A DNA stretch of 33,247 nucleotides from an uncultured Methanosarcinales archaeon. GTDB lineage: Archaea > Nanobdellota > Nanobdellia > Woesearchaeales > UBA119. The notes under the pieces were generated by a model, which ran no database searches, was not told the DNA's origin, and worked only from the letters and a program-made list of their open reading frames with translations. The first letter of the stretch is position 1. Each line of letters begins with the position of its first letter. Below, one piece after another: positions 1 through 33,247 of the stretch. A program made the translations under genes and the position numbers. The stretch is taken from assembly GCA_964615385.1 (NCBI GenBank), contig CAZTMQ010000003.1, positions 1-33,247 on the forward strand, given 5' to 3'.

Positions 1-8
1 AAAATTAT

Positions 9-950
9 CTAATTTTGTTTTTGCTTAAAATATTTGAAAGTTATCGGAAGGGAGGCTGAATCGGCATATATGTAATCCGCCTGCAAATTTAGTAGCCTTA
101 TGTATTGACCATTTAGACTATTAAAAGTGCATCTAACACTTGCTTCACCTTGGCTTATATCGATCACTTCTGGAAAACATTTTGCAATTTCATTATCTGA
201 AAACTTGGCACTAACTTTCAATTTTCCGTAATTTGCAAGTGTAGAGTCTAGTTTTTCACAATTATTTCCCTCCAAAGAAGTTTCTGGATTAAAAACCGCG
301 CCGGTGCCTGAATTTTTTAGCTTGATTTCAAATGAGTAATCTGTACCGCTCTGTATGGGACTGACTGACAAAAACTCAACAGGGGCGCCTTGACCTCCCG
401 TAAAGGTAACAGTTTCAGGGACACAACCTGAGTCATACATACCAGTATTTGTATTTATGCACACATTGGCAGTTGCAATTGTTTTGTATTTGTAACAGTA
501 CCTCAAAAGAAAATTTACATTGTATTCGAAATCCGTTAAAGGATTATCATCAAAGGCGCTTTCTCCTTCTAAAGCGCACAAGTAATTTGCGCCTTCCGAA
601 CGATATGTTCTTTTGCTGTATAAATCGCCAAAATCTTTTATTTGCGAGTCAATACCATCAACTCGGACTATTTCTTTGTCAAAGCCAGTAATGGAGAATT
701 TTAAATCATTCATAACTATATCGTAGTATCCTTTGTTTTGAATCCTTAGGAAAAACGAAAATGGAATAGAGTTGCCTACCGTATAATATGTATTCTTAAC
801 AGGCTCAAGAGTTAAAACAACCCCTGCAGTTCCATACGGACCAGTCTCTTGCGGTGCTTCGTTTGTTGGAGTACATGATGCGAATACTAGCACTAAGACT
901 GGAAGTATGTATAGGGCCAAATCCTTATCAAAAACCTTTTTTTTTCTCAT
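9..950 (-). CDS. Secreted Cys-rich lipoprotein, paralogue A (function unknown)
   Basis: 313-aa ORF. The N-terminus has a K-rich region, a hydrophobic core and a lipobox-like LVFASC. It shares an ordered motif series with the neighbouring ORF: NEAPQE/NQEAPEI, PFxxxxxIxNxG, CYxYxT...VC, GGQG[AS]P, NxG[ST]G and C-terminal CxxTF. Confidence 0.6.
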   Translation of the reverse strand: MRKKKVFDKDLALYILPVLVLVFASCTPTNEAPQETGPYGTAGVVLTLEPVKNTYYTVGNSIPFSFFLRIQNKGYYDIVMNDLKFSITGFDKEIVRVDGIDSQIKDFGDLYSKRTYRSEGANYLCALEGESAFDDNPLTDFEYNVNFLLRYCYKYKTIATANVCINTNTGMYDSGCVPETVTFTGGQGAPVEFLSVSPIQSGTDYSFEIKLKNSGTGAVFNPETSLEGNNCEKLDSTLANYGKLKVSAKFSDNEIAKCFPEVIDISQGEASVRCTFNSLNGQYIRLLNLQADYIYADSASLPITFKYFKQKQN

Positions 951-1108
951 TTTGTTCTCATTATTTCTTCTTCAAATTTTCTTCTTTAAATTGCATGCAC
1001 AAAACATTCACAATTTTTGTATCGGGCGTAATACACCCTCACATCACCCATAAGGCTGGATTTTTATGATTTTATATTTTATTTTATTTTTTTGTTTTGA
1101 TTTTGATA

Positions 1109-2125
1109 TTAGTATGTAGTGTATAAACTATTTAGGCCATTTTGGTTACTTCCCCTTCTTACTATTTCTAATGGCCTTACAAAACTTGTGTAGTATCCAT
1201 ATTTTAGATTTATCTCAAGAACTGATGAATAGGGGAGAGGTAATTCATTAGATGAAAAGGTTTTCTTGCAGATAATTGTGCCGATTCCCTGTGGGCCAAA
1301 TAATAACTCGCCCTCTTTAGAACTCCCTGAGCCAATGCACACAAAACTATCATCATCGCTATTACCTAGTTTTGTTGATACTATTTCAGCAACATTCATC
1401 TTATTTCCCTCTAGATTGCCAGTTAGGCAATAGTTTTTCTCATCATTTTTTGCAACGGATTCAGGGATTATTAATCCGCTTCCCATGTTTTGAATGTTTA
1501 TTACGTACATTACAACAGTATCTCCATTTGAATCAATATATGCATTTTGACTAACATCAGTTATTCCTAATGGGGAACCTTGCCCACCGTAATTTTGAGT
1601 TGATGCCCTGCAGGCGACGGGGGCCTTATCTGCTAAATATGGAATAGTATCTACACAAACAGTTTTTTTAAATACTGTTGAATAGCTATAACACATTGAA
1701 ATCTCTACACTTGCCACCTTTGATTCAAGCCGTTCTTCAAGCATAGGGTAAAATTGAAACTGCAAATATTTGGAGTCGGCACCGCTGGTTAAAGCAGAGC
1801 CACCTGATAGCTCAAATTCTTCTGTCTTTGAGGATGTGAGTGCACCAGTATCCTGTATTTCTAGATAAGATTCCCTTCCTTTTATAGAGATTTGACCAAC
1901 ACTGTCTTGAAACCCTGTGTTAAAAATCTTTATAGGAAGCATGAAAGGCTCCTTATTATAAGCAAATTCGGGCGCTATTCCCTCTTCAACATAGAACTCG
2001 ACTCCGCCGATCTTCTCCACTATTTCTGGCGCTTCCTGATTTGGGTTAGGCATAAATGAGCAACTGGCCAAAAGAAAGGTAACAAGCGCAATTAAAGCTA
2101 AATAGACACCTCTTTTCAAATCCAT
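1109..2125 (-). CDS. Secreted Cys-rich lipoprotein, paralogue B (function unknown)
   Basis: 338-aa ORF with a signal peptide and lipobox-like LLASC. It has the same ordered motifs and conserved Cys positions as ORF 9-950, in a tandem same-strand arrangement. Confidence 0.6.
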   Translation of the reverse strand: MDLKRGVYLALIALVTFLLASCSFMPNPNQEAPEIVEKIGGVEFYVEEGIAPEFAYNKEPFMLPIKIFNTGFQDSVGQISIKGRESYLEIQDTGALTSSKTEEFELSGGSALTSGADSKYLQFQFYPMLEERLESKVASVEISMCYSYSTVFKKTVCVDTIPYLADKAPVACRASTQNYGGQGSPLGITDVSQNAYIDSNGDTVVMYVINIQNMGSGLIIPESVAKNDEKNYCLTGNLEGNKMNVAEIVSTKLGNSDDDSFVCIGSGSSKEGELLFGPQGIGTIICKKTFSSNELPLPYSSVLEINLKYGYYTSFVRPLEIVRRGSNQNGLNSLYTTY

Positions 2126-2211
2126 ATCTCAAAATAACCGAAAGTAATATTTATTTGTTTTGTTATTTTGTTGTTGCCTTAAGCTAATCAAGCGCGATTA
2201 TAGGTTTAAAA

Positions 2212-3111
2212 ATGGCAGAATCTGATGTAAAAGATATTAGAAGCGTCGCTGTTGCAGGACAGTTTTATCCAAAATCAAAGGAGGAGCTAGATTTTGAGAT
2301 AGCTAAGCTATTTAGAACAATAGAGACTTCAACTAAAACAAAGGAGAGCAAGACTTGCTTAGGGCTTATAGCACCTCACGCAGGCTTTTCATTTAGTGGC
2401 AAATGCCAGGCAATGGCCTTTTCTAATATCTTTAACCTGGGAGAGCCCGCCACCTTTATCATTATTGGACCAAATCACACAGGGATAGGCTCATCTTCGA
2501 TTTCTTTAAGGGATTTTGATACACCTTTAGGGATTATAAAAAATGATAAACTGCTTTCTCAAAGGCTTGTTTCTAAAGATATTGAGGTTAACGAAATAGC
2601 ACACTCTTTAGAGCACTCAGTTGAGATGCAGGTAATATTTCTCAAATATTTGAGCATCAAAAATAATGTTGAATTTAAGATTGTTCCGATTATTTTAGGG
2701 AGCAAGGATGATGCAATCTTGTTGGCAGACACAATAAGAGCCAAGGTGTCTTTTTTGAGCCATTCAAAAAGGGTTATACTGATTGTTAGCTCTGATTTTA
2801 TTCATTATGGCCCCAATTATGGCTACACAGTATTTGGGGAGTATAAAAAGGAGGTTATTTCAGAATACGATAAAAAGGCTATAACAGAAATCACCTCTAT
2901 AAATCCCGAGGGTTTTATTAGAGAAGTAAATAAAAACAATCTAACTATTTGTGGAACTTATCCTATTTATTGCTTACTAAAATATTTCAGTGATTTAAAG
3001 AGAAAAAAAAGAGAAATCTATTCTAAACTTTTGTGTTATTATCATTCAGCAGATATTTTGGCTTCTAAAAATAGCGTGTCTTACGCTTCTATAGGTATTT
3101 TTGAGCGATAA
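2212..3111 (+). CDS. MEMO1-family protein (AmmeMemoRadiSam system protein B-like)
   Basis: 299 aa with family motifs in order: GQFYP near the N-terminus, IAPHAGFSFSG, IIGPNH, EHSVEMQ, SSDFIHYGPNYGY, ICGTYPI. Confidence 0.8.
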   Translation: MAESDVKDIRSVAVAGQFYPKSKEELDFEIAKLFRTIETSTKTKESKTCLGLIAPHAGFSFSGKCQAMAFSNIFNLGEPATFIIIGPNHTGIGSSSISLRDFDTPLGIIKNDKLLSQRLVSKDIEVNEIAHSLEHSVEMQVIFLKYLSIKNNVEFKIVPIILGSKDDAILLADTIRAKVSFLSHSKRVILIVSSDFIHYGPNYGYTVFGEYKKEVISEYDKKAITEITSINPEGFIREVNKNNLTICGTYPIYCLLKYFSDLKRKKREIYSKLLCYYHSADILASKNSVSYASIGIFER

Positions 3112-3302
3112 AACGGATTAGCTATAAATAATTGGTAAAAAATTTCTATTACGATAAAATATTAAGAACGATAAGATGTGAAGAAGAATCATAAGAGGGG
3201 CATAAAAAAAATAAATAAAAAACCTCAGCATAAATGCCAAGATATCTCGCTGATAGTAGAGGTTAATCGTTATGTGAATCCGTTTATTCTTATCTTGGCT
3301 TG

Positions 3303-3438
3303 AAAAATCAACAACCTCACCCAAAAGGGCGAGGTATGTTGGTAATACAAAAGCATGCGCTGCATTCAGCGAGGTTGTTGATTACAAAAAAGCGTACCAA
3401 GTCCTCGTGTTGAAACACGAGGTATGCTTTTCTATTAA
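3303..3438 (+). repeat. 136-bp GC-enriched element, copy A; candidate structured ncRNA or MITE-like repeat
   Basis: It aligns without gaps to the reverse complement of 10292-10427 at about 125/136 positions. It contains a 13-bp long-range helix (3306-3318 with 3371-3383) and two hairpins. It lies between two convergent gene ends. Confidence 0.6.
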
Positions 3439-3440
3439 CC

Positions 3441-3500
3441 AAAGTATGCGAATGACGGATTCACGAAATCAAAGTATGGGGATGACAGATTCACGAAATA
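3441..3500 (+). repeat. Tandem 2 x 30-bp direct repeat adjoining copy A
   Basis: The units are aaagtatgcgaatgacggattcacgaaatc (3441-3470) and aaagtatggggatgacagattcacgaaata (3471-3500). The acggattcac core (3455-3464) is the inverted complement of gtgaatccgt at 3274-3283. Confidence 0.7.
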
Positions 3501-3537
3501 AATTAAATAAAAATGGATAAAACAAACCAAAGATGCT

Positions 3538-4716
3538 TTATTTAAGTATGTGCACTTTAAGGGGCGGGAATCCATTGAAATACACTGAGCAATATGTTGT
3601 TGTATATGCGCCAGTTGTTAAGATGAAAACTCTATCCCCTTCTTTTATATCTTTAGGAAGCTTATAGTTGTATTTTTCGTACAATACATCTGCACTGTCA
3701 CAGGTGGGGCCTGCAAGAATTACATCTTTAACGCCAGAACCATTTATTATCCCTTTTTCAGAGAATATTGGATATTTTATGGATTCATCAATAGTTTCTA
3801 TTAACCCTCCAAATTTTCCTACATCTAAAAATACCCATTCATATTGGTTCATTACAGATTTTCTTGAAATCATAACTACCTCGCTTACTATTACGCCTGC
3901 ATCACCTACAAGAGACCTTCCAGGTTCAACGATTATTTCTGGAAACTCATCTGGAAAATCTTCTTTTAAAAAGCGCATAATCTCCTTTGCATAGGTCTCA
4001 AGAGAGTGTGTTGGCATAAGATAGTTTGAGGGAAAGCCTCCACCCATATTTATCATTTTTAGGTTTATTCCGGCAGATTTTGCGGAGTCAAAGAGATACT
4101 TGCATTGGGCGATTGCATTATCCCATTGTCCAATATCTCTTTGTTGGGATCCAACATGAAAGGATATTCCAAATGGTATTAAATTCAGCCTTTTGGCTTC
4201 TAAAACAAGATGATAAATCATATCAGGATGTGCACCAAATTTCCTTGAAAGAGGCCAATCCGCCCCACTGCCCTCACAAAGTATGCGAAAGAACAACTTT
4301 GACCCTGGTGCCTTATTTGCAATCTTATTGAGGTCGGTTATTGAATCTGTTGCAAAAAGTCTTATCCCTTTTTTGTATGCGTACTCAATGTCAGTTTCCT
4401 TTTTTATTGTGTTTCCATAGCTAATTTTTTCAGGTGGAACGCCTAACTCTAAAAGCTGGTCTAGTTCGTAGATTGTCGCAATATCAAAGTTTGAGCCCTT
4501 CGCTAAAAGCATTTTTAGTATTTCATTATTAGGATTTGCTTTGATCGCGTAATAGATCTTTGCAAAGGGAAGCAGTGTTTTTAGCTGCTCAAAGTTCTCT
4601 TCAACCCGTTTTATGTTTAGCACCAGAAAAGGGGTTTCTAAGCTCTTAGAAAACTCAACAATTCGTTTGAATTCATCTTCTGTAAGATAGTCATATACGT
4701 TTCGTTCCTCATTCAT
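3538..4716 (-). CDS. PLP-dependent Orn/Lys/Arg decarboxylase (alanine-racemase fold, ornithine decarboxylase-like)
   Basis: 392 aa with YAIKANP (PLP lysine), HVGSQ, GGGFP, EPGRSLVG and GPTCDSAD motifs in the canonical order. Confidence 0.85.
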   Translation of the reverse strand: MNEERNVYDYLTEDEFKRIVEFSKSLETPFLVLNIKRVEENFEQLKTLLPFAKIYYAIKANPNNEILKMLLAKGSNFDIATIYELDQLLELGVPPEKISYGNTIKKETDIEYAYKKGIRLFATDSITDLNKIANKAPGSKLFFRILCEGSGADWPLSRKFGAHPDMIYHLVLEAKRLNLIPFGISFHVGSQQRDIGQWDNAIAQCKYLFDSAKSAGINLKMINMGGGFPSNYLMPTHSLETYAKEIMRFLKEDFPDEFPEIIVEPGRSLVGDAGVIVSEVVMISRKSVMNQYEWVFLDVGKFGGLIETIDESIKYPIFSEKGIINGSGVKDVILAGPTCDSADVLYEKYNYKLPKDIKEGDRVFILTTGAYTTTYCSVYFNGFPPLKVHILK

Positions 4717-4893
4717 TTTAGGTCATATCCTCGTCAATAAAATTTTTAAAAAAACAAAAATCCAACCAAGTCAACTATTTCTTTTTATAAACTTTTAGAA
4801 TTTCGGCACACTGTTTTTGGCACTTAATTAAGTGATAATTGTTTGTAAAAAATGGCGACACAACTGTTTTAAAAAGTTTAGCTATGTTTAAGA

Positions 4894-5370
4894 TTATGAT
4901 ATATTAAGTATACTGATTAGGTTTTTATCTGATAGAAAGCCCTCACGTTTTAAATCATCTATGATATAATGAACATCTATGCTTTTAAACTCAAATCGTG
5001 ATTCAAGCTCATCAATGAACCTTTCTGCGTCTGTAACATTTTTAAACACCCCTTCGGCAAAGAAATCATAGCCGTTGTTGATTTTGTATAGGTTATTTAC
5101 ATTTTGATGTTTTTTTAGATAGGATAATAGCTCCTCTTTTGATTCTTTTATGGTCTTCATTGCAACAGTTACCCTTATTTCATAACCTAAAACTGAGAAA
5201 TCCAAAAGGATTGTGCTCTTTTTGATAACATTGTTCCTCTCAAAGTGCCTTAGCCGATCGTAGAGTGTTGAAACTGGAATAGCAGTGTCCCTGCTCATTG
5301 TAGTTAGTGGTTCACGGGAGTTCCTCCTAAGCTGGCACAAAAGCATTATATCCTTTTTTGGTAGTTTCAT
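4894..5370 (-). CDS. Lrp/AsnC-family transcriptional regulator
   Basis: 158 aa. N-terminal wHTH (LLCQLRRNSREPLTTMSRDTAIPVSTLYDRLRHFE) followed by a RAM/ACT-like beta-alpha-beta domain. It lies directly upstream of the decarboxylase on the same strand. Confidence 0.75.
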   Translation of the reverse strand: MKLPKKDIMLLCQLRRNSREPLTTMSRDTAIPVSTLYDRLRHFERNNVIKKSTILLDFSVLGYEIRVTVAMKTIKESKEELLSYLKKHQNVNNLYKINNGYDFFAEGVFKNVTDAERFIDELESRFEFKSIDVHYIIDDLKREGFLSDKNLISILNIS

Positions 5371-5491
5371 GGTGTTTCACAATATATTATTGACCACCGT
5401 AATTGTTATAAATTTATCCTATATACCTTCTATATAAACCATATATGTATATAGTTTATGAGGAAAATATATATCATATATAGTGATTGTG

Positions 5492-6394
5492 ATGAAGAGA
5501 AGTATAATGCTTTTGGGCGGAAAAACACTCGTCATCTCTCTCCCAGCAAAGTGGGCAAAGCACAATAATTTAAGAAAGGGCCAAGAAGTCGATATTAACG
5601 ATAAGGACGGGCTTTTATATATCTCGCCAGGTTCCCTTAAAGACCATTCTAGTGTTTTGCTTGATATTCGGGATAAAAGGAATGATTCTCTTATATTAAA
5701 GATGATTTTTTCGGCATATGTTAGGGGCTATGATGAGATAAACATAAGATTTAGATGTAAAGATCAACTAGATCTTATTCATTCTATGGCTTACACTCTA
5801 ATAGGATTTGCAACAATGAGCCAAGGCAATAATGTGGTAACACTTAAGGATTTATCAGAAGTAAACATTGAGGAGTTTGATAATGTTTACCCAAAGATTT
5901 ATCTGATGTTAAAAGAGGTCATTAAGGAAGGAGTAGACTGTTTGGAATGTGGGGACTTTGAAAGGCTTGCCAATTTTTCACAACGGGATTTTGCAATAAA
6001 CCAATATGTTAATTTCTGTTTAAGATCAATTTTGAGGTCTAATATAATGAGCCCCAACAAAAAGGTATTTTATTATAGCAAACTAACGAACCTAGAGCAA
6101 CTAGGTGACGCCTTTATTAATTTCTTTGAGTTTGTTTCAAAGGAGAGAATAACTTTAGGGAAATCTGAAAAACAGTGCTTCAAAAGGATTAGAGAAAGAA
6201 TTTATGAACTTGGCAAGGTTATCTATAAACCTAGTTTGGATAACATAACCAAGCTCTTTGAAGAAACAAAGGATATCATTTATTCTGCTTCAGAAATAGA
6301 GAATTCAGCGATAAGAATAAATATTATATGGCTTTGTACTTCCCTAAACAACCTGTTAGAATCGGCTCTTCCAGGCTGTTTTGAAGCGGAATAA
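5492..6394 (+). CDS. AbrB/SpoVT-domain plus PhoU-like regulator
   Basis: N-terminal swapped-hairpin motif LGGKTLVISLPAKWAKHNNLRKGQEV, then a helical PhoU-like region. The ATG at 5492 is preferred over the GTG at 5483 used in the ORF track. Confidence 0.6.
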   Translation: MKRSIMLLGGKTLVISLPAKWAKHNNLRKGQEVDINDKDGLLYISPGSLKDHSSVLLDIRDKRNDSLILKMIFSAYVRGYDEINIRFRCKDQLDLIHSMAYTLIGFATMSQGNNVVTLKDLSEVNIEEFDNVYPKIYLMLKEVIKEGVDCLECGDFERLANFSQRDFAINQYVNFCLRSILRSNIMSPNKKVFYYSKLTNLEQLGDAFINFFEFVSKERITLGKSEKQCFKRIRERIYELGKVIYKPSLDNITKLFEETKDIIYSASEIENSAIRINIIWLCTSLNNLLESALPGCFEAE

Positions 6395-6395
6395 G

Positions 6396-6899
6396 ATGAT
6401 TATTGTAATTACTGGTACACCGGGAACTGGAAAGACAAGGCTATCTGAACTTCTTTCTAAAAGGATTAAGGCGGATGTTGTATCGGTAAGTGAATTTGTT
6501 AAGAAAAGGCATCTGTATGAAAGTTATGATAGATCGCTAAAAACATATATCGTTGATGAAAAAAGGCTTTCAAAAGAGCTTGAACACTATGTCAGAAAGA
6601 GGTTTAAAGATAAAGATGTAATTATTGAAGGGCATCTTTCTCATTATCTTAAAAAGAGCCTTGTTGACTTGTGTATTGTGTTAAAATGCTCAATTACGGA
6701 GCTTAACAAAAGGCTGTCTAAAAGGAATTATTCGAGGGCAAAAATAAAAGAAAACCTTGAATCCGAAATATTTGGTATCTGCGAGGAGGAAGCAAGAGAG
6801 TTTCAAAAAATTGTGGTTTTAATCGATACAACCAAAAAAAGTGCAAGTGCTTCTGCAAATGAGGCATACGATATTATTAAGGGGTTAAAATGGATTTAA
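6396..6899 (+). CDS. Fap7/AK6-type adenylate kinase-like NTPase (small-subunit ribosome maturation factor)
   Basis: Walker A ITGTPGTGKT at the N-terminus. IEGHLSH plus the VLKCS..L..RL..RNY...KI.EN.ESEI pattern is typical of archaeal Fap7. The ATG at 6396 lies just after the upstream stop codon. Confidence 0.7.
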   Translation: MIIVITGTPGTGKTRLSELLSKRIKADVVSVSEFVKKRHLYESYDRSLKTYIVDEKRLSKELEHYVRKRFKDKDVIIEGHLSHYLKKSLVDLCIVLKCSITELNKRLSKRNYSRAKIKENLESEIFGICEEEAREFQKIVVLIDTTKKSASASANEAYDIIKGLKWI

Positions 6900-8002
6900 G
6901 AATGCTATCGTGGATTGAGATAAGGCTTTTAATTAAAGAGATAGGTTTAAACATTTCAGGAGCAAAGATTCAAAAGATTTCTGTTGTAAAAGAAGATGAC
7001 CACGTTGAAGCACTAATAAAGATCTATAAATCTAACCTATTTGAAAAAAATCTTTTCTTTTTGGTGCCATTTTGCTTTTTTCTTACCGCAAAAGCAAAGA
7101 ATCTGCCAACAATCCCACATAATTTTACAATGTTTTTAAGAAATAATTTATCTGGGGGAATAATCGAATCATTTGAGCAGGTTGGTTCAGAGAGGATTGT
7201 TCGTTTAAATATTAGGTATCATGATGAGATAAAAAGGCTTTATTTTGAGCTTTTTGCTCCAGGGAATATAATTCTTTGTGATGAAGCGAATACAATTCTT
7301 GGGGCATATACTAAAAAAGAGTTCAGAGATAGAACTATAAAGAACAAAGAAGGATATGTAATCCCACTAGAAAAGGACCTTTCGGTTATTTCTTTTGAAG
7401 ATTTTAAGGCGATTATCAATGAAAATATTGAGATTGTAAAAATCCTTGCCACTAAACTTAGGATTGGCGGGCAGTTAAGCGAGGAGATTATTAATAGGGT
7501 TGATATCGATAAAAATTGCATGGGAAAAGATGTTACTAATACTAAAACCAAAGCTATATATGAGGAGTTTAAGAGAATTATTGATGGCGGCTCTAAGGGC
7601 TATTTCTATCAAGAAAGGATGCTTCTTTCTCCCATAGAACTTTCAATTCTTGATGAAAAGCCAAAGATTTTTGATTCGTTTAATAAGGAGCTTTCAAATC
7701 TACTTAGCACGCCAAAAGTAAATAAAGACTATGTTGAGGAATTAAAGAAGATTAATTCTGTACTTGAAAAGCAAAGGGCTGCAGTCTTTGAGATTGAGAA
7801 TGGAATTGATAAAAATAATAATTTAGGGAATGCCATTTATGAGAAATACTCAGTTATTGAAAGATTGGTTTCTGAAGTTAAAGAGCTTTTAAAAAAGCAT
7901 AATTTTTTAGATGTTAAGGAAAAAATAAAGAACAGCAAATTCTCTGAAATAATCGATTTAAAGACAAAGAACAAGATGGCAATAAATCTTGATAAACTTT
8001 GA
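6890..8002 (+). CDS. NFACT-N family protein (Rqc2/FbpA-like), short form lacking the C-terminal NFACT-R region
   Basis: 370 aa. The N-terminal region (IGLNISGAKIQKI ... RLYFELFAPGNIILCDE) matches the NFACT-N pattern, and the C-terminal third is coiled-coil-like. It overlaps the upstream gene by 10 nt. Confidence 0.6.
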   Translation: MDLRMLSWIEIRLLIKEIGLNISGAKIQKISVVKEDDHVEALIKIYKSNLFEKNLFFLVPFCFFLTAKAKNLPTIPHNFTMFLRNNLSGGIIESFEQVGSERIVRLNIRYHDEIKRLYFELFAPGNIILCDEANTILGAYTKKEFRDRTIKNKEGYVIPLEKDLSVISFEDFKAIINENIEIVKILATKLRIGGQLSEEIINRVDIDKNCMGKDVTNTKTKAIYEEFKRIIDGGSKGYFYQERMLLSPIELSILDEKPKIFDSFNKELSNLLSTPKVNKDYVEELKKINSVLEKQRAAVFEIENGIDKNNNLGNAIYEKYSVIERLVSEVKELLKKHNFLDVKEKIKNSKFSEIIDLKTKNKMAINLDKL

Positions 8003-8196
8003 TTCGCAAAGATTTGTATATTAAGCCTTATTTATTTTAAGTCATATTTGAAGGGGATTTCTATATGTATGTATTTTATAATATTCAAAGTGAGAGCCCA
8101 CAAGTATAGATTATGAAGGATTAAAAGAAAGTGAAGAATAAAAATAAATTTATGAAAAACCTGAATTAATCCTCTTCTGCGTCAGATTCTGATTCT

Positions 8197-9663
8197 TTAT
8201 GGACTTTCTGTTTCTTTCAAAGGGCTTTTTTCTTTATCTATTGTCTCTTTAGGCTTTGTTTCCTCAGACTTTGGCTCTTCAGACTCTGTCTCTTCAGCCT
8301 TTTTTTTGCCCCTCATCTTTTTTCGGATTAAAAGTATTAGTCCTGTTGTTATTAGCGCAAGAGCAATTGTACCTATTGCTGCAAATATGTTATTTAGTAA
8401 TCCTGGTTTAAAGACAAGCAAGCTTCCTAATGCAAGCATCATCATTCCTGAAAGAAGCTTTAAAGCTTCACCTTGGGATTGAGAAAGCTTCTTTGCTCCA
8501 AAGGTGTAGGTAAATAAAAGCACAATGCTAAGCAATGGGATTATATATACCAGGTTATAAAATAAAAGGTACAAGTAATAGCTTAACGTACTAAGATCAT
8601 TAAGTACAAGCAATTTTGTAAATACCATTGGAAAGCCCGCGGTGCATAATAGCTCGTATAAATTAGCAGCGATTGCAAGAGTGATTGTACCAATCATCAT
8701 AGAAAACATTGATTCTGCCTTTAGAAGGGATCTCATCTTTGAGATAAGGCTCTTTTTGTGCTTATCTGAGACCGATAGTGAAACTCCTTTTTTGAATGCA
8801 AAAAAATCCTTTATGTTTATTGCAGCAATCGTTAATGCGACAAGGCCTGCTACTGTTGTTATTATGCTTATATTTTTTGTTACCATGAAAAAATTCAGCC
8901 ATGCAGCCATGAAAAGGAAGTATATTAACCCTGAGAAAAATACGAATGTAAGCCCAATAATTAACATCCTCTTTTTGCTTCTTGCATAAACAAGCATTGA
9001 AAGCAAAAATAGCAAAACAAAGAATGCGCAAGGGTTAAAACCGTCTAAAAATCCTAAAAGTATTGTTATTATAGGAAGTGAGACGCTGTTTGAACTTATC
9101 TCACCAAAGATTGGAATATTAACTGTTTCTTCTGTATTATTATTTGATGTAGAGTTCAACTCCGATTCAGGTTCAGAATTATTTTCTTTATTTCCTATAG
9201 CTTCTTCATTTTCGGTATCGCCTTCTTCGGTTCTTGGATCAACATTTATATAATCGCTCACATATGATGAGTTTGTTGCATCTCCATTTGTTGCATGGGA
9301 AAGAATTGCATCAATAATCTTTCCATTCATCTGTGGGCTATATCCCACAAAGTATTCATCGCCAATAAAGGCGGTTGGAACGCCTCTTACTTCAAATCCG
9401 TAGTCTTTGGCCATTTGTTCGAAAAGGGCTCTGTTTTCTTCATCATACCACACCTCATAATAGAGTGGGTTGATGTAGCTATATTCTTCTTTTAAAGAAT
9501 TAAGATACTCCTCTAACTGCGCACAATGTGGACACGTTTGTCCAATAAATACATGAATATCTACAGTATTATTTTTAGCTTCTGCAACCGGAATGTAAAA
9601 TAAACTTAAACAAAGCAAAAACAGCGTTATCAATAGTCCCTTGTTGATTTTTATTCCTTTCAT
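8197..9663 (-). CDS. Thioredoxin-fold (CPHC) domain fused to a DsbD/CcdA-type transmembrane thiol-disulfide transporter
   Basis: Signal/anchor MKGIKINKGLLITLFLLCLSLF, Trx-like domain with CPHC, acidic linker, and a polytopic domain with FNPCAFF and LLCTAGFP (the two conserved membrane Cys). It ends in a K/E-rich tail. The ATG at 9663 is preferred over the longer track ORF. Confidence 0.7.
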   Translation of the reverse strand: MKGIKINKGLLITLFLLCLSLFYIPVAEAKNNTVDIHVFIGQTCPHCAQLEEYLNSLKEEYSYINPLYYEVWYDEENRALFEQMAKDYGFEVRGVPTAFIGDEYFVGYSPQMNGKIIDAILSHATNGDATNSSYVSDYINVDPRTEEGDTENEEAIGNKENNSEPESELNSTSNNNTEETVNIPIFGEISSNSVSLPIITILLGFLDGFNPCAFFVLLFLLSMLVYARSKKRMLIIGLTFVFFSGLIYFLFMAAWLNFFMVTKNISIITTVAGLVALTIAAINIKDFFAFKKGVSLSVSDKHKKSLISKMRSLLKAESMFSMMIGTITLAIAANLYELLCTAGFPMVFTKLLVLNDLSTLSYYLYLLFYNLVYIIPLLSIVLLFTYTFGAKKLSQSQGEALKLLSGMMMLALGSLLVFKPGLLNNIFAAIGTIALALITTGLILLIRKKMRGKKKAEETESEEPKSEETKPKETIDKEKSPLKETESP

Positions 9664-9723
9664 TTTAGTATATCTTATTATGAAACAACATATAATCCTT
9701 TGTTTCATTATTTGAAACATTTA

Positions 9724-10227
9724 CTAAGAACAAAACAATTCCTTAAGCTCTTCATTAAGAGAAATTAGGTTTGTCATCCCATTTGGAGACTTTTTAATTA
9801 TATTCTTTTGTTCCAATTTCAAAAGTTCCCTTGATATCTTCACTTTATTCAGTCTTGTCTCTTTTGTTATCTCCGATTGGGTGGCCGAGCCGTTTCTTTT
9901 GATTAATGTCTCTATTATCCTTTTACAGTCTGTATCTAAAAATGTAAGTGTTGCGCTGGCATCTTTATTTATCCTTACAATTTCTTTTCTATGTCTTTCA
10001 GATATAAAGTAGTAAAGGGTGCTTCCTACAAAAAGACCAAACAAAGAAAGTAAGATAAGAATCAAAGTCACCTCATTTTTAATACGGCATTCAAGAGTGC
10101 ATAAAACCTTCTCATTTAGGTAGGTGAGGAGGAAGAATACCAAGGCCGCGAACCCAGAAGCAATTCCTATTATAAGCCATAACTTCAACAGTGGATTTCT
10201 CATAATTTTGTTTTGGTAATAAGTCAT
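9724..10227 (-). CDS. Membrane-anchored winged-helix (MarR-like) protein
   Basis: 167 aa with two predicted TM helices followed by a wHTH segment (LIKRNGSATQSEITKETRLNKVKISRELLKLEQKNII). It lies 3 nt upstream of the Trx-DsbD gene on the same strand. Confidence 0.5.
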   Translation of the reverse strand: MTYYQNKIMRNPLLKLWLIIGIASGFAALVFFLLTYLNEKVLCTLECRIKNEVTLILILLSLFGLFVGSTLYYFISERHRKEIVRINKDASATLTFLDTDCKRIIETLIKRNGSATQSEITKETRLNKVKISRELLKLEQKNIIKKSPNGMTNLISLNEELKELFCS

Positions 10228-10291
10228 TTATAAATATTTTTCTAATTGGCTTAAATAGCATAAGCACTTAATCCAGATCTTTGTTTTTTTA

Positions 10292-10427
10292 TTAATAGAA
10301 AGGCATACCACGTGTTTCAACTCAAGGACTCGGTACGCTTTTTTGTAATCAACAACCTCGCTGAATGCAGCGCATGCTTTTATATTACCAACATACCTCA
10401 CCCTCCAGGGTGAAGTTGTTGATTTTT
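10292..10427 (-). repeat. 136-bp GC-enriched element, copy B (inverted relative to copy A)
   Basis: The reverse complement matches 3303-3438 at about 125/136 positions with no indels. Weaker flanking similarity continues, for example 10518-10538 versus 3230-3250. It lies in a divergent intergenic region. Confidence 0.6.
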
Positions 10428-10684
10428 AATTTTGTGAAATACTTTCTTTTTTCATACTTTATTCTTAAGAAGGGTGTAATAAAAGACGTATTCACAGACA
10501 AATAAGCTGGGCCATTGGCGAGACACCTTGGCGTTTATACCACAGTTATTCATTTTTTTATCAATTATGTGTTCACTAATTAGGCGGGTACAATGAATTT
10601 TTAGAGTAGTTTACTAGAGTATTTTTACTTGGATTTAGCTGTTTTTAGAAATCTTTAAAAAACCTAGTGCCTAAAATATTTTGT

Positions 10685-11206
10685 ATGTTTGTCAGAACTA
10701 AGAGGTTTAAGAATAACGAATACGCCTACCTTGTTCAAAATAGATGGACTAAAAAGGGGACAAGGCAGAAAGCTGTGAAATATCTTGGTAAGGTAATATG
10801 CCCATTGATAATAGCAAAAACTGATGAAAAGACCACCAAATTGTTAGGAATAAAGGAGCTAGCAAAAAAGAGCTATAAGGAAACGCTAAAAAGCATTCTT
10901 AATCAAGTAGTTAAAGAACTTGAATTTAAAAATCAAGAAGATATTTCTATTAATATTTCTAAATTTGAGGTTCTTTTGGATGGCAAGCCTTGTGTTTTGA
11001 AATTAAAAGAGGGGTTTTTTTGTGGTTACACGCTAAAAAGGCTTTTTAACCTAAAATATGTTGGTCAAGAAAAACTTGACTTTGGATATAAGCTTGCTGA
11101 AGGCCTTCTTATATGTGGAATTAGCCTAGACAAAGAAATTTTCGTGGAACTTTGCAATAAGGCGTTTTACGAGCACGAAAACAAAAGTAGGATAAGCGTT
11201 AGCTAA
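10685..11206 (+). CDS. Hypothetical protein
   Basis: 173 aa from the ATG at 10685 (the track uses the GTG at 10667). The basic N-terminus is MFVRTKRFKNNEYAYLVQNRWTKKGTRQKAVKYLGK. I recognise no catalytic motifs. Confidence 0.45.
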   Translation: MFVRTKRFKNNEYAYLVQNRWTKKGTRQKAVKYLGKVICPLIIAKTDEKTTKLLGIKELAKKSYKETLKSILNQVVKELEFKNQEDISINISKFEVLLDGKPCVLKLKEGFFCGYTLKRLFNLKYVGQEKLDFGYKLAEGLLICGISLDKEIFVELCNKAFYEHENKSRISVS

Positions 11207-11279
11207 AAAAAGTGCTTACAATCACATATAGTCAATTTCTATTAAAGCCTTGAAAGTCTTGAGAAGAATTTAAAGAAAG

Positions 11280-11397
11280 GCGAACGGCTTTTTGGTATTC
11301 CCGTTCATGAGAACAGTACTCGCCAAAACGCAAAGGCCAGCTTGACTGCCGAGTTCGAAAAGGGTTCGGGTATTACCTGACCGCTATGGCCGTTCTA
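11280..11397 (-). rRNA. rrf: 5S ribosomal RNA
   Basis: The minus-strand read is gaacGGCCAUAGCGGUCAGG..ACCCGAACCC..UCGAACUCGGCAGUCAAGCUGGCC...GAGUACUG...GGGAAUACCAAAAAGCCGUUC. Helix I pairs 11389-11395 with 11282-11288, helix II is GGUCAG/CUGGCC, and loop-E-like AGUA/GAA is present. Ends are uncertain by a few nt. Confidence 0.85.
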
Positions 11398-11416
11398 GAT
11401 GTTGGGAGTTCTCTTC

Positions 11417-11430
11417 CTTTTAAAAATGTT
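11417..11430 (-). promoter_or_regulatory. Candidate TATA box for the 5S gene
   Basis: The minus strand reads aacatttttaaaag, centred about 25 nt upstream of the predicted 5S 5' end. Confidence 0.3.
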
Positions 11431-11534
11431 ACGTTTAGATAGCTTGTTTTGGCAGAGAGAATCTATAAAAAAGCACTAATCTAAAGCAAAATGCTTATAA
11501 ATTGATAATTTTTTACTAAGAAATGGTGTAATTC

Positions 11535-12584
11535 GTGAAAAGGCTAGTAAAAGGGGTCGATAACAAGAGAAAAGTGACAAGTGGAGAGTCAGCTAGGCTT
11601 CAGGCGATAATCCCTGCAGCAGGGGTTGGAACAAGGCTTAGGCCTCACACACATACGCTGCCAAAGGCTCTTATTACCGTAGGGGGAAAGCCTATAATTG
11701 CACATATTCTTGATTCTTTGGTTAATGTTGGGGTTGATGATGTTGTTGTTATTATTGGATATTTAGGGGATAAAATAAGAGATTATATTAAAAGGAATTA
11801 TCCAGCTCTAAAAGCTACTTTTGTCGAACAAAAAGAAAGAAAGGGTCTTGGCCATGCAATTGGGATGGCAAAACAATTTATCTCAAATCCAGTAATAATT
11901 ATTTACGGGGATACTCTCTTCGAGGGAGACATCTCGTTAGGGCTTTCATGTGGTTGTGATGGCGCTATAGGAACAAAAGTAGTAGATGACCCCAGACGAT
12001 TTGGAGTTGTTGAAAAGTCTGATGAATTCATAACAAAACTTGTAGAGAAACCTGATTACATCAAGCCAAGCGAGGTTATTGTAGGGGTAAATTATATCAG
12101 GGATTATAAGATGATGTTTAAGGCGATTGATCATATAATTGATAATAACATAACCTTGAAAGGCGAGTATCAACTGACTGATGCATTTGAAATTATGGTT
12201 GAATGGGGCGCACAGCTAAAAACCTTTCCAATACAAAACTGGTTTGATTGTGGAACTGCACAGGCACTTATTGAGACAAATAGGCACATTTTAAAAAGGC
12301 ATAGTAATACAGCAACACCTGTTATTTTCAAGGGCAATATATTGATACCTCCAGTGTTCATATCAAAAAGCTCAAGAATTACTAAGTCTATTATAGGCCC
12401 TTATGTTACTGTTTCTGATGAGTGCGAGATATCCAATTCCATTGTAAGTGACTCAATAGTAAACGAGGGCGCGAAGGTTGAAGATATTGTTATTACTGAA
12501 TCGATATTAGGTAATTACAGTGTTACAAAGGGCAATGTTGAAAAAATAAATATTGGAGAAAATTCAGAGATTGAATTTAAATGA
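11535..12584 (+). CDS. Sugar-1-phosphate nucleotidyltransferase (NDP-sugar pyrophosphorylase) with C-terminal left-handed beta-helix
   Basis: AIIPAAGVGTRLRPHTHTLPKALITVGGKPII signature, then hexapeptide-like I/V-G/N repeats near the C-terminus. The start is uncertain: no in-frame ATG lies upstream of the motif, so GTG at 11535 or 11574. Confidence 0.8.
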   Translation: MKRLVKGVDNKRKVTSGESARLQAIIPAAGVGTRLRPHTHTLPKALITVGGKPIIAHILDSLVNVGVDDVVVIIGYLGDKIRDYIKRNYPALKATFVEQKERKGLGHAIGMAKQFISNPVIIIYGDTLFEGDISLGLSCGCDGAIGTKVVDDPRRFGVVEKSDEFITKLVEKPDYIKPSEVIVGVNYIRDYKMMFKAIDHIIDNNITLKGEYQLTDAFEIMVEWGAQLKTFPIQNWFDCGTAQALIETNRHILKRHSNTATPVIFKGNILIPPVFISKSSRITKSIIGPYVTVSDECEISNSIVSDSIVNEGAKVEDIVITESILGNYSVTKGNVEKINIGENSEIEFK

Positions 12585-12602
12585 TCGAGTTTAGATTATA
12601 GC

Positions 12603-12634
12603 TTTTTTATTTTTTTATTCTTTTTAGTTTTTTT
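12603..12634 (+). terminator. Oligo-T tract cluster between convergent genes
   Basis: Four T-runs of 5-7 nt lie within 32 nt, just downstream of the nucleotidyltransferase stop. Archaeal termination typically uses oligo-T. Confidence 0.35.
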
Positions 12635-12683
12635 GTGTTCTAATGGCTTTATTTTAGAATTTTTTAGTGCCTTGACTTTAAGA

Positions 12684-13436
12684 TTAGTATACTTTGAATA
12701 GTTTTCTTAGTATTGAGTTTACTATCAAAGAAAAGAGTATGTATGCCCATATCCAGTTGAGCTTAAATAATAACAAATCAATTTTCATCTTTTCGTTTCC
12801 AAGCGTTATTGATTTTAGATTGGATTCCACTATGTTCTTAGTGACTGGAGAGTACTTCTGATTGGCGGTTATTATTACATCCTTTTCAAAGGTTCTTTCT
12901 TTGTAATTAATTGTAACGTTAAATTCCCCTTCAACTGATGCTTTAAGCCCATATGTTAATGTATTGGAGAGATTTTCTGCGGGTTTTGAAAAAAGCTCAA
13001 TTTCGGAAGGTAAAATAAGCTCAACTTCTGAGGGTGTAACCTCTTCATCAAAAAGAAGAGTAATATTAAAAACTGAATCTGGTTCTAAAGGGTAATACGC
13101 AAAGTTTGAAGATAAGAAAGTAAACAATATTATTATTGGAATAAGCGTGTAAATATTTAGCTTAAAGGAGTGCTTAAACATCTTTGAGCTTGTAGCCATA
13201 AGCTCTTGGTTTAGTTGGTTTATCTTTTTCACATCATTTCTGTAAAGCTTCATTTCCTTTTGAAGCTCTTTTTGGTGGTCCCTTAGTGCCTTCATCTCTT
13301 TTTGGTCTAAAACAAGTTTGCTTGTTATGATAATTATTAAGGCGCCCAAAGTAGCAAAGAAAAGCACAGCTAGCGTTGGATGTAAAGACAAAGTCCAATT
13401 AAACAAAAATCCAAAAGTTGTGTCAAAAAATCCCAT
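12684..13436 (-). CDS. DUF106/EMC3-type YidC-like membrane insertase with a large extracytoplasmic insertion
   Basis: TM1, then a K/E-rich coiled-coil hairpin (DQKEMKALRDHQKELQKEMKLYRND), TM2, a roughly 105-aa beta-rich segment and TM3. Its position after secY is conserved in archaea. Confidence 0.6.
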   Translation of the reverse strand: MGFFDTTFGFLFNWTLSLHPTLAVLFFATLGALIIIITSKLVLDQKEMKALRDHQKELQKEMKLYRNDVKKINQLNQELMATSSKMFKHSFKLNIYTLIPIIILFTFLSSNFAYYPLEPDSVFNITLLFDEEVTPSEVELILPSEIELFSKPAENLSNTLTYGLKASVEGEFNVTINYKERTFEKDVIITANQKYSPVTKNIVESNLKSITLGNEKMKIDLLLFKLNWIWAYILFSLIVNSILRKLFKVY

Positions 13437-13688
13437 TTTTAATCATTTAACTTATACAATGCTTCAAGGTTAGCCATTTTAATAGCAAACCATATTTAAC
13501 CATTTTTAGCAACAATGTTTACATAAAGCAATACGAAAAAGATACTTTTAGCGATAATAGCGATAATAGCAATAATAGCAATTTTAACAACAAAACTCAT
13601 ACCAATGATAAAACAATGCTAATAAAATCCTAATAACCACTAAAAAAACTATTAAAAAATTAGCATAATAAAATTTACATAATAAAAA

Positions 13689-15095
13689 TCAGCCTTTAAT
13701 AAACTTCCTTACTGCAGGGTTCATTTCATTTAGGTGCTGTTTTGTGATATCTTCATAGAGTTTATAGACTATCATAACTGATAATAAGATGCCTGTTCCC
13801 CTTGAAAGAGCATTAGTCATATCAGCAAGTGCTGCAAGCAAGCCTACTGATGCTCCACCCATTACTGTTAATGGCCAGATATACCTCGAGAGCATCCTTT
13901 CTAAAATCTTTGAATCCCTTCTAAATCCAGGAATCTGAAGCCCAGAGCTTAATATCTGGTTTGCCTGGCTTTTGGGGTCCATTCCTGAGGTTTTCACCCA
14001 GAAAAGAGAGAATAATATTGAGCCTCCTACCATTAAAACAAGATAAGTCAAGGCAGCGATTAAAAGCATCGTTGTAAAAGAGTTATTAATTAGCGCTCCC
14101 ACTACATTAGGCCCTGAAAAATACACGCTGAATTGGTCTAATGCTTGGTTTGTCCAACGGCCTATCAGACCCAAAACCATGCTCACATTAGCAAGCAATG
14201 TTGCAGTAAGTATAACTGGAATATTGCTTGTATAAATGAAATTTAAAGGCCACCTTATGGCAAAGCCCCTAACTCTGCCGGGTGCCAGGGGAATTTCTAT
14301 TTTTAAGGATTGCAAAAATACTGATGCCGCGAATACCACTAGGGTAAATACTATCCTTAAGCTATTTGATAGTACAACAGCAGCATCACCTTTTGAAAGC
14401 GCCTGAAATATTGCAAGCAAAGCACCATCATAGTATTCCCCTCCTGTTGTCCTTAACCAGCTAAAGGTTTCTATGAAAATTGTCCTGCTAACCCCTGCTA
14501 CAATAAAGAGGCTAATCCCTGAGCCAAATCCCCATTTGGAGATGAGATCATCCATAAGCATTACCAAGAAGCCACCGATACAAACTTGGATAAATAAAAG
14601 GATTTTAAGGGAGGTTATCTGGCTTGAGGTAAGTTCAATCGCTCCTTCTACAAAGTTTGAAACAAATGAAGAGCTTGCTGGGTCATAGAACCTCGCAGCA
14701 GTGAGCCCACCAAGGAATACGTATATTCCTCCTTCAAGCAGTATAAAAAGAACAGATAGTACCTTCTGAAGGGCTTGAAACTTCTTTTTGCCATCTTCAG
14801 TTGTCATGTCTATTTTAACAATCTCAGCACCTACTAAGAGTTGCAAAACAATTGAAGAGGTAACTATAGGCCCAATACCTAAACTCAGAATAGAACCAAA
14901 TGTTGCTCCAATAAGAATTGAAAGCATCTTAAACCTTTCAGTTTCCTGAGCAGGAAGCCCAAATAAAGGAACTAGAGTAAGAACAAAATATATAACCAAG
15001 ATAAGTAAGGTCCACTTAAGCTTTGTGTTGAAAGAAACCATCTGCTGAGTCGGTTTTTCGACATCAGGAATGAATTTTGCGAACTTATCAATCAT
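13689..15095 (-). CDS. secY: Preprotein translocase subunit SecY
   Basis: Polytopic protein at the end of the spc-type operon, with the typical start MIDKFAKFIPDVEKP. The ATG at 15095 is preferred over the GTG at 15143. Confidence 0.95.
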   Translation of the reverse strand: MIDKFAKFIPDVEKPTQQMVSFNTKLKWTLLILVIYFVLTLVPLFGLPAQETERFKMLSILIGATFGSILSLGIGPIVTSSIVLQLLVGAEIVKIDMTTEDGKKKFQALQKVLSVLFILLEGGIYVFLGGLTAARFYDPASSSFVSNFVEGAIELTSSQITSLKILLFIQVCIGGFLVMLMDDLISKWGFGSGISLFIVAGVSRTIFIETFSWLRTTGGEYYDGALLAIFQALSKGDAAVVLSNSLRIVFTLVVFAASVFLQSLKIEIPLAPGRVRGFAIRWPLNFIYTSNIPVILTATLLANVSMVLGLIGRWTNQALDQFSVYFSGPNVVGALINNSFTTMLLIAALTYLVLMVGGSILFSLFWVKTSGMDPKSQANQILSSGLQIPGFRRDSKILERMLSRYIWPLTVMGGASVGLLAALADMTNALSRGTGILLSVMIVYKLYEDITKQHLNEMNPAVRKFIKG

Positions 15096-15236
15096 TTTTA
15101 ACACAGCACGTTTATTGTTTTTAAAGCTTGCTATTGAAAACACTAGTAAACGCCAAAAAAGGTATTTTTGGGAAAAACACGAAAAATCAAAAGCCCAAAA
15201 CTAAAAATTTTTAACGATTTTTAACTAAATTGAGTT

Positions 15237-15743
15237 TTATTCATCCAAATCTTTGTTATCTTCTGTCGCTTCAGATGAATCGGAACTTAGTTCATTTTGA
15301 ATTGTCTTTACACTTCCCTTTGCACTTTCTATCTTTTCTATCGCCTTTTGCGACGCAAAGTCAATGGTGATATCAACGGCTTTTGAGATCCTTCCTTTTC
15401 CTAAAAGCTTATTATATTTAGTTTTTGAAAGGTCTAAAGTGTAGGAATTGCCTTCCTTTTTGCCAGCCCCGCTTGCCACAAATTCTTCAAGCCTGCTTTC
15501 TATCTCTGAAATATTGATTGTGTTATAGTTAACCCTTAACGAAGGTTTTCTTTTGAAGCCATGCTTGCCCTCAAAATTCTTTATTGCCCAAAAACTCGGC
15601 CTTTTTGCATCTGCTCTTTTACCTGAGCCGGCGTTTCCTCTTCCACCTTTATTTCCAGCGCCTCTGGCCTTTTTCTTTCCACCAGTGCCGTGAGTATGCG
15701 ATCCACGCATCCTTGAATCCTTTTTTCTTTTAAGAACCGTCAT
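15237..15743 (-). CDS. rpl15: 50S ribosomal protein uL15
   Basis: MRGSHTHGTGGKKKARGAGNKGGRGNAGSG motif; operon position. Confidence 0.9.
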   Translation of the reverse strand: MTVLKRKKDSRMRGSHTHGTGGKKKARGAGNKGGRGNAGSGKRADAKRPSFWAIKNFEGKHGFKRKPSLRVNYNTINISEIESRLEEFVASGAGKKEGNSYTLDLSKTKYNKLLGKGRISKAVDITIDFASQKAIEKIESAKGSVKTIQNELSSDSSEATEDNKDLDE

Positions 15744-15774
15744 TGTTAATCCCTTTTTTTAAAATCTCATAATA

Positions 15775-16194
15775 TTAAATCATTCTTTTGATAAGCTTCT
15801 CGAATTCAGGCTTATTCCATTTACCTAAAGCTCCATGATTGGTTTTTGGCTTCTTAATTGTGCCTTTAAAGCCCTGTTTTGGCGGAGATAGTCTAAAAGA
15901 TGCTATCTTGCTGTTTGGAGATGTATTTTTTCTCTTTGAAGTAATTTCATCTAAAAGCTCTTTTGAAACCTCTGAGTAAGCAGTATAATCCTTTACTCTT
16001 GCGATTATCCCTTTAAAGGATTCGCTATTTGGGAATATTGCCAAGGTGTGTTTTCTTAAAAGCCTAAGACTTTTGAGACTTAGCCTTACATCGGGTGACA
16101 AATCATGAAGCCCCCTAATCAATACAATTCCAACAAGATCTCCATTATTTTGCTTTTTATCTTGATCTTTAGCCTTTGATTCTTCTTTTGCCAT
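15775..16194 (-). CDS. rpl30: 50S ribosomal protein uL30
   Basis: VLIRGLHDLSPDVRLSLKSLRLLRKHT and the LSPPKQGF motif; operon position. Confidence 0.9.
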   Translation of the reverse strand: MAKEESKAKDQDKKQNNGDLVGIVLIRGLHDLSPDVRLSLKSLRLLRKHTLAIFPNSESFKGIIARVKDYTAYSEVSKELLDEITSKRKNTSPNSKIASFRLSPPKQGFKGTIKKPKTNHGALGKWNKPEFEKLIKRMI

Positions 16195-16429
16195 TTTTAA
16201 TCATTTCCATATGTATACTACGCTTCGCTTGTGTAGCTATCATTAATAATTGCGCATATTAGGGCGCATCGCACAAAATAGTGCTTTTGTTGATATTGTA
16301 AAGCTAACTACTGAAAAATCCCGTAACAAACACCAAAGCCTAAAGTATTGCCTAAAATATTTCTTAAAATCATTTCTGAAATATTTAGTTTTAAAGATGC
16401 TTTGTTTTTTTTTGTTTTTTTTTGTTTAT

Positions 16430-17395
16430 TTAGTTTGTACTCGCGGTTGTATTTTCTTCAACAGGCGATATTGTTTCTTCTGCTGGCTCTTCTTCCAATT
16501 CTATTTTTATTGAGCCATCAGCGATTCCTAAAGCCTTTCTTTGCTCAGGGTTTACTTTCATAAGTGTCAATTTTTTCAAAGCGTCTACTGTTGCATTAAC
16601 AAGTGTTAGCTTATTTCTGGTCTGACCTTCAACTCTGCACCATACATCTTTAATTCCTGCTTTTTCTAAAATCTTTGCAATCTCTTTTTCTACAATAAGG
16701 CCTTTTCCTTTTGGAGCAGGAAGAAGCTCTATTATTACCGAGGAACATTTTCCTACTACTTTATAAGGAATAGAGTGGGGCTCTGCGCAATTACATACCC
16801 ATGAACCACAGCCTCTTCGAATTTTAAATATATTCATTTTTGACTTTCGTATAGCCTTCTCCCTTGCAGGAACTGTTTCTTTTGCCTTCCCTATACCTAC
16901 TCCAACATGCCCATTTCCATCCCCACAAACAGCACAGGTACAGAAGTGAGGCTTGTTTCCTTCTTCTGTTTTCTTTTGGGTCTGCCTAAAAACTCTTTTT
17001 TGGCCACCCCCAAACTTTCCCTTTGCCTGACCAATCATTAAAAGGTCTGCGTTCATGTTAGGTAAAAGGGCGTCTACAATCTCCTCTTCGAGAATTGCCT
17101 GACCCTTGTCGAGTATTTCATCTATAGTTTTAATCTTGCCTTCTTTGACTAGCCTTCCTAATTCAGTTTTAGGTACCCAATTATCTATTGCCTTTGAAAT
17201 TGAAGGACCTTGCACCGTCCCTTCCTCAGAAGAGATAGTTTCTTCAGAATCGCTCCCTTTCTCGACTGCGATATCCTTTTTCTTTAATATCTTTTTATCT
17301 TCCCTTTTAAAGCCTTTTTTAGCATCTTTTCTTGGGAAAACTGGCTTTTTGCCCTTGCTTTTTTCAGATTTTCCTTTTTTTGTATTTTCTGACAT
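16430..17395 (-). CDS. rps5: 30S ribosomal protein uS5 with K-rich N-terminal and acidic C-terminal extensions
   Basis: Core GDGNGHVGVGIGKAKETVPAREKAI ... LLPAPKGKGL. The ATG at 17395 is preferred over the TTG at 17404. Confidence 0.9.
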   Translation of the reverse strand: MSENTKKGKSEKSKGKKPVFPRKDAKKGFKREDKKILKKKDIAVEKGSDSEETISSEEGTVQGPSISKAIDNWVPKTELGRLVKEGKIKTIDEILDKGQAILEEEIVDALLPNMNADLLMIGQAKGKFGGGQKRVFRQTQKKTEEGNKPHFCTCAVCGDGNGHVGVGIGKAKETVPAREKAIRKSKMNIFKIRRGCGSWVCNCAEPHSIPYKVVGKCSSVIIELLPAPKGKGLIVEKEIAKILEKAGIKDVWCRVEGQTRNKLTLVNATVDALKKLTLMKVNPEQRKALGIADGSIKIELEEEPAEETISPVEENTTASTN

Positions 17396-17496
17396 GAATA
17401 TCAAACCCTTTCGTTTTTAATTTGAAACGCATTAATTATGTGTGTTTTTCGCCCATATTTTATTTGCAATCAGGTAAATTATACCTTACACTTAAA

Positions 17497-18198
17497 CTAT
17501 TTTCTCACAACTATTTTGTCATCGTTTTTATCCGCAACTTCGCTATCCTTTTCTTGAGTCTTGGTGTTTTTCTTTGTAGCGTTAGCATTTGCACTCTTTA
17601 TCTTTGAAATCTTTTCTGTTTGTTTTATTTTTTCTAAAACCTTATCAAATGCTTCTTTAATCTTCTCAGCATCTGCTTTTAATTTTAGATGAGCTGAATA
17701 TCTTTTATCATAAAGCCCGTTCTCCTTAAGGGTCTTTGCATAGCCTTCGATATGAGTGCCTTTTATTCTTTCATCCGAAGGGAAAATATCAGGGTTTATA
17801 TTCATAGAGACTTTTGAATCTATTATGCCTTTTGCAAAGGAATAATATTTTCCTCCACTTTTTGGAGTAACTACCCCTGTGTCAAATATCACATTTGAAA
17901 TCCCCTTTTCGATTAAGAGCTTTCCAAAGTAGTATCCAAACAAATACGAAGCAGGTAGATTTGAACAGCTAAAATCCCAGCCAAAGCCCTTTAGTGACTT
18001 TGCATTCGCGTCAGCTAAAACCTCGTCTCCTTTTAGGTTGAATTTTATAGCTTGAGCCCTTATATCTTTTGAACCATAACTTACTAAAAGCCTAATTTGA
18101 TTGGATTTTAACAGCTTAATTCTTCTATCGTAATTGGTCTTACCTTCCCTTTTCCTCCTAAAAGGAACCATTCTTATGTTCTTTTTCATATTGATCAT
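17497..18198 (-). CDS. rpl18: 50S ribosomal protein uL18 with C-terminal K-rich tail
   Basis: FRRKREGKTNYDRRIKLL motif. ATGA start/stop overlap with eL19. Confidence 0.9.
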   Translation of the reverse strand: MINMKKNIRMVPFRRKREGKTNYDRRIKLLKSNQIRLLVSYGSKDIRAQAIKFNLKGDEVLADANAKSLKGFGWDFSCSNLPASYLFGYYFGKLLIEKGISNVIFDTGVVTPKSGGKYYSFAKGIIDSKVSMNINPDIFPSDERIKGTHIEGYAKTLKENGLYDKRYSAHLKLKADAEKIKEAFDKVLEKIKQTEKISKIKSANANATKKNTKTQEKDSEVADKNDDKIVVRK

Positions 18199-18638
18199 TC
18201 CTTGTGTTTATCGGTGATGTAAAGCTTCAAGTGTCTTAAGCTCCTGAAAAATCCGCCTTTTACAAGATAATATAATTTTTTAAAGGACTCATTTGAGATC
18301 TTACCTTTTTCCTTTAGATACTTTAGGAATTCCCTTTGCTTTCGGGTTATGTTTATTCTTTGCTCCCTTTTTGAAAGCCTGGCATTTTTAGTCCCTTTTC
18401 TTGAGCCTGGGCCTTTTTGATTGCTTTTTTTCTTTTGTTTCCTAATCTTATTGGCCCGTACTCTTGAGCTGCCTTTCTTTTGCTTTACCGTGATGATCCC
18501 GCTTTTTATTAAGCCTCGTACATCTGCTTTAGTAATTGCATCCTTTATCTCTTCTGAAGAGCTATCATTTACTACAATTCTCTTCTTAGAGACCTTCATT
18601 ACTTTCCCGGCTAGTTTTTTTTGGAAATTAAGTTTCAT
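18195..18638 (-). CDS. rpl19e: 50S ribosomal protein eL19
   Basis: LNFQKKLAGKVMKVSKKRI and a basic central region; operon position. Confidence 0.9.
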   Translation of the reverse strand: MKLNFQKKLAGKVMKVSKKRIVVNDSSSEEIKDAITKADVRGLIKSGIITVKQKKGSSRVRANKIRKQKKKSNQKGPGSRKGTKNARLSKREQRINITRKQREFLKYLKEKGKISNESFKKLYYLVKGGFFRSLRHLKLYITDKHKE

Positions 18639-18671
18639 AAATCATCACTTTTTTGACTATCTCAATTTATC

Positions 18672-19379
18672 TTAGCTCTTTTGTGTGAGGAGTTTATCCC
18701 AATCTTTCTTTTCTTTGGTCTTTTCATCCTCAGGAATTTCTTCCGAAGAAGGCTTTGCAAAAGCCACATCTGCTTTCTCGGTCTTTTTAGATTTTGAATC
18801 AACAGCTGCTGAACCTTTTGCATCTTTTACATCCTTTGAAGGCGCACCTTCCTCTTTGGATTTCTCGGCCTTTTCAGTCTTTTCTGCTTTCTTTGCAGAT
18901 TCCTTCTTTTTTGCTTTTCTTTCAAGCCTAGCTTTCTTTCTCTTTTCTATCTCTTCCATTACTGACTTAACGAAAGCGTTTGAATCTTTATAATTATAAA
19001 CAATAATTCCAGCTTCTTTGGCTTTACTTATTATCTCTAGCCTCTTTTTAGCACCTACGCCGGACTTAATTACGCAAACATGATTTTTCTTATCAAGCTT
19101 TTCCAAATCTGAGACATTAGAAACCAGACTGATAACAAGCCCGTTTCTTAAAAGTCCTTTTATTTTTGAAGGTGAGCCATAACCAAGATTTACCTTTGAA
19201 GGATGACCTCTTTTGCCTAACCTCATTTTCGATTGTGAACCTTTAGGAGCTCTCCAGCCTGAATTATTTGAAAGCCTCTTCTTTTTATTTACATCCTGCC
19301 TTTGGAATTTTGGCTTCCTTTTTTTCACATCGTGCCTGATTTTGAGCAACTCTTTAATATTAGCCATTGTTATTTTCAC
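18672..19379 (-). CDS. rpl32e: 50S ribosomal protein eL32 with long K/E-rich C-terminal tail
   Basis: KFQRQDVNKKKRLSNNSGWRAPKGSQSKMR motif; operon position. Confidence 0.9.
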   Translation of the reverse strand: MKITMANIKELLKIRHDVKKRKPKFQRQDVNKKKRLSNNSGWRAPKGSQSKMRLGKRGHPSKVNLGYGSPSKIKGLLRNGLVISLVSNVSDLEKLDKKNHVCVIKSGVGAKKRLEIISKAKEAGIIVYNYKDSNAFVKSVMEEIEKRKKARLERKAKKKESAKKAEKTEKAEKSKEEGAPSKDVKDAKGSAAVDSKSKKTEKADVAFAKPSSEEIPEDEKTKEKKDWDKLLTQKS

Positions 19380-19384
19380 CTAAA

Positions 19385-19930
19385 CTAAACCTGTTTACCT
19401 GATTTTTCAATAATGTATATTCCATCTTGGAATCTTCGTTTGTCCCTGTCAGTTGTTCTTGTGAGGGCTTCTATCTTTCCGGCAGCGGCTCCCACAATTG
19501 CTTTGTCTATTCCGCTAACCTCAATTATGTCTCCACTCACTTTGAGCTGTACTGAAGAGGGCACCTTTACTGTCCTTGCAATCTTTTCACCCAAATAGTT
19601 CTTCACGCTAAGGGTATTATCTTTCGCCGTGACAGTCATTGGGAAGTGGCTTGAACAAACTTTTAATTTATACTCAAAGCCTTCCAAAACCCCTATGATC
19701 ATACTTTTAATAATGGATTCAAAGGTTCCCTGAAACATCTTTTCTCTTTTCGTTGCATTAAGCGATGTCAATGTTACAAAGCCATCTTCCACACTTATCT
19801 TAACAGTGTTTTTGAAAAGCTCCTTTTGGTTTTCCCCAAGCTTTCCCTTTACTGATAGCAAATCGTTTTCATACTTTACAGTAACACCTTGAGGGATTGC
19901 AACTTTCTTTTCCATTTTTTCTGCTTTCAT
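19385..19930 (-). CDS. rpl6: 50S ribosomal protein uL6
   Basis: VAIPQGVTVKYENDLLSVKGKLGE. The ATG at 19930 is preferred over the longer track ORF. Confidence 0.9.
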   Translation of the reverse strand: MKAEKMEKKVAIPQGVTVKYENDLLSVKGKLGENQKELFKNTVKISVEDGFVTLTSLNATKREKMFQGTFESIIKSMIIGVLEGFEYKLKVCSSHFPMTVTAKDNTLSVKNYLGEKIARTVKVPSSVQLKVSGDIIEVSGIDKAIVGAAAGKIEALTRTTDRDKRRFQDGIYIIEKSGKQV

Positions 19931-20020
19931 ATTGATCACGAATCTATAAAATCTTGATGTGACAATCTCAAAGGCTACCAAAGCCTTGTATTGATGTAAA
20001 TCGATTTAACTTAGTTTTGG

Positions 20021-20413
20021 CTAATAGCAATACGCAATTAGTCTTCCTCCTGTGTTTTTACTTTTTGCTTCAGTATGAGTCATCAGGCCATATGGTGTTG
20101 AGATTATGAGTATCCCAAAACCCACTGCTGGCAAAAACTGTTTTTCATATCTATCAAAAGTATCCATTGTTACGGCAAATCTAGGCTTTATTGCTCCGCA
20201 CTTGTTAATGTGCCCAAGGAGGTTTAGCCTAAGTATCCTTCCCCTAGTAGTTTCTGTAACTGTGTATTCTCCAAGATACATGTTAGCTTTTAATAGGTCA
20301 AAAACTTTTAGCATTAGGTTTGACACAGGAACAATTTGTATCTCTTTTTGTCCTGCTTTTTCAGCATTATTTATCTTTGAAAGCGCATCTGCGATTGGAT
20401 CGTTTAAAACCAT
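20021..20413 (-). CDS. rps8: 30S ribosomal protein uS8
   Basis: DPIADALSKINNAEKAGQKE start; operon position. Confidence 0.9.
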   Translation of the reverse strand: MVLNDPIADALSKINNAEKAGQKEIQIVPVSNLMLKVFDLLKANMYLGEYTVTETTRGRILRLNLLGHINKCGAIKPRFAVTMDTFDRYEKQFLPAVGFGILIISTPYGLMTHTEAKSKNTGGRLIAYCY

Positions 20414-20422
20414 TTTACTTCC

Positions 20423-20653
20423 TCAACTATATTTTTTAAAGCCTATCTTTGTGGCAATTTCTCTAAAGCAATGTCTGCATAAATGAAGGCCGTATTTTGA
20501 AATATGGCCACCTGCTCTTCCGCATCTTCTACACCTATTAAACCCTTTTCCGAATTTCCTTTCCTTTGGCGCAGAGTGTTTGTTGAACTTTGCAAGTATT
20601 GCTGGCTTTGCTCTTAATTGAACGTAAACCTTTTTGTAATTTGATGCTCCCAT
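20423..20653 (-). CDS. rps14: 30S ribosomal protein uS14 (zinc-ribbon type)
   Basis: [25 protein letters not shown]. Confidence 0.9.
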
Positions 20654-20670
20654 AATTATTTCCCCCTAAC

Positions 20671-21210
20671 CTATTCAGCCTCCACGCCGAATTTATTTTT
20701 GATAAACATTATTGCCTCGTCTTTTGTGATTAGGTGCTTTTTTCCGATTTTTGATTTGAAATCCTTTCTTTTTTTGACCCGATACCCTGACCTTGAAAGA
20801 GTGACACTCACCTGAAGCCCTAGGATTCCGAGGTTGTGGTCATATTCTATTCCAGGGATATCGATATACTCTTTTATTCCAAATGAAAAATTACCTAAAT
20901 CATCAAAAGCCTTTTTTGAAAGCTTATCATCATTAGCCTTTAAAAGCGAGGCTAACTTTTCTTCTGCAAGCGCTTTTCTTAAAGTAACCATTGCACCAAC
21001 AGGCAAGCCTGGTCTTACAGACCAAGTCGGGATTCTTTTGTTGCTTACAGTTTTTACGGGCTTTTTTCCTGATATCTTTTCAAGCAGTAAAAGTGCCTTT
21101 TCTAAAAGCTCTGGGCTTACATTAGTGCCCATACTCAGAGTAACCTTCTCTACAAAAATGTCCCTGTTTGGATTTTTTGCCTTTGGCTTTTTTTCTTTTT
21201 GTGATTCCAT
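20671..21210 (-). CDS. rpl5: 50S ribosomal protein uL5
   Basis: NPNRDIFVEKVTLSMG and GIEYDHNLGILGLQV; operon position. Confidence 0.9.
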   Translation of the reverse strand: MESQKEKKPKAKNPNRDIFVEKVTLSMGTNVSPELLEKALLLLEKISGKKPVKTVSNKRIPTWSVRPGLPVGAMVTLRKALAEEKLASLLKANDDKLSKKAFDDLGNFSFGIKEYIDIPGIEYDHNLGILGLQVSVTLSRSGYRVKKRKDFKSKIGKKHLITKDEAIMFIKNKFGVEAE

Positions 21211-21229
21211 TTAAACATCATCCTCTGTG

Positions 21230-21931
21230 CTAAAAAACACTAATTGAAGGGGATTTCTCTCCAATAACTATTACACTTTTTTTGTCCACTTCAATAGTAT
21301 CCTCATCAGAGTTAACAACTAAAGTATCGTTTTCGAGGATTTCATTTATTGTTCCGTGCCTTCCAATATGTTTTCCGTTTAGAATACATACAAAGGAACC
21401 CTTCTTTAAAGGAATATGCTCTACAAGTTCCACTTTTGGAAGCTTAACAAGCAAAGCCTCTCCAACTTGATATGAAGATGCATCCTTTTCAGGAATCAAT
21501 AGGTTTATTCCTGATTCGAGATTTAGTTGTAGCTTCTTGCCTTTAAGCATGGTTTTTCCTATTACTCTTAGTACGTTAAACTCTGATTCAGCTTGTGGTA
21601 TCTTTATGATTGATAGCCTGCCTAACTTGTCAAATACAAGCCTGTAGTGAGATTGAATGTTTGGCAAACTTAATACATCAAAAAGCCCTATTGGATAAGT
21701 ATAAGAATCTACAAGCTTGCCGTTTACAAAAATCTCCTTTGCATTAATTAGCTGCTTTACTTCCTTTGCGTTCTTGGCAAGCTTTAGCATATCCCTAAGT
21801 ACAACTACCAAAGGCAGTGTCTGGGCAAGTGGCCTTGGCCCAACAGTTGGCCTTGCTACAAACTTGTTTTCTTTTCGGCGTATTGGCCAGGTCCTTGGAA
21901 CCGATATCCTTTTGATATGATTTGTTACCAT
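21230..21931 (-). CDS. rps4e: 30S ribosomal protein eS4
   Basis: HIKRISVPRTWPIRRKENKFVARPTVGP N-terminus and a KOW-like C-terminal part. Confidence 0.9.
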   Translation of the reverse strand: MVTNHIKRISVPRTWPIRRKENKFVARPTVGPRPLAQTLPLVVVLRDMLKLAKNAKEVKQLINAKEIFVNGKLVDSYTYPIGLFDVLSLPNIQSHYRLVFDKLGRLSIIKIPQAESEFNVLRVIGKTMLKGKKLQLNLESGINLLIPEKDASSYQVGEALLVKLPKVELVEHIPLKKGSFVCILNGKHIGRHGTINEILENDTLVVNSDEDTIEVDKKSVIVIGEKSPSISVF

Positions 21932-21938
21932 TTTATCA

Positions 21939-22655
21939 TCACTTTTCTAGTTGGCTGACTTGATTACTTTTGCTCTTCTCACCTTTTGAGCCTTCTTTTG
22001 AATCATCTTTCACTTTATGATTATCATTACTTAAATTTTCACGACTATTTGCTTTGTTTTCCAAAGTGCTATGCTTTGAAGTACCGGACTTTGCTACGGT
22101 TAGTTCTTTTACTCCTTTTGTTTTCTTTGTCTCTTTTGTATCAGACATCTCAGTTTGAACTTTTTGCTCGTTTTTTGGCTTTATCGTGCCTTTTGTTGCA
22201 TTGCTTTGTTTGGTTTGCCTTGACACTTTCTCCTTTAATTCTTTCTTAGGTTTTTCCTTAATTGATCCTTTTGCTTTGGCTTTCTCAAATTGCAATAGCC
22301 TCTTTTTGTCATCTAAAACGAGCGAGGTTATCTGAAGATTGCATGGCTTTAGAGGGTATTTAACCTTTGAGCCATTCTTTTTTACAACTTCAATTCCTGA
22401 AACATAAACAATACCTTTTTTCAAGAGTACTTGTTCGACCTTGCCACTTTTGCCTTTGAACTGACCCTTTTTGATAATGATTGTATCGCCTTTTCTAAGT
22501 GCGACATGCCTTTTTGAGTGTTTTTGCCTTAATTCCTTAGATAAGTTACAGGAAACAAATTCCTGTCTTATGTGCAAAGGCGCATTACGTATGTACTTCC
22601 TTTGCTTCCTTATTTGAGAGCTTGATTTCCAAGCCGAGGAGTATTTTTGTTTCAT
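21939..22655 (-). CDS. rpl24: 50S ribosomal protein uL24 with long C-terminal K/E/S-rich tail
   Basis: KOW motif LRKGDTIIIKKGQFKGKSGKVEQV; operon position. Confidence 0.9.
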   Translation of the reverse strand: MKQKYSSAWKSSSQIRKQRKYIRNAPLHIRQEFVSCNLSKELRQKHSKRHVALRKGDTIIIKKGQFKGKSGKVEQVLLKKGIVYVSGIEVVKKNGSKVKYPLKPCNLQITSLVLDDKKRLLQFEKAKAKGSIKEKPKKELKEKVSRQTKQSNATKGTIKPKNEQKVQTEMSDTKETKKTKGVKELTVAKSGTSKHSTLENKANSRENLSNDNHKVKDDSKEGSKGEKSKSNQVSQLEK

Positions 22656-22665
22656 TTTTTGATCC

Positions 22666-23067
22666 TCACACGATTATACTTGCAAGCTTCGCCACAGAAG
22701 GCCATCTTTCACACGCTTCTTTTGCAACTGCTCCTTTTATCAAAGTGCCTTTTGGATTTCCATCGGCATCCTTAAGCACTACAGCAGCATTATCTTCAAA
22801 TCCAATTCTCGTACCATCTGGTCTTCTATATTCTTTTTTTTGTCTTATGATAACTGCAAAAACTACTTTTTTTCTCATTTCAGGATTTCCCTTCACAACA
22901 GAAGCCACTACAAAATCTGCTACTCCCGCTGAGGCAATTCTACCCTTAACGCCTTTATAACCCTTCACAGATATTATCTGTAGCACCTTCGCCCCAGAGT
23001 TATCTGCAGTAGGCACGAAGGCACCTACAGGCAAACCCTTAGTAACTTTTGCTTTGATTGCTTGCAT
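22666..23067 (-). CDS. rpl14: 50S ribosomal protein uL14
   Basis: [16 protein letters not shown] ... [20 protein letters not shown]. Confidence 0.95.
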
Positions 23068-23079
23068 CTAAAATACACC

Positions 23080-23616
23080 TTATTCTTTATTGGATTTTTT
23101 TGTTGATTTTTTTATAGAGTCTTCTTTATTTGTTTCTTCTTTTGACTCTTCTTTTTTATCTTGATTGCCATCAGAGTCTGTATCTGACGATCTCTTTTCT
23201 GATATTGATTTTTGTGATATTGTTTTTTTAGTTTTGGTATCGCTATTTTGTTTGCCATCTCTTATTGATGTTTCTTTGCCTTTTTCTATTTCTTCATCAG
23301 AGATTATTTTTAAAACAACAAAATTCTTTGTCTTACTCAAAGGTCTTGTTTCACCAATTAATACAGTCATCCCCACTTTTGCATCTATACATTCAGGGTT
23401 GTGGGCGTGAATCTTCGTTTTCTTCCTAGTATACCTATTGTATTTTGGAACATATCTCAAAAAATGCCTCTCAATTGTAACCGTTCTATACATTTTGTCT
23501 GAAACTACCTTCCCTTGCAGGTATCTGCCCCTTACCTTCACATTGCCGTGGTAAGGACAGTTTTTATCCTCACATGTTTTCTTGGGAATATTCTCTTTTA
23601 GGTTGAATTTTACCAT
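23080..23616 (-). CDS. rps17: 30S ribosomal protein uS17 with C-terminal K/E/S-rich tail
   Basis: CEDKNCPYHGNVKVRGRYLQGKVVSDKMYRTVTIE. Confidence 0.9.
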   Translation of the reverse strand: MVKFNLKENIPKKTCEDKNCPYHGNVKVRGRYLQGKVVSDKMYRTVTIERHFLRYVPKYNRYTRKKTKIHAHNPECIDAKVGMTVLIGETRPLSKTKNFVVLKIISDEEIEKGKETSIRDGKQNSDTKTKKTISQKSISEKRSSDTDSDGNQDKKEESKEETNKEDSIKKSTKKSNKE

Positions 23617-23737
23617 TCTTTTTCACCAATAGTTATTTGCTTTGTTACTTCCTTTTTTATAGTAATTTTAAATCGTAATAAACTTTTATCCAAATTTTTA
23701 TCAAATTAAACTAACAAACTAAAGCGCTTGACTTTAC

Positions 23738-24124
23738 TCAAACGCTACGGGAAACCCTATCTACGGGACTTCCCAACAGATATCCGCCATCAATCACAAT
23801 GCGTGGCCCAACACCTGTTGAAATAAGCTCTTTTGGGCAGGCAATCTCAAAAATATTGCCCGCCTTTTTGATGACTTTCGGGAAATTGATGTCTTTGGAA
23901 ACGACGTGAAAAGTTCCTTTCGTTTCCCAGACTACGATGCCCGATAAAAGCCCTTTTGAAGAGCTGTATTTGATTGTTTTTCCTATGAAATTTTGCTTTA
24001 ATATTGCGGAATGCGCTTTGAAAGACACTTTATCGGATCTTGATACTCTCTGGAACGAATCCATACTCAATAAGGTATTCCTTAACCTTGCTTTTGTGAT
24101 CCCCTTGAAGTTCAATTGCTCCAT
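23738..24124 (-). CDS. rnp1: RNase P protein component 1 (Rpp29/Pop4)
   Basis: [30 protein letters not shown] matches the Rpp29 Sm-like core, and the position between aIF1 and uS17 is canonical. The start is ambiguous (TTG 24148, ATG 24124, ATG 24064); every option overlaps the aIF1 3' end. Confidence 0.75.
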
Positions 24125-24338
24125 CTTTATACGTTCCTCCACAAGCAAGTTTATTCTTGAGTTTTTTTAACAGTTCCTTCAAATCGATGTTTTTGTCTGA
24201 GATCCCCATAACGATCGTGTAAAGCTTTCCAAATCGCTTTTTCACAGATTTTATTGTGATCTCCTGCGCTTCCTTTGCAATTGTTTCGCAAACACAAAGC
24301 TCCTTAGGGAGTCCGCATTTGGGGCATATCTCGCTCAT
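24030..24338 (-). CDS. Translation initiation factor aIF1 (SUI1)
   Basis: N-terminal CPKCG..CVC zinc knuckle, then a SUI1 fold ([11 protein letters not shown] ... [25 protein letters not shown]). Confidence 0.9.
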
Positions 24339-24548
24339 TTAGTTGCTTTCCTCCATTTGTTTTTCTCTAATCAGTGTCTTTAATCTTGCAATATGAGACT
24401 TCATGTTTTTAATCTTTGAAATATCCTTTTGAGATGCGGCACTTTTTGCCTGAGCGACTAATTTCATCAAATCAAGCCTTGCATCGCTTAATTTGAGAGA
24501 TAATTCATCAATAGCTAATTTATTTAACTCCCTTGCCTGCTTTGTCAC
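24339..24548 (-). CDS. rpl29: 50S ribosomal protein uL29
   Basis: 69-aa helical protein (ELNKLAIDELSLKLSDARLDLMKL); operon position. Confidence 0.9.
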   Translation of the reverse strand: MTKQARELNKLAIDELSLKLSDARLDLMKLVAQAKSAASQKDISKIKNMKSHIARLKTLIREKQMEESN

Positions 24549-25450
24549 TTCGAATCACCTGCAAAGTTTTCCTTATTCGCCATTTCGTTTGAATTATCAG
24601 AGGCACTATCAACATTATCGCTGGTGTTTTCTTCAACTACTTTGTCACTTGCAACTTCATTGGTGCTGTTACTTGAAGCCTCCTCTTTTTTCTTTTCAGC
24701 TTCTTTTTTTTGTGTAGCTTGTGGCTTTTTGACTTTAGACTTGCTCTTTTCTTTAGAGTTTGCTTCTTTGGATTGCACATCCTTTTTTTCAGCATCCTTA
24801 GTAGCCTTTTCTACAGGCTTTTCCATCACAGTCTCTTCCACTACAGATTCTTCTTTGATTATTTCTGAAACATCATCAGGAGATGTTAAGTCTGCAGGCA
24901 TTATGTTTACCTTAATCCCAACGACTCCTGATTTTAAGACTGCAAATTCCTTTGCTGCTTTTACTTGTGTTAATGCAAGATCTCCAGATTTCTTGAGATA
25001 TCCGTAAAATACCCTCCAGCTTTTCGCTCTAGAGCTTGGAATCTTTCCTGAAAGTATAATTTCAACGCCTTTGGCACCTGCCCTCATTACAGATTCTGCA
25101 CTTTTATGCATAATTGATTTGAATCTTTTTGAGCCATATCTCTCCAAGGAAAGGGCAATCCTTTGTGCAACAACCACTGCATCGAGGTCTTGATCAGTAA
25201 TCTCAGAAACCTCAAGTTGAGGATTTTCAAGATTGAACTTCTTTTTTAGCTCCTTTGTTAAGAGAGCGATATTGTTTCCTTTTCTACCGACAACCTTTCC
25301 AGGCTTGGTACAGTATATAATTATATTCTCACCTAAAGGAGTCTTTTTAACCTCAGTTCTGGCCACACTCCTTTCTTTTAGGAAATTGAGTATAAAATCG
25401 TGTATTTCGTGCTTCATTAAATTTGAAGTGATAAAGCTTCTCTCTATCAT
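24545..25450 (-). CDS. rps3: 30S ribosomal protein uS3 with roughly 100-aa C-terminal low-complexity tail
   Basis: KH-domain region (PGKVVGRKGNNIALLTKELKK) and RAGAKGVEIILSGK. 4-nt overlaps with both neighbouring genes. Confidence 0.9.
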   Translation of the reverse strand: MIERSFITSNLMKHEIHDFILNFLKERSVARTEVKKTPLGENIIIYCTKPGKVVGRKGNNIALLTKELKKKFNLENPQLEVSEITDQDLDAVVVAQRIALSLERYGSKRFKSIMHKSAESVMRAGAKGVEIILSGKIPSSRAKSWRVFYGYLKKSGDLALTQVKAAKEFAVLKSGVVGIKVNIMPADLTSPDDVSEIIKEESVVEETVMEKPVEKATKDAEKKDVQSKEANSKEKSKSKVKKPQATQKKEAEKKKEEASSNSTNEVASDKVVEENTSDNVDSASDNSNEMANKENFAGDSK

Positions 25451-26280
25451 TTTTTAGCCCCCTGTGAATCGTCTGTATTTTGCTCCTTTTTACCTGAAGA
25501 GCCTTTATCTTGAATTAAATTAGCTTTCTTGCCATCCTGGCTTGTTTCTATAGACTTTGCCTTTGGTTCTGTATTATCTTTTTGTTTTTCCGTAGGTTCT
25601 TGAACAATAGTATTATCTTCTGATTTGGCCGGCTCTTTAGGCACCTTTGCTTCTTTTGATGAGTTACTTTGCTTATCCAAGCCCTTTTTTTGATTTACAC
25701 CCTCTGCTTCTTTTTTAGGTGTTTGATCCTTTTGATTTTTCTGAACGCTCGCTTCTTTTTTAACAGGGTTAGCCTGTTCTTTGATCTTGGTTTTCGAAGC
25801 AGGTTTGGCCTTTGAAACTATATCTTTTAACTCCTTTTTGGAGCTCTTCTTAGAGATTAATACCACTTCAATGTGCGTCCTCTTTGCCACTCTGCCCCTA
25901 TGCCTTGCAGGTTTATAAGTTGTAGGCCCCTTATCGGCACTGATGTGAAGTATTTCAAGCGAAGCACTATCAAGCCCTTTAGCAACAGCATTTTTCTCTG
26001 CGTTTTTTAGTATTTTTTCTAGTTCAAAAGCAGTTTTTACAGGAAACCTTCCAGGTCCAATATTCTTTTTGTGTGCCACACTCGAATTATACCTTCTAAA
26101 TGGCACAGCGACTTTCATTGCTTTAACTTCTTCAAGTATTTTGTAGGCTAAAGAAAGCCTTTTTCCCTTCAAAAGCCTGCAAAACTCTACGGCTTTCTTA
26201 AAGGAGATTGGAAGTGATTCTCCCTTGGCTTTGCCCAACTGGCTTTCATCCTGTTTTTTTGATATTGACTTGTATTTCAT
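25447..26280 (-). CDS. rpl22: 50S ribosomal protein uL22 with roughly 130-aa C-terminal K/E/Q-rich tail
   Basis: ISFKKAVEFCRLLKGKRLSLA ... GRVAKRTHIEVVL core. Confidence 0.9.
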   Translation of the reverse strand: MKYKSISKKQDESQLGKAKGESLPISFKKAVEFCRLLKGKRLSLAYKILEEVKAMKVAVPFRRYNSSVAHKKNIGPGRFPVKTAFELEKILKNAEKNAVAKGLDSASLEILHISADKGPTTYKPARHRGRVAKRTHIEVVLISKKSSKKELKDIVSKAKPASKTKIKEQANPVKKEASVQKNQKDQTPKKEAEGVNQKKGLDKQSNSSKEAKVPKEPAKSEDNTIVQEPTEKQKDNTEPKAKSIETSQDGKKANLIQDKGSSGKKEQNTDDSQGAKK

Positions 26281-26291
26281 TACTAATCAGC

Positions 26292-26672
26292 CTATTTTAC
26301 GGATAGATTCGCACTTGATCTTGTAGCGCCTACACCTGGTGCATGGTGCATGACAGATTTTCTTGTGAGCGCCAACTCGCCAAGATAAAGCCCCACCATT
26401 TCGGGTTGGATTATCACGGCAAGATACTCTTTGCCATTATAAATTCTGATTGTTTTTCCTACCATGGAAGGCAAGACTATTGCATCTCTTAAATGGGTCT
26501 TAACCTTGTCTTTTTTTGAAACCTTTTCTATTAGTTTCTTCTTCTCATCACTTAACCCACGCTCGATGGATCTTCTTTTTCTTGCTGTTAAAAGCTTTGA
26601 AAACTCAGTCAAGCTCATCTCTTTTAGCTCATCTAAGCTTTTCCCTCTGAAGGTGAATTCTTTTTTTGCCAT
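26292..26672 (-). CDS. rps19: 30S ribosomal protein uS19
   Basis: RRSIERGL ... [12 protein letters not shown] ... [17 protein letters not shown]. Confidence 0.95.
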
Positions 26673-26714
26673 TTTGGATTATCACTTATTGTTATCGTTT
26701 TTATTTCTTTTAAA

Positions 26715-27428
26715 CTACTTTTTCCTTCCCGTTCTTTTTGGGGCTATATAACCTACCTTTCTTCCAGGAGGAGTGTGTCTTGAAACAGGCCTCGCTTTTG
26801 ACTTTCTTGAGCTTCTTTTATTACCAAACGGATGCGATACCGCATTCATTTTTGCTCCTGAAACCTTTGGATAAAGCTTATGCTTTGCTTTTGCAATATA
26901 AAACATCTTTCCAGCTTTGCAAATTGGCTTTTCAGTCATTCCGCCACCGGCAACAATACCTATTGTTGCCCTGCATTCTGGGTGAAACTTCTTATCTCTT
27001 TTTGAAGGCATTCTTACAAGCACATACTCTTCGGTTTTTGAGATAACCTTTGCTGATGTTCCCGCAGATCTTACTAGCTTTCCGCCATCTCCAGGCACAT
27101 TTTCTATGTCAAAAACTACACTTCCTTCAGGCACTGATTTTAGCGGAAGCACGTTTCCAGGAACTGCTAAATCGGAATTTTGAGTGTAGTATATCTCTTG
27201 ACCCAAATAAACTCCTTCTGGAGCAATATGGTCTATGGTTTTATTGTTGAGCATGATTTTAATGATAGGAGATGAATGTGCCCTGCATCTGAACATGTCT
27301 ATTATGACTGCTTTTACTTCCTCTCCATTTTTAGCTAGATACTTTGGCTTGGATGTAAAATTGAAGCTTGGCTTTTTGTATTTTGGAGAGCCTGAGCCTC
27401 GCCTTTGTGCTATTATTCTTTTACCCAT
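26715..27428 (-). CDS. rpl2: 50S ribosomal protein uL2
   Basis: GKRIIAQRRGSGSPKYK ... VSHPFGNKRSS ... PPGRKVG. Confidence 0.95.
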   Translation of the reverse strand: MGKRIIAQRRGSGSPKYKKPSFNFTSKPKYLAKNGEEVKAVIIDMFRCRAHSSPIIKIMLNNKTIDHIAPEGVYLGQEIYYTQNSDLAVPGNVLPLKSVPEGSVVFDIENVPGDGGKLVRSAGTSAKVISKTEEYVLVRMPSKRDKKFHPECRATIGIVAGGGMTEKPICKAGKMFYIAKAKHKLYPKVSGAKMNAVSHPFGNKRSSRKSKARPVSRHTPPGRKVGYIAPKRTGRKK

Positions 27429-27446
27429 TGTTTATCCCCACCTTAG

Positions 27447-27713
27447 TTACATGAGCCCCAGCTTTGTTGCAACATCCATCGCGGGAGTTGAACTATCGAG
27501 TTTTACTATTGCTTTCTTTACTGCGCCAGGAGTCAAATAGGTATTCATACTTAAAACCTTGACTCCAAACAATTTTTCTATATCTTGCTTTATCTGAGCC
27601 TTTGTGGATTTTCTTGAGACAACAAATACTAGTTTGTTTTCCCCTTCCATTAGTCTTAGGGCCTTTTCACTTGATACTGGATATAATACTGATTCTGAGT
27701 TTAGCTTATTCAT
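27447..27713 (-). CDS. rpl23: 50S ribosomal protein uL23
   Basis: 88 aa, SEKALRLMEGENKLVFVVSRKSTKAQIKQDIEKLFGVKV. Confidence 0.9.
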   Translation of the reverse strand: MNKLNSESVLYPVSSEKALRLMEGENKLVFVVSRKSTKAQIKQDIEKLFGVKVLSMNTYLTPGAVKKAIVKLDSSTPAMDVATKLGLM

Positions 27714-27718
27714 TTAAA

Positions 27719-28525
27719 TCACATAAACAAATTTTTCTCTTTAATTATCTGTATTGAAGGCACAGTGATTATGACTGCTCTGCCGTCATTATAACCTGGA
27801 GCCAAATCATAGGTGTTAAGATTTCTTACGCTTACAATGTCTAGTCCCGGTATGTTTCTTGCAGCACGCGTTAGCTTACAACCCTTAGAAACTATTACCA
27901 ATAATCCTTTTTTGGCCCTTTTCCTTCTGTTTCTTAATTTTGCTTTACCCTTATTTTTGACAGGGACGGATATTCTCTTAAGTTCCCCTTCGAACCCAAG
28001 CATTTTTAGTTTCTCTATAAACTCTTTTGTCTTTGAAATCTCTTCAAACTCATTTGACAACGCAAAGGGATAATCTGCGGGGATGAGGTGTCCTCTTTTT
28101 TTTACTAAATCCTTATTTACAGACGATGATAGAGCGGACCGAATTGCAGCCCTTCTTTCGGAAACATTAATCTTTTCAGTCCAGATTTTATCGGGTTTCG
28201 CAGGGTGAGCCTTTCTCCCACCAACAGTTCCAGGAGATACTGCCCCTACCCAATACATCCTTGATCCTCTTCTTGAAAGCACCTTTCTTTGAACTCTTGA
28301 GATCCCATGGCCATAAGAGGTTTTATGATCTCTTCTTCTTCTAGAGAGTTCCGCAGATTGCCTCATCCCCGCGAGCCTATACGCACCATACTTTTGCCTT
28401 TGGTTCGCAAGATAAGCCCGTACAGCCTTTTTTACTAACAAGACTCTTCGTTCTTCATTAAACTGGTTAGGTAACTCTACTTCCCCATCCTTTTTGCAAT
28501 CTAAGTTAAACACAGGAATCTTCAT
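27719..28525 (-). CDS. rpl4: 50S ribosomal protein uL4
   Basis: YGHGISRVQRK ... GGRKAHPAKPDK; operon position. Confidence 0.9.
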   Translation of the reverse strand: MKIPVFNLDCKKDGEVELPNQFNEERRVLLVKKAVRAYLANQRQKYGAYRLAGMRQSAELSRRRRDHKTSYGHGISRVQRKVLSRRGSRMYWVGAVSPGTVGGRKAHPAKPDKIWTEKINVSERRAAIRSALSSSVNKDLVKKRGHLIPADYPFALSNEFEEISKTKEFIEKLKMLGFEGELKRISVPVKNKGKAKLRNRRKRAKKGLLVIVSKGCKLTRAARNIPGLDIVSVRNLNTYDLAPGYNDGRAVIITVPSIQIIKEKNLFM

Positions 28526-28540
28526 GATCGTTCACTCTTT

Positions 28541-29527
28541 TTATTTTGTAACTATCTTTTCAATGGTCAAGCTCACCTTTTCAGGCGAGTTCTTTCTTAA
28601 AGGCAATGTCAAAAGCACTGGTCTTTTCCTTGGCCCCTGGATTGAACCTTTAATTATAATATACTCATTTTTCACTAGCCCATATTTGTGAAATCCAGAC
28701 TTTGGGTTTATTTCTTCAGGCTTTTTACCTAAACTTAAAACCAATTTATTGTATTCTGTCCTTTGGTGGAATCCCATCTGGCCAGCGTGGGCAACCCTAT
28801 ACATTATATGTCCTTGAGCGCACCACGCACCTAAGGAGCCAGGCCCCCTTTTGGTTTTCTCTGATTTATGTGCCCTTAATGTAACACCAAATCTTTTTAC
28901 AGGCCCTTGGATGCCTTTACCCTTGGTAACGCCTCTTGAATCAACATAGACACCTTGAGCGAAAACATCAGAAACTTTTACATCCTTTGAAACAAGCGAA
29001 GAAAGATAATCGAAAGAAGATTTTGGATCGAGTGAAAATGAAACCTCGAAAATGAAGGGCTTTTTTTGTCCAAGAGGGGTGCTCTTTGGAATGGAATAAA
29101 AAAGCCCGTGCACTTCGGAGAACCCGGTAATATTATTCTTGAGCTCTTCAATTTTTTGAGATATGTCCTTTTGCGTAGAAGGCTTTATCTTCGATTTTGA
29201 AAGCACTTTCTCATCACTTACAACAACTTCAGACTTTAGAACCAAACTCCCTTCTTCGTTAGTTGAATAGCATCGAATTGAGGCAAGTTTTAGTGGAGGG
29301 CACTCTAAAATAGTTGCAGGGATTGCAACATCCATACCCTTAGTTAATGAAGTTGCCCCTTTATCACGTGCAATTATTGTGCACATCCCAACTTTATACC
29401 CTAAAAAAGCATTAAGTTTATTTGGCTGGGCTTTTGCCCATGACCTTACCTTTGGAATTACTTTCTTAGCTCTTCTTCTAGGCCAAAACTGCATGCTTCC
29501 GTGCCTTGGATTCTCTAATTTTGCCAT
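28541..29527 (-). CDS. rpl3: 50S ribosomal protein uL3
   Basis: PRHGSMQFWPRRRA start and GVTKGKGIQGPVKRFG. First gene of the cluster. Confidence 0.95.
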   Translation of the reverse strand: MAKLENPRHGSMQFWPRRRAKKVIPKVRSWAKAQPNKLNAFLGYKVGMCTIIARDKGATSLTKGMDVAIPATILECPPLKLASIRCYSTNEEGSLVLKSEVVVSDEKVLSKSKIKPSTQKDISQKIEELKNNITGFSEVHGLFYSIPKSTPLGQKKPFIFEVSFSLDPKSSFDYLSSLVSKDVKVSDVFAQGVYVDSRGVTKGKGIQGPVKRFGVTLRAHKSEKTKRGPGSLGAWCAQGHIMYRVAHAGQMGFHQRTEYNKLVLSLGKKPEEINPKSGFHKYGLVKNEYIIIKGSIQGPRKRPVLLTLPLRKNSPEKVSLTIEKIVTK

Positions 29528-29932
29528 ATTTAATCGCCATTAATGAACATTATCGATGCAATAAAGGGTAAATGACTCTATTACTATAAAGATTTTAAGC
29601 CTTTTATTACCCAAAACACAAGTTACAAAGCCAAGAATTAGTCCTACACTAAAAGACCTTTTCTTAAAACCTCACAAACACCCTTTATAGGTGCGGGCTT
29701 TTTTGCAGGCCTTGCCTTTGTGTTTATCCATGCTTAAAGACTCTTAAGCACAACTCAGTGAATTGGTGGAAAGTCAACCACTTTATAAAGCTTTTGATTG
29801 AGGAAGTTTAGAGGTAAATTGAATAAAATATTACTTTGGGAGCCTGCCTTTTCAGCCGAAATGGGGATATTTGTGCGATGAGGGCTTTAATTAGAGCTTA
29901 AACTTGCTTTTCGTGACACTTGTTTTCATCTT

Positions 29933-32014
29933 TTAACTTTTGTTGTCATCTTCAGAGGCGTTATCTTGCTCAACCATTGAGTTTTTTGCATATTCTTTTG
30001 CTGAATTGTTTGTTGAAGTCTCTTTACTTTTTCTTTTTTCCTTTGGCTTTCTTTCCCTTTTTCGCTCTACCTTAGTTCTCTTAAGCATTATCTGCGCATA
30101 ATTTAAGGGGTTTTTCACCAAAGAACAAGTCTCGTCAGGGTTACATATCCCAAAATCGGTATAGTAGCCTTTTGAAGCACAATTAGGAGGAGCAGTTTTG
30201 CCTTTCTTTGACAAGTGATATTTTAGATGCGAATCTATCATTTGAGGTGAAAGCGGGTCTTTGTTTCTAGAATTCCATTTGCGTACTGCATCTGTTACGT
30301 CCTTTGAGTTCCAACCAATGGATTTCAAGAAATTGACTAAAATAAAAAGAAATCTTTTCCTGCCATCACTTAGCCCTTTAAGCCCTAAACGAATGCATGG
30401 CGGGAAATATTTGTCGGCAAAAGAGTCAATGTCAAGATTGGTTCCTTCCAAAGAGATTACGAGTGATTTATATTCGCCTTGTGTTGTTGAATTGGTGGAA
30501 TTTGCCCCTTCTAAACTGTCTCGTCTTGAAGGTAGATCAATGTGAGATTGGTGGTATGAATACCTGCTTTGGTCTAGATCAGGGTTATAATCAAAAGCTT
30601 CAGTTATAAGGGTTTTTCCTTCTGAAGAGTCGGTTTTTGAATCATCTAAAAAGATAAGGTGATTTTCCCGTAGCATCGCTAGTTGTGTTAAAGGATTAGA
30701 TAAATGAGTTTGATTGAGATCAGGATATGTCCCATATTTTGATACTGAGTTTGATTGAGTGTGCTGATCAGACTTATTATCTATAGCAGAATTGTGCGCA
30801 TTTGAATTGTGCGTAGTGGAATTGCTTGTGGTGGAATTGTTTGTGGTGGAATTGTTTGTGGTGGAATTGTGCGGGGTGAAATTGTGCGGGGTGAAATTGG
30901 ACAAGCTGTTTGATTGGTTCTTGTTTTCATCGTCTGATTGATTGTCTGAAAGCGATTGATTGTCTGAAAGATTGTGACTTTGGTTAGGGTTTAGATTAAG
31001 TGGGTTTTGGTCTTTAGGTTTCAGAAGAAAATCTATTAGTTCTAAGACCTTTTTTGGTTCTGCAGATTCCCTTTTGAAATTAAGAACGTTATCAGAGTTT
31101 ATTGGAAGTGAAACGAGCCCAGATTTCTCATGCAAGGAGTAGGGGCATCTGTATAAGTGCCTTGAGGATATAAGGATTTCATCTATTAACAGATTAACCT
31201 TTTTCACAGTTTCTTTGCTTGAGCATTTTGGGCAGGCTCTTTCTTCTACTACCTCTACTCGCTTCATTATTCTTGAGCACACAGGACAGATTTTATAAGG
31301 CTCGTTTCCATCAGAGATTTCATTTCCACAGTCGGGGCACTGGAATGTAACCTTTTTTTGGTTTTTTCCTTCGATTTTTGTGCCACACTTTTTGCATACC
31401 TCATACACAAGCTTTTTATCTTCGTGCTCTGCAATGTATTTTTGGAAATCAGGATTTGCAATTACCTTTTGGGAGAATTCAAAGCCTGTTTCAAGTTTAT
31501 CAATATAGTGAACAAGATATGCATTGATTCTTTTTACCCCTTCGGGAAATAAAAGCTTTGTATCTTTACCATGAACACTGTCGGGGAACGCTTTAAATGG
31601 AACACCTATATGAAATCCCTTATTTCCTGAGAATTTGATGGTTATCGACTTAACTCCGTGCGTTTTTAAGGCGATTATTATCTCGTTTGCGATGAGCTTT
31701 GTTACTTCCCATACCGGGAAATCTATGTCAATTACTAAGTCCCAACCTACTCTTAAGTCGTCTAGCTCAGATTGTTTTTGCCCAGTAGAGATTGCTAAAG
31801 GATTTGACCACAGCTCTTCAGAGACGTGAAAAGAAGAAGCGCGCCCTTTTGCAAACTCTAAAACATCACCTGGATTTTCGATGATATCAGGCCTTTTCCC
31901 AAAATAACCTTCAAGGTATTTGACACCAACTTCTCTATTCTTGCAGGATAAAGAGAGCAGTTTTGAAATCGCTAAACTCTTATAGTATGTAAGTGTATCT
32001 GAGATTGTTAGCAT
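29933..32014 (-). CDS. Single-chain archaeo-eukaryotic DNA primase: PriS catalytic domain fused to a PriL C-terminal (4Fe-4S) like domain
   Basis: AEP motifs DLVIDID (I), SGNKGFHIGV (II) and RCPYSLHEKSG (III). Four CxxC pairs lie between motifs II and III. A low-complexity N/S/T/H/Q linker is followed by YFPPCIRLGL..GRKRFLFILVNFLKSIG...PPNC...GIC....ETC, which resembles PriL-CTD. Confidence 0.8.
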   Translation of the reverse strand: MLTISDTLTYYKSLAISKLLSLSCKNREVGVKYLEGYFGKRPDIIENPGDVLEFAKGRASSFHVSEELWSNPLAISTGQKQSELDDLRVGWDLVIDIDFPVWEVTKLIANEIIIALKTHGVKSITIKFSGNKGFHIGVPFKAFPDSVHGKDTKLLFPEGVKRINAYLVHYIDKLETGFEFSQKVIANPDFQKYIAEHEDKKLVYEVCKKCGTKIEGKNQKKVTFQCPDCGNEISDGNEPYKICPVCSRIMKRVEVVEERACPKCSSKETVKKVNLLIDEILISSRHLYRCPYSLHEKSGLVSLPINSDNVLNFKRESAEPKKVLELIDFLLKPKDQNPLNLNPNQSHNLSDNQSLSDNQSDDENKNQSNSLSNFTPHNFTPHNSTTNNSTTNNSTTSNSTTHNSNAHNSAIDNKSDQHTQSNSVSKYGTYPDLNQTHLSNPLTQLAMLRENHLIFLDDSKTDSSEGKTLITEAFDYNPDLDQSRYSYHQSHIDLPSRRDSLEGANSTNSTTQGEYKSLVISLEGTNLDIDSFADKYFPPCIRLGLKGLSDGRKRFLFILVNFLKSIGWNSKDVTDAVRKWNSRNKDPLSPQMIDSHLKYHLSKKGKTAPPNCASKGYYTDFGICNPDETCSLVKNPLNYAQIMLKRTKVERKRERKPKEKRKSKETSTNNSAKEYAKNSMVEQDNASEDDNKS
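30789..30893. repeat. Seven imperfect tandem 15-bp repeats inside the primase linker
   Basis: The unit is gaattgtNNgNNgtg on the plus strand. It encodes pentapeptide repeats (NFTPH, NSTTN, NSTTS, NSTTH, NSNAH) on the minus strand. Confidence 0.85.
30936..30970. repeat. Two tandem 18-bp repeat units inside the primase linker
   Basis: gattgattgtctgaaagc followed by gattgattgtctgaaag, encoding the LSDNQS repeats. Confidence 0.8.
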
Positions 32015-32348
32015 ATTTCTTAGAGATGCCAGCGATTTAATAAATCTTTTTATAAAGTAACCCTACAAAAGTGGTTTGAGAAGTGTAGTGTTCAAAAGGG
32101 TTTAATCAATTGGGAAATTACTATATAGAACGGAATGTAGTTTAAAAATAATAGTTTTTAAAAGAATCACTTAGGTGAGCATTATGAAGGCGGGCATTAT
32201 GAGCCAAGAAGCGGATTTGGCTCAAAAAAGTAGTTTTTCAAGGTATGATGGTTTAATAGTGGGGATAACAATACCATAATGAGATAATAACCCACTAATC
32301 AAGGACAATAGCTATAAACAAAACAATGCTCGCTTTCATCACTTGCTT

Positions 32349-33155
32349 TTAGAATTTGAGCTTGTCAAACCTATCCCAAGAATCATCAATAAAGGACTTT
32401 ACAGAGTTAGAAAGATAAGGGCTATTAATCCAAAGGGCACTATCTGCCTGTGTGAGAGCTGAAGACTCATCGGTTAAAAGAAAAAGGGAATTGGCGTTAT
32501 CAATTATGACAATTCCACTTTTGATATTGCCTAAATCCCTAAAATCGAATATGTTTTCATATGAGCCTACAATCTCCTTTATTGCCTTCTCTTTTTTTAC
32601 CCCGATTTTTACTTTAACTCCCTTTGCATTCGCTTTAACAAGTTCCTCTGATAATATTTTAAACATTGAAGAAACCATCGCGGGCGTGCACGTGATAAGT
32701 ATCTCTTTTTCTGCGCCATTTATTAAATACGATAGATGATCGTAAAGATTATGCCTTCCTTGTATGCTTGCTGATATTTCAGCAGGGTTTACCTGTTCAA
32801 CGCTTCTATTGAATAAGACCGAAAGCTCTTGTAATATCTCGCTTTTTGCAGCTTTATCGATTAGCTCTGCCTGCTTTAAAGCATCCTCAGAAATTCTCTT
32901 TTTTATTCTTTTAATAGCTTCATCCGGATGAATTGCTACGTATTTTATAGGCTTTCCTACCTTCTCGAGGATTAGACCCTTTTTGCTTAGGCTTTCTAAA
33001 ACATCGTAGGCCCTTGATCTTGGGACGTTAGCTATGTCTGATAACTCACCTGCACTCGCCACTCCTTTTGATAAAAGTGCAGTCCAAAGCTTAGCTTCAT
33101 AAGAATTAAGCCCAAGCCTTTTAAGCTCCTCAACAAACTCTTTGGTAATAAGCAT
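32349..33155 (-). CDS. TrmB-family transcriptional regulator
   Basis: N-terminal wHTH LGLNSYEAKLWTALLSKGVASAGELSDIANVPRSRAYDVLESLSKKGL, a coiled-coil segment and a C-terminal domain. The ATG at 33155 is preferred over the GTG at 33188. Confidence 0.8.
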   Translation of the reverse strand: MLITKEFVEELKRLGLNSYEAKLWTALLSKGVASAGELSDIANVPRSRAYDVLESLSKKGLILEKVGKPIKYVAIHPDEAIKRIKKRISEDALKQAELIDKAAKSEILQELSVLFNRSVEQVNPAEISASIQGRHNLYDHLSYLINGAEKEILITCTPAMVSSMFKILSEELVKANAKGVKVKIGVKKEKAIKEIVGSYENIFDFRDLGNIKSGIVIIDNANSLFLLTDESSALTQADSALWINSPYLSNSVKSFIDDSWDRFDKLKF

Positions 33156-33247
33156 TATAATCACAGCTGTAACAAATTTAGCAATCACTATTCAGTAGAT
33201 ACGTATTATTTATATAATTTTCTCTTAATTGGAGGCTATTTTAGAAA

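What the first reader, a model, noticed from the sequence alone, without database searches (positions are those of the whole stretch)
3303..3438. Inverted pair of 136-bp GC-enriched intergenic elements: unannotated structured RNA or MITE-like repeat
Positions 3303-3438 (+) and the reverse complement of 10292-10427 align without gaps at about 125/136 positions by hand alignment. A central 68-nt block (3331-3398) carries a single change. The element has three stems: a perfect 13-bp long-range helix (aatcaacaacctc 3306-3318 with gaggttgttgatt 3371-3383), a gctg/cagc tetraloop hairpin (3359-3370), and an 8-bp hairpin (3403-3422). Two features give G-U pairs only if the RNA is read on + for copy A and - for copy B, hinting at a transcribed strand: the C-to-T change in copy B within the long helix, and the gcgtacc/ggtatgc pairing. 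Against a conserved fold, two substitutions in copy B break the 3403-3422 hairpin. In AT-rich archaeal genomes, GC-enriched intergenic islands are a classic ncRNA signature, and the clearest other such island in this window is the 5S gene. The element has no tRNA cloverleaf or T-loop, is not 5S, and has no C/D boxes. Copy A sits between two convergent 3' ends, so it is not simply a promoter.
Basis: partly seen in the sequence, partly recalled or inferred. Interest (0 to 1): 0.7.

Follow-up and report, generated by a model that had tools for sequence, protein, structure and literature searches.

The report
Modular intergenic repeat family in Woesearchaeota
The two look-alike 136-base stretches are real, but they are two members of a wider family of small, non-coding, hairpin-rich repeats scattered between genes in one genus of tiny archaea; this is a new example of a familiar kind of repeated DNA, and one unusually well-conserved piece of it may still prove to be a structured RNA.

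Summary
The pair is not a stand-alone feature. Each copy is the "core" module (~134 nt) of a three-module repeat. The other modules are U (~95 nt) and b (~32-37 nt).

I found at least 6 independent core loci and at least 10 U loci in about 100 kb from the window's species and a sister Woesearchaeota lineage. None turned up in 128 kb of more distant relatives, in Rfam, or in the phage, plasmid and viral collections.

All four orthologous sites that could be compared differ in presence or absence between the two lineages. One locus varies in tandem copy number between strains.

The 3' half of U and b form a ~27-bp stem that encloses either a short loop or the core. Runs of five or more T, each after a hairpin, are frequent on the reverse strand (25 versus 3).

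The core is more conserved than its carrier (96% versus 81%). Covariation within the core is not significant. The U-b hairpins show modest covariation, on the opposite strand.

Best reading: a new REP/BOX/MITE-like modular intergenic repeat. It is probably transcribed and terminator-bearing. How it moves is unknown. A functional core RNA is not excluded.

The parts
3213..3307 (+). Module U of copy A (~95 nt). The 5' half holds a hairpin around CATAAATG. The 3' half is the left arm of the long stem.
   Evidence: nhmmer with a U model built from 11 units gives E = 2.8e-23.
3223..3243 (-). U5' hairpin of copy A. On the - strand it reads ATCTTGGCATTTATGCTGAGGT followed by TTTTTTATTT, which is terminator-like.
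   Evidence: Flagged by the terminator scan. Folding energy is -8.1 kcal/mol on the - strand against -2.1 on the + strand, because three pairs are G-U only on the - strand.
3274..3298 (+). Left arm (L) of the long stem. It pairs with box b1.
   Evidence: RNAalifold and single-sequence folds pair it with 3439-3470. GUGAAUCCG/CGGAUUCAC is a perfect 9 bp in copy A.
3305..3438 (+). It contains P1 (3306-3318/3371-3383), inner hairpins (3320-3329, 3334-3358, 3359-3370), an ACAAAAAA linker, and hairpin H4 (3392-3427, upper stem 3403-3422) followed by CTTTTCT.
   Evidence: nhmmer E = 2.7e-46. Fold. Pair counts.
3439..3499 (+). Two tandem b boxes (3439-3470 and 3470-3499; consensus CCAAAGTATGCGAATGA-N-GATTTCATGAAATC). 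They form the right arm of the long stem.
   Evidence: Direct repeat D7. The pattern has 2 matches against 0.02 expected. nhmmer hits.
10292..10425 (-). Core module, copy B.
   Evidence: nhmmer E = 6.8e-44. 125/136 identical to copy A.
10429..10460 (-). Degenerate b box between U and the core in copy B (AAAGTATGAAAAAAGAAAGTATTTCACAAAAT). This is the 39-nt 'insert' relative to copy A.
   Evidence: Alignments. It pairs with the B left arm, with a compensated C-G to A-U change.
10462..10555 (-). Module U of copy B.
   Evidence: nhmmer E = 8.1e-18.

Best explanation
The two copies are members of a lineage-restricted, non-coding, modular intergenic repeat family. It is found in the window's Woesearchaeota species and in a sister lineage. 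A unit consists of U, an optional core, and b. The 3' half of U and b are imperfect inverted repeats forming a ~27-bp stem. That stem closes either a short loop (U-b units) or the 134-nt core (units A, C and E). The core also occurs directly after b or directly before U.

Shown: units are gained or lost at orthologous sites between the two lineages, and they recombine with each other. The recombination gives tandem copy-number differences and a recombinant copy between strains.

Inferred: the family behaves like bacterial REP/BIME, BOX or MITE-type elements. These are small, selfish or semi-domesticated DNA that spreads through intergenic space by an unidentified mechanism, either transposition by an unlinked enzyme or recombination.

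Also inferred: the units are transcribed. The units therefore most likely act as terminator or insulator and 3'-end structures between neighbouring genes. The core is held much more constant than its carrier and may have an RNA- or protein-binding role of its own. The inverted arrangement of A and B is incidental.
For: 1) More copies exist. A 27-mer from the core hits another Woesearchaeota MAG (DAOSEK010000001.1) and two metagenome contigs, and none of the flanking genes there are shared with the window. blastn and nhmmer then find 13 distinct core sequences at 6 or more loci, and U and b at 10 or more loci.

2) Presence or absence differs at orthologous sites. In the sister lineage the ODC-Memo spacer is 126 nt and lacks the ~300-nt unit A. 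Unit E (next to the NTP-transferase gene) and unit Uy (between Memo and the next gene) are present there and absent from the window. Unit B lies beside two genes that the sister lineage lacks.

3) Recombination is visible. L007 and L008 carry U-b-core-U-core where L006 and L009 carry a single copy. That single copy has the 5' part of one tandem copy and the 3' part of the other.

4) The order of modules is mosaic.

5) The units are non-coding. Reading frames are broken in several copies, and six-frame peptides find nothing in the protein collection.

6) The L::b stem and the U5' hairpin are supported. Whole U-b units are more stable on the reverse strand in 9 of 11 cases. Covariation exceeds the shuffles: 87.6% paired against 84.5% (1/500), score 12/500, and pair 7-84 is GC in 4 units and AU in 4.

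Hairpin-plus-T sites are flagged in the window. U-rich tracts are the archaeal terminator signal (PMC7515710).

8) Orientation is biased. On the reverse strand, the next gene is co-directional in 9 of 10 intergenic regions. In 5 of 6 core-bearing regions a co-directional gene ends just upstream (coordinates).

9) The family is restricted. There are no hits in 128 kb from relatives with 65% SecY identity and other loci, none in Rfam, and none in viral, phage or plasmid collections.
Against: No transposase or other mobilising gene was seen.

The core has no terminal inverted repeats, and no convincing target-site duplication was found. Only short, ambiguous ATCAA and TGAAA repeats occur at some junctions.

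Only about 100 kb from two lineages could be sampled, so genome-wide copy number is an extrapolation.

Within composite units that share the same junctions, the core is far more conserved than U. For A versus C the figures are 96.2% against about 81% (p = 0.0003). Orthologous coding DNA is 77-83% identical. Purely selfish, neutrally decaying copies would not show this.

Strand evidence conflicts. U and b favour the opposite strand.

Four units have no co-directional gene upstream on the reverse strand, so a pure terminator role does not explain them.

There is no expression data.
Confidence: 0.6

Rival explanations
1. The core, or the whole U-core-b unit of about 265 nt, is a true trans-acting structured small RNA gene family. 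On this view the copies are paralogous genes kept by purifying selection, not mobile DNA. U supplies the promoter or leader, and H4 followed by UUUU supplies the 3' end.
For: The core is significantly more conserved than its flanks and than orthologous coding DNA. GC is enriched over the intergenic background.
Against: Overall covariation in the core is no better than in shuffles. H1a, H3 and H4 carry uncompensated disruptive changes in copies B, D, E, F and G. Loci are not conserved between sister lineages. Strains differ in tandem copy number. No canonical BRE/TATA sits at a fixed distance upstream. There is no Rfam relative. The adjoining modules pair better on the other strand.
Confidence: 0.2
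2. It is a classical cut-and-paste MITE, an internally deleted DNA transposon mobilised in trans. The L and b arms would be its ~27-bp terminal inverted repeats, and the core would be its internal cargo.
For: Imperfect inverted repeats of about 27 nt bracket the core or a short loop. The element is small, non-coding, multi-copy and insertion-polymorphic.
Against: About 60 nt of conserved U sequence lies outside the left arm. The core also occurs outside the arms, in units B, D, F and G. No target-site duplications were found at unit ends. The arms show compensatory and G-U changes in individual copies, which is not expected of dead MITE copies. No related transposase was seen.
Confidence: 0.08
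3. It is a derivative of an IS200/IS605-type element (a PATE, or a stand-alone omega-RNA-like scaffold), or a guide RNA of another RNA-guided mobile-element enzyme encoded elsewhere in the genome.
For: It has subterminal hairpins and no terminal inverted repeats or target-site duplications at the core ends. It is a ~134-nt highly structured, sequence-conserved scaffold with a sharp 3' boundary followed by variable sequence. IS200/IS605 omega-RNAs are known in archaea (title of PMC12558985; otherwise from my own knowledge).
Against: No tnpB, tnpA, iscB or recombinase gene adjoins any of the 6 or more loci. No conserved 4-5-nt target motif is evident beyond an A-rich left flank. There is no Rfam match.
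Confidence: 0.05
4. The inverted pair marks the boundaries of an invertible or mobile 6.8-kb segment (3444-10286), as recombination sites or composite-transposon ends.
For: There are two inverted copies 6.8 kb apart. A second inverted pair lies about 5 kb apart in the other genome.
Against: The genes between A and B are ordinary housekeeping genes. They are collinear and in the same orientation in the sister lineage, which lacks both A and B, and also in a strain of the window's species. The second pair points outward while A and B point inward. Further copies occur singly or in tandem.
Confidence: 0.03

Closest known systems
BOX elements of Streptococcus pneumoniae (boxA-boxB-boxC modular intergenic repeats); comparison from my own knowledge
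   Same: Both are short non-coding modules that occur in varying combinations and numbers in intergenic regions. Both form stable hairpins, lack a transposase of their own, and are restricted to a narrow lineage.
   Different: There is no sequence similarity. The host here is an archaeon. One module (the core) is far more conserved than the others. T-tract terminator-like signals lie on one strand only.
REP / BIME / REPIN elements of enterobacteria and pseudomonads; comparison from my own knowledge
   Same: Both are imperfect palindromes forming long hairpins, made of two inverted arms like a REPIN. Both occur in mosaic arrangements, sit between genes (often at 3' ends), are linked to termination or mRNA 3'-end stability, and persist across related species.
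   Different: The units here are larger, 125-290 nt. The stem can enclose a 134-nt structured insert. No RAYT-type transposase is known here. Copy number is unknown.
MITEs, for example the Sulfolobus SM elements and the Correia/NEMIS elements of Neisseria; comparison from my own knowledge
   Same: Both are small, non-autonomous, multi-copy, insertion-polymorphic and hairpin-forming.
   Different: The core has no terminal inverted repeats, no target-site duplication was found, and no parent transposon is known.
GC-rich-island small RNAs of AT-rich archaea (the hgc and ssc RNAs of Klein, Misulovin and Eddy 2002); comparison from my own knowledge
   Same: Both are GC-enriched islands in AT-rich intergenic DNA with stable predicted structure.
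   Different: No match to any Rfam family at E <= 10 makes biological sense. The element is multi-copy and positionally unstable. Its expression is untested.
Intrinsic-terminator-like 3' elements, and archaeal U-tract terminators (PMC7515710)
   Same: On the reverse strand there are three hairpins, each followed by T5-T8. In 5 of 6 core-bearing loci they lie just after a co-directional gene.
   Different: Archaeal termination does not need hairpins. Four units have no upstream co-directional gene. The repeat is far longer than a terminator needs to be.

Membership tests
Any Rfam 15 family (including 5S, tRNA, SRP RNA, RNase P RNA, C/D and H/ACA sRNAs, ribozymes, riboswitches) | A covariance-model match at or near the family's gathering score. 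| tested here: not met
   At gathering thresholds only the 5S gene at 11279-11397 matches. At E <= 10 around both copies there are only far sub-threshold chance hits, for example rliH at 20.6 bits against a threshold of 100. The related loci yield only a tRNA-Arg. ARAGORN finds no tRNA in the window.
TIR-type MITE | Terminal inverted repeats at the ends of the element. | tested here: inconclusive
   The core ends (TCAACAACC... and ...CTTTTCTATYAA) are not inverted repeats. The L and b arms are ~27-nt imperfect inverted repeats, but conserved U sequence lies outside them, and the core also occurs outside them.
TIR-type MITE | Target-site duplications flanking independent insertions. | tested here: not met
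   Flanks of units A, C, E, Ux and Uy show no consistent duplication. Only A-rich similarity and short ambiguous ATCAA/TGAAA repeats appear at some module junctions. The one empty/filled site pair is too diverged to place the breakpoints.
TIR-type MITE, or dispersed repeats in general | Many non-coding copies at unrelated loci, differing in presence or absence between relatives. | tested here: met
   There are 6 or more core loci and 10 or more U loci in different gene contexts. Four of four comparable orthologous sites differ between the two lineages.
TIR-type MITE | A related autonomous transposon with the same ends. | not testable with these tools
No transposase is present in the roughly 100 kb held.
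REP/BIME/REPIN-like or BOX-like mosaic repeats | Hairpin-forming units combined in variable order and number in intergenic DNA. | tested here: met
   Observed module orders are U-core-b-b, U-b-core, U-b, b-U-b, core-U and U-b-core-U-core.
REP/REPIN | An associated RAYT (IS200-like tyrosine transposase), itself flanked by the repeats. | not testable with these tools
   This needs complete genomes of the lineage.
Archaeal H/ACA guide sRNA | A hairpin with a pseudouridylation pocket and a K-turn or K-loop, with ACA about 14-15 nt 3' of the pocket. | tested here: not met
   ACA does follow P1 directly (3384-3386). However, P1 is 13 contiguous base pairs closing a three-hairpin junction, leaving no two-strand pocket. 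The GA in the H4 internal loop is not conserved: copy A has CCAAGU.
C/D box sRNA | RUGAUGA and CUGA boxes with 12-nt guide spacing. | tested here: not met
   No conserved box pair is present in U, the core or b. Only two b variants read AAUGAUGC.
IS200/IS605 PATE or TnpB omega-RNA | It lies at or derives from the right end of a tnpB-bearing element, and a conserved target motif sits 5' of the left end. | tested here: not met
   No OrfB/TnpB-type domain occurs in the neighbouring genes. The left flanks share only an A run. Genome-wide absence could not be tested.
Riboswitch or cis-regulatory leader | A conserved position upstream of a coherent set of genes. | tested here: not met
   Neighbouring genes are unrelated (Memo, ODC, a tRNA, NTP-transferase, a helicase, hypothetical genes). 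Distances to the next start codon range from about 10 to about 400 nt.
Archaeal bulge-helix-bulge intron | Two 3-nt bulges separated by a 4-bp helix at the insert boundaries. | tested here: not met
   At the core/loop junction the fold has a 1-nt bulge, and H4 separates P1 from the closing stem.
Protein-coding gene or leader peptide | An open frame conserved across copies, with coding-type substitutions. | tested here: not met
   The apparent MPRYLA(D/N)S peptide in U is broken by an indel or lacks an ATG in units E, F, Ux, Uy and Uz. No frame is open with a start codon across cores. There are no protein-database hits.

The most novel reading that the evidence does not exclude
The 134-nt core is a functional structured RNA of a new class. 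It could be, for example, a scaffold or guide RNA for an unlinked enzyme, or a stable regulatory RNA. On this reading it is carried inside, and spread by, an older hairpin repeat (U-b). Purifying selection would then explain why it stays about 96% identical between species whose orthologous genes are about 80% identical, and why every change in its two main helices keeps pairing on one strand.
Probability: 0.2. Interest if true: 0.7.

Novelty: new member of a known kind. Interest (0 to 1): 0.4.

Why it matters
DPANN archaea such as Woesearchaeota have small, streamlined genomes, and their non-coding DNA is almost unstudied. My two literature searches found no description of such repeats in them.

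This family fills most of the larger intergenic spacers sampled. It differs between sister species at every comparable site, and it recombines between strains. That makes it a marker and a likely driver of micro-rearrangement. It is also a cause of assembly breaks: two short-read contigs end inside or at the edge of a unit.

If the reverse-strand hairpin-plus-U-tract modules do terminate transcription, the family would be an archaeal counterpart of bacterial REP- or BOX-type terminator and insulator repeats.

If the strongly conserved core is an RNA in its own right, it would be a new structured RNA class confined to an uncultured lineage.

Tried and rejected
- **Known RNA families.** Rfam at gathering and at E <= 10, and ARAGORN, found nothing relevant.
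- **H/ACA sRNA.** This was prompted by the ACA right after P1. It is rejected on architecture.
- **C/D box, BHB intron, hammerhead-like motifs.** Checked by eye and rejected.
- **Small ORF in U (MPRYLADSRG).** It looked conserved, with synonymous-type changes in A, C and the U after D. Five other U copies break the frame.
- **Coding potential of the core.** There is no consistent frame. A concatenated six-frame peptide query against 5.8 billion proteins gave no hit, so no ORFs called over other copies could be harvested that way.
- **Invertible segment or composite transposon between A and B.** Rejected by collinearity with relatives.
- **Replication origin (ORB-like boxes).** No Orc1/Cdc6 gene is in the window, and the repeats are dispersed. 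Dropped.
- **U as a promoter for the divergent neighbouring gene.** Distances are not fixed. Dropped.
- **Viral or plasmid origin.** Three exact-pattern scans of viral contigs and distant blastn against phages and plasmids were all negative.
- **Walking the window's genome.** The window appears to be a whole 33,247-bp contig. Exact-protein look-ups for its end genes found nothing.
- **ODC-based outgroups.** These turned out to sit in bacterial-looking contexts, and one had no DNA available.
- **Target-site duplications.** Looked for at unit and core junctions. Only short ambiguous A-rich repeats were found.

Full report
**1. The observation**

The repeat finder reports one outstanding inverted pair in the window. 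It spans 3303-3443 and 10287-10427, is 141 nt long and 91% complementary, and the copies lie 6843 nt apart. Every other pair is 33 nt or shorter.

There is a single change inside 3331-3398.

Both copies fold much better than shuffled sequence, with z = -5.6 for A and -4.2 for B. The reverse strand of A folds just as well, z = -6.2. The core has 41.8% GC. Other intergenic regions have 22-27%, and the 5S gene has 52%.

The neighbouring genes are ordinary archaeal housekeeping genes: Memo-like, ornithine-decarboxylase-like, Lrp/AsnC, an AAA_18 kinase, NFACT, the ribosomal protein operon and SecY. Copy A lies between convergent 3' ends. Copy B lies upstream of a DUF7343/MarR-like gene, which has its own TATA-like box after the element.

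**2.

An alignment of the flanks shows about 95 nt of further homology upstream of both copies. I call this module U. Copy B has a 39-nt insert between U and the core. Two tandem 30-nt boxes, module b, follow copy A.

**3. Known RNA families**

Rfam 15 gives only the 5S gene at gathering thresholds. At E <= 10 around either copy it gives nothing meaningful. ARAGORN finds no tRNA in the window.

**4. Copies elsewhere**

An exact 27-mer from the invariant block found one Woesearchaeota MAG (DAOSEK010000001.1) and metagenome contigs of the same organism. These loci share nothing with the window except the element, at either DNA or translated level. They carry two cores, C and D. By eye, the neighbours there are an EF-2-like gene end, a tRNA-Arg, a helicase-like gene and others.

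A search with the ODC protein found a 99% identical protein in a strain contig (L010) and an 87% identical protein in a Woesearchaeota MAG. The loci of the second protein, L006-L009, are syntenic with the window from ribosomal protein L15 and SecY through to Memo and beyond.

I treat L001-L004 and L006-L009 as one sister lineage, called 'genome 2' here. That they belong to one organism is assumed, not shown. SecY is 96% identical at protein level. Orthologous coding DNA is 77-83% identical.

**5. Presence or absence, and copy-number variation**

- In genome 2 the ODC-Memo spacer is 126 nt and lacks the ~300-nt unit A. Strain L010 has unit A with two SNPs.
- The same syntenic locus in genome 2 carries units that the window lacks. 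These are E (U-core-b, next to the NTP-transferase gene and an extra 214-aa gene), Uy (U-b, between Memo and the next gene), F/G and Ux.
- Unit B sits next to two genes that genome 2 lacks at that position: a 507-aa thioredoxin-like membrane protein and the DUF7343 regulator.
- Gene order is otherwise collinear, so the A/B pair has not inverted the segment between them.
- At the F/G locus, assemblies L007 and L008 have U-b-core-U-core. L006 and L009 have a single core whose 5' part and flank match one tandem copy and whose 3' part and flank match the other. This is the signature of unequal homologous recombination.

**6. Architecture**

Printing all units in one orientation, aligning modules and running an nhmmer census gives three modules:

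- U, about 95 nt: AAATGAAAAACCTCGGCATAAATGCCGAGG...CTTTGGCTTGAAAAA.
- Core, about 134 nt: TCAACAACC...CTTTTCTATYAA.
- b, 32-37 nt: CCAAAGTATGCGAA(A)TGA-N-GATTTCATGAAATC.

The observed module orders are U-core-b(-b) in A, C and E; U-b-core in B and F; U-b in five units; b-U-b; core-U in D; and the tandem array described above.

U is not coding. The apparent MPRYLA(D/N)S frame is broken in five copies. No frame is conserved across the cores.

Folding full units shows that the 3' half of U (arm L) and b are imperfect inverted repeats. They form a stem of about 27 bp that closes either a short loop or the whole core. Full unit C folds with z = -7.4.

**7. Structure and strand**

*Core.* Thirteen distinct sequences were aligned (alignment A4).

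- P1 is paired in 100% of cells. It carries four one-sided G-U changes and one compensated C-G to U-A change.
- H2 is paired in 98.9% of cells.
- H1a, H3 and H4 carry uncompensated disruptions.
- No covariation measure beats the shuffles: 72/500 for percent paired, 102/500 for the score.
- A local-hairpin alternative does no better.

*U-b.* The picture is reversed.

- The U5' hairpin and the L::b stem are more stable on the opposite (R) strand in most units. This holds for 9 of 11 whole U-b units, often by about 10 kcal/mol.
- On the R strand the consensus structure has 87.6% of cells paired against 84.5 +/- 1.1 in shuffles (1/500). There are 12 cells with double changes (16/500). The covariation score reaches the observed value in 12/500 shuffles.
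- One pair is GC in four units and AU in four.
- This is suggestive only, because related sequences can beat such shuffles without any structure.

**8. Terminator-like signals and orientation**

In a U-core-b unit there are three such runs, and each follows a hairpin.

The terminator scan flags these on the - strand of copy A at 3243->3222 and 3335->3314. It also flags the H4 hairpin plus CTTTTC on the + strand. Archaeal transcription ends at U-rich tracts, which are enriched in intergenic regions (PMC7515710).

Reading gene tables against unit coordinates gives the following, taken on the R strand:

- The next gene is co-directional in 9 of 10 intergenic regions. My own calculation gives a one-sided binomial probability of about 0.01.
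- In 5 of 6 core-bearing regions, a co-directional gene ends just upstream.

These facts fit a transcription-related, strand-specific role, such as a terminator, an insulator or a 3'-end structure. Four units have no upstream co-directional gene, and there is no expression data.

**9. Conservation**

The comparison uses composite units that share the same junctions, and so share one origin. In these, the core is significantly more conserved than U. For A versus C the figures are 126/131 (96.2%) against about 81% (p = 0.0003). The trend holds in five of six pairs.

A is closer to C, which is in the other lineage, than to B in its own genome. Neutral decay of selfish copies does not predict this. 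It points to constraint on the core sequence, or to recent spread of the core with transfer between lineages. I cannot tell these apart.

**10. Range**

There were no matches to any module in 128 kb from relatives with 65% SecY identity and other loci, even with nhmmer --max at E <= 10, where only noise appeared. There were none in viral contigs, phages or plasmids. The family looks confined to this genus-level lineage, within the limits of the sample.

**11. Verdict**

It is one module of a mosaic, hairpin-forming intergenic repeat family. The closest analogues in behaviour are bacterial BOX and REP/BIME/REPIN elements; that comparison rests on my own knowledge.

The mechanism of spread is unknown. 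A terminator or insulator role on the reverse strand is an inference. A separate RNA function for the strongly conserved core remains a live minority possibility.

Noticed in passing
window 8197-10227 versus L006 6147-6206; L006 4615-5259: Between NFACT and the 179-aa ORF, the window carries two genes that the sister lineage lacks at that position: a 507-aa thioredoxin/glutaredoxin-like membrane protein and a DUF7343/MarR-like regulator. The sister lineage instead has an extra 214-aa gene next to unit E. So in two cases repeat units sit at the edges of gene-content differences.
   Followed up: partly
window 11279-11397 (-): A stand-alone 5S rRNA gene (61.6 bits) is not linked to 16S or 23S. 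A TTTTTAAAA box lies about 29 nt upstream of its 5' end.
   Followed up: partly
L003 about 3276-3340 (- strand): One U module contains a fourfold tandem repeat of a 13-nt piece of U itself (GTTGAGGTTAAAT). This is micro-satellite-like expansion inside the repeat.
   Followed up: no
L005 (Logan contig, 1678 nt) end = window 3444; L011 end: The short-read contig carrying the ODC gene stops at window 3444, immediately after core A, at the start of box b1. Another contig stops inside unit E. The repeat family breaks assemblies.
   Followed up: partly
window 29933-32014 (-): A 693-aa ORF combines the small-subunit (PF01896) and large-subunit (PF04104) primase domains in one protein. This is a fused PriS-PriL.
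   Followed up: no
window 3538-4716 (-); loci L019, L020 and the places: Outside this genus, the nearest relatives of the ODC-like gene (66-68% identity) sit in bacterial-looking neighbourhoods (type IV pilin-like N_methyl proteins, LiaF/PspC, PdaC), and several are labelled CPR bacteria. This suggests inter-domain transfer of the gene.
   Followed up: no
window 3233-3265 (+): A short frame, ATG CCA AGA TAT CTC GCT GAT AGT AGA GGT TAA (MPRYLADSRG), recurs with synonymous-looking changes in three other U copies. It is broken in five more, so it is judged a coincidence of a conserved DNA or RNA motif.
   Followed up: yes
module b, e.g. L001 1419-1432, L006 15107-15120: The consensus 3' end of b is a perfect 14-bp palindrome, GATTTCATGAAATC. 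It could be a binding site for a dimeric protein, or the junction of two unit ends. It is imperfect in the window's copies (GATTCACGAAATC).
   Followed up: no
window 16430-17404, 25447-26280 (-): Ribosomal proteins S5 (324 aa) and L22 (277 aa) are much longer than their Pfam domains, so they carry lineage-specific extensions.
   Followed up: no
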